Below are positions 1 to 64,000 of a stretch of DNA of 64,000 bases, piece after piece. Origin of the DNA: a bacterium (GTDB lineage Bacteria; Krumholzibacteriota; Krumholzibacteriia; LZORAL124-64-63). Positions within the stretch are counted from its first letter, which is position 1. Each line of letters opens with the position of its first letter. A model generated the notes under the pieces. The model did no database searches and had not been told where the DNA came from. It was given only the letters and a program-made list of their open reading frames with translations. Location of the stretch: contig JANOEP010000027.1 in assembly GCA_031441465.1 (NCBI GenBank), positions 1 to 64,000 of the forward strand, written 5' to 3'. The translations under genes and the position numbers were made by a program.

Positions 1-1343
1 CCTTCGGGGGTGGACAACCGGGCGGCGTAGGCGGCTGCGGCCGAGGCGTGGCCCGCGGCGCGCGCCGCGGCGGCGGCCCGCGCCCGCCAGGCGGCCAGGT
101 CGGCGCAACCGACGGCGCGCATCTCCTCCGCCAGGCGGCGCAGCATCCCGGACAGGCGACCGTAGCCGCCGGGCTTCAGCAGGTCGCTGCAGACGGTCAC
201 CGGCGCGAGGCCGAGCGCCACGGCCTCGGCCGCGTTGCCGCGCTCGATCCCGGCCGAGAACGACACCGGCACGTCGCCGCCGGACCGTCCCGCCAGGGCC
301 AGGCGCCCCGGCAGGCGGGCGTCCAGTTCCGCGAGGAGGGTCGCGGCCAGCACGTGCAGCGGCGCGCCCGACAGGTACGCCTGCGCGCCCGGCAGGCGGC
401 CGGCGGCGTTGGCGACCACCAGGGTGTTGGTGAGCTTGATGCCGAAGCGCCGCCCCTGCGCGCGGGCGAAGTCCGCCAGGCCGGCGACGAGTTCGAGCGC
501 GCGCTCCATGACCAGGTCCTCGGCGAAGGACTGCGGCACCAGGGCCGCGTCGCGGTAGCCGAGCCGGTCGTGCAGGATCGCCGCCACCGCGTCGGGGCCG
601 AGCAGGGTGGGGTTCAGCTTCACGGTGACGTCCAGACCGTGGCGGCACATGAGGTGGCGGACGATCGCCTCGATCTCCCCCGGCGGGCAGCCGTGGAAGG
701 TGCTCAGGGTGGCGCCGGTGCACAGGCGCGCCGGCACCTCGACGCCGCGCAGGCCGGCGAGCGCCGCGGGGATCTCGCGACGCTGCGCATCCACGAGCGC
801 GCGCACATCGCCGAGACGGTCCAGGAACGCGGACATGGGCCCGCTCTGCACGCCCTGGAGGTCGTAGCCGCACGACAGCTCGAACACGTGGCCGCCCGGT
901 TCGCCGACCACCGCGCCCACGGGCTCCCACGCGCGCAGGACCGCGATCAGCAGCCCGGCTTTGGCGTACTCGCGCAGCGACTCGTCCAGGCGCAGTTCCT
1001 GGCTCCACTCGACGTTGTAGCCCTCGGCAGCCATGTCGATGCAGGGGCGCGGGATCTCCAGCTCGTCGAGGACCTGGACGGTCTTGAGTTCGAGGGTGCG
1101 CGCCCCGGCCAGCCAGCTCAGGGCCAGGTTCTGGGCCAGCTGCGTGTGGGGTCCGGCGGCGGGGCCCAGCGGCGTGCCGACGGCGTGACCGCCGACCGTG
1201 TCGGCGAGGTCGACACCGTCGGCAGGCCGGTGCCACTTGCCGGTCGGCAGGTCGAAGATCGCGCCGCGGGCGTCCAGCTCGACGACCGCGCGGGCGAGCA
1301 GGTCGCGCAGCGGCCAGGGCGTCAGGGCGGGCGGGCGGCTCAT
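1..1343 (-). CDS. ygfK: YgfK-like oxidoreductase (putative selenate reductase subunit family), N-terminal part; runs off the left edge
   Basis: Not in the ORF track. My translation from ATG 1343 gives TPLGPAAGPHTQLAQN..ELKTVQVLDELEIPRPCID..GYNVEWSQEL..TLSTFHGCPP..VKLNPTLLG..GIKLTNTL..VTVCSDLLKPGGY, which are YgfK N-terminal motifs. The start overlaps the upstream stop (ATGA). Confidence 0.85.
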   Translation of the reverse strand, partial: MSRPPALTPWPLRDLLARAVVELDARGAIFDLPTGKWHRPADGVDLADTVGGHAVGTPLGPAAGPHTQLAQNLALSWLAGARTLELKTVQVLDELEIPRPCIDMAAEGYNVEWSQELRLDESLREYAKAGLLIAVLRAWEPVGAVVGEPGGHVFELSCGYDLQGVQSGPMSAFLDRLGDVRALVDAQRREIPAALAGLRGVEVPARLCTGATLSTFHGCPPGEIEAIVRHLMCRHGLDVTVKLNPTLLGPDAVAAILHDRLGYRDAALVPQSFAEDLVMERALELVAGLADFARAQGRRFGIKLTNTLVVANAAGRLPGAQAYLSGAPLHVLAATLLAELDARLPGRLALAGRSGGDVPVSFSAGIERGNAAEAVALGLAPVTVCSDLLKPGGYGRLSGMLRRLAEEMRAVGCADLAAWRARAAAAARAAGHASAAAAYAARLSTPE

Positions 1344-2068
1344 GGGCGGGCCTTCCGGGGTGCGGGACAACCTGGCGCGGGAGCGCGGCGGGATGCGAAA
1401 TGATCGGCGAGTTCGCCGAAGGATTCCAACACGAGGTCCGGACCGGCGGCGAGCAGGCGGGCCCGCGCGGTGAGGCCGAAGGCGCAGCCCACGGACGTGC
1501 AGCCCAGGGCCCGGGCCGCCGACACGTCGTTGACCCCGTCCCCGACCATGACCACGTCGCCGATCGCGACCTCCAGCCCGGCCAGGCAGAGCGCCAACGC
1601 CTCGGGGTCGGGCTTCTTGCGCGCCACGTCGTCGCCGCACACCACGCGCCGGAAGGCGCCGTCGAGGTGCAGGCCCGCCAGCACCTTCACGGCGAAACGG
1701 CGGGACTTGTTCGTCGCCACCATCAGCGGGAAGTCGGCGAAGCGGCGCAGCGTTTCCAGCACGCCCGGGTACAGCCGGGTGTGGTCGAGGCAGTGGCGGT
1801 CGTGGTGGTCGAGGAAGACCGCCAGGCCCTCGGCCGCAAGGTCGGCGGCGGGCGGGCCGTCGGGGCCGGCGAGCGCGCGTTCGACGAGCACGCCCACGCC
1901 GTCGCCCACGAAGGACACGACGACCTGCTCCGGGAGTTCCGGCAGCCCGAAGCGGGCGCGCATGAAGTTGGCCGAAACGGCGAGATCGCGACCCGAATCG
2001 ACGAGCGTGCCGTCGAGGTCGAAGATGAAGGCCTCGGCTTGGCGACGTCGGCGCGTTTGGCGGCTCAT
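1340..2068 (-). CDS. gph: HAD-family hydrolase, phosphoglycolate phosphatase-like
   Basis: Motifs FDLDGTLVDS, ATNK, KKPDP and MVGDGVND. Confidence 0.85.
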   Translation of the reverse strand: MSRQTRRRRQAEAFIFDLDGTLVDSGRDLAVSANFMRARFGLPELPEQVVVSFVGDGVGVLVERALAGPDGPPAADLAAEGLAVFLDHHDRHCLDHTRLYPGVLETLRRFADFPLMVATNKSRRFAVKVLAGLHLDGAFRRVVCGDDVARKKPDPEALALCLAGLEVAIGDVVMVGDGVNDVSAARALGCTSVGCAFGLTARARLLAAGPDLVLESFGELADHFASRRAPAPGCPAPRKARP

Positions 2069-2141
2069 GCGGTCCTCCCCCCGCGATCATAGGCGGCGCG
2101 CGGCAGGGGCGCAAGCATGTGTCGAGCGGCCCGTTCCACGC

Positions 2142-2171
2142 TTGTGCGACCCGACCAACCCCGCCTATACT
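2142..2171 (+). promoter_or_regulatory. Putative sigma70 promoter of the SPOR gene
   Basis: TTGTGC-N18-TATACT, 40 nt before ATG 2211. Confidence 0.45.
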
Positions 2172-2210
2172 CGCGCCCGGGCCGCACCCCGAACGACCGG
2201 AGGACGCGTG

Positions 2211-3002
2211 ATGTTCGACGACCGCCGCCGCGACGACGATGACGAGGACGACGGCAACCTGGAGTTCCTCAACCGGGCCGAGGACCGCGCGGCCGACGAC
2301 GAGACGACCGCTCAGCTCGACGGCGGCGGCGATGGCGATGAAGATGGCGATGACGGCGAGCCCTGGCGCGCACCGCCGCCGGTGATCGACGTGCGCAAGC
2401 GCGGCGGCCGCAGCGGTCGCGGCCTCGTGGCCGCCGTCGCGGTCGCCCTGGTGGCCATGCTCGCGTTCGTGTTCTGGCCGCGCGGCGGCTTCGAGCTGCC
2501 GCCGCCGGTGGGCGAGCAAACGTCGGTCGTCACCACCGACTCCCCGGGGCAGGCCTACTTCCCGCATCAGCCGGTCAGCGGGGACGTGGATCTGGCGCAG
2601 GAAGCCCCTGAAGTGGTCCCCGAAACGCCGGGCGGGCGGGCCGCGTCGCGGGTGCCGGCGGGGGACCTGGCCGTGGACGAAGAAGCCGGACCCGACCCGG
2701 CGGCGGCCAGCGCCGCGGCCGCGGCCGCGGCGCCGGCCGGCACCGCGATCGTGCCGCCGGGCGCGTCGGGGACCTGGGCGATCCAGCTCGGCGCCTTCGG
2801 CCAGCGGGCCAACGCCGAGGAACTGGTCGCCCGGCTGCGCAAGACCGGGCACCGGATCGAGACCGAGACCGTCAAGACGGCCGGCGGGGCCTCGCTCACC
2901 CGCGTCCGCGTGGCCTGGTTCCGCTCCGAAACCGAAGCCGCCGCCTGGGCCGCCGCCCACGCGGCCGACCTGGGCCGGGACCTCAAGATCACGAGCCGCT
3001 GA
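2211..3002 (+). CDS. SPOR-domain membrane-anchored cell-division protein
   Basis: Acidic N-terminus, one TM helix (LVAAVAVALVAMLAFVFW), Pro/Ala linker and C-terminal WAIQLGAF..NAEEL..RVRVAWF SPOR pattern. GGAGG precedes the start; the track's longer N-terminus is antisense to the HAD gene. Confidence 0.8.
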   Translation: MFDDRRRDDDDEDDGNLEFLNRAEDRAADDETTAQLDGGGDGDEDGDDGEPWRAPPPVIDVRKRGGRSGRGLVAAVAVALVAMLAFVFWPRGGFELPPPVGEQTSVVTTDSPGQAYFPHQPVSGDVDLAQEAPEVVPETPGGRAASRVPAGDLAVDEEAGPDPAAASAAAAAAAPAGTAIVPPGASGTWAIQLGAFGQRANAEELVARLRKTGHRIETETVKTAGGASLTRVRVAWFRSETEAAAWAAAHAADLGRDLKITSR

Positions 3003-3017
3003 ACCGGGAGGCTGGAC

Positions 3018-4046
3018 GTGACCTGTGCCAGGGTGATCGGGACCGGGCATTGCGTGCCGGAGCGCATCGTGACCAACCACGACCTCGCGCAGTGGATGGA
3101 CACCAGCGACGAGTGGATCGTGGAACGCACGGGCATCCGCGAGCGGCGCTGGATCACGCCCGGGACGACGCTCAACGACCTCGCCGCCGGCGCCGCGCGC
3201 ATGGCGTTGCAGGAGGCCGGCCTCGCGGCCGACGAACTCGACCTGATCATCTGCGCGACCCTCAACCCGGACTGCTTCTTCCCCGGCAACGGCGTCCTGC
3301 TGCAGCACGCGCTGGGCGCCCGCACGATCGGCGCCCTGGACATCCGCAACCAGTGCACGGGCTTCGTCTACGGCGTGGCCACGGCCGCGGCCCACATCAA
3401 GGCCGGCTTCGCCCGCACCGTGCTGGTCGTCGGCACGGAGATCCACTCGACGTCCCTGGACATCTCCGACCGCGGCCGCGACATCGCCGTGCTGTTCGGC
3501 GACGGGGCCGGCGCCGCCGTCCTGCAGGCGGGCGAGGGTCCGCTCGAAGGTCGGACTGGGGGACGGATCGGGGGACATAGCGACGTGCTGGCCAGCGTCC
3601 TGCACAGCCAGGGCGAGTTCGCCCACGAGTTGTGGTGCGAACTGCCCTCGGGCAGCCAGCCGGGCCGCATCACGGCGGCGCAGATCGCCGAGGGCCGGCA
3701 CTACCCGCACATGAACGGCCGCGCCGTCTACACGCACGCCGTGCGGCGCTTCTGCGAGGCGATCCAGGAAGTGCTGGACGCGGGCGGGGTCGCGAAGCAG
3801 GACGTGAAGCTGGTCATCCCCCACCAGGCCAACCTGCGCATCACCGAGGCGGTGACCAAGCGGTTCGACCTGGCTCCGGAGCGGGTCTACAGCAACATCC
3901 ACCGCTACGGCAACACGACGGCGGCGTCGATCCCCATCGCGCTGAGCGAGGCGTCGCGCGAGGGCAGGCTGGCCCGCGGCGACCTGCTGGTGCTGGTGGC
4001 GTTCGGCTCGGGGTTCACCTGGGGGGCCAACCTGATCCGCTGGTGA
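3018..4046 (+). CDS. fabH: 3-oxoacyl-ACP synthase III
   Basis: Cys-His-Asn triad (NQCTGF, PHQAN, YGNT), plus DTSDEWI..RTGI, LFGDGAGA and AFGSGFTWG. Confidence 0.93.
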   Translation: MTCARVIGTGHCVPERIVTNHDLAQWMDTSDEWIVERTGIRERRWITPGTTLNDLAAGAARMALQEAGLAADELDLIICATLNPDCFFPGNGVLLQHALGARTIGALDIRNQCTGFVYGVATAAAHIKAGFARTVLVVGTEIHSTSLDISDRGRDIAVLFGDGAGAAVLQAGEGPLEGRTGGRIGGHSDVLASVLHSQGEFAHELWCELPSGSQPGRITAAQIAEGRHYPHMNGRAVYTHAVRRFCEAIQEVLDAGGVAKQDVKLVIPHQANLRITEAVTKRFDLAPERVYSNIHRYGNTTAASIPIALSEASREGRLARGDLLVLVAFGSGFTWGANLIRW

Positions 4047-4055
4047 GGGGCGGGA

Positions 4056-4730
4056 TCAGTCCGGCTTGAGTTCGTCGGTCTGGCCGATCCGCTTGGACTT
4101 GAAGCTCAGGCACATCAGCCCCACCGCGAGGCGCTCGTTGCGCACGATGACCTGCGGCGGGGTGCGGATGTCGGTCGGCGTGAAGTTCCAGATGCCGACC
4201 ACGCCGGCGGCGACCATCTGGTTGGCGACGTCCTGGGCGACGCTCACCGGCACGGTCAGCACGCCGACCTTGATGCCGTTCCCCTTCACGAACGCCTGCA
4301 TCTCGGACAGCGGCCGGATCGGCACGCCCCGGATCTCCAGACCGACGAGCTTCGGATCCACGTCGAAGATCCCGCGCAGCGGGAATCCCAGGCGCTCGAA
4401 GTTGCGGTAGTTGGCCAAGCCCTGGCCGAGATGGCCGGCGCCCACGATGATCATGGGCACCGGGACGTCGACCCCGATGATCTCTTCGAGGGCCGGCACC
4501 AGCTTGTCGACCTGGTAGGGACGACCGGGCTTGCTGAAGCCGCCGAAATAGTGGAAATCGTGCCGGAGCTGGCTGGCTTTGATGTCCAGGGATGTCGCGA
4601 GTTGTCGCGATGAGACTTCCTTGACGCCCGCTTGCTGCAGCAGGATGAGCTTGTCCAGGTACAGGGGCAGGCGCAGGATGGTGGCGTCCGGAACTCGGAA
4701 CTTCTTGCCCTTGGTGTTGACGATCCTCAC
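4056..4730 (-). CDS. rex: Redox-sensing transcriptional repressor Rex
   Basis: ATILRLPLY winged helix, SQLRHDF, Rossmann IVGAGHLG and GIWNF. GTG start with GGAGA RBS. Confidence 0.93.
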   Translation of the reverse strand: MRIVNTKGKKFRVPDATILRLPLYLDKLILLQQAGVKEVSSRQLATSLDIKASQLRHDFHYFGGFSKPGRPYQVDKLVPALEEIIGVDVPVPMIIVGAGHLGQGLANYRNFERLGFPLRGIFDVDPKLVGLEIRGVPIRPLSEMQAFVKGNGIKVGVLTVPVSVAQDVANQMVAAGVVGIWNFTPTDIRTPPQVIVRNERLAVGLMCLSFKSKRIGQTDELKPD

Positions 4731-4783
4731 CGGGGTCTCCCTTCGCCCGCCGCGCCGCGGCGCCGATCCGATCACAACCGTTC

Positions 4784-4801
4784 TTGTTAGGTCTTTGACA
4801 G
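4784..4801. promoter_or_regulatory. Rex operator-like palindrome over the predicted rex transcription start
   Basis: TTGTTAG-GTCT-TTGACAG compared with consensus TTGTGAA-N4-TTCACAA. Confidence 0.6.
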
Positions 4802-4805
4802 GACT

Positions 4806-4835
4806 AATCTACTCCCAGCCCCAGACACGCGTCAA
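4806..4835 (-). promoter_or_regulatory. Putative sigma70 promoter of rex
   Basis: TTGACG-N18-TAGATT on the minus strand. Confidence 0.55.
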
Positions 4836-4842
4836 GATGCAG

Positions 4843-4860
4843 GTTGACGAGATTTCACAA
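4843..4860. promoter_or_regulatory. Second Rex-like box with one perfect half-site
   Basis: GTTGACG-AGAT-TTCACAA. Confidence 0.45.
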
Positions 4861-4885
4861 CCAGGCTGTCAAAGGGAAAACAACG

Positions 4886-4914
4886 TTGGCCCCCCGGTAC
4901 GCGCCCCCTATATT
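4886..4914 (+). promoter_or_regulatory. Putative sigma70 promoter of gatE-gatD
   Basis: TTGGCC-N17-TATATT. Confidence 0.5.
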
Positions 4915-4959
4915 GGTCCCGCGCCGCACGTTCCACCACTCCAGCCGCACAGGACGCGC

Positions 4960-6864
4960 ATGAACGACGTCTCCCGCTACGATCCCCTGCAGGGCGCGCC
5001 GCTGCCCGTCCTGGGGGCCTGGGGCGAGCCGGAGTACCGGTCCCTCGGGCTGATGTCCGGACTCGAGGTGCACCAGCAACTGCTGACCTCGCGGAAACTC
5101 TTCTGCCGCTGCCCCGCCGGACGGTACGCGACCTCGCACCACGCGGAGATCCTGCGCCACATGCGCCCGACCCTCAGCGAGATGGGGGATTACGACGGCA
5201 CCGCGCTGATGGAGTTCAAGACCCGCAAGAACATCACCTACCTGTTGAACGACGAGACGGTCTGCACCTACGAGATGGACGACGCCCCGCCCTTCGAGAT
5301 GAACCCCGAGGCGCTGGACCACGCGGTGCGGGTGTCGCTGATGCTCGGCCTGCAGGTGGTCGACGAGATCCACATCGCCCGCAAGCAGTACCTCGATGGC
5401 AGCATCCCCACGGGTTTCCAGCGCACGGCGATCATCGGCGTCCAGGGTGCGGTCCCCCACCGCGGCCGGCGCATCGGGATCCGCCAGCTGTCCATCGAAG
5501 AGGATTCCTGCCGCGAGGTCAGCGACCGCGGGCACGCCCGCGTCTACCGCACCGACCGGCTCGGCATGCCCCTGATCGAGACGGTCACCGACCCGGACAT
5601 GCACACCCCCTGGGACGTGGCCGCCGTCTGCGATACGCTGCGCCGTCTGGCGCGGGCCAGCGGCCTGGTGCGCACGGGCGTCGGCGCGGCGCGGCAGGAC
5701 GTGAACGTGAGCATCCGCGGCGGCTCCCGCGTCGAGATCAAGGGCGTCCCGAGCATCAAGCGCATCCCGCGGCTGGTGCACAACGAGGCCCTGCGCCAGC
5801 GCAGCCTGCTGGCCATCCGCGACGTCCTGCGCGAGCGCGGCGTGACCGCGGCCTCGCTGAGGGACGCCTCGCGGGACGTCACGAACATCGTCCAGGCCGC
5901 CGAGGGCGGCTACCTGCGCGAGGCGGTCGCCCGGGGCGCCCGCGTCGCGGCCGTGCCGCTGCCCGGCTTCGAGGGGCTCGTCTCCACCCCGACCCAGCCC
6001 CACACCCGGTTCCTGAAGGAATTCTCCGACCGCGTGCGCGTGGTCGCCTGCCTCGACTCCCTGCCGAACGTCGTCTGCTCGACGAGCGAGGTCACGACGC
6101 TCTCGTCGGCCGAGTGGGGCCGCATCGAGCGCGCCTGCGGCGTCGGGCGCGACACGCCGATCATGGTGGTCTGGGGCGACGAGCGGGACGTCCGCACCGC
6201 GACGGGCGAGATCCTGCTGCGGGCGCGCGAGGCCTGCGAGGGCGTGCCCGAAGAGACGCGCCAGGCCCTGCCCGACGACACCACGGGCTTCGAGCGCGTC
6301 CTGCCCGGCCCCAGCCGCATGTACCCCGACACCGACCTGCCCCCGGTCGTGCTGGGCGCGGAGCGGCTGGCGCGCCTCGCGATCGACCTGCCGCCGCCGC
6401 CCTGGGAGCGCCTCGCGCGTCTGCAGCGCGACGGCGTGGGCGAGGACCTGGCCGGCCGGCTGGCCCTGCACCCGGCCTTCGCGCTCTACGCGCACCTGCA
6501 GCCGCGCCTCGGCGACGACACCCTGACGGCGACCGGCCTCGCCTCGCTGCTGCTGGACCGCGACCTGCCCCGGCCTTCGAGCGTGCCCGCGGCGGGCCCC
6601 TGGTGGGACCACGCGCTGGACGAGCTGCGCGCGGGCCGCGTGCTGCCCGAGGGGATCTGGTGGTCGGACGACGAACCGATCGCCGCGCTGCCGCCGGAAG
6701 CCGCCCGTGCGGCCTTCGCCGCGGCCTTGGCGGAGCTGCCCGCGGACCTGCCGGCGGCGCCCGGACCGCGGTTGCGCACGATGATGGGCCGGGTGATGCC
6801 CGCCCTGCGCGGTCGGGTGTCGGGACGCCAGGCCGCCGCCTGGGTCGAGGAGACGACATCATGA
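4960..6864 (+). CDS. gatE: Glu-tRNA(Gln) amidotransferase subunit E (archaeal type)
   Basis: GLEVHQQL..KLFCRCP, RPTLSEMG, RKQYLDGSIPTGFQRT, EEDSCR, DRLGMPLIE and RQDVNVSI..RVEIKGV. Also an AspRS-like insert, GVPEETR..LPGPSRMYPDTD and a YqeY-like tail (MMGRVMPALRGRVSG). Confidence 0.92.
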   Translation: MNDVSRYDPLQGAPLPVLGAWGEPEYRSLGLMSGLEVHQQLLTSRKLFCRCPAGRYATSHHAEILRHMRPTLSEMGDYDGTALMEFKTRKNITYLLNDETVCTYEMDDAPPFEMNPEALDHAVRVSLMLGLQVVDEIHIARKQYLDGSIPTGFQRTAIIGVQGAVPHRGRRIGIRQLSIEEDSCREVSDRGHARVYRTDRLGMPLIETVTDPDMHTPWDVAAVCDTLRRLARASGLVRTGVGAARQDVNVSIRGGSRVEIKGVPSIKRIPRLVHNEALRQRSLLAIRDVLRERGVTAASLRDASRDVTNIVQAAEGGYLREAVARGARVAAVPLPGFEGLVSTPTQPHTRFLKEFSDRVRVVACLDSLPNVVCSTSEVTTLSSAEWGRIERACGVGRDTPIMVVWGDERDVRTATGEILLRAREACEGVPEETRQALPDDTTGFERVLPGPSRMYPDTDLPPVVLGAERLARLAIDLPPPPWERLARLQRDGVGEDLAGRLALHPAFALYAHLQPRLGDDTLTATGLASLLLDRDLPRPSSVPAAGPWWDHALDELRAGRVLPEGIWWSDDEPIAALPPEAARAAFAAALAELPADLPAAPGPRLRTMMGRVMPALRGRVSGRQAAAWVEETTS

Positions 6865-8255
6865 GCGGGAACGGCAACGAGGACTACAAGGGTTACCGCG
6901 GCCCCGCCCTGGCCGTGCTCAAAAAATACGAGGCTCTGGTGTGGAGCGACGTCACGATCCGCACCGACCGGGGCGAATTCCGCGGGCTGATCCTGCCGCG
7001 CAACGAGATGGCCGACCCGGAGCACATCGTGCTGAAGATGTCGACCGGCTACAACATCGGCCTGCACGTCGGCGGCATGCAGGAGATCACGATCCACGGC
7101 CGCAAGGTCGCCAACTACAAGATCCCGGAGAAGGCCTTCCCCTACTCCGAAGGCAAGCCCCGCGTCAAGCTGCTGGGCACCGGCGGCACGATCGCCTCGC
7201 GGCTGGACTACCGCACCGGCGCCGTGATCCCCGCCTTTTCGCCCGGTGAGCTGTATGGCTCGGTGCCGGAGCTGGCGGACGTCTGCAACCTGGAGACCGA
7301 GAAGCTCTACGGCGTGTTCAGCGAGAACATGGGCCCCGAGCAGTGGATCGGCCTGGCCGAGGCCGTCGGGCGCGAGATCGCCGCCGGCGTCGACGGCATC
7401 GTCGTGGGCCACGGCACCGACACGATGCACCACACCGCGGCCATCCTCTCCTTCATGGTCCAGGGCTCGCCGGTGCCGATCGTCATGGTCGGCAGCCAGC
7501 GCTCGAGCGACCGGCCCAGCTCCGACGCCGCCATCAACCTCATGAACGCCACGCGCACGGCCGCGACCAGCGACCTCGCCGAGGTGATGGTCTGCATGTT
7601 CGGCCCCACCAGCGACCAGTACGGCCTGCTGCACCAGGGCACCCGCGTCCGCAAGATGCACTCGTCGTACCGCTCGACCTTCCGCACCCTGAGCGACATC
7701 CCGCTGGGCAAGGTCGACCAGGACGGCGTCACGCCGTTCCGTAACGACTACCGCCGCCGCCGCGCCGACCGCGACGTCACGGTCAAGGCCGTCTTCGACG
7801 ACCGGGTCTCGCTTGTCTACTACTACCCCGGCATGAAGCCCGACATCATCGACAGCCTGGTCGACCACGGCTACAAGGGGATCATCATCGCGGGCACGGG
7901 GCTGGGCCACGTCAATCGCCCCCTGTACCCCGCGCTGGAACGGGCCCACAAGGCGGGCGTCTCGATGTTCATGACCGTGCAGACTCTCTGGGGCTTCGTG
8001 CAGATGTACGTGTACGAGACCGGGCGCGAGATCATGGAGCTGGGCGTCGTGCCGGCGGCCAACATGCTGCCCGAGGTGGCCTACATGAAGCTGGGCTGGG
8101 CGCTGGGCCAGACGCAGGATCCCGCCGAGGTCGCCGCGATCATGCTGACGCCGATCGCGCGCGACATCACCGAACGGGAGCCGTACAACGGCTACCTCGT
8201 GTACCAGGGCGGCATCCCCGAGGTCGACCAGTTCCTGAGCGAACACTGGAAATAG
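6861..8255 (+). CDS. gatD: Glu-tRNA(Gln) amidotransferase subunit D (asparaginase-like, archaeal type)
   Basis: GatD N-terminal domain (GLILPR..IVLKMSTGYNIG), TGGTIASRLDYRTGAV, HGTDT, GSQRSSDRPSSD, GTRVRKMHS and MLPEVAYMKL. ATGA overlap with gatE. Confidence 0.93.
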   Translation: MSGNGNEDYKGYRGPALAVLKKYEALVWSDVTIRTDRGEFRGLILPRNEMADPEHIVLKMSTGYNIGLHVGGMQEITIHGRKVANYKIPEKAFPYSEGKPRVKLLGTGGTIASRLDYRTGAVIPAFSPGELYGSVPELADVCNLETEKLYGVFSENMGPEQWIGLAEAVGREIAAGVDGIVVGHGTDTMHHTAAILSFMVQGSPVPIVMVGSQRSSDRPSSDAAINLMNATRTAATSDLAEVMVCMFGPTSDQYGLLHQGTRVRKMHSSYRSTFRTLSDIPLGKVDQDGVTPFRNDYRRRRADRDVTVKAVFDDRVSLVYYYPGMKPDIIDSLVDHGYKGIIIAGTGLGHVNRPLYPALERAHKAGVSMFMTVQTLWGFVQMYVYETGREIMELGVVPAANMLPEVAYMKLGWALGQTQDPAEVAAIMLTPIARDITEREPYNGYLVYQGGIPEVDQFLSEHWK

Positions 8256-8267
8256 CGGCGGTCCGCG

Positions 8268-9668
8268 TCACTCGTGCGGCATCCGCTCGCCCGCGCTCGA
8301 GAAGAACTTCTGCACCGGGTAGCGCGACAGGTTGCTGACGCGGCTGGTGTAGATGCAGGCGACGTCGCGGATCTGGGCGCCGAAGCGGCTGACCGCCCGC
8401 CCCTCGCGGAAGATCGAACCCCACCAGGGGTTGTAGGCCGCGGCGATCCGCTTCTGCAACTGGGCCCGGCGGCCCAGGCTGGCCTGGATGCGGTCCTGCA
8501 GCTCCTGCACGACCACGGGGTCGTGGTCGGGCACCGTCAACAGGTGGTCGCGCTCCAGACCCAGGTCCTCCAGCGCGTCCTCGATCTCCTCGAGGTCGGC
8601 CACCGTCCCGCGCAGCGGCTCCGCGGCCAGGATCTCCTCCTCCACTTCGGGCACGATCATAGCGGTGCGCCAGCCGACCGACTTCTTGCTGCGCAGGATG
8701 TCGCCGTAGGTGTGGTCGCCGAAGTAGAGGATCGCGTCGCCCAGCGCGCCGAGCTTGGACTCCAGGTAGAACGCGTCGCCGCCGGTGAAGCAGAGTCCCC
8801 GGCGGTTCGGCAGGTGCGGCACCGTGTCGGGCGGGATTCGCTCGCCCTTGCCCTTGGGCAGGAAGAACCCCGGCTTGCGCGCGGTGCAGATGACCAGGTC
8901 GAAGAATTCGTCCCAGGCGGCGCCCGGCTCGCCGAGGATGTAGTTCATGACGGCGCCGGTGTAGTCGGGCTCGGAATTCGTGAGCAGGAACAGCTTCTTG
9001 CCCGCCTCGCGGAACCGGCGCAGCGTCGGCGCCAGCAGGGGATCACGCACGAAGTAGCGGGGCAGGTCGGCCATGATGCGGCGCTTCAGCGAGCCGTCGC
9101 GGTGGATGGTGTCGATGGCGTCGCGGATGTCGTCGAACAGCGTCTTGTAGCTTGGGCGCAGCAGCCCGGGCTGTCCGTCCTTCAGGGCCACCAGCGCCGA
9201 GTAGAGCGAGCCTTCTGGCAGGTCGAAGAGCGTGTCGACGACGCGGTAGCGGTTCGGGCTCAGCCGGATGCGGCCCCGCTTGTAGGCCTCGCGGCGCTCG
9301 GTCTTCGACAGCAGCCGCCCGCCGTGGCGGACCCGCGCCACGTAGCCGTAGGCGTCCACCTTGACCAGGTTGCCCAGACGGCGGTCGACGATCAGGCCGC
9401 GGGTGACGGCGGTGCGGTCGTAGGCCACGCCGCGCAGGCTCTCGGGATAGCCCTTGTTCTCCACCAGCAGTGCGACGGCCATCTCGAAGCAGAGCTGCTC
9501 GAAGACGTGGGGGTCGTAGAGGGCCAGCGTGTGGTCCATGTCGAAACCGATGGCCGCGATCGAGGCCAGGCGCAGGTTGCGGTGCGTGTGGACGCGCAGG
9601 TGGCGCTGCAGGGGATCGCCGGGAAGGTTGTCGGCCTCGGGGCGGAATGGTGCGTGGTGATCGGACAT
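8268..9668 (-). CDS. HAD-IG family 5'-nucleotidase (cN-II-like)
   Basis: GFDMDHTLALY, RGLIVD..GNLVKVD, FLLTNS, ARKPGFF, YFGDHTYGDI..GWRT and IYTSRVSN. Confidence 0.9.
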   Translation of the reverse strand: MSDHHAPFRPEADNLPGDPLQRHLRVHTHRNLRLASIAAIGFDMDHTLALYDPHVFEQLCFEMAVALLVENKGYPESLRGVAYDRTAVTRGLIVDRRLGNLVKVDAYGYVARVRHGGRLLSKTERREAYKRGRIRLSPNRYRVVDTLFDLPEGSLYSALVALKDGQPGLLRPSYKTLFDDIRDAIDTIHRDGSLKRRIMADLPRYFVRDPLLAPTLRRFREAGKKLFLLTNSEPDYTGAVMNYILGEPGAAWDEFFDLVICTARKPGFFLPKGKGERIPPDTVPHLPNRRGLCFTGGDAFYLESKLGALGDAILYFGDHTYGDILRSKKSVGWRTAMIVPEVEEEILAAEPLRGTVADLEEIEDALEDLGLERDHLLTVPDHDPVVVQELQDRIQASLGRRAQLQKRIAAAYNPWWGSIFREGRAVSRFGAQIRDVACIYTSRVSNLSRYPVQKFFSSAGERMPHE

Positions 9669-9684
9669 CGTCTCTCCGGAGCGC

Positions 9685-11088
9685 CTAGGTTGTCTGCAGA
9701 CGGCGCGGGAGCATCTCGTCCAGCCAGTCGCTCGCGTCGCGCAGGCCGACGAATTCGGGGAAGAGGGTCTCGATCTTGGCGCGCCAGCTCTTGGCGTTGT
9801 CGCGGAAACCCAGTTCCTCCAGGACCTGCCCGCCCCTGAGCCAGGCCGACAGGTTCCGCTCGTCGGTCGTGACCGCCCGCAGGTAGTAGCCCAGGGCGCG
9901 GCGTTCCTCGCCCCGCAGCCGGTCGCACTCGGCCTTGCCGAGCCAGGCGTGGGAGTAGAGAGGCGCCAGGTCCAGGGCCCGGTCGAAGCGGCGTTCCGCC
10001 GCGTCGGCGTTCCCGTCGAGCAGATCCAGGAGTCCAAGGTAACGCCACGGGTAGAGGTCGCGCCAGCGTTCATCCGTGTCCGGCGCCGCGCCGACCGAAG
10101 CCAGGCAGGCCTCGAGGTCGCGCGTCGCCAGCTTGCGCAGACTGGACGCCGCGACCAGGGTGAGATCCGCGTCGTCGCCCCGCGCCAGGTGACGGACGGC
10201 CGCCACGGCGCGGCGGAATCGCAACTCGGCCCGATCGGGGTAGATCTCCAACGCGTCGCGCACGATGTCGAGCGCGGCGGCGGTCTCCAGCCGCGCGATC
10301 ATCGCGGCGCTGAGCAGGCCTGCCAGATCCGGCCCGTAGGCCAGCGCCGCAGCGGCCGCCGGCGTCATCCCGCGCACCGTCTCCCAAGCCCGCTGCAACT
10401 GGCGCACCGTCTTGCCCAGCCCCGCGACGGGCAGCACCTCGTCCTCGAGGCGGGTCAGGGTCTCGGTCGCCAGGCAGTAGGCGAAGTAGGGTTCGTAGGG
10501 GTACTCGCGGGAAGCTTCGCGCAGCAGGCGGCGGTTGCGTTCGCCGCGGTTCGCGGCCCGGTCGGGACCGCCGTCGTGGATCAGCGCGAGCTGCGAGCCC
10601 CTGATCCCGAGCCCGCGGGCGGTCGCCCAGTTCTCCAGGGCGATCTCCACCGTCTCGTGGACCGGGTAGCAGTAGCGGACGTAGGGGTGGTTGCGGAACA
10701 GGCGCACCTGGGTCGCCGTCTCGTCGCCGCGCTCCTGGCCGCCGGCGAGGATCGCCACCCGGTAACCGGCGGCGTCCGGCTCCGACAGCAGGCGCTGCAT
10801 CTCGACCGGGCGCACCGGCTGCAGGCGCTCGTCGGCGTCCAGCACCAGGATCCAGTCGCAGCGGGCCTCGGCCAGCACGGCGTTGCGCGCCGCGGCGAAG
10901 TCGTCTTCCCACGGGACGTCGACCACGCGGGCCCCGTAGCCCTCGGCGATCAGGCGCGTGTTGTCGGACGAGCCCGTGTCGCCGATGACGATCTCGTCGA
11001 CCACCGCCAGGGCCGACTTGATGGTCTGGCCGATGGTCGATTCCTCGTCCTTGGCGATCATGCACAGCGTGACGGTTTTGCGTTTCAT
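9685..11088 (-). CDS. Family 2 glycosyltransferase with C-terminal TPR repeats
   Basis: TLCMIAKDEE, DTGSSDNT, DFAAARN, LVLDADE and RLFRN..VHE, followed by TPR-like helices. Confidence 0.88.
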   Translation of the reverse strand: MKRKTVTLCMIAKDEESTIGQTIKSALAVVDEIVIGDTGSSDNTRLIAEGYGARVVDVPWEDDFAAARNAVLAEARCDWILVLDADERLQPVRPVEMQRLLSEPDAAGYRVAILAGGQERGDETATQVRLFRNHPYVRYCYPVHETVEIALENWATARGLGIRGSQLALIHDGGPDRAANRGERNRRLLREASREYPYEPYFAYCLATETLTRLEDEVLPVAGLGKTVRQLQRAWETVRGMTPAAAAALAYGPDLAGLLSAAMIARLETAAALDIVRDALEIYPDRAELRFRRAVAAVRHLARGDDADLTLVAASSLRKLATRDLEACLASVGAAPDTDERWRDLYPWRYLGLLDLLDGNADAAERRFDRALDLAPLYSHAWLGKAECDRLRGEERRALGYYLRAVTTDERNLSAWLRGGQVLEELGFRDNAKSWRAKIETLFPEFVGLRDASDWLDEMLPRRLQTT

Positions 11089-11159
11089 ATCGCGGGTCGC
11101 ACCTGATCGTGATGGTGGTTCAAGGCCGCTCCTTCGCCTCCGGCGCTCCCTCGAAGATG

Positions 11160-11186
11160 ATATCGGCCGGCGACGGCTCCGGTTTA
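11160..11186 (-). promoter_or_regulatory. Sigma28 (FliA/SigD)-type promoter of the GT2-TPR gene
   Basis: TAAA-N15-GCCGATAT compared with consensus TAAA-N15-GCCGATAA. Confidence 0.65.
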
Positions 11187-11279
11187 ACCCGCTGTTGCCA
11201 GAAAGACGATTCTTCCGCATCATGCCCGGCAACGGGCCGCCGGACGGCCCCACCGGACCCACGGCCACCGGGGACCCCC

Positions 11280-11828
11280 ATGCGCTTCAGCGACGACCCC
11301 TTCGCCCGCCCCGCCGACCGGCTCGACCGCGCCTCGCTGGCCGGCCGGGACCGGATGCCCGTCACGGCCCTGCTCGACGGCATCCGCAGCGCCGGCAACG
11401 TGGGTTCGATGTTCCGCACCGCCGACGCCGCCAACCTCGGCGGGCTCTACCTCTGCGGCATGACCGCCACCCCCCCGCGCCCCGATATCGAAAAGACGGC
11501 GCTCGGCGCCACCGAGACCGTCCCCTGGGACTACCGGCAGGATCCGGCCGCCGCCGTCGCCGACCTGCGGGCGCGCGGCATCCAGGTCGTCGCCCTGGAA
11601 CAGGCGCCGGGGGCTGTGTCCTTCGAGGACTTCCCCTACCGATTCCCGGTCTGCTTCGTCGTCGGGCACGAGGTCAGGGGCGTCGGATCCGCGACGCTGG
11701 CAGCCGTCGACGCCTGCGTGGAGATCCCGATGGCCGGCGCCAAGAAGTCCCTCAACGTCGCCGTGAGCTTCGGCGTGCTGGCTTTCCACCTGCGCCGCGT
11801 GTGGCTGACCGCCGGGAGCCCGCCTTGA
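11280..11828 (+). CDS. TrmH/SpoU-family RNA methyltransferase
   Basis: SPOUT motifs NVGSMFRTAD, VVGHEVRGV and IPMAGAKKSLNVAVS. Confidence 0.9.
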   Translation: MRFSDDPFARPADRLDRASLAGRDRMPVTALLDGIRSAGNVGSMFRTADAANLGGLYLCGMTATPPRPDIEKTALGATETVPWDYRQDPAAAVADLRARGIQVVALEQAPGAVSFEDFPYRFPVCFVVGHEVRGVGSATLAAVDACVEIPMAGAKKSLNVAVSFGVLAFHLRRVWLTAGSPP

Positions 11829-12436
11829 GCGCCCCGCGCCCGGGTCGCCGAGCGAGCGACCGACCGCCCTACCGATCTCCGTGGCGGCACCGCGCCTTCG
11901 TGCTGGCCGTGGCGGCGGTCCGCGTCCTGCTGGCGCGGGCCGGCCGGTCGGACGAGTTCCTGATCCGCCGGCTCGTGACGGACAACAACCGCCGCGTCGA
12001 ACGCCGCCTCGCGGCCCACGGCGCCGCGACGGTGCTGCTGATCCTGCCGCGGTGCGTCAAGCGGGGCTGCTGCAAGCTCGACAACGGCGGTTCGCTGTCC
12101 GTCTGCCTCGGCTGCGACCTCTGCGACCTGGGCGCGCTCGCGCGCATCGCCGAACTCCACCGGGTCGATGCGCTGGTCGCCTTCCGCAGCCACGTCGCCT
12201 TCGCCCTGGCCCGGGAGCGCCGGCCCGACCTGATCATCGCCACCGCCTGCGGGGACCGTCTGCTCAAGGCCCTGCGCAACGTGCCGGAAATCCCGGCCCT
12301 GCTCGCACCGCTGACCGGCATGGAGCGCATGTGCGTCAACGCCACCTTCGACCCCGCGTGGTTCGCGGCGCAGCTGCGCCTGGCGACGGCGAAGAGGGAG
12401 GCGGAGCATGACGCGCACGCGACGGCTCGGGCGTAG
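11825..12436 (+). CDS. DUF116-family Cys-rich protein
   Basis: LPRCVK..C..CLGCDLCDLG..IIATAC..C pattern. TTG start overlaps the trmH stop. Confidence 0.7.
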   Translation: MSAPRPGRRASDRPPYRSPWRHRAFVLAVAAVRVLLARAGRSDEFLIRRLVTDNNRRVERRLAAHGAATVLLILPRCVKRGCCKLDNGGSLSVCLGCDLCDLGALARIAELHRVDALVAFRSHVAFALARERRPDLIIATACGDRLLKALRNVPEIPALLAPLTGMERMCVNATFDPAWFAAQLRLATAKREAEHDAHATARA

Positions 12437-13376
12437 GCTGCTGGGCTCGTCGTTCGACTACCTGCTCTTCCTGCGCCCGCGGCAGTGGCCCATCCTGACC
12501 GCCCAACTGGCGGTCGGCGTGCTGGCCGCCCCGACGGTCCACGCGGCGATCGTCACGCTGCTGCTGCCGGTGAACCACCTGTCGGCGGCGCCGGCGCGCC
12601 CGGTCGCCCTGCTGCTGGCCTGGTTGGCCTGGGTCCTGTGCCTGAACGGAGGCACGCTGGCCTTCAACAGCGCCCACGACCGCGACGAGGACGACATCGC
12701 CTACCTGCGCGCCCCGCCGGCGCCGCCGCCCCGCCTGGCGGCGTTCTCCCTGGGCCTGATGGCGGCGGGCCTGGTCCCCGCGCTGCTGGTCTCGCCGCGC
12801 TTCGCCCTGGTGACCGCCGTCTGCATGCTGCTGTCGGTCGGGTATTCGCACCCCGCGACGCGCTGGAAAGGCGTGCCGGGCCTGGATCTCGCGGTGAACA
12901 TGGCGGGCTACGGGATGGGCACGACGCTGGCCGGTCTGTTGGCGGGCCAGGCGGCGGCCGGCGGTTCCGACGCGTGGCCCGGCGGCGCGGGTTGGCTGCT
13001 GGCCGGCGGCTTCGCCCTGCTGTTCGGCTCGTTCTACCCGATGACCCAGCTCTACCAGATCGAGTCCGACCGCGCCCGCGGCGACCGCACCCTGGCCACC
13101 TCCCTGGGCGTGACGCGCTCGCTGGACCTGGCCCTGCTGCTCGCCGTCGGCGCGGCGGTTCTGCTGGTCCGGGCCCAGACTGCCGGATCGGCGCCGCAGC
13201 CGACCCTGATCCTGACGCTGGCGATGTGGTTCCTCGTGACGGCGCTGTGGCGCCGGCAGGCGCCGGGCCTGGCGGCGCGCCGGCACGAAGCCCGCATGTA
13301 CGCGGCGTTGGTCGTGTGGGTGTTGATCGATGCGGCGGTGCTGGTCGGGCTCTACGCCGAACTCTGGACGGCCTGA
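12408..13376 (+). CDS. UbiA-family membrane prenyltransferase
   Basis: Multi-TM protein with NSAHDRDEDD (NxxxDxxxD), YS.P..RWK and YQIESDRARGDRT motifs. Confidence 0.8.
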   Translation: MTRTRRLGRRLLGSSFDYLLFLRPRQWPILTAQLAVGVLAAPTVHAAIVTLLLPVNHLSAAPARPVALLLAWLAWVLCLNGGTLAFNSAHDRDEDDIAYLRAPPAPPPRLAAFSLGLMAAGLVPALLVSPRFALVTAVCMLLSVGYSHPATRWKGVPGLDLAVNMAGYGMGTTLAGLLAGQAAAGGSDAWPGGAGWLLAGGFALLFGSFYPMTQLYQIESDRARGDRTLATSLGVTRSLDLALLLAVGAAVLLVRAQTAGSAPQPTLILTLAMWFLVTALWRRQAPGLAARRHEARMYAALVVWVLIDAAVLVGLYAELWTA

Positions 13377-13380
13377 GCCC

Positions 13381-14475
13381 TCAGAACTGGGCGCGCCAGC
13401 GGCGGTCGAGCACGCCGCCCGGCTGCACGCCCAGGGCCTCGAACTCCGCGAGCACCCGGTTGATCAGGCGGGCCTTGTCGGCGAGCGGCAGGAACGCGCT
13501 CTTGAAGCCGTCGAGCAGGATCTTGGTGACCTGCTCCACGCTCAGGGCGTAGTGGGCCACGGCCAACTCCAGTTCGTGGGTCATCGTGGTGCCCGACACC
13601 AGCCGGTTGTCGGTGTTCAGGGTGACCCGCAGCCCCTCGTCCAGGAAGCGCTTGATGGGATGGTCCGACCAGCGGGCGATCGCCCGGGTCTGCATGTTGC
13701 TCGCGAGGCACACTTCCACCGCGATGCGGCGGTCGTTGACCCACTGCATCAGATCGGGGTCGCGGACCAGGTTGGTGCCGTGCCCGATCCGGTTGGCGCC
13801 GCAGTAGTGGATGGCCTGGTGGATGCTCTCGGGGCCGAACGCCTCGCCCGCGTGCACCGTGACCGGCAGGTTGTGGTTGAGCACCACGAAGAAGGCCTGC
13901 CGGTGGTCCTTGGCGGGAAAATCCTTCTCGGCGCCCGCCAGGTCGAAGGCCACCACGCCCCGCCCCTTCCAGCGCACCGCCAGCTCCGCCAGTTCCACCG
14001 ACGAGGCGGGCGAAATGTGTCGGATCCCGCAGATGATCTGCCCGGTGACGATGCCGTAACGCCGGCGCGCCAGGTCGAGGCCGCGCTGCACCGCGGCGAC
14101 GATCTCGTCCAGGGTCAGCCCCCGCACCGTGTGCAGCATCGGCGAGTAGCGCACTTCCATGTAACGGATGTTCTCGCGGTGCGCGTCCTCGGCCAGTTCG
14201 AAGGCGATCCGTTCGATGTCGCCGGCGTGCTGCATGAGCTGCAGGGTGATGTCGAAGACCTTGAGGTAGTCCTCGAGGCTCTCGCACTGCTCGCCCACCT
14301 CGCAGACCGCGCGCACGTCGTCGTCGTCGCGGAAGGCGAAGGGCAGGTCGTGGCGCGCCGCCAGTTCGCGGACCGTGGCCGGGCGCAGCGAACCGTCCAG
14401 GTGGACATGAAGGTCGGTCTTGGGGAGGGCGTGCAGGAGTTGGCTGGTGGCCCTGTCGGTCACGTCGGTCGTCAT
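13381..14475 (-). CDS. add: Adenosine deaminase
   Basis: PKTDLHVHLDGS, YMEVRYSP, FDLAGAE, TVHAGE, RIGHG and LNTDN. Confidence 0.93.
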   Translation of the reverse strand: MTTDVTDRATSQLLHALPKTDLHVHLDGSLRPATVRELAARHDLPFAFRDDDDVRAVCEVGEQCESLEDYLKVFDITLQLMQHAGDIERIAFELAEDAHRENIRYMEVRYSPMLHTVRGLTLDEIVAAVQRGLDLARRRYGIVTGQIICGIRHISPASSVELAELAVRWKGRGVVAFDLAGAEKDFPAKDHRQAFFVVLNHNLPVTVHAGEAFGPESIHQAIHYCGANRIGHGTNLVRDPDLMQWVNDRRIAVEVCLASNMQTRAIARWSDHPIKRFLDEGLRVTLNTDNRLVSGTTMTHELELAVAHYALSVEQVTKILLDGFKSAFLPLADKARLINRVLAEFEALGVQPGGVLDRRWRAQF

Positions 14476-14510
14476 CGCGATGCTCCTGTCGAACACCCGG
14501 GGGTCATAGC

Positions 14511-14549
14511 ATCCTGGGCCGGGGACCCCTTTGGGACCCGGCCCAGGAT
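14511..14549. terminator. 13-bp perfect GC hairpin without a U-tract, between the candidate RNA and add
   Basis: ATCCTGGGCCGGG-N13-CCCGGCCCAGGAT. Confidence 0.55.
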
Positions 14550-14816
14550 AGAAAGCGCCGATGCGGGCGATGGTCCTCCAGGCCTGAAGGCGACTCATTT
14601 CCCCAGGCACTGATGCCGGCCGCTCCGCAGCCACGAGTCAAGCTGCGTGGGACCGCACCGACCCTGTGCTGACAGGCTGGGCCTTCAGCGAATGATGATA
14701 CCTCGCCACCAACCCGAAGGCAACCCGTAGGTTGTGACGGCGAAATTGTCCCCGGCCGGACTCGTTCTGTCACCCGGGCCTGGACCTTGGACTTTCGGAC
14801 CGGCAGCCTCTTTCCC
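14550..14816 (-). ncRNA. Candidate ~267-nt structured RNA of unknown family
   Basis: Nested end-to-end stems with G-U pairs that work only on the minus strand, C(UACG)G and C(UUCG)G tetraloops, and a possible 7-bp pseudoknot. A -10-like TAAGAT ends 6 nt before the 5' G. Confidence 0.6.
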
Positions 14817-15189
14817 GATGGAATCTTAACTGTCATGAACATAAAGTCTTATCCGGTGAGCGGCTCCACGCCCGCCGCCGATACTGCCTGGGTTCGACTC
14901 GCCGCGCCCCTTCCGGCGGCGAGCCTTCCGTCCCTCCTCACGATTCGAGCGATCCGACTTCCTGCCGAGTCTGCCGATCGTGAGACCGTCACTGCCGCGG
15001 CCGACCGGTCGAGCCCGATGCGCCGTGCGTTCGCTGCTTGTCCGCTCGCGAATCGCCTGGCCTGGACGGTGTGACTGCACTTCCTGATCCCAGGGACAAT
15101 CTCCCGGTCACAACCTGGACAACACCCTGGTGAAGCAGTATCTTCCATTCGCAGCGATGGACCCCCACCGCCCCGAAAGGAGCGCGAGC

Positions 15190-15987
15190 ATGCGTTCGCT
15201 CCCGAGTCCGACTCGGCCCCTCGCCGGTTTGGTCCTGATGGCGTTGCTCCTGGGCCTGGCGCCCTCGGTTTCCCACGCCCAGGACCCGGCCGCCGCCGCC
15301 GCGCCCGCCGACAGCGTTCAGGCCCCGGCGCCCACCCGGCTGCGGCACCCCTCGCTCCTGGCCGCCTCGGCGTCGTTCGTCCATCTGCTACCCCTGCACA
15401 TCCTCAAGGAGAATGTCGCCGACATCAACGACCTGACCACGGCGGGTACGGGGGTCATGGCCGACATCCGGGTGAACGTCCTGGACGGACTGGCCCTCTC
15501 GGTCGGCGGCATGCGCGGCGGCTTCGGGCTGCGCGACAACAAGCCCGGCGAGATGTCCGCGATCAACGAGCGGTTCGTCGACAGCGACCCCATCACTCCG
15601 GACAACTACCTCCGGCTCGACGGCGTCTTTTTGAACGTCACCGCGTACCTGGGCAACAAGATCACGCCCAACTCCCGCTTCAACCCCTACATGCGGGGCA
15701 GCGTCCTCTACTACGACTGGGCCCTGCACGAGGACGGACGCGGCAGCGACGTCGTCACCTACCAGGACCAGGCCCTCGAAGGCCAGAACCTCGGCTTCGG
15801 CGCCGGTTTCGGCACCGAGTACCGGTTGAACTCACGGGCGAACCTGGACCTGCAGTTGCTCTGGGGATACGTCCTGACCGGCGACGAGATCAAGTGGGAG
15901 GGCCTGCAGTCGCCGTTCAACGAGAGCTACTACTGGACGAACACCCACTTCTGGAACCTGTCGCTGGGACTGGTGATCGGGATCTGA
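15190..15987 (+). CDS. Outer-membrane beta-barrel protein
   Basis: Signal peptide (..SVSHA|Q), alternating beta strands (FNPYMRGS, GFGAGFGTEY) and a terminal strand WNLSLGLVIGI. Confidence 0.7.
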   Translation: MRSLPSPTRPLAGLVLMALLLGLAPSVSHAQDPAAAAAPADSVQAPAPTRLRHPSLLAASASFVHLLPLHILKENVADINDLTTAGTGVMADIRVNVLDGLALSVGGMRGGFGLRDNKPGEMSAINERFVDSDPITPDNYLRLDGVFLNVTAYLGNKITPNSRFNPYMRGSVLYYDWALHEDGRGSDVVTYQDQALEGQNLGFGAGFGTEYRLNSRANLDLQLLWGYVLTGDEIKWEGLQSPFNESYYWTNTHFWNLSLGLVIGI

Positions 15988-16010
15988 CCCGCGACCCTCC
16001 CGCTTGCACG

Positions 16011-16040
16011 AAGGCCGGCCCCGCGGGGGCCGGCCTTTTT
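16011..16040 (+). terminator. Intrinsic terminator between the convergent barrel gene and ahcY
   Basis: AAGGCCGGCCCC-GCG-GGGGCCGGCC-TTTTT. Confidence 0.85.
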
Positions 16041-16063
16041 CGTGCGGACGCCGCGGCCCGGGC

Positions 16064-17344
16064 TCAGGTGCCCGCGGAATAGTCGTCGGCGTAGAGGACC
16101 TGCTCGTCGGTCAGCTTGTCGAGCGACATGCCCATGGTGCGCAGCTTGATGCCGGCGATGTACTGGTCCTGCGTCTCGGGGATGTCGTGGACGTCGGCGG
16201 CGAGGCTGCCGCCCTCGTGCGCGAGCCGGACCATGCTCAGGAACTGGTTCGCGAACGACATGTCCATGACCTCGCTGGGGTGTCCCTCGGCGGCGGCCAG
16301 GTTGACCAGGCGGCCCTGCGCCAGCAGGTAGATGCGCCGGCCGTCGCGCAGGGTGTACTCCTCGCAGTTGTCGCGGATCTCGCGCTTGCCGGTCGACAGC
16401 GAGGCGAGGTCGTCGATGTTGATCTCGCAGTCGTAGTGGCCGGTGTTGCAGACGATGGCGCCGTCGCGCATGACCTCGAAGTGCCGCTTGACGATGACGT
16501 CCTTCATCCCGGTCGCGGTGATGAAGATGTCGCCGACGGCGGCGGCCTCGTCCATGGTCATGACCCGGTGGCCGTCGAGGGTCGCCTTCAGGGCGGCCGT
16601 GGCCTTGATCTCCGTGGCGATGACGCTGGCGCCGAGGCCGGACGCGCGCATCGCGCAACCCTTGCCGCAGTGGCCGTAGCCGGCGACGACGAAGTTCTTG
16701 CCGGCCAGCAGCACGCTGGTCGCACGGATGATCCCGTCGAGGCTGGACTGGCCGGTGCCGTAGACGTTGTCGAAGTCCCACTTGGTCTCGGCGTCGTTGA
16801 CCGCGATGACCGGGTACTTCAGCGCACCGTCGGCGGCCATCGCGCGCAGGCGGTGGATGCCGGTGGTGGTCTCCTCGGTGCCGCCGACGATCCCCCCGAT
16901 CAGGTGCGGGTGGCGGTTGTGGACCGAGAAGATGAGGTCGGCGCCGTCGTCGAGCGTGAGGGTGGGCTTGAAGTCGAGGGTGCGGTCGATGCACCAGTAG
17001 AACTCCTCGACGTTCATCCCGTGCCAGGCGTAGATCGAGATGCCGGCGGCCGCCAGGGCGGCGGCCACGTCGTCCTGCGTGGACAGGGGGTTGCAGCCGC
17101 TCCACGAGATCTCGGCGCCCGCGGCGAGCAGGGTCTCGATCAGGACGGCCGTCTCCTTGGTCACGTGCAGGCAGCCGGCGATGCGCATGCCCTTGAGCGA
17201 CTGCAGCCGGGCGTGCTCCTCGCGCAGGGACATCATCACCGGCATCCGGCTCTCGGCCCAGTCGATCCGGCGCCGCCCGGCCGCGGCGAGGCCGGGATCG
17301 GCCACCTTGCTGGGAACGGCGCCGGCATGCTTGTTCGTCATCAT
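16064..17344 (-). CDS. ahcY: S-adenosylhomocysteine hydrolase
   Basis: CLHVTKET, NPLSTQD, DDGAD, EETTTG, FDNVYGT, GYGHCGKG and GRLVNL..GHPSEVMDMSF. Confidence 0.96.
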   Translation of the reverse strand: MMTNKHAGAVPSKVADPGLAAAGRRRIDWAESRMPVMMSLREEHARLQSLKGMRIAGCLHVTKETAVLIETLLAAGAEISWSGCNPLSTQDDVAAALAAAGISIYAWHGMNVEEFYWCIDRTLDFKPTLTLDDGADLIFSVHNRHPHLIGGIVGGTEETTTGIHRLRAMAADGALKYPVIAVNDAETKWDFDNVYGTGQSSLDGIIRATSVLLAGKNFVVAGYGHCGKGCAMRASGLGASVIATEIKATAALKATLDGHRVMTMDEAAAVGDIFITATGMKDVIVKRHFEVMRDGAIVCNTGHYDCEINIDDLASLSTGKREIRDNCEEYTLRDGRRIYLLAQGRLVNLAAAEGHPSEVMDMSFANQFLSMVRLAHEGGSLAADVHDIPETQDQYIAGIKLRTMGMSLDKLTDEQVLYADDYSAGT

Positions 17345-17361
17345 CGTCCTCCTCTTGCGGG

Positions 17362-18408
17362 TCAGTGCGGGACGGGTCCCGCCTCGTCGGTCGCGGATGG
17401 GGCGGCCGCGGCGGGAGTCTTCTCCCCCACGGCCAGGAACACGTCGGGCCAGACCGCGCCGCGGTCCTGCAGGCCGGGCGGCAGGGAGACCCGAGCCAGG
17501 TCGATCTGCGCCGGACGGCGCACGAGGTAACGGCGCGGGGCGAGTGCGTGGCGCGCGAAGAACGCCAGCATCTCCTCGCGGGAGAAACCGAGCCACTGGT
17601 GGGCCAGTTCCTCGCGCATCCACTGCAGATTGTGGCTCGTGAAGGCCACCACGACCACCTTGCCGCCGGGGCGCACCACGCGGGCCATCTCGCTCACGGC
17701 CTGCCCGGGGCTGGCAACGTGGTGCAGCACCATCGAGCAGTAGGCGGCGTCGAAGGCGCCGTCGGCGAACGGCAGAGCCTGGACGTCCGCGCTCCGGAAC
17801 CGGACGCCGGCGATCTGCTCGCGCTCGCAAAGCTGGCGTGCGCGCTCGAGCATCGCCTCGCTGGTGTCCACGGCGGTGACGGTCGCGCCCGTTCCCGCGA
17901 GCAGGGGCAGCAGGGCGCCCGTGCCGGTGCCGATGTCCAGGACCGCGAGCCCGGGCGGAACCAGGGCCGCCACGGCGCCGGCCTGGATGTCGGGGGCCTC
18001 GAAGGCGGGGCGGATCTGGTCCCAGGCGCCGGCGATCCCCGCGAAGAACTCACCCGTGCGGCGGTCGCGGTCGGCCAGCACGCGGCGCAGCGCCTCGTCG
18101 TCGCCGGCGGCCTCGGGCACTCGGCCCGCCGAGGCGAGGACGGCATCCAGCAGGCCCGCATCGGCGCCCAGGGCGGACCGGTCGGCCAATCCGTACCAGC
18201 CCCAGGTCCCGTCCTTGCGATGGCTCAGCCAGCCCGCGTCACGCAGGACGGCCAGGTGCTTCGAGACGCCGGGTTGGCTCAAGCCGAGGATCTGCACCAT
18301 GTCCTGGACGGTCAATTCTCCCCGCCCGAGCAACCGCAGCAGCCGCAGCCGCGTCGGATCGCCGACGGCCTGGTACATGGCTGCAGGGTGCTGGAATTGG
18401 GTGACCAC
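17362..18408 (-). CDS. sahR: ArsR-HTH plus SAM-methyltransferase fusion regulator (SahR-like)
   Basis: DPTRLRLL..SQPGVSKHL ArsR domain fused to LDIGTGTG..LPF..FD..MVLHH..VVRPGG, directly upstream of ahcY. Confidence 0.82.
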   Translation of the reverse strand: MVTQFQHPAAMYQAVGDPTRLRLLRLLGRGELTVQDMVQILGLSQPGVSKHLAVLRDAGWLSHRKDGTWGWYGLADRSALGADAGLLDAVLASAGRVPEAAGDDEALRRVLADRDRRTGEFFAGIAGAWDQIRPAFEAPDIQAGAVAALVPPGLAVLDIGTGTGALLPLLAGTGATVTAVDTSEAMLERARQLCEREQIAGVRFRSADVQALPFADGAFDAAYCSMVLHHVASPGQAVSEMARVVRPGGKVVVVAFTSHNLQWMREELAHQWLGFSREEMLAFFARHALAPRRYLVRRPAQIDLARVSLPPGLQDRGAVWPDVFLAVGEKTPAAAAPSATDEAGPVPH

Positions 18409-18429
18409 AGTCTCCGCCTGCCGAACAAT

Positions 18430-18449
18430 GAATCGCTAAATAACGATAC
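18430..18449. promoter_or_regulatory. SahR operator-like 20-bp palindrome
   Basis: Minus strand GTATC-N10-GATTC, similar to the ATATC-N10-GATAT SahR-type site, in an AT-rich patch 21 nt before the start. Confidence 0.55.
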
Positions 18450-18524
18450 AGAAATATAAATGAGTTCCAGCCGTTCAGCAACCAGAAATGCCGACATGAA
18501 ATACCTACGCGGGAGGCCCGGTCA

Positions 18525-19934
18525 TCAGTGACCGGACACCCCCAAGACATCGTGGAGCGCCTCCTGGAGGCCTTCGCTGAGTGTGGGGTGCGGGTGCACG
18601 ACCCGGCTCCAGACCGCCAATCCCCCCCCGAACCCCAGAGCGGTGGCGGCGGCGGCGATCAGGTCCGTGGCGTGGGGCCCAACCATGTGGACGCCGAGGA
18701 CCCTGTCGCCGGATCCTTCGGCAACCACCTTCACGAAGCCATGCAATTCATTGAGGATGGAGGCTTTGCCGAGAGCGGACATCGGGAAGCGCCCCACGCG
18801 GACCTCGTGGCCTCGGGCACGGGCCTCCTCTTCCGTCAGGCCGACGGAAGCGACCTCGGGAGAACAGTAGGTGCAGGAGGGGATGAGATCGAGATCGAGC
18901 GGCGTCACCGCCAGCCCCGCGGCGTGTCCGGCGGCGACCAGCGCCTGGGCGCTGGCGGTGTGGGCCAGTTGGGGCGCCAGCGTGATGTCGCCGATGGCGT
19001 AGACGCCCGGCGCCGCCGTCAGCTGGAAAGCGTCGGTCTGGACGAAGCCGCGCCGGTCCACGACGGCACCGGCTTCGGCCAAGCCGAGGCCCTCGGTGAC
19101 CGGCCGGCGGCCGACCGCCAGCAGCAGGTGCGAGGCCGTGCGCACCGCCGACTCGCCGGTCGCGAGGTTCTTGAGTTCGACCTCCACGAGGTCGCCGGCG
19201 CGTTCGACCCGCACGGCGCGGTGGCCGCAGAGCACGCCGATCTTGCGGCGGACCAGCGCCTGCTCGATCTCGCGCGAACAATCGGCGTCTTCCAGCGGCA
19301 GGACCCGCGGCAGCATCTCCACCAGCGTCACCACACCGCCGAAGGCCGCGACGACATCGGCGAACTCGACGCCGACCGCACCGGCGCCCAGCACGATCAG
19401 GGACGGCGGCACGGCCGGGATCTCGAGCAGGTGGTCGCTGGTCAGGATCCGCTCGCCGTCGGGCTGCACCCCGGGGACGGCGCTGGCCGCCGAACCGGTG
19501 GCGACGATGATCTTCGGCGCCAGCAGGACTGCCGGGGATTCGCCGACCCGCTCCACGACCACGCGGCCGGGGCCGTCGAGGCGGCCGCGGCCGCGCACGA
19601 CCTCGACGCCGGCGTCGTCCAGCAGCGCGGCGACACCGAGAGCGCCCTTGCGCACGACCGTCTCCTTGCGCTTCTGGACCTTCGTCCAGTCGAAGCCGGC
19701 GGCGGTAACATCCACGCCGAAGGTCTTCGCTCCCTTGCGGCACAATTCCCAGGTGCGCGCCGACTGCAGCAGCGCCTTGGTCGGGATGCAACCGCGCAGC
19801 AGGCAGGTGCCGCCGAGCCGCTCGTCCTTCTCGACCAGGACGGTGCGCAGCCCGAGTCGGGCGCCGCGCGCGGCGGCCACGTAGCCGCCCGGCCCGGCGC
19901 CGATCACGACAAGGTCGCAGGATCGTTCGCTCAT
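18525..19934 (-). CDS. lpdA: Dihydrolipoyl dehydrogenase
   Basis: GAGPGGY, redox disulfide GGTCLLRGCIPTK, GAGAVG and HPHPTLSE. Confidence 0.93.
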   Translation of the reverse strand: MSERSCDLVVIGAGPGGYVAAARGARLGLRTVLVEKDERLGGTCLLRGCIPTKALLQSARTWELCRKGAKTFGVDVTAAGFDWTKVQKRKETVVRKGALGVAALLDDAGVEVVRGRGRLDGPGRVVVERVGESPAVLLAPKIIVATGSAASAVPGVQPDGERILTSDHLLEIPAVPPSLIVLGAGAVGVEFADVVAAFGGVVTLVEMLPRVLPLEDADCSREIEQALVRRKIGVLCGHRAVRVERAGDLVEVELKNLATGESAVRTASHLLLAVGRRPVTEGLGLAEAGAVVDRRGFVQTDAFQLTAAPGVYAIGDITLAPQLAHTASAQALVAAGHAAGLAVTPLDLDLIPSCTYCSPEVASVGLTEEEARARGHEVRVGRFPMSALGKASILNELHGFVKVVAEGSGDRVLGVHMVGPHATDLIAAAATALGFGGGLAVWSRVVHPHPTLSEGLQEALHDVLGVSGH

Positions 19935-20131
19935 GGTCTTCTCCCGGGGATGTCGTCCGCGGCGGAGCCGGCGGGGCCGCGCCGCGTCCATCATAGGAGC
20001 CGGCCGGCGGGAACGCCAGCCGCGACGCGGGCCGGCGCCGCCCCCTCTCCGGCGTTGACGAAACGGGTCGCGCAGGTTCTGATGGGCCAGGCTCGCCACG
20101 GCGGCGGACCGCTCACGACAGGAGAAACGCC

Positions 20132-21475
20132 ATGTCCGACACCACCGCCTCGGCGGCCCCGGGACGCTTCCACCCGGCCGGACGTCCGTACCGGCTGATC
20201 GTGCTGGGCTTCGCCAGCCTGCTGACCTTCGGCAGCTACTTCGCCTACGACATCATCGGGGCCCTGGCGCCCTCGCTGGTGAAGGATCTGGGCGCCTCGC
20301 GCAGCATCATCGGCGGCTTCTACACCGCGTACAGCGTGGCGGCGATCCTGGCGGTGTTCGCCAGCGGATTCCTCATCGACCGTCTGGGCACGCGCCGCTC
20401 GAGCATGATCTTCTCGGTCCTGGTGCTGTGCGGCGCGCTCGTGGTGGCCTCGGCCAAGACGATCCCGATGGTCTTCGTCGGACGCTTCATTTTCGGGGCC
20501 GGCGCCGAACCGCTGGTCGTCGCCCAGAGCGCCATCCTCGCCCGCTGGTTCCGCAACAAGGAGATCGCCCTGGCCTTCGGCATCTCCCTGACGGTCTCGC
20601 GCCTGGGCACGCTGTTCGCGTTCAACACCGGCGAATTGATCGCCCAGACCTTCGGCGGTTACCGGGCCGGCCTGGTCGCGGCCGCGATCTTCTGCTGCGT
20701 CTCGCTGCTGGGCAACATCGTCTACGTGATCCTGGACCGCCGCGGCGAGCGCCACCTGCCCCACCTCCAGGAAACCGGCGCCGAGGACAAGATCACCCTC
20801 TCGCACATCCTGAAGCTCAGCCCCAGCTTCTGGTACGTGACGCTGCTCTGCCTGACCTTCTACTCCGCGGTGTTCCCCTTCACGGCCCTGAGCACCGACT
20901 TCTTCGTCGACAAGTGGGGCGTGCAGCGCGTGGCCGAGGCGAGCGGGGGTTTCCTCGCCAACGTCTTCACCAGCTTCCTGCACATGTTCGAGACCGCCGG
21001 CGGGCTCTCCTCGATCATCATCTTCGCCTCGATGATCTGCGCACCGTTCGCCGGCCTGCTGGTCGACCGGGTGGGGCGGCGGGCGACGATGATGCTGGTG
21101 GGCTCGATCCTGATGATCCCGGCCTACCTGCTGCTCGGATTGACCGACATCTACCCGGTGCTGCCGATGCTCGTGCTGGGCGCCGCCTTCGTGCTGGTCC
21201 CGGCGGCGATGTGGCCGGCGATCCCGATGGTGGTCAAGGCCGAGCACACGGGCACCGCCTTCGGCCTCTGCACCGCGATCCAGAACATCGGTTTGGCCAT
21301 CTTCCCCTTACTGAACGGGTGGCTGCGCGACGCCACCCAGGGCTACAGCGCCAGCATGCTGATGTTCGCCGGGCTCGGCGTCGTGGGGTTCGTCTTCGCG
21401 CTGCTGCTGAAACGCGCCGACCGCGCCGGCGGCAGCGTGCTGGAGCACAAGCCGCGCCGCGAGGCCGGGGTTTGA
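20132..21475 (+). CDS. MFS transporter, MFSD1-like
   Basis: About 12 TM helices with FGSYFAYD, GFLIDRLG, GRFIFGAGAE, WFRNKE, YSAVFPF and GTAFG..IQNIGL. Confidence 0.85.
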   Translation: MSDTTASAAPGRFHPAGRPYRLIVLGFASLLTFGSYFAYDIIGALAPSLVKDLGASRSIIGGFYTAYSVAAILAVFASGFLIDRLGTRRSSMIFSVLVLCGALVVASAKTIPMVFVGRFIFGAGAEPLVVAQSAILARWFRNKEIALAFGISLTVSRLGTLFAFNTGELIAQTFGGYRAGLVAAAIFCCVSLLGNIVYVILDRRGERHLPHLQETGAEDKITLSHILKLSPSFWYVTLLCLTFYSAVFPFTALSTDFFVDKWGVQRVAEASGGFLANVFTSFLHMFETAGGLSSIIIFASMICAPFAGLLVDRVGRRATMMLVGSILMIPAYLLLGLTDIYPVLPMLVLGAAFVLVPAAMWPAIPMVVKAEHTGTAFGLCTAIQNIGLAIFPLLNGWLRDATQGYSASMLMFAGLGVVGFVFALLLKRADRAGGSVLEHKPRREAGV

Positions 21476-21500
21476 CGCCCATGCGGACGCCGCCTATCAT
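21472..21500 (+). promoter_or_regulatory. Sigma70 promoter of etfBA
   Basis: TTGACG-N17-TATCAT; the -35 box overlaps the MFS stop codon. Confidence 0.65.
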
Positions 21501-21569
21501 ACCGACGCCCGCCGCGCGGGCCCGGCGCCGCATTCGGCGGCCGCCGATGCACGAGAGCCTGGAGGCCCC

Positions 21570-22352
21570 ATGAAGATCGCCGTTTGCGTGAAGCAGGTCC
21601 CCGATTCGGAGACGCGGATCGCCCTGGCCGCCCCGGGCCCGGTGCTCGATCGGTCCGGCTTCACCCGCGTGTTGAACCCCTACGACGCCTACGCCGTCGA
21701 GGAGGCGGTCCGCATCAAGGAGCGCCTGGGCGCCGATTGCGAGATCACCGCCGTGACGATCGGCCCCGACCGCGCCGTCGAGACGCTGAAGAAGGACTGC
21801 CTCGCGGTGGGCTGCGACCGTGCGATCCGGGTGAACGAGCCCGCGCTGGAAAACGCCGAACCGCTGCAGACGGCGAAGGTGCTCGCGGCGGTGCTGCGGC
21901 GGGGCGGCTACGACCTGATCCTGACCGGCAAGCAGGCCATCGACGACGACAGCGCCCAGGTGGGCCCGATGCTCGCCGAGCTGCTGGATTGCGCACAGGC
22001 GACGGTGGTGACGAAGCTGGAACTGGACGAGGGAACCTTCACCGCCACCTGCGAGATCGAGGGCGGCGCCGCCATCGTCCAGGGCACCTTGCCCGCGGTC
22101 GTCACCTGCCAGAAGGGCCTGAACGAGCCGCGCCTGCCCAGTCTGCCAAACATCATGAAGGCCGGACTGAAGCCGCAGGAAACCCTGACCTGCGCCGATC
22201 TGGGTCTCGAGATCCCCGCAGCCCGCTCCCGGGTCACGACGTACACCCCGCCCCCGCCGCGCGCCGCGTGCCGGATGGTCGCCGCCGACGATCCCGCCGC
22301 CGCCGCCCGGGAACTGGCGCGCCTGCTGCGCGACGAAGCCAAGGTCATCTGA
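21570..22352 (+). CDS. etfB: Electron transfer flavoprotein beta subunit
   Basis: CVKQVPD, NPYDAYAVEEA, GKQAIDDD and NEPRLPSL. Confidence 0.95.
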   Translation: MKIAVCVKQVPDSETRIALAAPGPVLDRSGFTRVLNPYDAYAVEEAVRIKERLGADCEITAVTIGPDRAVETLKKDCLAVGCDRAIRVNEPALENAEPLQTAKVLAAVLRRGGYDLILTGKQAIDDDSAQVGPMLAELLDCAQATVVTKLELDEGTFTATCEIEGGAAIVQGTLPAVVTCQKGLNEPRLPSLPNIMKAGLKPQETLTCADLGLEIPAARSRVTTYTPPPPRAACRMVAADDPAAAARELARLLRDEAKVI

Positions 22353-22365
22353 CGGGAGACTGGAC

Positions 22366-23343
22366 ATGCCGAACATCGCCGTTTTCATCGAGCAGAGCGG
22401 GGGAACCGCCAAGAAGGTCGCCTGGCAGATGACGGCCGAGGCGCGCCGCCTCGTCGACCGGACGGGCGGCGAGGTCTGGGCCGTCATCCTGGGAGACGCC
22501 GCCGCGGCCGTCGACGCCGGTCGCCACGGCGCCCACCGCGTCTTCGTCGCCGAAGGCGACGCCTTCGCCCGTTACAACTCCGAGACGTGGACCAGGGCCC
22601 TGGCCTCCTTCGTCGCGTCCCGCCACCCCGACCTCCTGCTGGTGGGCGCGACCGCGATGGGCAAGGACTTCGCACCCCGACTGGCGGCGCGGCTGGACGC
22701 GGCCTGTGTGAGCGACTGCGTCGGTCTGGCGTTCGACGGGGGCTTCTCGCTGCGCCGACCGATCTTTGCCGGCAAGTGCTACACCGAGACGGCGATCGAC
22801 GCGCCGGTGGCGGTGGTCGGCGTGCGGCCGAACGCCTTCCCCCTGCTCGTGGACGGCGACGCCGGCCAGGGACGGGACGCGACCACCGAGAGCTTCGACC
22901 CCGGCCTGGACGGCTTCGTGCCGCACGCCGCAATCGTCGAGACGCGGACTTCGGCGGAGAAGAAGATCGAGCTGACCGAGGCGGAGGTCATCGTCTCGGG
23001 CGGCCGCGGGCTCAAGGAAGCCGCCAACTACCGGCTGATCGAGGAGCTGGCGGCGGCCATGGGCGCCGCGGCGGGCGCCAGCCGCGCCATCGTCGACGCG
23101 GGCTGGGTGCCCCACTCCCACCAGGTCGGCCAGACCGGCAAAACCGTCAGCCCCAAGCTCTACGTGGCGGTGGGAATCAGCGGCGCGATCCAGCACCTCG
23201 CGGGCATGAGTTCCTCGAAGTGCATCGTGGCGATCAACAAGGACCCCAACGCCCCGATCTTCAAGGCCGCCGATTACGGCATCGCGGCCGATCTGTTCGA
23301 GGTCGTGCCGGCGCTGCGGGCCGCGATCCAGGCCCTGGACTGA
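22366..23343 (+). CDS. etfA: Electron transfer flavoprotein alpha subunit
   Basis: [33 protein letters not shown] and AINKD. Confidence 0.95.
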
Positions 23344-23383
23344 CGAGGGCCCGACACCGCCGCGATCGTGCACCACCATGCAG

Positions 23384-23420
23384 AGGGGCTCCGCCGCGGC
23401 GGAGCCCCTGTTTCGTTTCC
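23384..23420 (+). terminator. Intrinsic terminator after etfA (convergent genes)
   Basis: AGGGGCTCCGCC-GC-GGCGGAGCCCCT followed by GTTTCGTTT. Confidence 0.75.
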
Positions 23421-23439
23421 CGTCTGTCGTCCGGAGCGA

Positions 23440-24936
23440 TCAGCCCGCGATCGCGTTGCGCACGGGCCGCAGACCGACGTTGATCACGCCGGCGGCGGGG
23501 TACATGGCGGTGCGGCGGGCGCTGCGGCAGCCGTGGGCCGGGCTCGAGTAGGTGCCGCCGCGGGTGACCCGCAGCATGCCGTCGCCGACGACCAGGGGAT
23601 CGGTCGCCGGTCCCGGGGCGTACGGAGCGGAGACGTCCTGGCACCATTCGGCCAGATTGCCGTGCATGTCGTAGAGGCCCCAGGCGCTGGGCAGCTTCTG
23701 CTCCACGCGCATGACCACGGGCATGCAACTCCAGCCGATCAGGTCGAGGTTCGGGTCGACGCACTCCGGATTCAGCAACGGCCCGTTGGCGAAGGCCGTG
23801 GTCGAGCCCGCCCGGCAGAGGTATTCCCACTCGGCTTCGGTGGGCAGCCGGTAGCCCTGCGTGTCGACCTGATTCCCGGCGGCGAGCGTCCAGGTGGCGT
23901 GATCGTAGGCGCGCGGGAGCCCCTGACGCAGGTTGCGCCAGTCGCAATAGGCGGCCGCGCCGTACCAGTTGACGCCGCCGATGGGGTAGGTCGCGAAGTC
24001 GGCGTTCAGGATCCGGAACGAGTCCGCCAGGGCGGAGAACGACAGCGTCGTGGCGTTGAGGTTCAGCAACTCGGTCTCGGAACCGTCGAGGTTGTCGTAC
24101 ACGTGGTAACCCAGGACTTCGTCGATGGTCAGCGTGTCGACGCGGCAATGCCCCTGATGGTAGGCCCAGTTCAACTGCGTGCGGAACGCCTCGCGCGTGA
24201 TCTCGCTTCTGGCGGCGAAGAGGCCGCGGGACAGGGTGACCTGGCGTTGGCTTTCTTCCGCGCGACGGCCCCATTCGCCCTCGGGGCTGCCCATGGTGAA
24301 CGCGCCGTCGGGCACGAACCGGTACCCGGTCGGCGCCGGCAGGTCCTGGCGGTAGACGCCCGCGAAGGTCGTGACGCCTCCGAAAACTTCCAGCGTCTGA
24401 GGGGTGAGGACGGGCAGCCACCAGCCGCTGCGCGTCTCCCACGCCAGCGTGTACACGCCGGAGTCGAGAGCGTCGAGGGTCAGGTCCCCCGCACCGGTCA
24501 GCCGGTAACCGTCGGGCCCGTTCAGAACCCAGGCCGAACCGGCATCGTCGGGGGTGGCGTCGATCATGATCGTGCTCGGCAGGTTCTCCCGGTAGAGACC
24601 GGCGAATTCCAAGCTGCCGCCGGCTTCGAGCTTGAGGGTCACCGTCGTCGGGGACGGGCGGACCCAGCCCGCGACGGCGCCCCAGGTCAGCGTGTAGTTG
24701 CCCAGGGATTGCGACGTGAACGTGCGCGCCCCGGTCCCGCTCTCGTTGAAACCGCCGGGGCCGCGCAGCGTCCAGGAGATGCCGAGGGTCGTCGGGCCCG
24801 GGGTGACGACCACGGTGCCGGACGTGGGGGGAGCGGTGGACGAGCCGCCGTCGTCTTCGCCGCAGCCCGCGCCGAAGGCCAGGGTGGCGGCGAGCGCGGC
24901 GCAGGCGAGGATCGGGTGTCGCTGCTGGAACATCAT
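23440..24936 (-). CDS. Lipoprotein with two tandem PEGA-like domains and a C-terminal FGE-sulfatase (SUMF1-like) domain
   Basis: Lipobox GAG|C, two similar ~78-aa units, then FTMGSP, YRLPTEAEWEY, WGLYDMHGNLAEW, RVTRGG and GLR. Confidence 0.85.
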   Translation of the reverse strand: MMFQQRHPILACAALAATLAFGAGCGEDDGGSSTAPPTSGTVVVTPGPTTLGISWTLRGPGGFNESGTGARTFTSQSLGNYTLTWGAVAGWVRPSPTTVTLKLEAGGSLEFAGLYRENLPSTIMIDATPDDAGSAWVLNGPDGYRLTGAGDLTLDALDSGVYTLAWETRSGWWLPVLTPQTLEVFGGVTTFAGVYRQDLPAPTGYRFVPDGAFTMGSPEGEWGRRAEESQRQVTLSRGLFAARSEITREAFRTQLNWAYHQGHCRVDTLTIDEVLGYHVYDNLDGSETELLNLNATTLSFSALADSFRILNADFATYPIGGVNWYGAAAYCDWRNLRQGLPRAYDHATWTLAAGNQVDTQGYRLPTEAEWEYLCRAGSTTAFANGPLLNPECVDPNLDLIGWSCMPVVMRVEQKLPSAWGLYDMHGNLAEWCQDVSAPYAPGPATDPLVVGDGMLRVTRGGTYSSPAHGCRSARRTAMYPAAGVINVGLRPVRNAIAG

Positions 24937-25005
24937 CGACCTCGGAGGGGTGGAGTGAGCGGAAGCGGCGGCGAACACCCATGCCGGACGGCGCGCGCCC
25001 CGTCT

Positions 25006-25035
25006 AATGTAGGGTCCGGCCTTCGCCAGCGTCAA
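25006..25035 (-). promoter_or_regulatory. Putative sigma70 promoter of the FGE-domain gene
   Basis: TTGACG-N18-TACATT. Confidence 0.5.
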
Positions 25036-25058
25036 GCGGGGAAGCGCCCCCTGCGGCC

Positions 25059-26105
25059 TCAGGCGCCCAATTGCCTCTGGGCGGCGGCCACCGCCGTCTG
25101 GGCCTCGTCGACCAGCTGCTGGAGGATCTCGCGCAGGGGCTGCGTGCGGGTCACCAGGCCGACCGACTGGCCGGCCATGAGCGAACCGCGAACGACGTCG
25201 CCGTCCACCGCGCCCTCGCGCAGGGAACCGACCCAGTACTTCTCCACCTCGAATTGGGCGTCCTGGCGGGTCATTTCCCCCGCTTCCACCTGGCGCAGCA
25301 GGTCGAGCTGCAGCTCGCCGAATCGCTGCATCGCCGAATTGTTCAGGGCGCGCACCGCGACCACCGGCAGCTTCGACGAGTACTGGGGCGTGGCGATCGC
25401 CTCGCGGGAGCGGGCCTTGATGAAGGCCTGCTTGAACGCCGGGTGTGCGAGGCACTCGTCGGCGACGACGAAGCGGGTGCCGAGCTGGGCGCCGGCCGCG
25501 CCCATCAGGCAGAGGTGCCCGATCATGCGGCCGTCCGCGATGCCGCCGGCGACGAAGATCGGCAACCGATCCGCGAACGGGAACAGGACCTCCTGCAACA
25601 GCACCGAGGTCGAAACGTGACCGATGTGGCCGCCCGCCTCGCTGCCCTCCAGGATGAGCGCGTCGGCCCCGTAGTCGATCATGCGTTCGGCGATGGAGCC
25701 CGCCGAGGCGAAGCAGATCACCTTCGCGCCGCTCGCGCGGGCCTGTTCGACCTCGCTCTGGCGCGGGATCGAACCGGCGAAGAAGATGTGGCTGAGATTC
25801 TTCTCGCAGCAGATGTCCAGGTGGGCCCGGTAGTTCGGCGCGATGACGATGATGTTGGCGCCGAAGGGCCGGTCGGTCAGGGCGCGGGTGCCGTCGATCG
25901 AGGCCGCGAAGAGTTCGGGAGGCATGTTGCCGCCGGCGAGCGAGGCGAAACCGCCCAGGTTGCTGAACGTCGCGACGAGGTGCGGGTCGGAGATCCAGGT
26001 CATGGCGCCGCACATGATCGGCACGTGGGAGCCGAAAAAGTCGGCGCCGCGTCGCCAAAGACGGTCCAGTAGGGGAGTCGTGCGCACGGGATCGTAGCCG
26101 GCCAT
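25059..26105 (-). CDS. FabK/nitronate monooxygenase-family FMN oxidoreductase
   Basis: PIMCGAM, PFGANI, EGSEAGGHIG, AGGIADGR, QLGTRF and GSLMAGQSVG. Confidence 0.88.
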   Translation of the reverse strand: MAGYDPVRTTPLLDRLWRRGADFFGSHVPIMCGAMTWISDPHLVATFSNLGGFASLAGGNMPPELFAASIDGTRALTDRPFGANIIVIAPNYRAHLDICCEKNLSHIFFAGSIPRQSEVEQARASGAKVICFASAGSIAERMIDYGADALILEGSEAGGHIGHVSTSVLLQEVLFPFADRLPIFVAGGIADGRMIGHLCLMGAAGAQLGTRFVVADECLAHPAFKQAFIKARSREAIATPQYSSKLPVVAVRALNNSAMQRFGELQLDLLRQVEAGEMTRQDAQFEVEKYWVGSLREGAVDGDVVRGSLMAGQSVGLVTRTQPLREILQQLVDEAQTAVAAAQRQLGA

Positions 26106-26250
26106 CGTCGCCTCCATCGCTCGGGAATCCGCGTCGGCGTCCCGGCGGTCCGGGGCAGCCGACGTCAACGATATCTTACCGCACATGTCTGGTTTGGCAA
26201 GTTCCGACGTCGGCGAGCGCGGTCCGACGAGGGCGGCGGGCCCGTCCGGC

Positions 26251-28260
26251 TCAATCCTCCAGCTGGCGTTCGATCATTTCGGCCAGGTCCAGGGCGCGCA
26301 GGGTCTCCTCGCGTCCGGTCTCCTTGATACCGTCGTCGATCATCGTCAGGCAGAACGGGCAGGCGGTGCAGACCTCCGCGGCCCCGGTGCCGGCCGCCTC
26401 GTCGACCCGGTTCTGGTTGATGCGCGTGCCCAGGGACTCCTCCATGAACATCCGGGCCCCGCCGGCGCCGCAGCAGAAGCCGTCGCGGCGGCTGCGGGCC
26501 ATCTCGACGCGTTCGAGGCCCAGGGCGTCGACGAGGTCGCGAGGCGCGTCGTAGACGTCGTTGTGCCGGCCGAGGTAGCAGGAGTCGTGGTAGGTGACCC
26601 GCGCGCGCCCCCCCTCCTTCAGCCGCAGCCGCCCCTGCGTCACGAGGTCCTGCAGCAGCTCGGAATGGTGCAGCACACGCGACGCGGACCAGTCGAACTG
26701 GGGGTACTCGTTGCGGATCATGTTGAAGCAGTGCGGGCAGGCCGTGACCACAGCGCCGACGTCGTAGCGGGCGAACGTCTCGATGTTGCGCCGCGCCTGC
26801 GCCTGGAAAAGATACTCGTGACCGGCGCGGCGGGCCGGATCGCCGCAGCAGCCCTCTTCGGTGCCCAGCACGGCGTAGTCCACGCCGGCGCGGTTCAGCA
26901 GACGGCACACGGCGCGCAGGACGTCCTTGTTGCGCTCGTCGTAGGCGCCGGCGCATCCCACGAAGAGCAGGTAATCGGCGCGGCCCCGGTCGCGCAGACG
27001 CGGCACCGGCAGGTCGCCGATCCAGTCCTCTCGGGCGGCGGCGCCGACGTTCCAGGGGTTCGAATTGTTTTCGAGGCCGCGCAGCGCCGACTGGAACTCC
27101 GGCGGCATGGCCGAGTCCATCATCATGCGGTGGCGGCGCAGGTCCACGATGTGGTCGACGTGCTCGATGGCGACCGGGCAGACCGTCTGGCAGTAGCCGC
27201 AGGTGGTGCAGCCCCACAGCACGTCGTCGGGGATCACGACGCCGGCGAGAGCCGGACGATCGAGCGCGGCCGAAACGGCGGCCGCCTCCGCGTCGCGTCC
27301 CTGGTGCTTCAGCTTGCCGACCTGGCGCAGGCCGTCGGCGACGGCCAGCAGGTGGTCGCGCTGGTCGGTGATGAGTTCCCGCGGGCGCAGCGGCTTGCCG
27401 GTGGTGGCCGTGGGGCAGTGCTCCGTGCAGCGCCCGCACTCGGTGCAGGAGTACATGTCCAGCAGGCGCCGCCAGGAGTAGTCTTCCAGCTTCCCGACGC
27501 CGAAGACCTCGCGGCCCTCGAAGTCCAGGCGCGCCGGCGCGCCCGGTGGCCCCAGTTTCATCGTGAACACGTTGGGCAGGGCCGTCAGCACGTGGAAGTG
27601 CTTGCCAAAGGGCAGAAAATTCAGGAACGCCAGCACCAGGACCAGGTGCGACCAGAACAGCCAGTCCAGCCACGCCCGCGCGTCCGACGCCGGGACGCCC
27701 GCGAACAGACCCGACAGCGCGGTGCCCACGAAGGACCAACCGGCCTCGGGGTGGTCCGGCCGCAGGGCGAACAGGACCGCGTCGCCGAGCAGGTCGGTGA
27801 CCATCAGCGCGGCGATCCAGGCCAGGATCAGCACGCCCTCGGCGCTGAAGTGCAGGCGCCGGGGCCGCAGCACCAGCCGGCGCCAGGCCGCGAAGCCCAC
27901 GGCGGCCAGCACCACCAACTCGAACACGTCCTTCAACGCCGCGTAGGCCCCGCCGAGCGGGCCGTCGAAGCCCGGCAACTGGAAGTCGGGGCTGAAACCG
28001 CGGCCGCACAGCGTGATCGTGCGCAGGGACACCACCAGGAAGCCCGAAAAGATGCCCACGTGCATCCAGCCCGCGCCCCGCTCGTAGAGCAGCCGCCGTT
28101 GGCCGAAGCCGATGGCGAACAGACGCCGCAGGCGCTCGCCAACGCGGTCGCGGCGGTTGTCGGGCGCGGCGGCCCGCAGCAGCCAGGCCCGGTCCGCGAT
28201 GGTGTTCGCGAACATGGCCAGCGCCGCCAACAGCAGCACGAAAGTCAGTACGGGGTTCAT
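26251..28260 (-). CDS. Membrane-bound Fe-S/CCG-domain oxidoreductase (ETF:menaquinone oxidoreductase, FadF/EtfD-like)
   Basis: N-terminal TM domain with His ligands (WMH, WSH, KHFH), [12 protein letters not shown] and [12 protein letters not shown] clusters, and two CCG domains (GCCGD, ACPHC, YHDSC, CCGAGG, ACPFC). Confidence 0.88.
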
Positions 28261-28497
28261 GGCCGTCCTCGCGGATCGGGATTCGTGACGTCGCGGCGAA
28301 GATAGCAACCGCGGTCGGGTCGGGGTATCGAAATCCGCAAGCGCGCCCGCCACCCTGGGGGTGGACACCGGGGACGGTCCTCGGTACATTCTGCGGGTTC
28401 CGCGACGACGTCGTTGGGGCGCCGGGAGCGAGTCCCGGTTTTCCTGGCGGGATCCGCGTTTTCGACTGCGGATTCCGGCATATCCGGAGGGACGTCC

Positions 28498-28938
28498 ATG
28501 GACCACAACCGCACCGACGACTTCGACCCCACTCCCGGTGACGACGCCGTCCGGAAGCTCCTGCTCGGCATGCGCCGGGTGGCCGTGGTCGGCATCTCCG
28601 AGAATCCCGAGCGGGCCAGCCACGGCATCGCCCGCTTCCTGATCGGCAAGGGTCTCGAGGTCGTGGGCGTCAACCCCCAACTGCGGGAAGTGCTGGGCGT
28701 GCCCGTCTACCTCTCGCTGGCCGACGTGCCCGGGACGATCGACGTGGTCGACGTCTTCCGCCGCAGCGAAGCCGTCCCCTCCATCGTGGACGAGGCCATC
28801 GCCGCCGGCGCGCGCGCCGTCTGGCTGCAGGAGGGCGTGGTCCACGCCGAGGCGTCCCGCAAGGCGATCGCCGCGGGACTCGTGGTCGTCGCGAACCGTT
28901 GCATCTACAAGGAATGGCTGCGCCTGGCCAACGCTTGA
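28498..28938 (+). CDS. CoA-binding protein (YccU-like)
   Basis: [26 protein letters not shown] and NRCI. Confidence 0.9.
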
Positions 28939-28971
28939 GTCCAGGCCGGGAGGGATCGCGGAGGTGCCTCG

Positions 28972-29940
28972 ATGAAGAAAGTGCTGATCACGGGCGTGAC
29001 CGGGTTCGTCGGCTCCCATCTGGCGGAGCACCTGCTCGCCGAGGGCGGCCACGAGGTTCACGGCCTGAAACGCTGGCGGAGCCGGCTGGACAACATCGCC
29101 CATTTCGAGGACCGGCTCGTCCTGCACGACGGCGACATCACCGACGCGCGCAGCCTGCGCGAGGTGGTGGCCGCCGTCGCCCCCGACCAGGTCTACCACC
29201 TCGCGGCCCAGTCCTACGTGCCGGCGAGCTGGCGGGAGCCGGACTCCACGCTGACGACCAACGTGCGCGGGCAGCTGAACCTGTTCGAGGCCGTGCTGCA
29301 GGCGGGCCGGCCCTGCAGGATCCAGATCGCCGGCAGCAGCGAGGAATACGGCCTGGTCCACCCCGGCGAGCTGCCCATCACCGAGGACAACCCGTTGCGC
29401 CCGCTCAGCCCGTACGCGGTGAGCAAGGTGACCCAGGACCTGCTGGCTTGGCAGTACCACCGCAGCCACGGGCTGGACGTGGTGCGCACCCGCGGCTTCA
29501 ACCACACCGGCCCGCGGCGCGGCGAAGTCTTCGTCAGCAGCGATTTCGCCCGACAGATCGCGCTGATCGAAGCGGGCCGGCGCGCACCCGTGATCCACGT
29601 CGGCAACCTCGAAGCCAGCCGCGACTTCACCGACGTGCGCGACATGGTGCGCGCCTACCGTCTCGCCCTCGAGCTGGGCGAATCCGGCGCCGTGTACAAC
29701 GTCTGCTCGGGCGTCGCGGTGACCATCCGCGAACTGCTGGACCGGTTGTTGGCGATGTCACGCGTCTCGGTCCGCGTGGAACAGGATCCCGCCCGCATGC
29801 GCCCGTCCGACGTGCTGGTCCTGGCCGGGTCGGCGGCCCGCTTCCGCGACCGCACGGGCTGGGAGCCGGTCATCCCCTTCGAGCGGACCCTCGCCGACCT
29901 GCTCGACTACTGGCGTACCCGGATCGGCGCGGGCGCCTGA
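28972..29940 (+). CDS. Extended SDR, GDP-mannose 4,6-dehydratase or RMD-like
   Basis: [33 protein letters not shown] and RDFTDVRD. Confidence 0.85.
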
Positions 29941-30956
29941 TGGCCGGCCGCAACCCCGCCTCGGACCTGGTCCTAGTCACCGGCGCCACGGGCTTCGTCG
30001 GCCAGTGGCTCCTGGAGGAACTGCTCGAGAACGGCGCCGCTGTCGCGGGGACCGGTTTGCCGGCCGCCGACGGGAGCTCTCCCCGTTTGAGTCGTCACGT
30101 CCGTGAAGGCGAGGCCCGCTACCGCTGCCAGGCCGGCGTCTGGCATTTCTCGCCCCTGGACGTGACCGACGGCGCGGCGGTCGCCAGGGCGCTCGCCGCG
30201 CTGCGGCCCGCCACGGTCTACCACCTGGCGGCGCAGAGCTCCGCCGGGCTCTCCTTCCAGGACCCCCACGGCACCTTCGCCGTGAACGTCGGCGGTACGC
30301 TCAACCTGCTCGAGGCGATCCGCGCCCTGCCCGCGGCGGCACGGCCGCGCCTGCTGGTCGTGGGTTCGGCCGACGAGTACGGCGCGCCGGAACAGCCCCT
30401 GCCCCTGACCGAGCGCGCACCGCTGCGGCCGCTGTCGCCCTACGGGTCGAGCAAGGCGGCCGCCACGCTGCTGTGCCGGCAGTACCACGCGGCCCACGGC
30501 CTGCCGGTGATCGTCGCGCGACCGTTCAGCCACACCGGGCCGGGCCAGTCGGTGAACTTCGCTTTCCCCTCGTGGGCGCGGCAGCTCGCGACCGCGGCGA
30601 GGACGGGCGGCGTGGCCGAGATCCTGGTCGGGGACCTGCGCCCGCACCGGGACTACCTCCACGTCCGCGACGTCGTGCGGGCCTACCGCCTGCTGGCGGA
30701 ACGGGGACTGCCGGGCCAGGTCTACAACGTGGCCTCCGGCGCCGGGACCACCCTGCAGAACGCTCTGGACATCTTGTGCCGGGCGTCGGAACTTGGCGTC
30801 CGAGTCCGGACCGATCCGGACCGTTTGCGACCCGCCGACATCCCCCACCTGGTGGGCGACGCCGCCAAGCTGCGCGCCGCCACGGGCTGGGTGCCGAAAC
30901 TGGACCTGGAAACCGCACTGCGCGACCTGCTGCAGTGGATGAGGGAGCAGCCATGA
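29940..30956 (+). CDS. Second extended SDR, GDP-4-keto-6-deoxy-mannose reductase-like
   Basis: TGATGFVG, HLAAQS, GSADEYG, YGSSK and FSHTGPGQ. TGATG overlap with the previous gene. Confidence 0.82.
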   Translation: MAGRNPASDLVLVTGATGFVGQWLLEELLENGAAVAGTGLPAADGSSPRLSRHVREGEARYRCQAGVWHFSPLDVTDGAAVARALAALRPATVYHLAAQSSAGLSFQDPHGTFAVNVGGTLNLLEAIRALPAAARPRLLVVGSADEYGAPEQPLPLTERAPLRPLSPYGSSKAAATLLCRQYHAAHGLPVIVARPFSHTGPGQSVNFAFPSWARQLATAARTGGVAEILVGDLRPHRDYLHVRDVVRAYRLLAERGLPGQVYNVASGAGTTLQNALDILCRASELGVRVRTDPDRLRPADIPHLVGDAAKLRAATGWVPKLDLETALRDLLQWMREQP

Positions 30957-32263
30957 GCCGCATCTGCATGATCGGAACCGGATACGTGGGCCTCGTTTCG
31001 GGAGCCTGCCTGGCCGACTTCGGGCACGAGGTCTGGTGCGTCGACATCAACGACGAGCGCATCGCCGACCTGCACCGCGGCGTGATGCCGATCTACGAGC
31101 CCGGCCTCGACCGTCTCGTCGCCAAGAACGTCGCCGGCGGCCGCCTCTTCTTCACCACCTCGCTGGCCGAGGCGATGGGCAAGACCGACGTGATCTTCAT
31201 CGCCGTGCAGACGCCCATGTCCGACGGCGGCGAGGCCGACCTGACCTACGTGCTCAACGTCGCGCGCGAGATCGGGCAGTTGATGACGCGGCCCAGCGTC
31301 ATCGTGACCAAGAGCACCGTCCCGGTGGGCACGTCGCGCAAGGTCAAGGCGGCCATCCTGGAATCCCAGAAACTGCCGGTGGACTTCGATCTGGCCAGCA
31401 ACCCGGAATTCCTGCGCGAGGGGTCGAGCATCGAGGACTTCATGCGCCCGGACCGCGTCGTGGTCGGCACCGATTCGGCCCGCGGCGAGAAGGTCATGCG
31501 CGAGATCTACCGGCCGCTCTACCTGCTGGAAACCCCGATCCTCGTCTGCGACATCGAATCCGCGGAGCTGATCAAGTACGCCAGCAACGCCTTCCTGGCG
31601 GTCAAGATCTCCTACATCAACGAGATCTCCGCGCTGGCCGACCGCGTGGGCGCCGACGTCTCGCTGGTGGCCAAGGCCATGGGCCTCGACAAGCGCATCG
31701 GGCCGAAATTCCTGCACGCCGGACTGGGCTTCGGCGGTTCGTGCCTGCCCAAGGACACCAACGCCATCGTCCACATCGCCGAACAGGCCGGCACGGACAT
31801 GAGCATCGTGCGCGCGGCGATCGGCGTGAACGAGCGCCTGCCCGACCTCGCCATGGCGAAGGCCCGCGAACTGCTGCCCGAACTGAAGGGCGCGGTCGTG
31901 GCCCTGCTCGGCCTGAGCTTCAAGCCGAACACCGACGACATCCGCGACGCGCCCAGCCGCGCGCTGGTCGCCGCCCTGCAGACGGCGGGCGCCACGCTGC
32001 GCGTGCACGACCCGGTGGCCATGGACAACTTCCGCGCCGTCCACCCCTCCCTGCACTACTGCGAGGGCCCGTACGACGCCGCGGCCGGCGCCGACCTCGT
32101 GCTGCTGGTCACCGAGTGGAACGAATACCGGCAGCTCGACCTGGCGCGGCTAGGCGCCGCCATGCGCGGGCGCCGCTTCCTGGACTGCCGTAACGTCTAC
32201 AACAGCGCCCTGCTGGGCGAGCAAGGCTTCGCCTACCGGTGCTTCGGGCGCCCCCGCGCCTAG
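30953..32263 (+). CDS. ugd: UDP-glucose/GDP-mannose 6-dehydrogenase
   Basis: GTGYVG, KSTVPVGT, NPEFLREG, KYASN, GFGGSCLPKD and FKPNTDD. Confidence 0.93.
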   Translation: MSRICMIGTGYVGLVSGACLADFGHEVWCVDINDERIADLHRGVMPIYEPGLDRLVAKNVAGGRLFFTTSLAEAMGKTDVIFIAVQTPMSDGGEADLTYVLNVAREIGQLMTRPSVIVTKSTVPVGTSRKVKAAILESQKLPVDFDLASNPEFLREGSSIEDFMRPDRVVVGTDSARGEKVMREIYRPLYLLETPILVCDIESAELIKYASNAFLAVKISYINEISALADRVGADVSLVAKAMGLDKRIGPKFLHAGLGFGGSCLPKDTNAIVHIAEQAGTDMSIVRAAIGVNERLPDLAMAKARELLPELKGAVVALLGLSFKPNTDDIRDAPSRALVAALQTAGATLRVHDPVAMDNFRAVHPSLHYCEGPYDAAAGADLVLLVTEWNEYRQLDLARLGAAMRGRRFLDCRNVYNSALLGEQGFAYRCFGRPRA

Positions 32264-32303
32264 CGGCCCTGCGACCGGCCGCGGCCGGACGGGAAAGGAC
32301 GAC

Positions 32304-33431
32304 ATGCACGAGAAGGACGGCCGCCGCGTCGCCCGCTACGACCTGGTGACGCCGATGCTGCCCTGCAAGCAGGAGATCCTGGCCGGCGTCGACCGCCTGC
32401 TGTCGACCGGGGAGTACATCCTGGGCCGGGAAGTGCACGCCCTCGAAAGCGAGATGGCCGCGGCCTGCGAGGTCGCCGACGCCGTCGGCGTCGCCTCCGG
32501 CTCCGCGGCCCTGTACTTGGCGCTGCAGATCGCCGGTGTCGGGCCCGGCGTCGAGGTCGTGACCACTCCCTACACCTTCGTCGCGACCATCGAGGCGATC
32601 ATCCGCCTGGGCGGCACGCCCGTGTTCGTGGACCTCGACCCGCGCACGCTCAACCTGGACCCCGACCTCGCCGCCGCGGCCGTCACCCCGCGCACCCGCG
32701 TCCTGCTGCCGGTGCACATCTTCGGCATGCCCTGCGAGATGGAACCCCTCGCCCGGACCGCGGCGCAGCACGGTCTGGACGTCGTGGAGGACATGTGCCA
32801 GGCCTACGGTTCCCTCTACCGGGGCCGTCCCTGCGGGTCCTTCGGCCGCATGGCCTGCCTGAGCTTCTACCCGACCAAGAACCTGCCCGGCATCGGCGAC
32901 GGCGGGATGATCCTCTGCCGCGACGACGACGACGCCGCCCGGCTGCGCCGCCTGCGCGGCCACGAGACGGTCCGCGTCGGGGACCGCCTGCTCTCGGGCT
33001 GGAACAGCCGACTCGACGAGATCCAGGCCCTGGTGATCCGCGTCCGCCTGGCCCGCTTCGCCGACGAGCAGGCCGACCGCGACCGCGCCGCCGCCGTCTA
33101 CAACGATCTCATTCCCGAAGCCAACCGGCTCGCCGCGCCCCGGCCCGGCTCCGGCGTCCGCGTCACCCATCATCAGTACTGGATTCGCGTACCGGATCGT
33201 GCCAGACTGGAGGCCCGCCTCCGGGAGGCCGGCGTCGACTTCGGCATCTACTACGCGCCGCCGCTGCACCGTCACGAGCTGGCCGAGTACTGCCGGATCC
33301 ACGGCGCGATGACGCACGCCGAAGCCGCAGGACGGGAAGTGCTGGCCCTGCCGATCCACCAGGCGTTGCCCGAACGGGACGCCCGCCGGATCGGGGAACT
33401 GGTGCAGGAACACCTCGCGCGGACGGCCTGA
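32304..33431 (+). CDS. DegT/DnrJ/EryC1/StrS sugar aminotransferase
   Basis: YTFVAT, PVHIFG, VEDMCQA, SFYPTKNL (PLP Lys) and NSRLDEIQA. Confidence 0.9.
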   Translation: MHEKDGRRVARYDLVTPMLPCKQEILAGVDRLLSTGEYILGREVHALESEMAAACEVADAVGVASGSAALYLALQIAGVGPGVEVVTTPYTFVATIEAIIRLGGTPVFVDLDPRTLNLDPDLAAAAVTPRTRVLLPVHIFGMPCEMEPLARTAAQHGLDVVEDMCQAYGSLYRGRPCGSFGRMACLSFYPTKNLPGIGDGGMILCRDDDDAARLRRLRGHETVRVGDRLLSGWNSRLDEIQALVIRVRLARFADEQADRDRAAAVYNDLIPEANRLAAPRPGSGVRVTHHQYWIRVPDRARLEARLREAGVDFGIYYAPPLHRHELAEYCRIHGAMTHAEAAGREVLALPIHQALPERDARRIGELVQEHLARTA

Positions 33432-33468
33432 CATCGGTGCGGACCGCGACCACGGGAGAGTACGAGCG

Positions 33469-34560
33469 ATGAGCAGCGGCACCTACACCCTGGGAACCCT
33501 GGACGGGCGCCTCAACCGCGCCCAGACCTTGCTGGTCATCGAACGGCTGCGCGCGGCGCACCCGCGGGCCATCTTCGACATGGTCACCATCTCGGACCCC
33601 CGCACCAACCGGCAGAGCGCGTCGGAGCTGTACTGCGCCCACTCGGCGGCGGAGATCGAGATGCTGCTGTCGCACCTGCTCGCCGGGGAGTTCCAGCTGC
33701 TCGACATCGCCGCTGAGGATATCGTGCGGCCGCTGCCGAGCGGGCTGGTCGTCGCGGCGGTGCCCGAGCGCAACACGCCCTTCGACGCCCTGCTGCACAA
33801 GGGCGGCTGCATCGCGGACGACCTCGAGGACGGCACGCGCGTCGGCGTCCTGAGCCGCCGCTCGATGGCCCAGATCCACCAGCTCTGGCCCCAGCTCAAA
33901 CCGAAGCTGCTCTACGGCGGCGCCGTCGAGGCACTGGACGCGTACCTGCAGGACGAGGCCGTGGACTGCCTGGTCCTGCCCGCGGCCATCGCCGAGCGCC
34001 TGGGCGTCCAAGACATCGTGACGGAGATCTTCTTCCCGGAGATCACCCTGCCCGGAGCCGGACAGGGCCTCATCGCCATCATCGCGCGGGCCGGCGACGC
34101 CGAGGTGCTCGGCATGGTGGCGGCCATGGACTCCCCCCAGTCCCGCGCGGAGATGACGGCCGAGCTGGCCTTCCGCGAGAGGATCTGCTCGGACCAGGAC
34201 TGCCCTCTCGGCGTGCTGGCCCAGGCCGGCGAAGACAGCCTGATCATCACCGGCGCCGTGGGCTCCATGCACGGCCACTCCATGAACCAGGCCGTCCTGC
34301 GCGGGCCCTCGATCGAGGCGGCGGCGCTGGGCGTGCGGCTGGCCGAGCAGCTCCTGCTCAACACGGCCTCGCTGATCGACCTGCTGGAAGCCGATTTTCC
34401 CGAGGGTCTGCCCGTGGAACTCGAGGAGGGCGCGGCGGCGCCGCAGGAAGCCGACGGCATCCACGAGGAAAACCTGCCGGAAGAGCTCGGCGAGGATTTC
34501 AAGGGCGGCGGGGACGATCCCTACGACGACGATTTCGTGGAGCCGCGCGACGACTACTGA
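33469..34560 (+). CDS. HemC (porphobilinogen deaminase)-fold protein with a degenerate active site and an acidic tail
   Basis: Colinear with HemC (ERNTPFDAL, GTRVG, ERLG, LPGAGQG, TAE, PLG), but several catalytic Arg residues and the GGC motif are replaced. Confidence 0.75.
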   Translation: MSSGTYTLGTLDGRLNRAQTLLVIERLRAAHPRAIFDMVTISDPRTNRQSASELYCAHSAAEIEMLLSHLLAGEFQLLDIAAEDIVRPLPSGLVVAAVPERNTPFDALLHKGGCIADDLEDGTRVGVLSRRSMAQIHQLWPQLKPKLLYGGAVEALDAYLQDEAVDCLVLPAAIAERLGVQDIVTEIFFPEITLPGAGQGLIAIIARAGDAEVLGMVAAMDSPQSRAEMTAELAFRERICSDQDCPLGVLAQAGEDSLIITGAVGSMHGHSMNQAVLRGPSIEAAALGVRLAEQLLLNTASLIDLLEADFPEGLPVELEEGAAAPQEADGIHEENLPEELGEDFKGGGDDPYDDDFVEPRDDY

Positions 34561-35522
34561 CCCGAGGGCGACGACCGGCCCTGTCCTGCCGACGTTTCCG
34601 GATCGCCTGCGGCCGCCAAGCCGGCCGCCACGGCAGCGGCGGCGAACGGGTCGCTCATTTGGGCCGTGCCGATCTGCACGGCGACCGCTCCCACCGCGAA
34701 GAACTTCAACGCATCCTCGAGGGTCGTGATCCCACCGACACCCACTACGGGCAGACCCGTCTCCTGCACGATCTCGTCGACCCGGGCCAACGCGACCGGC
34801 AGCAGGGCGGGGCCGCTGTAACCGCCCCGCCGGCGCGGCAGGACCGGCAAACCCGTGCGCAGGTCCACGTCCATGCCGATCAGGGTGTTGATGGCGGTCA
34901 CCCCGTCGGCACCGCCGCGCGCCGCCGCGGCGGCGAGCCGGGCGATGCTGCCGACGTTGGGCGTGAGCTTGGCCAGCAAGGCGCGCTCCGGCAGGTGCTC
35001 GCGCGCCGCGGCGACACAGCGCTCCACCATCACGGGATCGCGGCCGAAGTCGACCCCGCCCTCGGCCACGTTCGGGCAACTCAGGTTCAGCTCGACGCCG
35101 TGCCAGTGAGCCGACCCGGCGGCCGCCGCGGCCAGCCGGCGGGCCAGATCCCCGAACTCCCCGGGCCGGGTGGCCGCGAGGCTGGCGACGAAGGGCACCC
35201 CGCGCGCTTCGAGGACCGGCACGATCTCGTCCACGAAGCGCGCGAGGCCGACGTTCTCCAGCCCGATGGAATTCAAGGCGCCGTGCGCGGTCTCCCACAG
35301 CCGGGGCGGCGGGTTGCCGGGGCGGGCCTCGGGCGTGACCGTCTTGGTGACCACCGCCCCGAGACCGGCGAAGGGCGACCCGTAGCCGGGAGCGACGAGA
35401 TCGGCCCCGTCCAGGCCGTAACCGAAGCAACCCGATGCGGTCCAGATCCGACCGGGAAACTCGCGCGGGCCGAGCCGCAGAGGTCCGCGGGGATCGAAGG
35501 CGAGCCAGCCCGGCAGCATCAT
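34554..35522 (-). CDS. pyrD: Dihydroorotate dehydrogenase B, catalytic subunit
   Basis: ASGCFG, KTVT..GNP.PR, NSIGLEN, ELNLSCPN, KLTPN, INT and GGYSG. An alternative GTG start lies at 35525. Confidence 0.92.
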   Translation of the reverse strand: MMLPGWLAFDPRGPLRLGPREFPGRIWTASGCFGYGLDGADLVAPGYGSPFAGLGAVVTKTVTPEARPGNPPPRLWETAHGALNSIGLENVGLARFVDEIVPVLEARGVPFVASLAATRPGEFGDLARRLAAAAAGSAHWHGVELNLSCPNVAEGGVDFGRDPVMVERCVAAAREHLPERALLAKLTPNVGSIARLAAAAARGGADGVTAINTLIGMDVDLRTGLPVLPRRRGGYSGPALLPVALARVDEIVQETGLPVVGVGGITTLEDALKFFAVGAVAVQIGTAQMSDPFAAAAVAAGLAAAGDPETSAGQGRSSPSGQ

Positions 35523-36349
35523 CACACACCGCTCCCCTCGCCGAACCGCGCCCAGTCCAGTCCACGCGCGTCGAAGACGGGCCCGTCCTTGCAGGCCGTG
35601 GCGTAGCCGCCGTCCTGCGCGCGCGGAACCACGCAGCCCCGGCACACGCCGTACCCGCAGCCCATGCGTTCCTCCACCGAGACCGAGCAATCCCAACCGC
35701 GCTCGGCGGCCAGCACCGCCGCCGCGCGCAGCAGGGGCAGCGGCCCGCAGGCCAGCACCACGTGCGCCGGCGACCCGGCGGGCAGCAGCGAGCGCGCCAG
35801 TTCCACGACATTCCCGCCGAAGGCGAGTCGACCGGCCGGAACCGCGCCGGGCCGGTCCAGGCTGACGCGCCAGGCGGGGCTCAGCAGGCCCCAGGGCAGG
35901 TCGTCGCCGTCACGGCCACCGGCACAGCGGAGATCCTGCGGCCGGTCCCAGCGTTCCGCCCAGGCGAGCAGGGGCGGCAGCCCCACCCCGCCGGCCAGCA
36001 AGAGGCGCGGCCTGGGGTCGGGTGCGGGGAACGGGCGGCCCAGGGGGACGAGGCAGGTGACCGGGGCCCCGACACCGGCGTCGCGCAGCCGGGCGGTGCC
36101 GCGGCCGACAACCTTGTAGAGCAGCGAGAGACGTTGTCCGGTCTTCGCCAGCAGGGAGAAGGGCCGGCCGAAGACCAGGGCGAGGTCGCCCGTGAGGTTG
36201 AGCATGCAGAACTGGCCCGGTTGGAACGGGACGGCTTCCTCCAGCTCGAGTTCCAGCCGCCGCATGGACGAGGAGACGGGGACATCCGCGGCGATCGTCC
36301 CACGCAGACGGCGGGCGGACGGTGGGGGCGCGGCGGCGGGCATGGTCAC
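35522..36349 (-). CDS. pyrK: Dihydroorotate dehydrogenase electron-transfer subunit
   Basis: PGQF, RPFS, AGGVGLPP, ACGP and EERMGCGYGVCRGC..CKDGPVF. Confidence 0.92.
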   Translation of the reverse strand: MTMPAAAPPPSARRLRGTIAADVPVSSSMRRLELELEEAVPFQPGQFCMLNLTGDLALVFGRPFSLLAKTGQRLSLLYKVVGRGTARLRDAGVGAPVTCLVPLGRPFPAPDPRPRLLLAGGVGLPPLLAWAERWDRPQDLRCAGGRDGDDLPWGLLSPAWRVSLDRPGAVPAGRLAFGGNVVELARSLLPAGSPAHVVLACGPLPLLRAAAVLAAERGWDCSVSVEERMGCGYGVCRGCVVPRAQDGGYATACKDGPVFDARGLDWARFGEGSGV

Positions 36350-36383
36350 GTGGCGTTCTCCTGGGCCGCGGCCCGGTTTCCCG

Positions 36384-37958
36384 TCAGCCTCGTCCCTGCA
36401 GCTTGCGGTCGCGCCAGTGCGACCGGCGCCCGCCCGGGACCGGAGAAGTCAAGGGCCGTTCGCTCACCGGACCGGCCGCCTCGGGGCCGTCATCGCCGAT
36501 TTCCGGCGGCGCGCCGGCTGCCAATTCGAGTTCGCGCCGGCGTGCCTCGAGCCCGGTCAGGTAGCCGTAGAGATCGCCCTCGGGCCCTTCCCGCACCACG
36601 AAGGCCTGGGGCGACTCCGGGAACTCGGCCTGCAGCCGCGCGGTCTGCACCGCCGCGGAATCCGGCAAGGCCAGATGGTCGCGGTAGATCAAGGCGGCGC
36701 CGTAGAGGCCGCGCACGGCGGCGGCGCTGTCCTGCGCCGCCGCCGCGGCCACTTCGAGGTAGGCGTCCAACGCGAGCCGCGGCCGGTCGAGTGCGAACAG
36801 CAGGACGTTGGCCATGCTCAAACGCAAGGCGGGCTTCTGGTCCTCGCCGGCGGTGCCGAGCCGTTGCTCGGCGGCCAGGTAGCGGTTGAGTTCGGCGTCG
36901 AGCCGGCGGCAGCGCTGCTCGTCCTCCAGGACGTTCGCGTTGCGCAGGGCGTCGCGGAACTGCTGCCGGGCCTCCTCGATCTTCCACTGCTTCAGGTAGA
37001 TCTCCCCGAGCATCTCGGCCAGCCGCGCCGGCACCTCGCCGGCGCGCCACTCCACGGGGAGGTTCTCCAGCAACGGGGCCGCTTCCTCGGACTTCCCGCG
37101 GGCGATCAGGACCTCGGCCTGAGCCAGGGCCACCACGCCGTCCTTCCCGTAGAGTTCGGCCTCCTGCTTCAACTGGGTGACCAGATCCGCGGCCTCGTCG
37201 TGGCGCCCGAGCCGCGCCAGGCAGCGGGCCTGCAGCAGGCGCGCGTCGAACAGCTCGCCCTTGTCCCCGCCGACGGCGGCGACGGCCTCCAGCCGGCCGC
37301 GGGCCTCGTCGTACTCCCCCAGCTCCCAGTAGCAACGGGCCAGCTTGGTGCCGACGGCTGCCGCTTCGCCCCGGTCGGCGTGCCGGTCGAGATAATCGCG
37401 GAAGCGGTCGCGGGCGTCCGCCCAGGCCTCCATCGCCAGGGCGTTTTCGCCGCCGACGCGCAGCGCTTCGGCCTGGAATTCCGACTCGGGGAAGGCCTGC
37501 TCGAGCTGGGCGAGGTAGTTGCTGCTGCCGCCGACATCGCCCACCAGCAGGTGGCTCACGGCCTGGAGGTACAGGGCCTCCTCCAAATGAGGCGTGGCCG
37601 GGAAGTTCGAGACCAGCAGTTCCAGCTGGGTGATGGCCATGCGGTGGGACTCGAGGCGGTGGTACGCCTTCGCCATCAGGAACAGGGCGTCGTCGGTGAG
37701 GGCGTGGCCCGGGTATTCGTCCAGGATGATCTGGCACTTCTTGATGCAGCGCTGGTATTCCAGGGCCTGTTGCGACGTGGGTGTGGCGGGGTCCAGGCCC
37801 TGCTTGATGCGGTCGCCGCGCACCAGTTCGGCGGTCGTGAAGGCCTTCTTGGCATTGTAGAAGGTGTTGAAGCGGGCGCAACCCGCGCCGCAGGCCAGCA
37901 ACGCCAGGACGAGCAGGGCGGCGGTCGGTTTCCGATGCCGGTACCACATCGCGATCAT
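36384..37958 (-). CDS. TPR-repeat lipoprotein
   Basis: Lipobox GAG|C followed by RFNTFYNA and many TPR units (DDALFLMAKAY, EALYLQA, FPES). Confidence 0.8.
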   Translation of the reverse strand: MIAMWYRHRKPTAALLVLALLACGAGCARFNTFYNAKKAFTTAELVRGDRIKQGLDPATPTSQQALEYQRCIKKCQIILDEYPGHALTDDALFLMAKAYHRLESHRMAITQLELLVSNFPATPHLEEALYLQAVSHLLVGDVGGSSNYLAQLEQAFPESEFQAEALRVGGENALAMEAWADARDRFRDYLDRHADRGEAAAVGTKLARCYWELGEYDEARGRLEAVAAVGGDKGELFDARLLQARCLARLGRHDEAADLVTQLKQEAELYGKDGVVALAQAEVLIARGKSEEAAPLLENLPVEWRAGEVPARLAEMLGEIYLKQWKIEEARQQFRDALRNANVLEDEQRCRRLDAELNRYLAAEQRLGTAGEDQKPALRLSMANVLLFALDRPRLALDAYLEVAAAAAQDSAAAVRGLYGAALIYRDHLALPDSAAVQTARLQAEFPESPQAFVVREGPEGDLYGYLTGLEARRRELELAAGAPPEIGDDGPEAAGPVSERPLTSPVPGGRRSHWRDRKLQGRG

Positions 37959-37998
37959 CCATTCCCAGGGGTCGTCACAGAACTGGATCGGTACGCTC

Positions 37999-39309
37999 TC
38001 AGTCCCCGTCGCGGTAGGTCGACCGGCCGCGCAGGAAGGTCGCCTTGACGCGCCCGATCAGCTTCTGACCGCCGTACGGGGTGTTCTTGCTCTTGGACCG
38101 CAGCGCCTCGGGCTGCACGGTCCACTCCTCTTCCGGGTCGAAGAGCAGGAAGTCGGCCTCCCCGCCCTCCTCGAGCCGTCCGCACGGCAGCCCGTAGGTC
38201 GCCGCGGCGCGCGCGCTCATCCGCTCCACCAGCTGGCCGAGGCCCAGCTTGCCGGTCCGGACCAGGTGAGTATGGCAGACCGCGAGCGCGGTCTCCAGTC
38301 CGACCACGCCGAAGGGCGCCTGGTCGAACATCAGTTCCTTCTCCATCGCCGTGTGCGGCGCGTGGTCGCTGGCGATGCAGTCCAGCACGCCGTCGACGAG
38401 CCCCTGGGTCACGGCCTCGATGTCCTCCTGCTCGCGCAGCGGCGGGTTCATCTTGAACAGCGGCGAGAAGTCCCGGCAGCACGAGTGGTCCAGGGACAAG
38501 TGGTGGGGCGTCACCTCGGCGGTGACGTGGACGCCCTGTTCCCGCGCGCGGCGGATGATCTCGACGGTGCCCCGGGTCGAAACGTGGGCGACGTGCAGGT
38601 GGCCGCCGGTGGTGCGGGCCAGCTCGACGTCGCGGAAGACCATCACGTCCTCGGCCAGCCGCGGCAGCCCGGCCAGACCCAGTTTCGTCGACCAGTAGCC
38701 GGCGTGCATGACGCCCTTGCCGGCCAGGGTCGCGTCCTCGGCGTGCGAGGTCACGGGTACGCCCAGCATCCGCGCGTACTGCAGGGCGTACTGCATGAGT
38801 TTGCCGTGCATGACCGGCTGCCCGTCGTCGGTAAAGCCGACGGCCCCGGCCTTGACGAGGTCGCCGAACTCGGTGAGCGACTCGCCCTCCTGCCCCTTGC
38901 TGATCGCCGCGGTGGGGAAGACCCGGCAGAGGCCGGTCTCCTCGGCGCGGTCCAGGATGTAGCGCACCATCGGCGCGTCGTCCACCGGCGGGCGGGTGTT
39001 CGGCATGGTCACCACGGCCGTGAAGCCGCCCGCCGCCGCCGCGCGCGAGCCGGTGGCGATCGTCTCCTTCTCCTCCTGGCCGGGCTCGCGGAAGTGCACG
39101 TGGACGTCGACGAGGCCGGGCGCGCAGACCAGGCCGCCGCCGTCGAGCACGGGCAGGTCCTCGCGCGACGGCGCGCCCAGGCCCAGCGCCTCGACGCGGC
39201 CCTTCTGCACGTGCAGGAAGCCCGGCCGCTCGGACAGCGTCCCGTCGCGGCACAGGCGCACGTTCGCGACCAGGTACTCGGCGGGGATCCGCTTCCAGTT
39301 CCACTCCAT
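37999..39309 (-). CDS. pyrC: Dihydroorotase
   Basis: DVHVHFREPG, MPNT.P, HVS, EVTPHHL, KMNPPLR and ASDHAPH. Confidence 0.95.
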   Translation of the reverse strand: MEWNWKRIPAEYLVANVRLCRDGTLSERPGFLHVQKGRVEALGLGAPSREDLPVLDGGGLVCAPGLVDVHVHFREPGQEEKETIATGSRAAAAGGFTAVVTMPNTRPPVDDAPMVRYILDRAEETGLCRVFPTAAISKGQEGESLTEFGDLVKAGAVGFTDDGQPVMHGKLMQYALQYARMLGVPVTSHAEDATLAGKGVMHAGYWSTKLGLAGLPRLAEDVMVFRDVELARTTGGHLHVAHVSTRGTVEIIRRAREQGVHVTAEVTPHHLSLDHSCCRDFSPLFKMNPPLREQEDIEAVTQGLVDGVLDCIASDHAPHTAMEKELMFDQAPFGVVGLETALAVCHTHLVRTGKLGLGQLVERMSARAAATYGLPCGRLEEGGEADFLLFDPEEEWTVQPEALRSKSKNTPYGGQKLIGRVKATFLRGRSTYRDGD

Positions 39310-39311
39310 GG

Positions 39312-40276
<965 letters not shown>

Positions 40277-40280
<4 letters not shown>

Positions 40281-40828
40281 CCCTCCTGCACCTCCCCGAC
40301 GACGACTTCCTGGCGATCGTCGTACTCCTTCACCTTGACCTTGATGATCTCCTTCTGGGAGGTGGGGACGTTCTTGCCCACGAAGTCCGGTCGGATGGGC
40401 AGCTCGCGGTGCCCGCGGTCGATGAGCACCGCCAGACGGATCGCGCGCGGCCGGCCCCAGTCCATGATCACGTCGAGCGCGGCGCGCACCGTGCGGCCGG
40501 TGTACAGCACGTCGTCGATCAGGATGACGTTCTTGTCGGTGACGTCCATCGGCACGGTGGTCTCGTTGATCCGCGGCGCCGGACCGATCGTCGACAGGTC
40601 GTCGCGGTAGAACGTGATGTCGATGGCGCCGAGCGGCACCTCGACCCCCTCCACCTTGCGGATCGCCTCGCCGATCAACGCCGCCAGCGGCACGCCGCGG
40701 CGCTGCACGCCCAGCAGCACCAGGTCCGTCGTCCCCTTGTTCGCCTCGATGATCTCGTGGGCGATGCGGGTCAGCGCGCGGCCGACCTCGCTGCCGTTCA
40801 TGATGGTGGTCTTCTCGACGAAGGACAT
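40277..40828 (-). CDS. pyrR: Bifunctional pyr attenuation regulator / UPRTase
   Basis: [27 protein letters not shown] and [12 protein letters not shown]. Confidence 0.96.
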
Positions 40829-40861
40829 CTCTTCACCCCTCCCGGGGGCGTCGCCGGACAC

Positions 40862-40946
40862 AAAAAAAGGCAGGGCCTGAACGCACCCGTGCCAGCCTGG
40901 TTCCGGTTCCGCCTCCTTTTGGGCCTCGCGGGGCCGCATTAAAAGG
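40862..40946 (-). promoter_or_regulatory. PyrR-binding loop and attenuator terminator
   Basis: CCUUUUAAUGC-GGCCCCGCGAGGCC-CAAAAGG (compare ARUCCNGNGAGGYU), followed by GGCACGGG..CCCUGCC-UUUUUUU. Confidence 0.85.
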
Positions 40947-41039
40947 ACAGCCGCTACTGTCTCGGGGCGAATCTAGCAGATCGCCGGCGCGGGCGCAAGA
41001 GCCACCTCCGGGCCGGTCCGTCCCCGGACCGGGCCGCCG

Positions 41040-42056
41040 CTAGACTTCCCGGTCCGCACACAGCTGCAGGTCCGCCTCGCTCTTGACCTCGGCCAGGACG
41101 GCGAGCATCTGCTCGCCGGTCTCGGTGGCGAACAGGCGGCGGCGGATGGCCGCCGCGCCCGGGAAACCCCGGAAGTAGCGCACGACGTGCTTGCGCACCA
41201 CGTGCGAGCCGATGCGCTCCCCCTTCAGACGGCATTCCTCGACGATGTGCCGGTCGACGGTGGCGAAGATCTCGGCCAGAGTCGGCGGCGCGAATTCCCG
41301 CAGGCCCTCGGCGGCGTCCATCGCCGCGAAGAGCCACGGGTCGCCGGTGGCGGCCCGCCCCACCATGACCGCGTGGCAGCGGGTCGTGCGCACCATGCGG
41401 GCGTACGAGTCCCCGTCCACGACGTCGCCGTTGCCGATCACCGGGATGTCGAGGGTCGCCACCAGGTCCGCGATGCGCTCCCAGTCGGCCTCGCCGGAGA
41501 ATTTCTGAGCGCGGGTGCGGCCGTGCAGCGTGACCCAGGCGCAGCCCGCCTCCTGCAACGCCAGGCCCACCTCGCGATAGTTGACCGAGGCCTCGTCCCA
41601 GCCGGTGCGGATCTTGGCGCTGACCGGCGCCGGGCTCGCCGCGACGACCGCTGCCGTGATCTCCGTCAGCAGCGGCACGTCGGCGAGCAGCGCGCTGCCC
41701 CCGCATTTCGCCACGACCTTCTTGGCCGGACAGCCGAAGTTGATGTCCAGCACATCGAGCCGCCGGTTCGCCATCAGGCGGGCCGCGCCGGCCATCGCGG
41801 CGGGCTCGTTGCCGAAGATCTGCACCCCGACCAGCCCCCGCTCGCCCTCGGTGTCCACGAGCCGCCACGCCTGGGGGATGTCGTAGGTCAGGCCCTTGGC
41901 GGCGGTGAACTCGCAGAAGGCGATCCCCGCGCCGTGCTCGCGGCAGATGTCCCGGAACGCCCGGTCGGTCACGCCGGCCATGGGCGACAGGGCGGTGCGC
42001 ACGCCGGCGAACCAGGGCGTGCGGGGGTCGATGCGGACGGGCTTGCGGTCGAACAA
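41040..42056 (-). CDS. dusB: tRNA-dihydrouridine synthase
   Basis: SPMAGVTD, DINFGCP, KIRTGW, HGRT, IGNGD and MVGR. Confidence 0.9.
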   Translation of the reverse strand: MFDRKPVRIDPRTPWFAGVRTALSPMAGVTDRAFRDICREHGAGIAFCEFTAAKGLTYDIPQAWRLVDTEGERGLVGVQIFGNEPAAMAGAARLMANRRLDVLDINFGCPAKKVVAKCGGSALLADVPLLTEITAAVVAASPAPVSAKIRTGWDEASVNYREVGLALQEAGCAWVTLHGRTRAQKFSGEADWERIADLVATLDIPVIGNGDVVDGDSYARMVRTTRCHAVMVGRAATGDPWLFAAMDAAEGLREFAPPTLAEIFATVDRHIVEECRLKGERIGSHVVRKHVVRYFRGFPGAAAIRRRLFATETGEQMLAVLAEVKSEADLQLCADREV

Positions 42057-42142
42057 GGCGCTCCGATCGGTTGGCGATCCGGCGTGGCGGCGCCTCCAAT
42101 ATAGCAGGGATGCCCGTGGCTGAAAGGCCGGTCGCCGACGGG

Positions 42143-42174
42143 AAACGGGCCGCCCCCGTCGGGAGGCGGCCCGT
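42143..42174 (-). terminator. Terminator-like hairpin downstream of the secreted protein gene
   Basis: ACGGGCCGCC..GGCGGCCCGT followed by a short U run on the minus strand. Confidence 0.6.
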
Positions 42175-42195
42175 GCGCGGGTTTGGGGTCCGCGA

Positions 42196-43041
42196 CTACT
42201 TGTACATCGACTTCACTTCGCCCCAGCCGTACAGGTCGTCGACGTCCTCGGCGTCGTCTTCCTCGTCGGCGGCGGTGTCCAGCGAACCGGCCAGCGTCTT
42301 GTTGCCGCAACCGCAGTCGCCGCGGTTGAAGTCGCGCAGCTCACGGATCAGGCGCCGCGCCTCGCTCCGGGCCGAGTGCGACAGGCATCCGTACCAGGGA
42401 CGCGAGCCCAGGAACGTGTCGGCGGCGGCGATCGACGACGCGGCGGTGTCCTCGACGCCGGCGGCGACGTTCAGCTTGGCGGCGATCAGCTGGCGGGCCA
42501 ACCGCATCTGCAGGGTGATCGCGGGCAGGCGCAGCACGCACAGCAGTTCCTGCTTGTTGCGCAGGTGGTTGCCGATCCGCAGCTGATTCACGGGCCATTC
42601 GTTGCAATGGCGCTTCCACCAGGCCGGGCGGTGGGCGCAGACGACCGTGGTGTTGCCGCCGCAGTCCAGGACTTGCTCGAAAGTCTTGATCGTGTCGCCG
42701 CTGGTGACGAAGGGCAGGAAGAAGGTCCCGATCACCGTGACGTTGCCCGTGAGGTCCAGCGACCACTCGCCCGCCGCTTCCATGGGGACGGCGTCGGCGT
42801 CCATCTCGAGCCGGACCGTGCCGGTGTGCTCCTCGAGCACCGCGCCGTCACGGGTCGCCGCGACAGCATATTCCACGTCGACGTAGGGGTGGCTGGTCCC
42901 GATCTTGACCAGACCTTCCATCGACCAGCCTTCGCAATCCGCCGTGGCGCTGAAGGCGTCCCAGCGGGTGGCCTGGGCGGAGGTCGCCAGGCCCGCCACC
43001 AGCAACGCCAGCAACAAAACGTTCATCTTCTTGGACATCAT
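42196..43041 (-). CDS. Secreted hypothetical protein with a C-terminal WGxVKxxY motif
   Basis: Signal peptide (..SAQA|T), a WWKRH..WP..LARQLIAAKLN domain, an acidic linker and the terminus YGWGEVKSMYK. Strong AGGAGG RBS. Confidence 0.8.
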   Translation of the reverse strand: MMSKKMNVLLLALLVAGLATSAQATRWDAFSATADCEGWSMEGLVKIGTSHPYVDVEYAVAATRDGAVLEEHTGTVRLEMDADAVPMEAAGEWSLDLTGNVTVIGTFFLPFVTSGDTIKTFEQVLDCGGNTTVVCAHRPAWWKRHCNEWPVNQLRIGNHLRNKQELLCVLRLPAITLQMRLARQLIAAKLNVAAGVEDTAASSIAAADTFLGSRPWYGCLSHSARSEARRLIRELRDFNRGDCGCGNKTLAGSLDTAADEEDDAEDVDDLYGWGEVKSMYK

Positions 43042-43109
43042 CGACTTCCCTCCTACGTACAAGCTATGTTGTTGGTTGATTTAGGGGTGTGGCCCTGCGC
43101 CACGGAAGA

Positions 43110-43139
43110 ATCATACATCATGCAAATATCCTAATTCAA
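43110..43139 (-). promoter_or_regulatory. Putative sigma70 promoter with an AT-rich upstream element
   Basis: TTGAAT-N18-TATGAT, with an A/T tract immediately upstream. Confidence 0.5.
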
Positions 43140-43275
43140 CAATAAAAATGTGAAATTATCAAATACACGCAGGTGGGGGCAGGGCCGCCCGGCCTTCTGG
43201 AGGAGGAATCCTGCTGGTAATTCTTTATTTTTCAACGAAACTGATGACTTCACCCTGACCGGAGCGTCCAGAGAG

Positions 43276-44382
43276 ATGGTGACGGCGAACTCCCGGATCA
43301 ATCTGGCCCTGGTCAACGGCATGAGGAGCCTCGGCGGCGCCGAACTCTGGCACCTGGACGTGGCCCACGGTCTGCGGGACCGCGGGCACCGCGTTCTGGT
43401 GGTCGGCCAACCCGGTTCGGAACTGCTGCGCCGAGCGTCGGCGTCGGGACTCGAGGTGGCCGGCGTGCCGATCCGCTGCGACGGGGCGCCTTGGACCGTG
43501 GCCCGACTCGGCCGGTTGTTCCGCTCCCACGGCACGACGGCGGTCCTCTGCAACCGCCTCAAGGACCTCAAGGCCGCGGGCGTCGCGGCGCGGCTGGCCG
43601 GGGTCGGGGTCGTCCTGAAGAGCCGCGAGAGCGACCATCCCCTGCGCCGGCGCCCGCATTACCGCTGGTACTACGACCGGGTGGCCACCGGCGTGCTCGT
43701 CAACTCGCAGGCCACGTTGCGCACGACCATGAGCAGCGCGCCCTGGCTGCGGCCCGAACGGGTCCACCTGCTGTACAAGGGCATCGACGGCGAGCGCTTC
43801 GGTGTGCAGCCGGAATCGCCGGGCCGCCTCGCGGTGGGCTTCGCCGGCAGCCTGGACGAGCGCAAGGGCGTGCCGCTGCTGATGGCGGCCTGGTCGAGGG
43901 TGCTCGCCGCGAGCGGCGGCGCCTCCCCCGTGCTGCGCCTCGCCGGCGACGGCCCGCTGCGGCCGGCGCTGGCGGCCTGGCGCGCGGGTTTGCACGATCC
44001 CGGCAGCGTCGAGTTGTCGGGTTGGGTCCAGGACATGCCGGCGTTCCACGGCGCGCTCGCGCTGCTGGCGGTCCCGTCGCGGTACGAGGGGTTCGGGCTC
44101 GCCGCCGCCGAGGCCGGAGCCTGCGGCCGGCCCGTCGTCGCGACACGGACCAGCTCCCTGCCCGAGGTGGTGCGCGACGGCGAGACAGGTCTGCTGGTGC
44201 CCCCGGGCGACCCGGACGCCCTGGCCGCCGCGATCCTGAGGTTGCTGAACGATCCCGGTCTGCGCCGTCGCCTCGGCGCGGCCGCGGCCGGGCACATCCG
44301 CACACGCTTCGACCGGGCCGCGATGCTGACCCGGCTCGAGGGCCTGCTGCGGCCCCCGCTGCGGCAAGAGGAGACGCCGTGA
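43276..44382 (+). CDS. Family 4 glycosyltransferase
   Basis: GGAE, FAGSL..RKG, PSRYEGFG..AAEA (EX7E), PEVV..GETG. Confidence 0.88.
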   Translation: MVTANSRINLALVNGMRSLGGAELWHLDVAHGLRDRGHRVLVVGQPGSELLRRASASGLEVAGVPIRCDGAPWTVARLGRLFRSHGTTAVLCNRLKDLKAAGVAARLAGVGVVLKSRESDHPLRRRPHYRWYYDRVATGVLVNSQATLRTTMSSAPWLRPERVHLLYKGIDGERFGVQPESPGRLAVGFAGSLDERKGVPLLMAAWSRVLAASGGASPVLRLAGDGPLRPALAAWRAGLHDPGSVELSGWVQDMPAFHGALALLAVPSRYEGFGLAAAEAGACGRPVVATRTSSLPEVVRDGETGLLVPPGDPDALAAAILRLLNDPGLRRRLGAAAAGHIRTRFDRAAMLTRLEGLLRPPLRQEETP

Positions 44383-45173
44383 CCAGGCTGCGCGTGGCCG
44401 CGATCCAGACCTCGCCGGTGTTCGGCGAGCCCGCCCACAACCTCGAGACGGCCCTGGCCCTGGTGCCGCCCGGCCTCGACCTGGCCGTCCTGCCCGAACT
44501 CTGCACGACCGGTTACCAGTTCCGCGATCGCGAGGAAGCGCTGGGCCTGGCCGAGACGGCCGACGGCCCGACGTCGCGGCGCCTGGCGGCGTGGGCCGCC
44601 GCGACCGGCACCACCCTGGTGGCGGGCTTCGCCGAGCGCGACGGTGATCAGCTCTACAACAGCAGCCTGCTGGTGCGGCCCGACGGCACCACGGCGTTCT
44701 ACCGCAAGGTCCACCTCTTCTGGGACGAGAAGCTCGTCTTCGCGCCGGGCGACCTCGGCTTTCCCGTCATCCCGGCCTGCGGCACGTCGGTGGGCATGAT
44801 GATCTGCTTCGACTGGATCTTTCCGGAGGCGGCCCGCACCCTGGCGCGGCGCGGCGCGAAACTCATCGCCCACCCCAGCAATCTGGTGCTGCCCCACTGC
44901 CCCGACGCGATGGTGACGCGCTGCCTGGAGAACCGCTGCTTCGCGGTGACGGCGAACCGGGTGGGCGGCGAGGAGCGGGTCGAGGGCCGGCGGCTCGAAT
45001 TCATCGGCCGCAGCCAGGTCTGCGGCCCCGGCGGTGCGCCCCTGGTGCGCCTCGGCGGCGACGTCGCGGGCGTCGCCGCGGCCGTGATCGACCTCGCCGA
45101 CGCCGACCCGCGCCTGACGCCGCGCAACGATGTGTGGGAGGATCGCCGGCCGGATCAGTACACGGACGGCTAG
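44379..45173 (+). CDS. Nitrilase-superfamily carbon-nitrogen hydrolase
   Basis: Glu-Lys-Cys triad (LPEL, YRKVHL, ICFDW). GTGA overlap with the GT4 gene. Confidence 0.9.
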   Translation: MTRLRVAAIQTSPVFGEPAHNLETALALVPPGLDLAVLPELCTTGYQFRDREEALGLAETADGPTSRRLAAWAAATGTTLVAGFAERDGDQLYNSSLLVRPDGTTAFYRKVHLFWDEKLVFAPGDLGFPVIPACGTSVGMMICFDWIFPEAARTLARRGAKLIAHPSNLVLPHCPDAMVTRCLENRCFAVTANRVGGEERVEGRRLEFIGRSQVCGPGGAPLVRLGGDVAGVAAAVIDLADADPRLTPRNDVWEDRRPDQYTDG

Positions 45174-46453
45174 GCTATGGCCTCGGCGCCGGCCCGCCAG
45201 TCCTTCGGCACCACGACCACGCCGGCCTCGGTCACCTTGAACAGGCGGTGGTCGGCCTCGCGGTCCCAGCCGATGTGCATGCCGTCGGGGATCTCGGCGC
45301 CCTTGTCGACGATGGCGCGGTGGACCGCCGCGCGCTTGCCGATGCGGGCGTTGTCCATGATCACCGAATCGACCACGTGGCAGCCGGCGTCGAGGTAGAC
45401 GTTGCGACCCAGGATCGAGCGCTCGGCGGTGCCGCCGGAGATGATGGTGCCGCCGCCGACGATCGAGCCGATCAACTGCCCGATCGGGCTGGCGCCGTCG
45501 AAGTGGTTGTGGACCGTCTTGGCGGGCGGGGCCGGCGCCATCCAGGTGCGGATCGGCCAGTCGCGGTCGTAGAGGCTGAACGGAGGCACCGGACGGATCA
45601 GGTCCATCGAGGCGGCGTAGTAGGTGTCGAGCGTGCCGATATCGCGCCAGTAGCGCGGCTGGTCGGTCTCGTGGTCGAGGAAGGGATAAGCCAACACCCC
45701 GCCTTCGCGCACCATGGCCGGGATGACGTTCTTGCCGAAGTCGTGGGCCGATCTCGGGTCGCCCGCGTCCTTCTGCAATTCGCTGACGAGGTCCTCGCGG
45801 TTGAAGACGTAGACCCCCATGTTGACCAGGCACCAGTCGGGCTTGCCGGGGATCGTCTTGGGGTCCGACGGCTTCTCCTGGAACCCGATCACCCAGCCCT
45901 TCTCGTCGACCTCCAGGATGCCGAACTCGTGGGCCTCGCTGCGCGGCACCACGACCGCGGCCAGGGTCAGGCGCGCCTTGCGGCGGGAGTGCAGGACCAT
46001 CAGCGTGGAGTAGTCCATGCGGTAGATGTGGTCGCCGGAGAGGATCAGCACGAAATCGGGCTGCTCGCGGTCGATGAGGTAGATGTTCTGGTAGATGGCG
46101 TCCGCGGTGCCGCGGTACCACATCTCGCCGACGCGATGCTGCGGCGGGATGCCGTAGAGGAACTCCCCGGCCTCGTGGTTGAAGATCTGCCAACCCTTCA
46201 ACAGGTGCTTGTCCAGCGAGTAGGACTTGTACTGCGTCAGCACGTAGATGCGGCGCAGGCCCGAATTCCAGATGTTGCTGAGCGTGAAGTCGATGATGCG
46301 GTAGTTGGCGCCGAACGGCACGCCGGGCTTGGACCGCTCGTCGGTCAGGGGCCGCAGCCGTTCGCCGCGCCCGCCGGCCATGATCATCGTCAGGGTGTGG
46401 CGCGGCAGGTCGAGGATCTTCACGGGCGAGTCCGTCTTGCTGCCGACGCTCAT
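45170..46453 (-). CDS. glgC: Glucose-1-phosphate adenylyltransferase
   Basis: AGGRGERL.PLT..RSKP, TQYKS, YRGTADA, SGDHIYRMDY, FQEKP, DFGK and YWRDIGT. Confidence 0.96.
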   Translation of the reverse strand: MSVGSKTDSPVKILDLPRHTLTMIMAGGRGERLRPLTDERSKPGVPFGANYRIIDFTLSNIWNSGLRRIYVLTQYKSYSLDKHLLKGWQIFNHEAGEFLYGIPPQHRVGEMWYRGTADAIYQNIYLIDREQPDFVLILSGDHIYRMDYSTLMVLHSRRKARLTLAAVVVPRSEAHEFGILEVDEKGWVIGFQEKPSDPKTIPGKPDWCLVNMGVYVFNREDLVSELQKDAGDPRSAHDFGKNVIPAMVREGGVLAYPFLDHETDQPRYWRDIGTLDTYYAASMDLIRPVPPFSLYDRDWPIRTWMAPAPPAKTVHNHFDGASPIGQLIGSIVGGGTIISGGTAERSILGRNVYLDAGCHVVDSVIMDNARIGKRAAVHRAIVDKGAEIPDGMHIGWDREADHRLFKVTEAGVVVVPKDWRAGAEAIA

Positions 46454-47901
46454 GTTCCCTCCAGGCTGCAGTAGAGATCCTCGTAGGCGGCCGCCGGCGC
46501 CGCCCAGCCGTAATCCGCGTCCATCCCCCGCCGCACGAGACTACTCCATCGGCCCGGCTCGCGCCAAGCTTCGATCGTGCGGGCGAGCGCGGCGCCGAGC
46601 GCCGCCGGCGTCGCCTCGTCGAAGACGAAGCCGTCCCCGGCGGGGTCGGCGGCGTCGGTCACGGTGTCGGCCAGCCCGCCGGTGCGCCGCACCACCGGCG
46701 GCGTGCCGTAGCGCAGGGCGTACAGCTGGGCCAGGCCGCAGGGTTCGAAGCGCGACGGCATCACGAAGGCGTCGGCGCCGGCGTAGAAGCGGCGCGAGAG
46801 GGCCTCGTCGAAGCGCGCGGCGAAGGCGATCCGGCCCGGATGAGCCGCCGCGGCCGCGCTCAGGGCCAGTTCCAGGGCGGGTTCGCCGGTGCCGAGCACG
46901 GCCAGCCGCCAGCCGTCGTCGACGAGCGTGCCGACCAGCGGCAACAGCAGGTCGATCCCCTTCTGCTGCGCCAGGCGGCCGACCGAGGCGAGCACCGGTC
47001 CGCCGTCCTCGAGCCCCAGTTCCCTCAGCAGGGCGGTGCGGCAGGCGATCTTGCCGACCGGCGCACGCGCCGTGTAAGTCGCGGGCAGGCAGGGGTCGGT
47101 GGCCGGGTTCCACGCCTCCCGGTCCATGCCGTTGAGGATTCCCGAGAAGTCCGCGCCCCGATCGCGCAGCACGCCGGCCAGGCCGCAACCCAGGTCCTCG
47201 TCGGCGGTCACCTCGTGCGCGTAGGTCGGGCTGACCGTGTTGACCCGGTCGGACAGCAGGATGCCGGCCTTCATCAGGTTCAGGCCGCCGTGAAATTCCA
47301 TCTCGCCGGGGTGCCAGGCCAAGCGCGCCGGCAGGTCGAGGCCCGGGAACTCCCAGCGCGGATGGAGCGATTGGTGGGCGAGGTTGTGGATCGTCAGCAG
47401 CGTGCGGGACTTGGCCAGCGGCGTGCCCGCCCGCGACCAGCAAGCCAGGTCGACGGCCGCCAATGCGCTCGCCGCGTCGTGGAGATGGACCACGTCGGGC
47501 GCCCAGTCCAGCATCACCGCCGCCTCCAACGCTCCCTGCGCCAGCAGGGCCAGGCGCGGCAACGTGTCCGCGAACTCGCTCGTTTGCGCGTAGCCGTAGA
47601 TGCCGGGGCGAAAGTACAGAGCTGCGTTCTCGAGCAGCAGCACGTCGGGACCCTCGGCGGCCTGCGCGCGCCAAAACCGGCAGCGCCGCACCGCGCCGCC
47701 GCGGCGCACCGCGAAGAACGGCAGTTCCGGGCAGGGCGTCAGCGCGTGCAGTTCCCGGTCGATGTCGCCGTAGAGCGGCAGCACGACCTTCACCTCGTGC
47801 CCGCGCGCGGCCAGGGCGCCCGCGAGCGCCGCCACCATGTCGCCCAGGCCGCCGGCCTTGGCCAGCGGCGCGTACTCGGCGGTGATCATCAGGATCTTCA
47901 T
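46450..47901 (-). CDS. glgA: Glycogen synthase
   Basis: KAGGL, TIHNL, TVSPTYA, GILNG, QKG, PSRFEPCGL and TGGLADTV. Confidence 0.95.
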   Translation of the reverse strand: MKILMITAEYAPLAKAGGLGDMVAALAGALAARGHEVKVVLPLYGDIDRELHALTPCPELPFFAVRRGGAVRRCRFWRAQAAEGPDVLLLENAALYFRPGIYGYAQTSEFADTLPRLALLAQGALEAAVMLDWAPDVVHLHDAASALAAVDLACWSRAGTPLAKSRTLLTIHNLAHQSLHPRWEFPGLDLPARLAWHPGEMEFHGGLNLMKAGILLSDRVNTVSPTYAHEVTADEDLGCGLAGVLRDRGADFSGILNGMDREAWNPATDPCLPATYTARAPVGKIACRTALLRELGLEDGGPVLASVGRLAQQKGIDLLLPLVGTLVDDGWRLAVLGTGEPALELALSAAAAAHPGRIAFAARFDEALSRRFYAGADAFVMPSRFEPCGLAQLYALRYGTPPVVRRTGGLADTVTDAADPAGDGFVFDEATPAALGAALARTIEAWREPGRWSSLVRRGMDADYGWAAPAAAYEDLYCSLEGT

Positions 47902-47902
47902 C

Positions 47903-50068
47903 TCAGACCTCCCGCGGCGCGGCGACCCCGTGCTCGATCGCGAACGACTGCCGGAAGGTCTGCGTGACGCCGGGATCGAGGTCGAGGTCCCAGACGAACA
48001 GCAGCAGGTGCCCCTGGTAGGTCAGCCGGAAACCGTCCTCGGCCTGCGTCGCCGTGCGCACGGCGTGGATCCACACCTCCGCCTCGTTGCCCAGCTCCCA
48101 GCGCAGCGCGGCGCGGTGCAGGGGCACCAGCACGGTCAGTTCGCGGCGACGGTCGAGGCGGACCGAGTCCAGCGGCGTCGCCGGCTCGTCGCCGTCCGGA
48201 GCGTAGGCGCCGCCGTCGTACAGGGCCAGGTTCCACTCCGGCGCGAAACGGCAGCGCACGCGTTCCGTGCCGATGTTGCGCACCGTCCAGGCGACGTCGA
48301 ACGCCGCGCCGTTGCGGTGCAGCGCCACCGTCTTCTCCACCTGCAGCGGGAAGGCGCGGCCCCCGCGGTCGCGGTAGCAGCCTTCGCGGCGGGTCTGGAA
48401 GCGATCGTCCTCGAGGCTGCCCGTCTGGCCAAAGCGGGGCGACGTCATCGCCGCCGGCGCGGCGGCGAAATCGCCGCCGTCCTGGCCGGCCATGTCCGGC
48501 AGCACGTTGGGGAACCCGGCGTCCGGGTGCAGGAAGCGCTCGAGCAGGGAATAGCGGGGCTGGGGGTCCACGGCCAGCGCCCGCTTGATTTCCGGCGACA
48601 CGCGGGTGACCAGGTCGTGGATCGACACGCCCTGATCGGCGCCGGCGGCGTCGCCGCCCGCCCCGGTGAGCGGCGCGCGCTCGATCTTGGTGTGGTAGGC
48701 CTCGCGCCGGCGGCGCAGGGTGTTCTGGAGATTCCAGTCCTCGCGGCGGTCTTCGAGACCGATCAGCGCGCCGCCGCGGTCCGGCGAGAGGTAAAGTTCG
48801 ATCGCGTCGTTGCCCAGCCGCACGTCGGTGCCCGTCCGGCCGACCAGCGACACCATCTGGGCGCGCGGGGGCGGCGCCACGGTCTGGATGATCTCGGTGC
48901 CCAGGATCAGGTGCCGGTAGATCGCGTGACGCAGGTGCGGCAGGTAGAGACCGCCGAAGACGCCGTGCCAGTAGGCGCAGTTGCACTGGGCCCGCCACAA
49001 GTGGTCGCGGGCCTCGTCGACGCGCTGCTCGTCGGCGCCGGTGGCCTCGGCGGCGGCGATCTCCTCGTGCAGCAGCAGGGAGCGCCGCTGCATCAGCAGG
49101 CTCTCCTCGTACTTCTGGAAGAACTGGCGCCAGAAACCGCCCCTGAAGAAGGGGCGCATCTCGTCCCAGCGGTCCTGGTCGCGGTAGGCGTGCACCGCGT
49201 CGGCGAAGATCTCGGCGGCGGGCATCGGCAACGACCATTCCGACATCTCGAAGTAGCTGCCGGGCGGCAGGTAGACGCGCTCGCGCGGCGGGCGGGCCCG
49301 CAGCACCTCGGACGGGTGCGCCAGCTCGAGCCAGTCCGACTCGGCGTCCAGGGCCGTACAGAAGCGGTCCAGCCAGCCGCGGCCGTAGACGAGGTCGTGG
49401 GTGCCGGGCCAGGCGCCGAACTTCTCGCCGTCGTCGATCATGACCAGGACGCCCTCGGGGTCGCGCTCGTGCAGGGCGCGGCAAGCGGCCACGGTTTCGG
49501 ACGGGTCGCGGAACGGGATCAGGTAGCGCAGCTGCTCGCTGATGGGCAGCAGGGCCACCTCGTGGCCGAGGTCGTCGGTCAGCAGCGGGCCGTGGGTCAG
49601 GCGCTCCGGCGGCACGCCGGCCTGGACGAAGTGGTAGTCGTCGAGCAGGGCGAACTCCACGCCGGCGCGGGCCAGCGAGCCGGCCAGGTGCGGCTCCCAG
49701 ACGCGCTCGGCCATCCAGACGCCGCGGCAGTCGGCGCCGAGGTGCTGGCGCACCCAGTCGCACATCATCCGCAGCTGGCCGACGCGGTCGCGCTCCGGGA
49801 TGGCGGCGAGGATCGGCTCGTAGAAGCCGCCGCCGAGCATCTCCACGCGCCCCGCGCGCACCAGGAAGGCCGCGCGCTCGAGCCACTCCGGGTGGTGGCG
49901 CTGCAGCCATTCCAGCAGGGGTCCGCTCACGTGCAGGCTGAAGCGGAAACGCTCGTGGCGCTCGACCCGCTCCAGGAACGGCAGGTAGCTGCTGCGGTAG
50001 ATGTCCTCGATCACGTGATCGAAGTTGCCGACGGGCTGGTGGTTGTGGATGCCGACGACGAGCTTCAC
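47903..50068 (-). CDS. GH57 4-alpha-glucanotransferase/alpha-amylase (AmyA type)
   Basis: HNHQPVGN, SGPL, GFYEPIL, WMAERVWE, DDGEKFG, SYFEMSEW and YWHGVFGGLYLPHLR. Confidence 0.92.
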   Translation of the reverse strand: MKLVVGIHNHQPVGNFDHVIEDIYRSSYLPFLERVERHERFRFSLHVSGPLLEWLQRHHPEWLERAAFLVRAGRVEMLGGGFYEPILAAIPERDRVGQLRMMCDWVRQHLGADCRGVWMAERVWEPHLAGSLARAGVEFALLDDYHFVQAGVPPERLTHGPLLTDDLGHEVALLPISEQLRYLIPFRDPSETVAACRALHERDPEGVLVMIDDGEKFGAWPGTHDLVYGRGWLDRFCTALDAESDWLELAHPSEVLRARPPRERVYLPPGSYFEMSEWSLPMPAAEIFADAVHAYRDQDRWDEMRPFFRGGFWRQFFQKYEESLLMQRRSLLLHEEIAAAEATGADEQRVDEARDHLWRAQCNCAYWHGVFGGLYLPHLRHAIYRHLILGTEIIQTVAPPPRAQMVSLVGRTGTDVRLGNDAIELYLSPDRGGALIGLEDRREDWNLQNTLRRRREAYHTKIERAPLTGAGGDAAGADQGVSIHDLVTRVSPEIKRALAVDPQPRYSLLERFLHPDAGFPNVLPDMAGQDGGDFAAAPAAMTSPRFGQTGSLEDDRFQTRREGCYRDRGGRAFPLQVEKTVALHRNGAAFDVAWTVRNIGTERVRCRFAPEWNLALYDGGAYAPDGDEPATPLDSVRLDRRRELTVLVPLHRAALRWELGNEAEVWIHAVRTATQAEDGFRLTYQGHLLLFVWDLDLDPGVTQTFRQSFAIEHGVAAPREV

Positions 50069-51777
50069 GCCTGACCTCCTGAGAGCAGCACGGGGATGTC
50101 GAGTCCGGGATCCGCCTCGGCGCCAGCCAGGTCCAGGGCCTGCTGCAGGTGGCGGCGGAACGTGGTGTCGAATTCGTGCGCGTAGTCGGTGGGGTTGTCG
50201 TCCCCGTACCACCAGAACCAGTCGCTGCTCTCGGCATTGGCCATGGCCGTCATCGCCGCCGCGAGCGGCCCCACGCAGCCGGGGCCGATCAGCGCGGGGT
50301 CGGGAGCCTCCACCTCGACGCCGCCGGCCAAGCCGACCCGGCGCAACGCGCCGGCGGCGGCCAGCCGCTCCTGGAAGCGGTCGCGCACGCGCGTCAGGTA
50401 CTCCCATCCGCGGTTCTTCTCGGCGTGGCCGACCCAGGTCGTGAAGTCGGCCCGGATCCACGAACCGGCGCAGACGCGCCCGAGTTCGCCGACACGGCCG
50501 CCCGCGACCAGATGCTCGTCGAAGGTCGTCCACCGCAGGTCGGGCGCCTCGGCGACGGCCCGGTACATGGCCTGCAGGAAATCCTGCCCGTTGCGCTCGT
50601 AGAACTCCCAGGGGTTCTCCCCGTCCAGGATGATCGGCACGACGCAGCCCGCGCCCTGGTCGGACGAATCCGCGGCCAGCTCCGCGCGGATCGACCGCAG
50701 GTGGCCCAGCAGGTCGGCGACCGCGTCCTGCGCCCGCCACGACTGGTAGCGGAAACCCAGCGCGTCGCTCAGGCCCGTGTCGCGGAAGAACAGCGCCGGC
50801 GCGTCGGCGCCGCCCCAGCGCCAGGCCTGGAAGTGGCGCCGTGCGGGGGCGGTCTGACCGCTTCGCGCCAGGGAGCGCGCCAGCACGCCCTGGTCGGTCG
50901 CCGCCCAGAGGATCCCCTCGGTCTGCAGCACGCGCAACGCGGCCTCACTGATGGAACCCTCGGCCGGCCACATGCCGCGCGGCCGCACTCCGAGCACGCG
51001 CGCGGTCTCGTCCAGCGCCGTCTTCACGTGGTACCAGGCGTCGCCGGGGTAGCGGAAACGGGCCGCCGGCAAGGGCAGGTGCGGCAGGGCTTCGTGGGCG
51101 GCCTCGGTGTCGCAGAGCAGCGGCAGGATGGGATGGTTCAGCGGCGTGCAGGAGATCTCGATGCAACCGCGGTCGGCCGCCTCGCGGTAGGCCGGCAGCA
51201 CGCCCTGCAGGAACGCGTGCTGGCGCTCGAGGAGTTCCGCCTTGTCCGCGGCCGAGAACCCGTCCCCGCGCGCGATCAGGCGCGCGACCGACGGATCCTC
51301 GCGCAGCGTGCGCCCGCACCAGGCGAGGTGGAAGAGCACCTGCAGGTCGAGCAGATCCTGATCCGTGAAGCGTTCGGCGCGGCCCGCCGGCACCTCGACG
51401 CCCTCTCCCCGCTGTTCCCACAGGGCGCGCAGGCGGGGGAACTCGGCGAAACGGCGCGCGTGGTGGAAGGCGAAGAAATCCCGCACGATCCGCGCGCGGT
51501 CGGCCGGGTCCAGGTCGGCGGGGGCGGCCCGGGCCAGCAGCAGGTGGTCGTCCGGCACGCCCGCGGCCGCCGCCTCGATCTGCCGCAACAACGAGGGCAC
51601 GACGTTGAACACGGCGCGGGCGCCGGGCTGCTCCCGCACGTAACGGACCATATCGTAATAGCTTAGCAGCGCGTGCAGGCGAACCCAGGGCATGCGCGGC
51701 CGGCCCAGCGCGGCGTCGGTGTAGTCGGGCTGGTGCATGTGCCACAGGACGGCGACAGACAGGGGCTGGGGGGTCAT
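50065..51777 (-). CDS. GH57 glycoside hydrolase (amylopullulanase-like)
   Basis: WHMHQP, PWVRLH, HPILPLL, WPAEG, FRD..LSD, LDGENPWE and ESSDWFWW. Confidence 0.92.
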   Translation of the reverse strand: MTPQPLSVAVLWHMHQPDYTDAALGRPRMPWVRLHALLSYYDMVRYVREQPGARAVFNVVPSLLRQIEAAAAGVPDDHLLLARAAPADLDPADRARIVRDFFAFHHARRFAEFPRLRALWEQRGEGVEVPAGRAERFTDQDLLDLQVLFHLAWCGRTLREDPSVARLIARGDGFSAADKAELLERQHAFLQGVLPAYREAADRGCIEISCTPLNHPILPLLCDTEAAHEALPHLPLPAARFRYPGDAWYHVKTALDETARVLGVRPRGMWPAEGSISEAALRVLQTEGILWAATDQGVLARSLARSGQTAPARRHFQAWRWGGADAPALFFRDTGLSDALGFRYQSWRAQDAVADLLGHLRSIRAELAADSSDQGAGCVVPIILDGENPWEFYERNGQDFLQAMYRAVAEAPDLRWTTFDEHLVAGGRVGELGRVCAGSWIRADFTTWVGHAEKNRGWEYLTRVRDRFQERLAAAGALRRVGLAGGVEVEAPDPALIGPGCVGPLAAAMTAMANAESSDWFWWYGDDNPTDYAHEFDTTFRRHLQQALDLAGAEADPGLDIPVLLSGGQA

Positions 51778-51855
51778 GGCGCTCCCTCGAAAAAAAACAT
51801 GGGCGGCCTGGAACCTCGGCCGCGGACCCTGCGTAGAATACAACATCGGATCGGA

Positions 51856-51931
51856 CAAGCAACTCAGGACCGACCCCGAAATTCAGATCCGAGCCCGAAA
51901 CTCAGTACCGAATCCGAGAGTCATTCCCCAG
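51856..51931. repeat. Four imperfect tandem 19-bp direct repeats in the divergent promoter region
   Basis: CAAGCAACTCAGGACCGAC / CCCGAAATTCAGATCCGAG / CCCGAAACTCAGTACCGAA / TCCGAGAGTCATTCCCCAG. Confidence 0.6.
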
Positions 51932-52079
51932 AGGCGAGAGCAGAGCGAGTCAAGCGTGCAGCGGCGGGAGCGGGGCGACCCGCTCCCGCCGTTTTATGCC
52001 TCGTTCAGGAATCCCCCTTGGAGCAGCGCACCCGGATCGACTAAGATCGCCCCCGTCCCGAACCCTGAGGAGCGACGGC

Positions 52080-53162
<1,083 letters not shown>

Positions 53163-53179
53163 TTCGGGACCGCCGCCCG

Positions 53180-55411
53180 TCAACGACGGGGCGGAACGCG
53201 GATCTCCACCGCCGACCGGATCCGCTCGGCTCCCGGCCCTTCCAGATCCCAGTCCACGACCTCCCGCCCATCGGCGCCGCGGGTCACCGTGACTCGCAGC
53301 ACCGCATCCCCCACGGCCACCAACCCGGACAGGCGCGGCCAGGCCTCCGGCAGCGACGGCGCGATCGTCACGCGCGGCGGGTCGGCCGCGAGGTCGGCCT
53401 TCACGCCCAGGTAGTCCTCCCCCACGTTGCGCAGCAATTCGCTCAGCGACCAGGCCTGGCTGGTGGCGCCGCCGAACTCGTCGTTGCTGGCGGCGCGGTC
53501 GCCGTCGCGGATCTCCTGCAGGGTGCCGACGGCGCCTTCGTCCAGGATCTCGTCCAGCAGCATGCGCGTCTGCCCGAAGCCGTCGCGCGGCGCCGGCAGC
53601 GCCGACACGTACGGCCCGGAGAGCCAGAGCCAGACGTCGCCGTTGTGGTAGGCCTCGTCGTAGTAGTAGCGGTCGAGCCAAAGGTGGCGCGGGTGGTAGT
53701 TCGGGTCGGCCGCGTCGAGGGAGCGCACGCCCCAGGGCGTGACCGTGTGTTCGCGGTTCTCCGCGACGATCAGGCGGCGCTGGTCCTCGTTGAACAGGTG
53801 CGGGGAGACCAGCAGGGCGAGCAGCCCGTTGGGGCGGTGCTGCGTGTCCGGTGAACCGTCGGGGTCGAGATGGTCGGCGATCCTCCCCCCGGCCACGAAT
53901 CGCTGCTGGAAGGCGTTCTCCAGCCGCAGGGCGGCGGTCGTGTACCGGCGGGCCAGTGCGTCGCCCTGCAGACCGGCGGCTTCGCCGCCGCAGCGGACGG
54001 CCAGACGCGCCGCCGTCTGCAGGCCGCGGTGGAAGAGCGCCTGGGCCTCGACGGCTCGGTTCCCGCGCGGCGAGTAGGGATGCTGCTCGCCGCCGCCGTC
54101 CATCCAGGTCTCGCCCTCACCGTGCGTCAGGAAACCTTCGCCGTCGACGGCGTGAGCCAGCGCCCCCTCGCAGGCGCGCAGCACCACGGGCGTCATCTCG
54201 CGGACGAAGGCGTCATCCCCCGAGCGCCGCCAGTACTCGTCCAGGGCGCGCACGAACCACCAGGTGCCGTCGATGCTGGCGTACTGCACCTGGTCCACGG
54301 TGACGAAGTTGGGCACGCGGCCGAAGCGCGGGCTCGCGGGGTTGCGGTCCTGGTAGGCGGCGAAGGAGCGCAGGATCTCCCGCGCCGTGGCGAAGTCGAG
54401 GCCCGCGGCCAGCGCCCCGGGCAGCACGATGAAGGTGTCGCGGCCCCAGTAGGTGGTGAACCAGTAGAAGCCGGCGTAGACGCCGACGCCGCGCTGCTCC
54501 ATCACCAGGTTGTCCAGCGAGACGCGGGCCCAGCCCAGGGCGCGGTCGTCGCGGGCAACGCCCGTGGACAGGCGCGCCGGATCGGCGAGGTCGGACAGCC
54601 GGGCGGCCCGCGCGGCCGCCAGTGCGGGCGCGTCGGCCAGCAGCCGCCGGGCGCGCTCCGCCGCCGCCGACGACGTCGCGTCGGCAGCGATCACCACTTC
54701 CACGCGGCCCGACGGCACCTGCGACGGGATGCGCCCGCGAATCTCGCCGGCCTCCCAGGGCGTGGCCGACTCCATGGCCTTGCGTGCTGCGTCGACGGGG
54801 TAACGCCGCGGCAGGTAGCGCCCGGTCGGCGCGAAGTCGGCTGCGCCGGCGACCGCGACGGCCAGCCAGGGCGGGTTGCGTTCCCCGGCGGCGGCCGCGG
54901 TGCGGTCGGCGCGCCCGACGCACAGCACGCCGCCCTCCCAGACGGTCAGGTAGTCGGGCCGCACGACCTTCCACAGGAAGCGCATGTCGACCCTCGGCAC
55001 GAAGGCGAAGCCGCCGACCGGCACACCCGCGTAGACGACCTGGAAGCCGTCGCTGCGGTCCAGCAGGGTGACGGTCTCCACGACGACACCCTCGGCGAGC
55101 CGGTGGAAGCGCAGCAGCCGGTCCGGCAGCACGGCGGCCGAGTCGGCGGTCGCGGCCGCCAGCTCGCGCCCGTCCTCCAGGCGCAGCGACCAGCCGTCGA
55201 GCAGCTCGTGCATGGCTATGGTGAAGCCGTGGTAGCTTCGGGTGTCCTCCCCGACGGCGCAACCCGCGAGGTGAGCCGCGCCTTTGTCGGTGAAGATGAA
55301 CTCGCGAGGGTGGTCGGGGGTGACCGGGACCGCCAGGTCCTCGAGCACTCCGGCGACGACCTGGGCGGGCAACGTCAGCAGCAGCAGGAACATCAAGCTA
55401 TACGGTCGCAT
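53180..55411 (-). CDS. Amylo-alpha-1,6-glucosidase (debranching enzyme family) with a signal peptide
   Basis: AGFYWF..WGRDTFI, YASIDGT.WF, TWMD, RPN, YHNGDVW.W and EI.DG..QAWS. The N-terminus is hydrophobic (MFLLLLTLPAQVVA). Confidence 0.85.
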   Translation of the reverse strand: MRPYSLMFLLLLTLPAQVVAGVLEDLAVPVTPDHPREFIFTDKGAAHLAGCAVGEDTRSYHGFTIAMHELLDGWSLRLEDGRELAAATADSAAVLPDRLLRFHRLAEGVVVETVTLLDRSDGFQVVYAGVPVGGFAFVPRVDMRFLWKVVRPDYLTVWEGGVLCVGRADRTAAAAGERNPPWLAVAVAGAADFAPTGRYLPRRYPVDAARKAMESATPWEAGEIRGRIPSQVPSGRVEVVIAADATSSAAAERARRLLADAPALAAARAARLSDLADPARLSTGVARDDRALGWARVSLDNLVMEQRGVGVYAGFYWFTTYWGRDTFIVLPGALAAGLDFATAREILRSFAAYQDRNPASPRFGRVPNFVTVDQVQYASIDGTWWFVRALDEYWRRSGDDAFVREMTPVVLRACEGALAHAVDGEGFLTHGEGETWMDGGGEQHPYSPRGNRAVEAQALFHRGLQTAARLAVRCGGEAAGLQGDALARRYTTAALRLENAFQQRFVAGGRIADHLDPDGSPDTQHRPNGLLALLVSPHLFNEDQRRLIVAENREHTVTPWGVRSLDAADPNYHPRHLWLDRYYYDEAYHNGDVWLWLSGPYVSALPAPRDGFGQTRMLLDEILDEGAVGTLQEIRDGDRAASNDEFGGATSQAWSLSELLRNVGEDYLGVKADLAADPPRVTIAPSLPEAWPRLSGLVAVGDAVLRVTVTRGADGREVVDWDLEGPGAERIRSAVEIRVPPRR

Positions 55412-55437
55412 CGGATCTCCTTCCCGCAGGGAGCGCC

Positions 55438-55466
55438 AGGATACCCCCCGCCGCGGCGAGTGCCAA
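55438..55466 (-). promoter_or_regulatory. Putative sigma70 promoter of the debranching-enzyme gene
   Basis: TTGGCA-N17-TATCCT. Confidence 0.5.
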
Positions 55467-55543
55467 CTGCGGGGAGCGTGCCCTGCCGTCTCGGGCTTTC
55501 GAGACTACCATGGTCTGGCATCCGCAACGACAGGAGTCGACCC

Positions 55544-56815
55544 ATGATCCGGATCACCTCGGCGCGCCGCTGCGCGCTCTTGCTGCCCGCACTGCTCAGC
55601 CTCGCCGCCACGGCCCGGGGAGCGGCGCGCGAGGACTTCGACTTCGTCCTGGCCGGCGACATGCGCCGCTACATCGTCGTCGACGGCATCCACGGCTGGG
55701 ATCAGGCCTGCGCGGCGATCGCCGCGGCCGGCCCGGGCGCCTTCCTGGTCTCTCCGGGCGATTTGGATCAGCAGGGGACCACCAACCCCGCGAGCATCGT
55801 CTCAGCCACGGTCGAATCCGAGATCGGACCCGGGTATCCCTTCTTCCCGGGCGTCGGCAACCACGATGCGGAGCACGCCCCGACCATGCAGTGGCTCCGC
55901 GGCTTCGACCTGGGCGGACCGGGCCTCGCGGTCAACCCGGGACCGCCCGGCAGCGAGGAAACCACCTTTTCGTGGGACTACGCGCACGCCCATTTCGTGA
56001 TGCTCAACGAGTGCTTCGACGGCGTCGACGACACGGGCGCCATCTACGGCAACTGGAACCCGGCGTTGGATGCCTGGCTCGAGGCCGACCTCGCGGCCAC
56101 GACACAACCGCTGATCTTCGTGTTCGGCCACTTCCCGGCCTGGCCCCGTCCCGATCGCGACAGCGGCCTCTGGAATCACGCCAACGACACGGCGTTCAAC
56201 GCCTACGGCGGCGGGGTCTACCGCGACGCGCTCTGGGACATCCTGACCCGGCACCAGGTGACGGCCTACGGGTGCGGGCACACCCACACCACGAGCGTCG
56301 TGAATTTCCAGGGCGTCTGGCAACTGGACCAGGGCCATGCCCGCGGGCCGGTCAACACGAGCTTCAACGGCCTGAGCACGTTCCTGATCGTCCACGTCCG
56401 GGCCAGCGGCGCCGTGGTCGTGGACACCTGGCGGCAGCCCCACACCGAAGGCGCCGGCAACGAGGCGCCCTACGCCCTGGCCCACGTCGACACGCTGCGC
56501 CAGGCCGATCCCGCCACCGCCGCACCGCCCGCGCCGACGTCCCTGGCCGACCTGCGCGTCTCGCCGAACCCCTTCAACCCGTCGCTGCTGGTCGAGTGCG
56601 AGGTGGCGGAATCCCGGGACCTGAAGGTCGGGATCTTCGACCTGCGCGGCCGGCTGGTGGCCGACCTTTGGCGGGGCGCCGTGCCCGCCGGCACGCACGT
56701 CCTGCGCTGGGACGGGGACGGCCCGGACGGGCGCGCCGCGCCCTCGGGCTCGTACCTCGTCCGCATGGAAGACGGCGGTGTCGCGACGAGCCGTCGCGTC
56801 ACGCTGGCCCGCTGA
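55544..56815 (+). CDS. Secreted calcineurin-like metallophosphoesterase with a FlgD-Ig/T9SS-like C-terminal domain
   Basis: Signal peptide, GDMR, PGDL, GNHD, GH and GHTH, then PNPFNP..IFDLRGRLV..WDG..SGSY. Confidence 0.85.
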   Translation: MIRITSARRCALLLPALLSLAATARGAAREDFDFVLAGDMRRYIVVDGIHGWDQACAAIAAAGPGAFLVSPGDLDQQGTTNPASIVSATVESEIGPGYPFFPGVGNHDAEHAPTMQWLRGFDLGGPGLAVNPGPPGSEETTFSWDYAHAHFVMLNECFDGVDDTGAIYGNWNPALDAWLEADLAATTQPLIFVFGHFPAWPRPDRDSGLWNHANDTAFNAYGGGVYRDALWDILTRHQVTAYGCGHTHTTSVVNFQGVWQLDQGHARGPVNTSFNGLSTFLIVHVRASGAVVVDTWRQPHTEGAGNEAPYALAHVDTLRQADPATAAPPAPTSLADLRVSPNPFNPSLLVECEVAESRDLKVGIFDLRGRLVADLWRGAVPAGTHVLRWDGDGPDGRAAPSGSYLVRMEDGGVATSRRVTLAR

Positions 56816-56841
56816 ATCCGTCCGGGCTTCCGGATATGGAC

Positions 56842-56871
56842 GAGGGCCCCGGTCCGCGGACCGGGGCCCTC
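56842..56871. terminator. Perfect 30-bp palindrome between convergent genes
   Basis: GAGGGCCCCGGTCCG|CGGACCGGGGCCCTC. Confidence 0.7.
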
Positions 56872-56894
56872 TCTCGTTGACACGGCCCGTGAAG

Positions 56895-59270
56895 CTACTT
56901 CACGAGCATCATCTTGCGCACGCCCACCTCGCCGTTGATCTCGAGGCGGTAGAAGTAGACGCCGGCCGGCGACAGCTGTCCGGTGGCGTCGCGGCCGTCC
57001 CACGTCATCGCGTGGGCGCCGGTCTCCAGACGTCCTTCGTGCAGGGAGCGCACGAGCCCGCCCTTCAGGTCGTAGACCCGCAGCGAGGCCGGGCCGGCCC
57101 GGTTGACCGTGAAGCTGATCTCGGTCTGCGGGTTGAAGGGGTTCGGACGGTTCTGCTCGAGCGCCATCCGCGACGGCGTCAGGTCGGGAGCCGCCGTGGT
57201 CTCGCAGTGGTGCAGCACGTCGAGCTGCAGGACCTGGGGACTGGCGGTGCTGTAGTTGTCGGCGTCGACGGTGAACGAGCGGTTGGCCTGGCCCGTGCAC
57301 TCGTAGACGTCGTTCACCATGTACTTGTAATCGGTGAAGATCTGGCTCGAGTCGGCGAACACGACCGACTTCGAGTAGATCCCGTCGCCGGCCGTCGCGT
57401 CCGGCGTGATGCCGTTGTCGAGCATGACGTTGAGCGAAGGCACGTCCCAGCTGAAGCTCGGGGGCGCGACGTTGCTCGCGGTGCCGTTGACCGACACCAC
57501 GTCGCCCGGGACGACCGGCGTCTGGCCGACGTTCGTGTCCACGCGGAAGACGACCCTGACCGGCCGCCAGGTGGTGGTGCAGCGGTCGAAGTGGACCACG
57601 GGCATGGCCAGCGGGCCCAGCGCGCCGCCGACGGTGTCGTAGAGTTCGTCGTTCAGGAAGACGCCGCGGTCGCCCTGCGCGAAGCACTCGTACGCGTCGT
57701 TGAGCAGGAACTTGTAGGTCACGTTCTTGCGCGAGCCGGCCGGGAAGGTGACGCGCTTCGAGTAGATGCCGTCACCGGCCGCGGCGTCCGGGGCGACGCC
57801 GTCGTCGGCCAGCAGGTTGATCGAGGGGACGGTGTAGTCCAGCGGCGCGTCGGAGCCGTTGACCGCCACCACGTCGCCGGGCGCGAAGCCGTAGACGTTC
57901 AGGTCCACGTACAGCAGCACGTCGATGGCGTGGGCGGTGAACTGGGTCGGGTCGGCGTTGTTCCACCACACGTCCAGGACGTCCTGGGCGCCGGTGGCGA
58001 GGTCCATCACGTGGTTGCGGTTGCCGGCGATCGGCTCGTAGGTCGCGCAGTTGTAGACCCACTTCCACTCCAGGTTGGCCGTGGCGGTGCCGGCGCCGCA
58101 GTTGCCGGGCAGGCAGAAGTCGGAGGCGACTTCGTAGACGCCGCCGCCCTGGTCCACGCCGGTCATGCCGTCGCACAGCGACCAGGTCAGCGGCAGAGTG
58201 CCGCCCTCGACGGTGAAGTCGCCGTAGGGCTGCGTCTGGCCGGTCAGGAACTGGCTCATGCGGCCGCGGAACACGACGTTCTTGATGGCGAAGCAGGTCG
58301 TGCTGCCCGCGACGATGGGGTTGCCCGCGAGGTCCTTCACGTTGTTCACGGTGACCGTGTACATCGTGGGGCTGGCCCCGATGTCGGCGTTCAGGGTCAG
58401 GTGGACGACGTTCAGGTTGAGGGCGTTGCGCGCGGCGGCGCTGACCGTCGCCCCGGTGACCAGGTAGTTGCCGGGCACCTGCGCGGTGGCGGCGCCGACC
58501 GGCTCGCTGAAGGTGACGTCGACGACGCTCGTGGTCAGGTGCTGCGCGCCGGACAGGGTCGGCGCGTCGTTGTCGGCGGCGTTCATGACGGTGAACGCCA
58601 GGTAATCGAACATCGGGATGTCGATCGGCGTGTCCCAGGTCGTCGAGCCCGGGGTCGACAGCTGGCTGGCGTCGTTGGCGGCGGCGTCCAGGGGGCCCTT
58701 GGTCGGGCTGTCCTGGGTGACCCAGGCCTCGACGTTGACGGCCGCTCCCGGCGCGACGCCCAGCGAGCCCAGCAGCACCCCCAGCTCGCAGAAGCCGTTG
58801 CCGGCGATCCAGCCAAGCGCGCCGTTGCCGGGCGCGGAGAGGTTGGCCCAGGCGGTGCCGTTCCAGTACAGGCCGCCCTGCCAGTTGTTGTCGAGGTTCA
58901 CGTAGAACATGAAGTCGGGCTTGTTGGCGGCCAGGCTCCACTCCAGCTGCCGGCCCCACGGGTCGAGGGTGCCGCCGGCGGCGGTGCCCACGTCGATGGC
59001 GATGCCCAGCTGGACCGTGCCGAAGTTGCCGTTGTCCTGCTCGAAGCCGACGTAGAGCTTCACGGCGTCGTTGGTCACGTAGAAATCGCCGATGTCGATC
59101 TGCGCGAACTGGGTGTCGCCGCCGTCGGCGTCCAGCAGGTTGGCCGGGTTGAAGTCGTTGACGCCATCGATGACGATGGTCTGCGGCACCTGGGCCGCGA
59201 GCGCCGCCGGCAAGGCCAGGGCGATCACAACCAGCAGCGCGGCGCGGGCCGGGGTTCGAGTCGTGCGCAT
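56895..59270 (-). CDS. Secreted non-catalytic multi-domain protein (DOMON/CBM9-like, Ig-like, two DDG..D..AGDGIYS repeats, FlgD-Ig CTD)
   Basis: Signal peptide (..ALAA|Q), LADDGVAPDAAAGDGIYS and LDNGITPDATAGDGIYS repeats, and a PNPFNP..YDLKG..WDGRD..GVYFY tail. Confidence 0.82.
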   Translation of the reverse strand: MRTTRTPARAALLVVIALALPAALAAQVPQTIVIDGVNDFNPANLLDADGGDTQFAQIDIGDFYVTNDAVKLYVGFEQDNGNFGTVQLGIAIDVGTAAGGTLDPWGRQLEWSLAANKPDFMFYVNLDNNWQGGLYWNGTAWANLSAPGNGALGWIAGNGFCELGVLLGSLGVAPGAAVNVEAWVTQDSPTKGPLDAAANDASQLSTPGSTTWDTPIDIPMFDYLAFTVMNAADNDAPTLSGAQHLTTSVVDVTFSEPVGAATAQVPGNYLVTGATVSAAARNALNLNVVHLTLNADIGASPTMYTVTVNNVKDLAGNPIVAGSTTCFAIKNVVFRGRMSQFLTGQTQPYGDFTVEGGTLPLTWSLCDGMTGVDQGGGVYEVASDFCLPGNCGAGTATANLEWKWVYNCATYEPIAGNRNHVMDLATGAQDVLDVWWNNADPTQFTAHAIDVLLYVDLNVYGFAPGDVVAVNGSDAPLDYTVPSINLLADDGVAPDAAAGDGIYSKRVTFPAGSRKNVTYKFLLNDAYECFAQGDRGVFLNDELYDTVGGALGPLAMPVVHFDRCTTTWRPVRVVFRVDTNVGQTPVVPGDVVSVNGTASNVAPPSFSWDVPSLNVMLDNGITPDATAGDGIYSKSVVFADSSQIFTDYKYMVNDVYECTGQANRSFTVDADNYSTASPQVLQLDVLHHCETTAAPDLTPSRMALEQNRPNPFNPQTEISFTVNRAGPASLRVYDLKGGLVRSLHEGRLETGAHAMTWDGRDATGQLSPAGVYFYRLEINGEVGVRKMMLVK

Positions 59271-59281
59271 GGACATCCTCC

Positions 59282-62200
59282 TCATTTCACCAGGGTGAGC
59301 GTCCGGGTCGCGACCCGGCCGCCGTGAACGAGCTTGCAGACGTAGGTGCCGGCGGCCAACACGCGGCCGTCGAGGCCGACGCCGCGCCACGCCACCGCGT
59401 GGGAACCGGGGGCCAGCGGACCGTCGACCAGCACGGCCACGCGTTCCCCCTTCAGGTTGAAGACAGCCAGGTTGACGGGCGCCGCCTCGTCGCCGGGCAA
59501 CTCGAAACGGATCTCGGTCCGGGGATTGAAGGGGTTGGGATAGGGCGGCGACAACGCCAGAACCGCCGGCGCCGGCGGGGTCGCGGTCGCCGACCAGGCG
59601 TCGGGCCGCCCGTCCCCGTCGTCGTCGACGGTGAAGGTCCAGACGGTGTCGATCGTCGGCAGGGCGGCCGCCGCGTTGCTGGGCGCCGAGTCGCCCCCGA
59701 GCACACCGCCGGGCTCGGGGTCCCAGCAGAGCGACGCCACCACCGAGAGCGTGGCGCCGGCGGGCACCCGCCCGGCGCCCAGCCCGAACAGGGTGTCCCA
59801 GGGAATGGCGAGCTCGCTGCCGCCGAGGTCGCCGTTCAAGTGCTGGGAATCGAAAGCCGAGACGATCTCGCCGGTGAGGTCGGCGGTCGTCGTCGGCGAG
59901 AGGATCCTCCAGAAGGAGTCGGAGTCCCAGACGGACTGGTGCTGGTAGCAGCCGTACTGGTAGTCGGCGCGGAAGCCGGGGGCCGTGAAGATCGCGCCGC
60001 GCTCCCAGACGTCGATCGCCGCGAGGTTGATCTGGCCCGCCGGCCCTCCGGGATCGGTGTCCAGGTACAGGAGCCAGGAGTTGCCGCTGACCCGGCCGTC
60101 GACGGCCAGGTAGAGGTAGGCGTCGTCCCAGCTGGCGTGCAGGCCGTCGATCTCGTTGCTGGAGGACCACGACGAGTCGTTCGGGTCCGACAACTCCAGG
60201 TACCCGTCCCACTCGCCCGCCTCGAGGCGCCCGTCGACGGCCACCAGCGTCGGGGCGCGCACCGCGACCGTGACGTCGTCGGCCGCGGTCACCGGCGCGT
60301 TGCCGGCGCCGCCGGGGTCGCGCACCGAGTCCGCCGTCAGCAGCAGCCGCAGGTCGGCGGGGTCCAGGGCCGACAGCGCCGCGCCGTCGGCGGCGTCCAG
60401 CTGCAGGGTGAGCGCGTCGCCCGCGAGGGTCTCGACCACGGTGGTCGCGGCGCCCAACGTGAGTTCGGCCGTGCCGTCGGCGTCCGCGTCGATGCCGAAT
60501 CCCGTCGGGTCCAGCGTGGCCGGGGCGGCCGCCTGGTCGAACGAGACCGCCAGCCGGCGCGACGTCGGGTAGTAGTCCGCCGCCACGGGCAGTGGGCCCA
60601 GGTCGTCGGTCAGGGTCGTCGCCAGCGCGCGCAACTCAGCGATCTCGCCGCCGGCGCCGGGCGCGCTCGTCACGCCGGCGAACAGCCGCACCGCGAAGGC
60701 TCCCGCACCCTTGATCTCGTCGCCCTTCATGAGCGTGCCCGCGAACTCGCCCTGATGGGACGCGCCGGCCGTGCCCAGCACCCAGGCCGCCGTCACGCCG
60801 GTCCAGGGGTTGCGCTGGCCCATGTAGGCGGCGTCGGCGACCCAGACCCGGTCCATCTGCGCGTTCCAGATCAGATCGACCAGGGACGGCGAAAAGCCGC
60901 TGCGGATCCAGTGGGTGCCCGCACCCACGCGGTAGACGGCCTCCAGGAAGCTGTCGCCCTCGGTCAGGCTGATCTCCTTGGACGTCTCCCCGCGCACCGC
61001 CCGCAGCGTCACCGTCGGGCCCGCGCCCTGGACGACCTGCAGGTCGTAGGTCTCGTGCTGGTGGTCCGGGCTCACGTCGCTGAAGGCGCCGACGTGGTTG
61101 GCGTCGTTGTAGTCGGCCTCGCCGTTCCACGAGGCGTTGTCGCAGCCGATGGCCGTGTCGCCGAGACCCGGCCCCTTGACGAAGAGGTTGACCAGGCGGC
61201 CGCCGGCGGCTTCGAAGACCGCGAACAGGTGGTCGTTGTGCAGGACGACCTCGTCGTGGCCGTCGTTGTCGAGGTCGACCGCGTAGGCGGCCGTCGTCTG
61301 GAGGTACAGGCCCGCGGCCCAGCGCGAGGCCTCGGCGTAGATCATCGCCTGCTTCACGTGCGCGGAGTAGTTGTGCTCCCAGCCGGGGATCGGCCCCACG
61401 AGGCCCTCGTGCCAGGCCGTCTCGTAGAGGTTGGTCATCAGCACGTACCAGCCGGCCTGCGAGATGTGGTTGTCCGGAGCGGCCATCAGCGCGTTGTAGG
61501 CGTCGTTCCACAGGGCGCCGTAGTTCTTGCAGTTGCCGCCCGCGCCGGCGCAGGCGCCGCCGCCGTCGCCGCCGTTGGCCCAGGGCACCCAGCCGGCCCA
61601 GTGGCCGTACCAACCGTTGTCGCCGCCGCCGTAGCCGCCGGTGCCGCCGATCTCGTTGTAGGTGCCGGGCACGGGCGAGAAGGTGTCGCCGTTGAAGTTC
61701 GGGTTGCTCAGGGCGTCGGCCAGCTTCCAGGTGGCGAGCCAGGCGCTCTCCTGGCTGCACTTGTTGACGAACCAGTCGTAGGTCTCCTTGGCGTTCGGGG
61801 TGGCCGAGGCCCAGCCGCCCATCTCGGCGATCGCCTCCCAGTCCTCGCCCGCGGTCGCGAGGCGGTACTCGCCGACACCCGACGCTGCCAGACCCGCCAG
61901 GATGTCCAGGGAACCCTGGCCGTTGCCGCCAACGATGTTGCCGGTGAAGCTGCGGTCGCGCGGAATCAGGCGCAGGCCGTTGGCCGCCAGGAAGTGGATC
62001 CGGTGGTTGTCGTGGCCCTGCAGGTGGACGTCGTCGTCCAGGATGACGCCCCAGACGCCGTGCGGCTGGAAATCGTCGCCGAGCCAGTCGTTGACGCCGC
62101 TGGACGGGTAGCCCGAGGTGTTGAGCCAGACGCGCTCGGGGATCCAGGCGACGCGCGGCTCGTAGCCGTAGCGCGTGGCGACCATGTCGGTCTCGATCGA

Positions 62201-63055
62201 GACCGCCCAGTCGTTCATCTCGTCGCGGACGAAGGGCATGATGTGCTGCGCGTAGGCGGAGGTGAGCATGCCGGCCCAGCCCGCGGCTGCGCCGTCGGCG
62301 AGCCAGGCGTTGAAGTCCTGCGGGTCGCCGCTGTTGTGGGCCCACTCGGCGGCGGTCTGCAGCGGGCCCGAGAGGTGGAAGTTGCCGGGCACGCCGGTCG
62401 CCTGGTGCACCTGGAGCGCCTCGTCGAAACCGCTGCCCTCGAGGTCGGCGCTGCGGCCGTGGAAGACGTCGCTGTAGCCGAGGCCCTGGTTGCCGTGCAG
62501 CACCAGGGCGCAGTTGGCGGCGTAGAGCTTGTCGGGAGGATCGTGGACGACGACCTCCTCGCCCGCCAGGGTGCTGACCGTCATCGTCAAGGGGCCCGCC
62601 GCGAGGTCCGCCGGCAGGTCCAGCCAGACCGCGTCGGGATCGCCCGCCCGCCTGCCGGCCCCCGCCGCGACGTAGGCACCGCCGGAGATTTCGAGCCGAT
62701 CCTCGAACAGGACCCTCGCCGCGGCGCCGGCGGTGGCGACGGTCACCTTCAACGGCACGGCGGCGGGGCCCGCTGTCAGTTCGCTGCCGGGGAACAGACC
62801 CGCCGGGCGCGCTTCGAGGCTGAGGAAGCTGATGCGCAGCCGGTCGACGCCGTCGCCGCGGTGCCGCGTCACCGCCAGCACGTCGGCGCAGGGAGGCAGG
62901 CCGGGCAAGTGCCCCACGCCGTCGACACCCAGGACGGTCACCGTTCCCACCGGAGCGGGAGCCCCGGCGGCCCGGGCGGAGCCGGTCGCCAGGACGCTCG
63001 CGGTCCCGATCACCAGGATTCCGACCGTCAACCGGCCTCGGAACAAGCGGCGCAT
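59282..63055 (-). CDS. Secreted divergent GH57-like enzyme with Ig, DOMON-like and FlgD-Ig CTD domains
   Basis: Signal peptide; LHGNQG, HLSGPL, YAQHIMP, WIPERVW, ILDD, EDWE and ETAWH occur in GH57 order. C-terminal PNPFNP..GTY domain. Confidence 0.78.
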   Translation of the reverse strand: MRRLFRGRLTVGILVIGTASVLATGSARAAGAPAPVGTVTVLGVDGVGHLPGLPPCADVLAVTRHRGDGVDRLRISFLSLEARPAGLFPGSELTAGPAAVPLKVTVATAGAAARVLFEDRLEISGGAYVAAGAGRRAGDPDAVWLDLPADLAAGPLTMTVSTLAGEEVVVHDPPDKLYAANCALVLHGNQGLGYSDVFHGRSADLEGSGFDEALQVHQATGVPGNFHLSGPLQTAAEWAHNSGDPQDFNAWLADGAAAGWAGMLTSAYAQHIMPFVRDEMNDWAVSIETDMVATRYGYEPRVAWIPERVWLNTSGYPSSGVNDWLGDDFQPHGVWGVILDDDVHLQGHDNHRIHFLAANGLRLIPRDRSFTGNIVGGNGQGSLDILAGLAASGVGEYRLATAGEDWEAIAEMGGWASATPNAKETYDWFVNKCSQESAWLATWKLADALSNPNFNGDTFSPVPGTYNEIGGTGGYGGGDNGWYGHWAGWVPWANGGDGGGACAGAGGNCKNYGALWNDAYNALMAAPDNHISQAGWYVLMTNLYETAWHEGLVGPIPGWEHNYSAHVKQAMIYAEASRWAAGLYLQTTAAYAVDLDNDGHDEVVLHNDHLFAVFEAAGGRLVNLFVKGPGLGDTAIGCDNASWNGEADYNDANHVGAFSDVSPDHQHETYDLQVVQGAGPTVTLRAVRGETSKEISLTEGDSFLEAVYRVGAGTHWIRSGFSPSLVDLIWNAQMDRVWVADAAYMGQRNPWTGVTAAWVLGTAGASHQGEFAGTLMKGDEIKGAGAFAVRLFAGVTSAPGAGGEIAELRALATTLTDDLGPLPVAADYYPTSRRLAVSFDQAAAPATLDPTGFGIDADADGTAELTLGAATTVVETLAGDALTLQLDAADGAALSALDPADLRLLLTADSVRDPGGAGNAPVTAADDVTVAVRAPTLVAVDGRLEAGEWDGYLELSDPNDSSWSSSNEIDGLHASWDDAYLYLAVDGRVSGNSWLLYLDTDPGGPAGQINLAAIDVWERGAIFTAPGFRADYQYGCYQHQSVWDSDSFWRILSPTTTADLTGEIVSAFDSQHLNGDLGGSELAIPWDTLFGLGAGRVPAGATLSVVASLCWDPEPGGVLGGDSAPSNAAAALPTIDTVWTFTVDDDGDGRPDAWSATATPPAPAVLALSPPYPNPFNPRTEIRFELPGDEAAPVNLAVFNLKGERVAVLVDGPLAPGSHAVAWRGVGLDGRVLAAGTYVCKLVHGGRVATRTLTLVK

Positions 63056-63160
63056 GGCATCCCCCCGGGCGTCGGCTGCACCGGCGCCCGCCACGATCCA
63101 CGTCAAAAAGGGCGCGTCGGGTCGTTTCGGGGCCGCCCGGCACGCAGGATTCCATAGGAG

Positions 63161-63190
63161 ATTGTATCAAATCTTGTGGGGGTATTGCAA
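63161..63190 (-). promoter_or_regulatory. Sigma70 promoter (extended -10) with an overlapping palindrome
   Basis: TTGCAA-N18-TACAAT with TGn. AGATT-N6-AATCT (63159-63174) overlaps the -10 box. Confidence 0.65.
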
Positions 63191-63215
63191 GTGGCATCGG
63201 CCGGCGCGGAGCGGA

Positions 63216-64000
63216 TCAGCCCTTCACGCCGCCCAGGGTGAGGCCGGAGATCAGGTACCGGCTGAGCAGCAGGAACAGGACCACGACCGGGATGCAGACC
63301 AGGACCGAACCGGCGGCGTAGTTGGCCCACTCGGTCTGGTAGGTGGAGGCCAGCGACTCGAGACCCAGCGGCAGGGTGTGCAGTTCGGCGCTCGGCAACA
63401 TGACGCGGGCCACGATGAACTCGCTCCAGCCGGTCATGAAGGAGAACAGCGCGGTGATCACCAGGGCCGGCGCGCTCAGCGGCAGCGTGACGCGGCGGAA
63501 GGCCTCGAAGCGGCTGGCGCCGTCGATCAGCGCCGCCTCCTCGAGGTCGACGGGGATCGTGTCGTAGTAGCCCTTCATGGTCCACACGCAGAACGGGAGC
63601 GCCGTGGCCACGTAGGCGATCACCACCCCGATCAGGGTGTCCACCAGCTGGACCTTGCGCATGATCATGTAGAGGGGCAGCAGGAGCATCGTCGCGGGGA
63701 ACATCTGCGTCACGAGGATCCCCTGCAGGGCGGCGCCGCGCCCGCGGAAGCGCGACCGCGAAAAAGCGTAGCCCGCCAGGCTGGCCAGCGAGACGCCGAT
63801 CAGCGCCGTGCTCACCGACACCAGCAGGCTGTTGCGCAGCCAGGTCGGGAACGGCTTGTCGAAGAGGATGGCGCGGTAGGCCGCCAGCGTCGCGCCCTGC
63901 GGGATCAGCCGCAGGTCCGTGGTGTAGAGCTGGTCGCCGGGCCGCAGCGAGATGTTGACGACCTGCAGGATCGGGTAGACCGAGAACAGCACGAACAACC
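63216..64000 (-). CDS. malG: Maltose/maltodextrin ABC permease; 5' end lies outside the window
   Basis: QMFP, KGYYDTIP.DLEEAA.IDGA (EAA motif) and terminal GLTLGGVKG. Confidence 0.9.
   Translation of the reverse strand, partial: LFVLFSVYPILQVVNISLRPGDQLYTTDLRLIPQGATLAAYRAILFDKPFPTWLRNSLLVSVSTALIGVSLASLAGYAFSRSRFRGRGAALQGILVTQMFPATMLLLPLYMIMRKVQLVDTLIGVVIAYVATALPFCVWTMKGYYDTIPVDLEEAALIDGASRFEAFRRVTLPLSAPALVITALFSFMTGWSEFIVARVMLPSAELHTLPLGLESLASTYQTEWANYAAGSVLVCIPVVVLFLLLSRYLISGLTLGGVKG

Follow-up and report, generated by a model that had tools for sequence, protein, structure and literature searches.

The GatDE amidotransferase of a GlnRS-bearing bacterium of Krumholzibacteriota: an intact gatE-gatD pair and its possible role beside GlnRS

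GatDE is described as an archaeal signature, or as confined to archaea, in passages of several reviews (PMC8762117, PMC9499178, PMC8007984). According to one of these, the archaeal enzyme reads the A1-U72 pair of tRNA(Gln) and is found in archaea, which lack GlnRS (PMC9499178). Like the pair described here, the solved enzymes of Pyrococcus abyssi (1ZQ1) and Methanothermobacter thermautotrophicus (2D6F, with tRNA(Gln)) consist of two subunits. Bacterial GatCAB performs the same transamidation chemistry, and its GatB subunit, a paralogue of GatE, has the cradle domain and the YqeY-like tail in common with it. However, GatCAB lacks the AspRS-like insertion of GatE, and it draws ammonia from the amidase GatA, whereas GatDE relies on the asparaginase-fold GatD for this. 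The retention of an amidotransferase alongside both GlnRS and AsnRS has a precedent in bacteria, since Deinococcus, Thermus and Bdellovibrio are named as keeping the indirect-pathway enzyme despite both direct synthetases (PMC4206432). The host studied here resembles them in this respect, but it retains GatDE where they retain GatCAB. It also departs from the review description of GatDE on every count, being a bacterium with GlnRS and with U1-A72 in its tRNA(Gln).

The window, by which we mean the whole 64,000-nucleotide stretch analysed, carries both genes on the forward strand. The gatE gene (4960..6864) starts with ATG and encodes the 634-aa tRNA-binding kinase/transamidase subunit, and gatD (6861..8255) encodes the 464-aa asparaginase-fold amidase subunit with its GatD-specific N-terminal domain. 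The genes are adjacent and co-oriented, the arrangement of a GatDE holoenzyme, and overlap by ATGA, reading ...acatcATGAgcggg, with GAGGAG 7-12 nt upstream. Neither contains a frameshift or stop, so the sequence agrees with the preliminary description of an intact, overlapping pair, as do the equivalog scores given below. A putative sigma-70-like promoter, TTGGCC-17-TATATT (4886..4914, forward strand), lies 46 nt upstream of gatE. It matches the consensus at 9 of 12 positions and is a consensus match only; two such sites were found within 4700-8500, against 0.1 expected in shuffles.

Several features indicated that the locus is resident in this genome. Codon use is host-like and GC-rich, as had been claimed, with a GC3 of 0.92 in the gatE frame against 0.82-0.98 in other frames, and the GC content around the pair (0.68-0.72) lies within the range of the window (0.66-0.75). 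The neighbours are bacterial, encoding a HAD hydrolase, a SPOR protein, FabH, Rex, a 5'-nucleotidase, GT2, SpoU, UbiA and an adenosine deaminase, and no transposase or integrase family was matched among the 15 ORFs scanned (window 48-21475). The order Rex-gatE-gatD, with Rex upstream, recurred in 10 related loci, and we saw no sign of contig chimerism. The locus is best explained as an intact operon of the two genes that belongs to the bacterial GatDE clade and has been passed down, as a resident, in a Krumholzibacteriota-like lineage. Three metatranscriptome runs from two studies contained 13-16% of the sampled words. Their contigs were 95-97% identical to the window and therefore derived from relatives; they fell mostly on gatD (6871-8293), with one short part of gatE (6061-6326), and may represent DNA carry-over, so that they say nothing firm on expression.

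The gatE product scored over both NCBIfam equivalog cut-offs for GatE (NF003107, 464.9 bits against 456; TIGR00134, 410.6 against 319.55). The NF003107 margin is small because of the tail, which does not align; the models stopped at about model position 504 of 630. Among GatB models, whose cut-offs range from 315 to 680 bits, the best gave only 122 bits where 338 would be needed. Close homologues are likewise 634 aa long and align across 100% of the window's GatE. The best solved relatives were archaeal, at about 35% identity, with 1zq1_C matching at 320 bits; the AF2 model (pLDDT 84.2, pTM 0.82) also retrieved 1zq1_C in Foldseek (E 2.4e-44, TMt 0.78). On these scores the protein is classified as a true GatE and not a GatB.

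Its domains follow those of archaeal GatE, with a cradle, an AspRS-like insertion and, probably, the helical and tail domains. The alignment to 1zq1_C and 2d6f_C was unbroken across residues 25-490/535, and Pfam GatB_N, a profile of only 277 positions, was stretched over residues 33-468. The N-terminal part of the catalytic cradle domain, with boundaries approximated from the alignment, covers residues 25-290 or so (5032..5830, forward strand). Within it, His38, Glu180 and Glu207 correspond in the alignment to His15, Glu157 and Glu184 of the M. thermautotrophicus enzyme, which we take to be the metal/ATP site. These three residues, together with C49-x-C51 and C102, were invariant in 73 sequences. 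The AspRS-like insertion that had been reported occupies approximately residues 295-425 (5842..6234, forward strand), an alpha/beta segment in the model. It was supported by the continuity of the archaeal alignment through residues ~290-430 and by weak Foldseek matches to AspRS chains (1eqr_A, 5.4e-3). GatB alignments, which do not contain the insert, ended near residue 285.

The helical domain and the YqeY-like tail (residues ~470-634; 6367..6861, forward strand) gave a more divided picture. The tail was modelled as all-helical with pLDDT 83-95, but on its own this segment gave no Pfam hit with the limit set at E<=10, a difference from the archaeal enzyme. It aligns with GatE tails from other families of the phylum and is about 30 residues shorter. 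A profile of 13 GatE tails of the phylum, the window's included, matched residues 454-631 of 1zq1_C at 5.5e-22 and 2d6f_C at 2.8e-18, and also GatB tails at 7e-6 and YqeY at 0.059; GatB_Yqey was matched by 10 of the 13 members. By the profile search the tail is probably a homologue of archaeal GatE tails, so that the YqeY-like tail of the preliminary description is supported in part. The tail appears shortened and diverged, not absent.

The gatD product was assigned more simply. It scored 500.2 bits on NF003217 against a cut-off of 310 (equivalog families NF003217/TIGR02153) and matched GatD_N (1.5e-12), Asparaginase (6e-56) and Asparaginase_C (3e-32) in Pfam; the first of these matches bears out the GatD-specific N-terminal domain noted earlier. 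As in archaeal GatD, that domain is joined to an asparaginase fold with its catalytic motifs (GTGGTIASR, HGTDTM and RKMH), all conserved, and the best solved relative was archaeal (1zq1_A, 399 bits). The model for stand-alone type I asparaginase (AnsA; NF006998) gave 124 bits against 376. The gene was the sole one with an asparaginase fold found in the genome by tblastn. The protein can therefore be regarded as a true GatD and not a plain asparaginase.

A GatD tree was consistent with this. Two type I asparaginases of the stand-alone kind served as its root, and they were split from all GatDs by a branch with a value of 99, and no grouping with AnsA was seen. Thirteen bacterial rows and two unlabelled representatives formed one clade (100) nested inside the other, archaeal GatDs, and this clade adjoined a four-row group containing a Sigynarchaeota sequence (98). 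The window's GatD fell within the bacterial clade, adjoining Krumholzibacteriota rows. This topology agrees with the old inter-domain transfer proposed in the preliminary description: it fits an old archaeal relation with the direction from archaea to bacteria, and the shallow, single bacterial clade would fit one entry into bacteria with later spread from phylum to phylum.

Nor is the pair an isolated acquisition; it belongs to a large bacterial group that is already annotated, and the expectation that similar pairs exist in other MAGs proved right. A scan of species-representative genomes gave at least 593 copies of the bacterial type in many phyla. MAGs annotated by NCBI or JGI as carrying such pairs include Krumholzibacteriia, Bacteroidota, Ignavibacteria, Aminicenantes, Myxococcota and others. 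They have the motifs CTYEMDD and YDGTALME and the gatE-gatD order in common with the window, and nothing essential differs, apart from the GatE tail, which in the window's family is shorter than in the phylum's other families. The nearest named relatives are Candidatus Krumholzibacteriia. Within the phylum, GatE scored over the cut-off in 139 of the 201 sampled genomes. Among 80 bacterial loci, 68 had gatD as the next gene downstream of gatE, on the same strand, and 11 of the remaining 12 were cut by a contig end. When ORFs overlapping gatE or gatD were set aside, no conserved partner gene was found in these loci; the commonest flanking family was Rex, in 10 loci, all from close relatives. No tRNA gene was found within 3 kb in any of the 80, the one ARAGORN call falling inside gatE.

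The gene inventory was made on a genome estimated to be 96.8% complete. GlnRS scored 709 bits (cut-off 426) and was found together with AsnRS, two AsnB genes over cut-off and one bacterial AspRS. Searches for GatB, GatA and AsnA were negative. The host thus seems to have lost GatCAB, and its standard needs are met by AsnRS, AsnB and GlnRS. GatCAB is kept in Deinococcus, Thermus and Bdellovibrio for tRNA-dependent asparagine synthesis. Such a need is unlikely in the present host because of its two AsnB genes, and asparagine synthesis on tRNA by GatDE was judged unlikely on the same ground, AsnRS and the single bacterial AspRS being present as well.

The preliminary description had suggested that GatDE might have become the source of Gln-tRNA(Gln) in place of GatCAB and/or GlnRS, or might have reshaped tRNA(Gln) identity. 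The absence of GatB and GatA from the inventory and the intact GatDE pair agree with this suggestion. However, GlnRS is present at its high score and therefore has not been replaced, and the jobs of the missing GatCAB are covered by other genes. All 43 high-quality genomes of the phylum without GatB also have GlnRS. Nor did tRNA(Gln) identity change as proposed, since both tRNA(Gln) genes have the bacterial U1-A72 pair, to which the UUG isoacceptor adds G2-C71, G3-C70 and G73. The CUG isoacceptor has A73 and C3-G70, which differs from the GlnRS identity set of E. coli, and was considered as a client of GatDE. It was rejected, because a close copy occurs in 174 of the 201 genomes, including two high-quality relatives (G092, 95% complete, and G165, 90%) that lack both GatE and GatB. 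In five relatives (G109, G026, G066, G084 and G076) a CUG-type tRNA(Gln) lies within about 400 bases of glnS. The gene inventories contradict a takeover, and we consider it hardly credible.

The GluRS of the host offered no obvious supply of substrate. Archaeal GatDE works with a non-discriminating GluRS of archaeal type, and this partner is absent here. The genome encodes a single GluRS, no second one being found, and it has Arg at the position of Arg358 in Thermus thermophilus GluRS, which is typical of discriminating enzymes. Replacement of that Arg by Gln is reported to make the T. thermophilus enzyme non-discriminating (PMC2978374). Among the 28 sequences typed at this position, a GluRS type without the Arg358 equivalent was the sole GluRS in five examined GlnRS-less, GatB-only genomes; this type was not found in the host. 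As a separate observation, the full-length host GluRS was closest to the Thermotoga maritima transamidosome GluRS (364 bits, against 334 for T. thermophilus), while its anticodon-binding half best matched T. thermophilus, and we counted neither ranking as evidence.

Despite these points, we consider it rather probable that GatDE is a working Glu-tRNA(Gln) amidotransferase beside GlnRS, which would serve as a minor or conditional second route to Gln-tRNA(Gln) or would repair Glu-tRNA(Gln). The activity, substrate and physiological role are inferred here from homology to the solved archaeal enzymes. By that homology, GatD would release ammonia from glutamine or asparagine, and GatE would bind glutamyl-tRNA through its insertion and tail domains, use ATP in its cradle to activate the carboxyl of the side chain, and amidate that group to give Gln-tRNA(Gln). 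The equivalog scores, the archaeal structural relatives, the invariant catalytic residues and the tail homology all point in this direction. The conserved gatE-gatD adjacency and the 62-85% identity of GatD to its counterparts across phyla suggest selection, and the 139 GatE-bearing genomes of the phylum, the 10 loci with Rex upstream and the host-like codons argue for residency. Coexistence with GlnRS is also common, because GatE occurs with GlnRS and without GatB in 40 of the 125 high-quality genomes of the phylum and in 10 of 12 GatE-bearing genomes of another phylum. Against a working route, there is no evident source of Glu-tRNA(Gln), given the single GluRS with its discriminating-type Arg. 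Both tRNA(Gln) genes have U1-A72 instead of the A1-U72 reported for archaeal GatDE. The GatE tail contacts the D-loop of the tRNA in archaea, whereas in the window's family it is shortened and diverged. A GatDE route sufficient by itself should also have left some genomes with GatE alone, and none of the 125 was of this kind; 52 had GatE, GatB and GlnRS, and 13 had GatE and GatB without GlnRS. Finally, retention was strong where GatB is missing: 40 of the 43 high-quality genomes with GlnRS and without GatB have an intact GatE, and one more has a fragment, which is odd for an enzyme that is merely redundant.

The pair might instead be a redundant relic, a once-useful archaeal-type route that is now neutral and heading for loss. 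The canonical needs are all met by other genes, and the two relatives without GatE and GatB show that both can be absent. However, gatE and gatD are free of frameshifts and stops, the catalytic residues are invariant, GatD is well conserved between phyla, and GatE is present in 105 of the 125 high-quality genomes, with fragments in two more. A neutral relic is thus very unlikely.

The retention of GatE in 40 of the 43 genomes that have GlnRS but no GatB could reflect an enzyme retargeted in GlnRS-bearing bacteria, in which the chemistry (ATP-dependent carboxyl amidation with ammonia from GatD) is unchanged and the substrate is another acyl-tRNA or a non-tRNA carboxylate, not Glu-tRNA(Gln) made for translation. 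Satisfaction of the canonical needs by GlnRS, AsnRS and AsnB, the lone discriminating GluRS, the altered GatE tail and the lack of GatE-alone genomes would all be compatible with this. Yet all tRNA-handling domains appear to be kept in the confidently predicted model, and the surveyed loci showed neither a conserved extra partner, Rex being limited to close relatives, nor a nearby tRNA gene. Two genomes of other phyla (G212 and G214) have GatE, whereas neither GlnRS nor GatB was found in them; provided that both genomes are complete, they depend on GatDE as the Gln route. The two AsnB genes also leave tRNA-dependent asparagine synthesis unneeded as a new task. We regard retargeting as rather unlikely.

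These results add one more well-documented bacterial case against the archaea-only label of GatDE, and they bear on evolutionary scenarios in which the last common ancestor already had GatDE, or in which GatDE serves as a domain marker. Every textbook reason for the enzyme is already covered in the host, by GlnRS, AsnRS and AsnB, and the sole GluRS is of the discriminating type. This raises the question of what GatDE does in GlnRS-bearing bacteria. We tentatively suggest, as a possibility well short of an even chance, that in GlnRS-bearing bacteria of Krumholzibacteriota and other FCB-type phyla GatDE does not make Gln-tRNA(Gln) for bulk translation but does something that GlnRS cannot, and that this job may be why it persists where GatCAB and the non-discriminating type of GluRS have been lost. 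Possible jobs include making or repairing Gln-tRNA(Gln) under certain conditions, for example with asparagine as donor when free glutamine is scarce, and the amidation of a different acyl-tRNA or carboxylate. If this suggestion is true, the "archaeal" GatDE would be an enzyme found widely in bacteria, where its role has yet to be described.

The gatE gene (4960-6864, + strand; a 634-aa protein) and the gatD gene (6861-8255, + strand; 464 aa) were joined through an ATGA overlap, with a GAGGAG stretch immediately 5' of it. With 464.9 bits (cut-off 456) and 410.6 bits (cut-off 319.55), the gatE product passed both NCBIfam equivalog models for GatE, while its score against every GatB model was 122 bits or less, far under cut-off. 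The gatD product reached 500.2 bits against the NCBIfam GatD cut-off of 310, and Pfam assigned it GatD_N and both asparaginase domains. The best relatives of known structure were archaeal, with 1zq1_C (320 bits) and 2d6f_C (305 bits) for the GatE sequence, and 1zq1_A (399 bits) and 2d6f_A (383 bits) for GatD. These results verified the identity of both proteins proposed in the preliminary description. An AlphaFold2 model of GatE, built with 73 homologues as input (pLDDT 84.2, pTM 0.82), had 1zq1_C (E 2.4e-44, TMt 0.78) and 2d6f as its top matches, followed by GatB chains. AspRS chains ranked after these as weak matches, as expected given the AspRS-like insertion. The metal/ATP-site residues His15, Glu157 and Glu184 of M. 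thermautotrophicus GatE have His38, Glu180 and Glu207 as their aligned counterparts here, and these three showed no variation in 73 sequences. The GatD motifs TGGT, HGTDT and RKMH were all kept. Judging from these sequences, the chemistry of the enzyme is most likely that of archaeal GatDE.

The YqeY-like tail of GatE was the weak point of the preliminary description. The NCBIfam GatE models aligned with the protein only up to about position 504 of 630, and the last ~170 residues remained without a Pfam match at a threshold as loose as E<=10. In the alignment, the tails of the window's family lacked about 30 residues found in other families of the phylum, and kept the terminal MGxVMxxLRGRxxG motif. 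When 13 tails, including the window's own, were combined into a profile, it matched archaeal GatE tails (5.5e-22 and 2.8e-18), GatB tails (7e-6) and YqeY (0.059). Ten of the 13 members also matched GatB_Yqey individually; the window's tail did not. Thus, the tail is probably present, though shortened, diverged and without a Pfam match of its own.

The pair is surrounded by ordinary bacterial genes (HAD hydrolase, SPOR protein, FabH, Rex, 5'-nucleotidase, GT2, SpoU, UbiA and adenosine deaminase). No transposase or integrase family was matched among the 15 ORFs scanned, and the base composition and GC3 of the region were host-like, in agreement with the bacterial neighbours, host-like codons and absent mobility marks reported initially. 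The gene of a Rex-type redox-sensing repressor (4056-4775, - strand; Put_DNA-bind_N and CoA_binding) is divergent from gatE. The 185-nt spacer between them carries promoter-like consensus matches on both strands, including one 46 nt ahead of gatE; a sequence-motif search found no terminator-like site near the pair. Rex was found on the upstream side of gatE in 10 related loci, and FabH in 6. This recurrence favours vertical inheritance in the family and argues against a chimeric contig. A gene of the cytosolic 5'-nucleotidase family (8268-10073, - strand; PF05761, 421 bits) converges with gatD. This family is known mostly from eukaryotes, and none of 92 other loci had such a gene beside the pair. 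No conserved partner gene emerged among the genes flanking bacterial gatE-gatD loci, and no tRNA gene lay within 3 kb in 80 loci. Elsewhere in the window, one ORF (17362-18435, - strand) combines an ArsR-type HTH domain with a class I SAM methyltransferase domain. RNA-library contigs covered parts of gatE and gatD at 95-97% identity; they therefore derive from relatives and are no proof of transcription.

For the phylogeny of GatD, 515 proteins were collected at E<=1e-30 from 1.84 billion cluster representatives. In a FastTree of 148 rows, all 29 rows from bacterial loci fell in one group (support 94), inside a clade (100) with three unlabelled representatives, which adjoined a four-row group holding a Sigynarchaeota GatD. 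A quick IQ-TREE search with 63 rows split 22 bacterial rows and the same three representatives from the other 38 by a branch supported at 99. When a quick IQ-TREE of 46 rows was given two stand-alone type I asparaginase-like proteins as outgroup, both taken from genomes with GatDE, the bacterial clade (100) was nested within the remaining GatDs, with the Sigynarchaeota-containing group as its sister (98). These were quick searches of GatD only, and the outgroup branches were long (2.3-2.4). Outside the bacterial clade, all six labelled rows were archaeal (Sigynarchaeota, Bathyarchaeia, Thermococcus, Methanosarcina, Desulfurococcaceae and Thermoplasmatota), and the others carry no label. Of the phylogenies that the preliminary description had called for, the one of GatD and asparaginases placed the bacterial proteins among GatDs. 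Branch lengths within the bacterial clade were 0.2 or less for most rows versus ~0.8 elsewhere, and the branching order did not follow phyla. This fits a single transfer into bacteria followed by inter-phylum spread, or unusually slow change. The pair described here is a genuine GatDE of the bacterial clade, intact and long resident.

The clade is widespread. The nearest named homologues were annotated "Glu-tRNA(Gln) amidotransferase subunit GatE" in Candidatus Krumholzibacteriia MAGs, and GatE was over cut-off in 139 of 201 sampled genomes of the phylum. A scan with two bacterial-type motifs over one genome per prokaryotic species gave at least 600 stretches, and 593 of those listed encode a relative. 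The best 80 of these carried automatic phylum labels, some of them doubtful: Krumholzibacteriota, Bacteroidota, Ignavibacteria, Kapabacteria, Chlorobiota, Aminicenantes/Acidobacteriota, Myxococcota, Calditrichota, Cloacimonadota, Fermentibacteria, Marinimicrobia, Planctomycetota and others. In 68 of the 80, gatD came directly after gatE in the same orientation, and 11 of the remaining 12 end at a contig edge. The exception, L060, has 3 kb available beyond gatE, without gatD. In another locus, L101, an insertion puts gatD ~1.9 kb downstream. In the cluster representative P0124 (943 aa), the C-terminal half formed by residues 488-937 is a bacterial-type GatD (61% identical); the ~487 unassigned residues before it may reflect a fusion or a miscalled gene. 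Passages of three reviews (PMC8762117, PMC9499178 and PMC8007984) state that GatDE is restricted to archaea. Among the titles and abstract openings listed by full-text searches on GatDE, which covered a minority of subscription papers, none concerned bacterial GatDE. As one more member of a large group that had been annotated before, the window's pair is an ordinary sighting.

The preliminary description had proposed that GatDE replaced GatCAB or GlnRS, or changed tRNA(Gln) identity. The window's own genome (3.49 Mb, 74 contigs with the window on C27, completeness 96.8%, contamination 1.05%) had gatE itself as the sole match to GatB in the profile search (106 bits), and its best GatA match, at 172 bits, stayed below the cut-off (481). 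It encodes GlnRS (709 bits), AsnRS (637 bits), one GluRS, one bacterial AspRS and two AsnB; AsnA was not found. GatCAB is thus missing, with its roles covered by GlnRS, AsnRS and AsnB; GlnRS has been kept. Both tRNA(Gln) genes have U1-A72, so tRNA(Gln) identity is bacterial and the proposed change did not hold. The CUG isoacceptor has A73 and C3-G70, and the UUG isoacceptor on contig C6 has G73 and G3-C70. We considered tRNA-Gln(CUG) as a GatDE-specific client and rejected it, as 174 of the 201 genomes had a close copy, among them genomes lacking both GatE and GatB. It adjoins glnS in several relatives. In the window's genome, it lies ~2.2 kb downstream of gltX on contig C11 (57208-61047, outside the window; L010 and L104), with tRNA-Glu(CUC) 40 nt beyond. 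The genome also has a tRNA-Sec (C24:74723-74821) and a tmRNA (C4:8952-9309; tag DTEHFALAA).

GatDE would need a supply of Glu-tRNA(Gln). The GluRS of this genome carries Arg (MLGGRF) where the T. thermophilus enzyme has Arg358, and a passage of PMC2978374 describes the Arg358 to Gln enzyme as non-discriminating. The 28 GluRS sequences from 20 genomes (L134-L161) fell into two types. Type 1 has Arg at this position. It was the sole GluRS found in the window's genome and in G017, G052, G092 and G165 of the phylum sample, G092 and G165 being without any amidotransferase, and was one of both copies in two-GluRS genomes. Type 2 has Ser, Asn, Lys or Asp, and Arg in two cases. It was the only GluRS of five examined GatB-only genomes lacking GlnRS, and must therefore charge tRNA(Gln) there. 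It was also the second copy in four of five examined genomes with GatE and GatB but without GlnRS, these four being the typeable ones. Most families of the phylum carry both types and two GluRS copies; the window's family and one other have mostly a single copy, which in the window's family is mostly the Arg type. Among the high-quality genomes that have GatE and GlnRS and lack GatB, 31 of 40 had a single GluRS copy. Judged by one residue and a small sample, a dedicated source of Glu-tRNA(Gln) is thus not evident in the window's genome.

Across the 201 genomes, GatB was over cut-off in 120, GlnRS in 135 and AsnRS in 177. In the 125 high-quality genomes (completeness >=90%, contamination <=5%), whose counts describe a sample of non-independent relatives and are no hypothesis test, GatE occurred with both GatB and GlnRS in 52, with GatB alone in 13, with GlnRS alone in 40 and with neither in 0. 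Genomes without GatE had both in 5 cases, only GatB in 11 and only GlnRS in 2; a GatE fragment accompanied both in 1 genome and GlnRS alone in 1. GlnRS was present in 43/43 GatB-less genomes and GatB in 24/24 GlnRS-less ones, so GatDE is never the sole candidate route in these 125 genomes of the phylum. Nearly all high-quality genomes that lost GatCAB retained GatDE. Among 20 GatE-bearing genomes of other phyla, 17 had GlnRS and 8 had GatB. In the phylum of one of these, GatE occurred in 12 of 71 genomes, of which 10 had GlnRS without GatB, 1 had GatB without GlnRS and 1 (G214) had neither. Neither GlnRS nor GatB was found in G214 (locus L035) or G212 (locus L064), making them candidate bacteria that may rely on GatDE alone. 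G212 and G214, if complete, would provide the first examples of bacterial GatDE as the only route. In the window's genome, GatDE is not a replacement of GlnRS; its role would be that of a parallel or repair pathway to Gln-tRNA(Gln), or else an undescribed one. The window sharpens the question of what GatDE does in GlnRS-bearing bacteria.

Follow-up and report, generated by a model that had tools for sequence, protein, structure and literature searches.

The adenine riboswitch, a member of the purine class (RF00167), precedes the adenosine deaminase gene add in Vibrio vulnificus. Purine riboswitches have a core of ~70 nt with conserved junction nucleotides, arranged as a three-way junction with a loop-loop contact. 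The S-adenosylhomocysteine (SAH) riboswitch (RF01057) is positioned before ahcY or metH. New riboswitch classes are now rare, and most of them come from poorly sampled lineages. As described in PMC6859854, the nadA motif was at first an orphan motif confined to one gene and one phylum and later proved to be a riboswitch, NAD+-I.

The window analyzed here, a stretch of 64,000 nt from a member of the Krumholzibacteriota, contains a conserved structured RNA on the minus strand upstream of add (Table 1). This RNA is shorter and differently folded than was first drawn in an earlier note made from the sequence, and is best read as a new riboswitch-type element that attenuates transcription of add, that has no Rfam 15 match and for which only candidate ligands can be named. 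Like the purine riboswitch, it is a leader before an adenosine deaminase gene, it has a three-way junction with two arms whose loops may pair, and it appears to control the downstream purine gene. It differs from RF00167 in the size of its core (100 to 130 nt versus ~70 nt), in its conserved nucleotides, in one arm, where P4 and P3 form a long composite helix interrupted by internal loops, and in its likely output, which in most members would be termination by P1 itself. With the SAH riboswitch it shares its metabolic surroundings, the removal of SAH and of its product adenosine, but it lies before add instead of ahcY or metH, with a divergent gene between it and ahcY. Neither the RF00167 model nor the RF01057 model matched in the window at the gathering score. 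The nadA motif resembles it as a structured leader of narrow lineage with essentially one target gene, whereas sequence, fold, gene and phylum are unrelated.

The guess in the earlier note that Rfam would have no match was borne out. Rfam 15 gave no matches at the gathering score in the 64-kb window, only unrelated families between 14300 and 15100 (best E value of 3.9), and, across a diverse set of six homologous loci, no matches at E values up to 1. Among the papers listed, no title or abstract named a riboswitch for adenosine, inosine, hypoxanthine or deoxyadenosine, and the literature on orphan riboswitch candidates associated with adenosine deaminase concerned other motifs only. Nothing was found on riboswitches in Krumholzibacteri in a literature search outside of which lay the supplementary tables of motif surveys.

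Table 1. Features of the add locus (window coordinates)
Feature	Position	Strand	Remarks
add, adenosine deaminase	13381-14475	minus	Pfam PF00962, E 2.6e-97
add Shine-Dalgarno AGGAG	14487-14483	minus	ATG at 14475
Leader RNA	~14689 (predicted start) to 14511	minus	13-15 bp hairpin at 3' end
Sigma-70-type promoter	14695-14723	minus	-35 TTGCCT 14723-14718, 17-nt spacer, -10 TATCAT 14700-14695
P0, 5' hairpin of leader	14668-14689	minus	GCUGA-A-GGC, loop CCA, GCC-UG-UCAGC
Core (aptamer-like domain), closed by P1	14558-14661	minus	Models R1 and R2 match
P1 closing helix	14661-14653 with 14566-14558	minus	Paired in 99.5% of cells
P2 hairpin	14626-14647	minus	Stem 14647-14642 with 14631-14626; loop 14641-14632
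P4-P3 arm	14567-14623	minus	P4a 14623-14620/14570-14567; P4b 14617-14616/14573-14572; P3 14608-14601/14589-14582
P3 apical loop	14590-14600	minus	GAGUCGC motif; GAGCCGC in L019
Terminator-like hairpin AUCCUGGGCCGG...CCGGCCCAGGAU	14511-14549	minus	Begins 9 nt after P1

As the earlier note had supposed, the region folds better than dinucleotide shuffles of itself, both over 14511-14828 (z = -4.17; 0 of 100 shuffles as good) and over 14505-14692 (z = -3.70; 1 of 200 shuffles as good). The proposed extent of ~267 nt was not upheld: in seven same-genus homologues only 14757-14505 could be aligned (~94% identity), 14700-14511 was nearly invariant (n = 7), and 14828-14758, which includes the 5' half of the RNA as first drawn (14816-14758), was not conserved. 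The promoter scan made no call at the TAAGAT sequence from which a start at 14816 had been deduced; the conserved promoter is instead the TTGCCT-17-TATCAT site, which was among the calls (4 sites found versus 0.1 expected). A G lies directly 5' of its -10 box, and transcription is predicted to start near G14689. In relatives, the pattern TTGNNN, a spacer of 17 or 18 nt and GTATNNT, with a score of at least 8 of 12 and located 31 to 77 nt before P1, was present in 60 of 70 distinct upstream regions. The strand was called from the many G-U pairs in the alignments of the element and from covariance-model scores of 122 to 132 bits on the forward strand versus 16 to 20 bits on the reverse.

From the raw MAFFT alignment with all groups, RNAalifold recovered only P1 and fragments; the structure was therefore drawn manually for one homogeneous subgroup, with covariance models used to refine it. 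The comparisons support a core in the form of a three-way junction comprising P1, the hairpin P2 and the long P4-P3 arm; its length is 104 nt in the window and reaches ~130 nt in relatives. The window core scored 22.5 bits with model R1 and 97.5 bits with model R2 (E value of 4e-19). In A4, a MAFFT alignment of 32 sequences that was not fitted to the structure, 93.3% of cells were paired versus 38 to 48% when the 3' partner was slid by 1 to 3 columns. In the same alignment double-sided changes occurred at 22 of 46 pairs, and the observed values were reached by 0 of 500 shuffles, a control that overstates significance because related sequences are not independent. The model-fitted alignment of all groups (73 distinct rows, 3 of them spurious) had 91.1% of cells paired versus 38 to 47% when slid, with double-sided changes at 36 of 41 pairs; the corresponding figures for A7, the model-fitted alignment of the window's subtype (22 distinct rows), were 86.5%, 33 to 50% and 21 of 32. 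The comparison of homologues envisaged in the earlier note thus came out in favor of a conserved fold (86 to 93% of cells paired versus 33 to 50% slid).

In P1, double-sided changes affected 2 of 9 pairs within the window's subgroup; over all groups the figure was 6 of 10. P2, which had been drawn correctly as the CGCAGC/GCUGCG hairpin, is conserved and covarying in relatives, with such changes at 11 of 11 pairs in A4 and 5 of 6 in A7. In A7 they were also present at 6 of 8 pairs of the P4 helix and 8 of 9 pairs of P3, and within the genus a G-to-A change in P3 is paired with a C-to-U change. Since P4b is weak in the window itself, comprising only two canonical pairs in the window's genus, the arrangement between P4a and P3 is uncertain. 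P0 differs in sequence and length between genera and exhibits compensatory changes by eye in alignment A2 (e.g., CUG/CAG to UUG/CAA in L073); in the same alignment it replaces, again by eye, the CCUGU-CAGC-ACAGG hairpin drawn earlier.

The P2 loop carries an invariant GACUCG, of which GACUC (14639-14635) is complementary to GAGUC (14596-14592) in the P3 loop, so that a kissing-loop pseudoknot of 5 to 7 pairs between the two loops is possible. This invariant P3 loop takes the place of the partner at 14765-14759 suggested earlier, which is not conserved. The loop-loop helix (helix 3 in A4) was paired in 99.4% of cells, with four of its five pairs the same throughout; the complementarity is conserved, but covariation cannot test a pairing that does not vary. 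L019 has a U-to-C change in the P3 loop without compensation.

The long rod that had been drawn around these elements fared less well. Its outer helices GGAAAG/CUUUCU, GCCGGU/AUCGGC and UCCAGGCC/GGCCUGGA are fully paired in the window only; in the genus no change occurs in their 3' halves, and their 5' halves have drifted with no compensating changes, a comparison that covers these three of the four outer helices, the fourth being GGUGAC/GUCGCC. The third helix keeps 6 to 7 of its 8 pairs in other species when compared by hand and is therefore weakened, not abolished. The comparative fold places AUCGG in the conserved P1 and GUCGCC in the invariant P3 loop. The inner domain UUCGCCGUCA/UGGUGGCGAG with its two hairpins keeps 5 to 7 of 10 pairs in the genus and spans the -35 box and the spacer, and the alternative pairing CUGAAGGC/GCCUUCAG, from which a switch had been suggested, involves nonconserved sequence.

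Downstream of the core, the 13-bp hairpin of the earlier note (14549-14511) is present and so stable that every fold contains it, and in relatives its base is conserved and its upper stem covaries by eye. Its tail in the window's genus, GCUAUGAC, is U-poor (2 to 3 U in 8), and the terminator scan made no call there; in four related genera the tail is UUCUUUCU. A separate hairpin with the same base was present in 14 of 67 distinct cores and a run of at least five U within 14 nt after P1 in 41 of 67, with both platforms together in 0 of 67. In the commonest subtype P1 runs to the edge of a U5-9 run, and in the window's subtype the separate hairpin follows ~9 to 12 nt after P1.

Our reading, which we consider probable, is that the add mRNA begins with this element as its 5' leader and that the element is a sensor controlling premature termination, most likely a metabolite riboswitch of an undescribed class. 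Transcription would start from the conserved promoter, and the first ~130 nt would fold into the variable P0 and then the conserved three-way junction with its pairable P2 and P3 loops. The junction domain would act as the sensor and premature termination of transcription before add as the output, with every add transcript passing through the element. In the commonest subtype the fully folded domain would be the terminator stem itself, because P1 extends to the edge of the U5-9 run, and in the window's subtype the separate strong hairpin after P1 would serve as the platform. Since P1 doubles as a terminator stem, a switch that is off when folded and bound is favored. From the gene context, the candidate ligands are SAH or the purines, as nucleosides or bases, of the step from adenosine to inosine. 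More tentatively, the element may represent a riboswitch class that is new and senses a ligand for which no natural riboswitch is known (inosine, adenosine or another product along the route from SAH through adenosine to inosine), with P1 as the stem of an intrinsic terminator.

All that was observed of structure and context fits a protein-dependent attenuator just as well; in that case a dedicated RNA-binding regulator or a moonlighting enzyme, bound to the junction and loops, would decide between termination at P1 and at the hairpin. The loops, being invariant, and P1, nearly so in sequence, could be where such a protein makes contact, and a regulon of a single gene would fit a dedicated RNA-binding protein as well as a metabolite. 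A conserved antiterminator was not found in the window's subtype by eye or in minimum free energy folds: the pairings tried for the 5' arm of the hairpin, with the 3' strand of P1, the CUGGA internal loop and the sequence before P1, were all weak or nonconserved, as were small hairpins sequestering the outer 5' strand of P1 in group B. Against a protein signal, the neighboring genes, which encode a secreted beta-barrel-like protein, AhcY and UbiA, include no candidate for a linked RNA-binding protein, and the leader families in Rfam known to bind protein had no match in the window or in the six homologous loci. The element's size, its three-way junction, its possible loop-loop contact and the swapping of platforms around a fixed core are also typical of metabolite riboswitches. 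We regard a protein-dependent attenuator as unlikely, and if the signal were a protein, the element would still be a new attenuator family.

The element was found only in one family of Krumholzibacteriota, and both P1 strands were present upstream in 67 of 80 add loci. Whole-genome model searches were blind to the position of add. Among 151 genomes of the phylum, 37 had a match, one per genome, with 36 of 60 genomes matching in the element's own family versus 1 weak match in 90 genomes of other families. A search of 91 genomes of the family gave 43 with a match, in single copy except in the metagenome-assembled genome G001, which had two. Of the fetched matches, 30 of 30 and 27 of 29 stood immediately before add and on its strand. 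A pattern scan of metagenomes was too loose, since 60 of the 80 fetched loci were model-negative; only the 20 model-positive loci were counted, of which 19 had the same position and strand relative to add. The check proposed in the earlier note, whether homologues always precede add, came out positive for nearly all matches. Some lineages can dispense with the element or have it displaced: in two genera the add orthologues have a promoter-like site and no leader, and in G010 the RNA is separated from add by two genes.

The distance from the end of the leader hairpin to the add ATG is 36 nt in the window, and in L045 the end of P1 is ~20 nt from the start codon. These gaps leave no room for a separate add promoter, and the element is therefore necessarily in the add transcript. 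Together with its tie to add in 22 of the 28 genera of the family, the shared strand and its own conserved promoter, this sustains the suggestion in the earlier note of a cis-regulator of add. It also argues against a stand-alone, trans-acting small RNA of ~130 to 180 nt that would end at P1 and its U-run or at the hairpin, with add reached by incidental read-through. Such an RNA would account for the promoter and the terminator-like 3' end on either side of the element, for a 178-nt RNA-library contig over 14506-14678 and for the separation of the RNA from add in G010, and some small RNA genes do have fixed neighbors, as the 6S gene keeps ygfA. The tie to add in nearly all matches makes this explanation improbable, and RNA-library contigs cannot show transcript ends.

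The 178-nt contig is one of several metatranscriptome contigs, from three studies, that cover the core of the element, weak evidence of its presence in RNA libraries of the kind the earlier note had looked to. In relatives, RNA-library contigs from two runs (X15 and X16) extend upstream of the predicted promoter, which could reflect upstream transcription or DNA carry-over.

A 6S- or Ms1-like RNA polymerase-binding RNA, a rod with a central bubble as the earlier note had it, shares a similar length (~180 nt), single copy and a high degree of structure with the element, and a divergent 6S stays conceivable because the RF00013 model had no match anywhere in the host genome, but this reading is very improbable given a three-way junction instead of a rod, a rod 5' half and closing helices that are not kept in the genus, a position inside the add transcription unit, no RF00013 match in the region at E values up to 10, restriction to one family where a housekeeping 6S should be phylum-wide, and, for Ms1, its description in PMC9130861 for Actinobacteria, with a conserved gene neighborhood, the present host being a member of the Krumholzibacteriota.

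As a probable riboswitch-type attenuator of add, the element is an unusually clean case, combining strong covariation, a single well-understood target gene, a conserved promoter and two platforms around one core. Since the target gene is known, the search for a ligand narrows to a few cheap compounds that can be tested with synthetic RNA without culture. A ligand among the nucleosides of the adenosine-inosine step would fill a gap among purine-sensing RNAs and would link RNA control to the disposal of the adenosine made by SAH hydrolase. If the reading as a new class is true, the clearance arm of the methyl cycle would have its first RNA sensor, and this in a phylum for which metagenomes are the only source.

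The association with ahcY seen in the earlier note survives as a conserved neighborhood: ahcY lies 1.4 to 1.9 kb upstream of the element in the window, and the same holds for 4 of 5 other genera. A conserved divergent gene lies between ahcY and add, and the two are therefore not cotranscribed.

Two open reading frames near the leader were set aside as spurious. The one over the element (14504-14842, minus strand, 112 amino acids) has no Pfam family and was so treated because its substitutions follow the covariation of the helices and are not codon-like. The other (14787-15074, plus strand) has no Pfam family and no tblastn match in 12 related loci. Word shares of ~0.17 in many DNA sequencing runs were not taken as evidence of habitat. 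In run X16 the leader contig had a depth of 14.9 and the add contig a depth of 6.17; neither these depths nor uncovered parts were used as evidence. Seventeen of the metagenome pattern loci were inspected; most were matches inside GC-rich coding sequence, and L218 was a real instance of the element.

A pair of conserved strands, conforming to UCGAUGCGG and CGCCCGCAUCG and lying 60 to 115 nt apart, was found just upstream of the adenosine deaminase gene (add) in 67 of 80 fetched loci encoding relatives of Add. This pair was absent from the five loci of other phyla, with 53 to 56% Add identity. Apart from a few variants, the elements fell into a larger subgroup B of 110 to 130 nt and a subgroup A of ~100 to 110 nt, to which the window belongs. 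The structure was drawn manually from 32 group B sequences, aligned with MAFFT without fitting to the structure, and comprises a three-way junction closed by P1 (10 pairs), with a hairpin P2 (11 pairs and a conserved 7-nt loop) and a long arm made up of P4a, P4b, a purine-rich internal loop, and P3, whose cap loop always contains GAGUCGC. The corresponding features of the window are listed in the table.

Features of the leader RNA and neighboring genes in the window
Feature	Coordinates	Strand	Remarks
P0	14689-14668	minus	variable 5' hairpin
P1	14661-14653 with 14566-14558	minus	closing helix
P2	14647-14642 with 14631-14626	minus	loop 14641-14632
P4a	14623-14620 with 14570-14567	minus	
P4b	14617-14616 with 14573-14572	minus	weak in window's genus
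P3	14608-14601 with 14589-14582	minus	loop 14600-14590
add	14475 to 13381	minus	Pfam A_deaminase, E value of 2.6e-97
S-adenosylhomocysteine hydrolase (ahcY)	17830-16064	minus	
Conserved 285-aa secreted protein	15130-15987	plus	between ahcY and add

In the 32-sequence alignment, 93.3% of the cells were paired, against 38 to 48% when the 3' partners were slid by 1 to 3 columns, and 22 of 46 pairs showed double-sided changes (P2, 11/11; P4b, 5/6; P3, 6/9), while P1, P4a, and the loop-loop pairs were invariant within subgroup B. With a covariance model built from this alignment (R1), 80 sources gave 74 matches, of which three were spurious, and a second model, for subgroup A (R2), scored the window at 97.5 bits. 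The R1-fitted alignment had 91.1% of cells paired (against 38 to 47%), with 36 of 41 pairs changing on both sides (P1, 6/10), and the R2-fitted alignment of 22 distinct subgroup A sequences had 86.5% paired (against 33 to 50%), with 21 of 32 pairs changing on both sides; alignments fitted to a model lean towards it, and related sequences are not independent. The P2 loop GACUC (14639 to 14635) is complementary to the P3 loop GAGUC (14596 to 14592). Subgroup B has 5 such complementary pairs, and subgroup A has as many as 7; as both loops are invariant, covariation is uninformative on this possible pairing, and one locus (L019) carries an uncompensated change in it.

The earlier note had described a structured RNA of no known family, ~267 nt long and starting at 14816. 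That stretch, from a high-G+C genome, folded better than its shuffles (z of −4.17) and gave 0 matches to Rfam 15, bearing out both points, and the P2 hairpin and terminal hairpin of the note were confirmed. The six other genomes of the genus all had the stretch in a DNA search of 41 related genomes, with matches covering query positions ~70 to 318 only, at 93 to 95% identity. In an eight-sequence alignment, 14700 to 14511 was almost invariant, and both 14828 to 14758 and the first add codons were variable. Among the helices of the proposed outer rod other than GGUGAC/GUCGCC, those compared were fully paired in the window only, their 5' halves drifting without compensation; the 3' halves are part of the conserved P1 and the invariant P3 loop. 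By hand comparison, the UCCAGGCC/GGCCUGGA helix of this rod keeps 6 to 7 of its 8 pairs in other species. The pseudoknot and switch pairing proposed in the note were built on nonconserved sequence.

The start assigned earlier through a TAAGAT element also gave way, this element not being called by a promoter scan that found TTGCCT-17-TATCAT at 14723 to 14695 (minus strand), and the inner multibranch helix of the note overlies the −35 box and spacer of this promoter. Among relatives, 60 of 70 distinct upstream regions had a promoter of the form TTGNNN-17/18-GTATNNT (score of at least 8 of 12), 31 to 77 nt ahead of the conserved core. From the scan and the retention of the promoter in relatives, the RNA is therefore predicted most likely to start near 14689, which gives a length of ~180 nt to the hairpin end at 14511. 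An imperfect palindrome, CAACC-UACG-GGUUG (14718 to 14740, minus strand), lies over the −35 box and is kept in the genus, with an uncompensated change in three species; rather than forming an RNA hairpin, it may serve a DNA-binding regulator as an operator.

Part of the stretch was present in six metatranscriptome runs, four of which were compared, as contigs. Contigs of relatives spanned 14496 to 14736 (run X15), 14545 to 14707 (X16), and 14506 to 14678 (X20, a 178-nt contig). The core is thus represented in RNA libraries from three studies; contigs do not prove transcription, nor where a transcript ends or how abundant it is. Upstream, the contigs of X15 and X16 continue into sequence unlike the window, which is at odds with a clean start at 14689 in these relatives, unless it reflects DNA carry-over.

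The tie to add was assessed by whole-genome searches with R1 and R2 that were blind to this gene. R1 had one match each in 37 of 151 genomes of the phylum, including 36 of 60 from the window's family and one weak match in 90 genomes of the other eight families. This lone match (G140:C49:18473-18589; 33.4 bits; E value of 1.8e-4) is in another family of the same class. R2 had matches in 43 of 91 family genomes, one each (including the window's own) except for two in G001, and together the R1 and R2 matches covered 22 of the 28 genera searched with R2. G001, a same-genus MAG, has two leader copies with an add start on two contigs (G001:C33:21055-21164 and G001:C8:126439-126547), each resembling a different species of the genus, which could be due to a mixed bin or a duplication.

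All 30 fetched R1 matches and 27 of 29 fetched R2 matches immediately preceded add and shared its strand. One exception was on a short contig, and add was not found in that genome, which is 72% complete; the other, G010 (L145, G010:C36), has two same-strand genes between the RNA and add, 2.6 kb downstream. A pattern scan of metagenome contigs gave at least 120 matches, and of 80 loci fetched, 20 matched R1, 19 of these preceding add. The other 60 were model negative; 17 loci lacking add were read, of which L218 was real, with the arrangement of G010, and the rest were mostly matches within G+C-rich coding sequence. In the G010/L218 lineage, the first intervening gene appeared LysM-like by eye, and the RNA has retained P1 with a U-run after it. 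The add orthologues of G012 (L270) and G016 (L271), with 68 to 70% identity, have a promoter-like site and a short leader without structured RNA; these genera either lost the element or never acquired it. A share of ~17% of the words sampled from 13900 to 15100 of the window was present in about a dozen DNA runs, from groundwater, soil, sludge, and sediment. This share roughly corresponds to the length of the invariant RNA core and suggests stronger conservation of the core than of the genes flanking it.

Among 67 distinct cores, 41 had a U-run of at least 5 within 14 nt after P1, 14 had a separate hairpin with the base AUCCUG...CAGGAU, and none had both. At least 5 of the 12 with neither were misplacements by the fuzzy pattern, and one of the 12 (L033) had its own short hairpin and U7. 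In subgroup B, AUAA after P1 pairs with the U-rich flank before it, and the P1 helix therefore extends to the edge of the U-run; judged from sequence, the folded domain is predicted to be shaped like an intrinsic terminator whose loop is very large and structured. The hairpin of the window's subgroup begins ~9 to 12 nt after P1, its upper stem covarying and its base conserved, with a tail of UUCUUUCU in four genera and merely GCUAUGAC in the window's genus, where it was not called by a terminator scan. A conserved antiterminator was sought in the leaders, and none was found. These data establish that add has a conserved leader, strand specific and structured, whose outputs are terminator-like.

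We consider it somewhat probable that this leader is a metabolite-sensing riboswitch, because the core is large and complex, its unpaired nucleotides and loops are invariant, it has one metabolic target gene, and platforms are swapped around a constant core. A protein-dependent attenuator is the main rival and appears unlikely; a trans-acting small RNA, a minor one, seems quite improbable. In the window, 36 nt separate the end of the hairpin from the add ATG, and P1 ends ~20 nt before the start codon in L045; at such short distances, all add transcription therefore crosses the element. A 6S- or Ms1-like RNA is very unlikely, and the RNA fails the 6S model. In some bacteria, add is controlled by the purine riboswitch. 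This is the closest analogue by function and topology, but the present RNA fails its model, as it does that of the S-adenosylhomocysteine (SAH) riboswitch, and differs from the purine riboswitch in size and conserved nucleotides. The leader RNA would be a new class of an already known type of regulator. The literature searched yielded no link between Krumholzibacteria and a riboswitch, and no title or abstract among the papers retrieved held a phrase for a riboswitch of adenosine, inosine, hypoxanthine, or deoxyadenosine; supplementary tables of motif surveys might list the element. The nadA motif, lineage restricted and tied to a single gene, is reported to have proved to be a riboswitch and is a fair precedent (PMC6859854).

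With P1 as the apparent terminator stem in the majority of members, the simplest logic for a riboswitch would be an off switch that ends transcription when it is folded and bound. A product-side signal, for instance inosine, hypoxanthine, or guanine, would fit this. An on switch triggered by adenosine, deoxyadenosine, or SAH would fit the clearance of adenosine from SAH hydrolase; no mechanism for such a switch was found.

In the window, and in four of five other genera checked (G013, G023, G075, and G107), the gene for SAH hydrolase, ahcY, shares the strand of the leader RNA and lies 1.4 to 1.9 kb upstream of it; in the fifth (G068), the sole match was a 43%-identical gene far away. As a plus-strand gene lies between ahcY and add, add is its own transcription unit. 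The 285-aa product of that gene is 82 to 86% identical inside the genus and 52 to 63% in other genera. Its N terminus is signal peptide-like, and it has a weak, below-cutoff Pfam match to an outer membrane beta-barrel (E value of 1.8e-4); the gene diverges from the RNA-add unit, a position kept in several genera. Directly upstream of ahcY, 17362 to 18408 (minus strand) encodes an ArsR-type helix-turn-helix fused to a SAM-dependent methyltransferase domain, which may be a methylation-linked regulator or enzyme.
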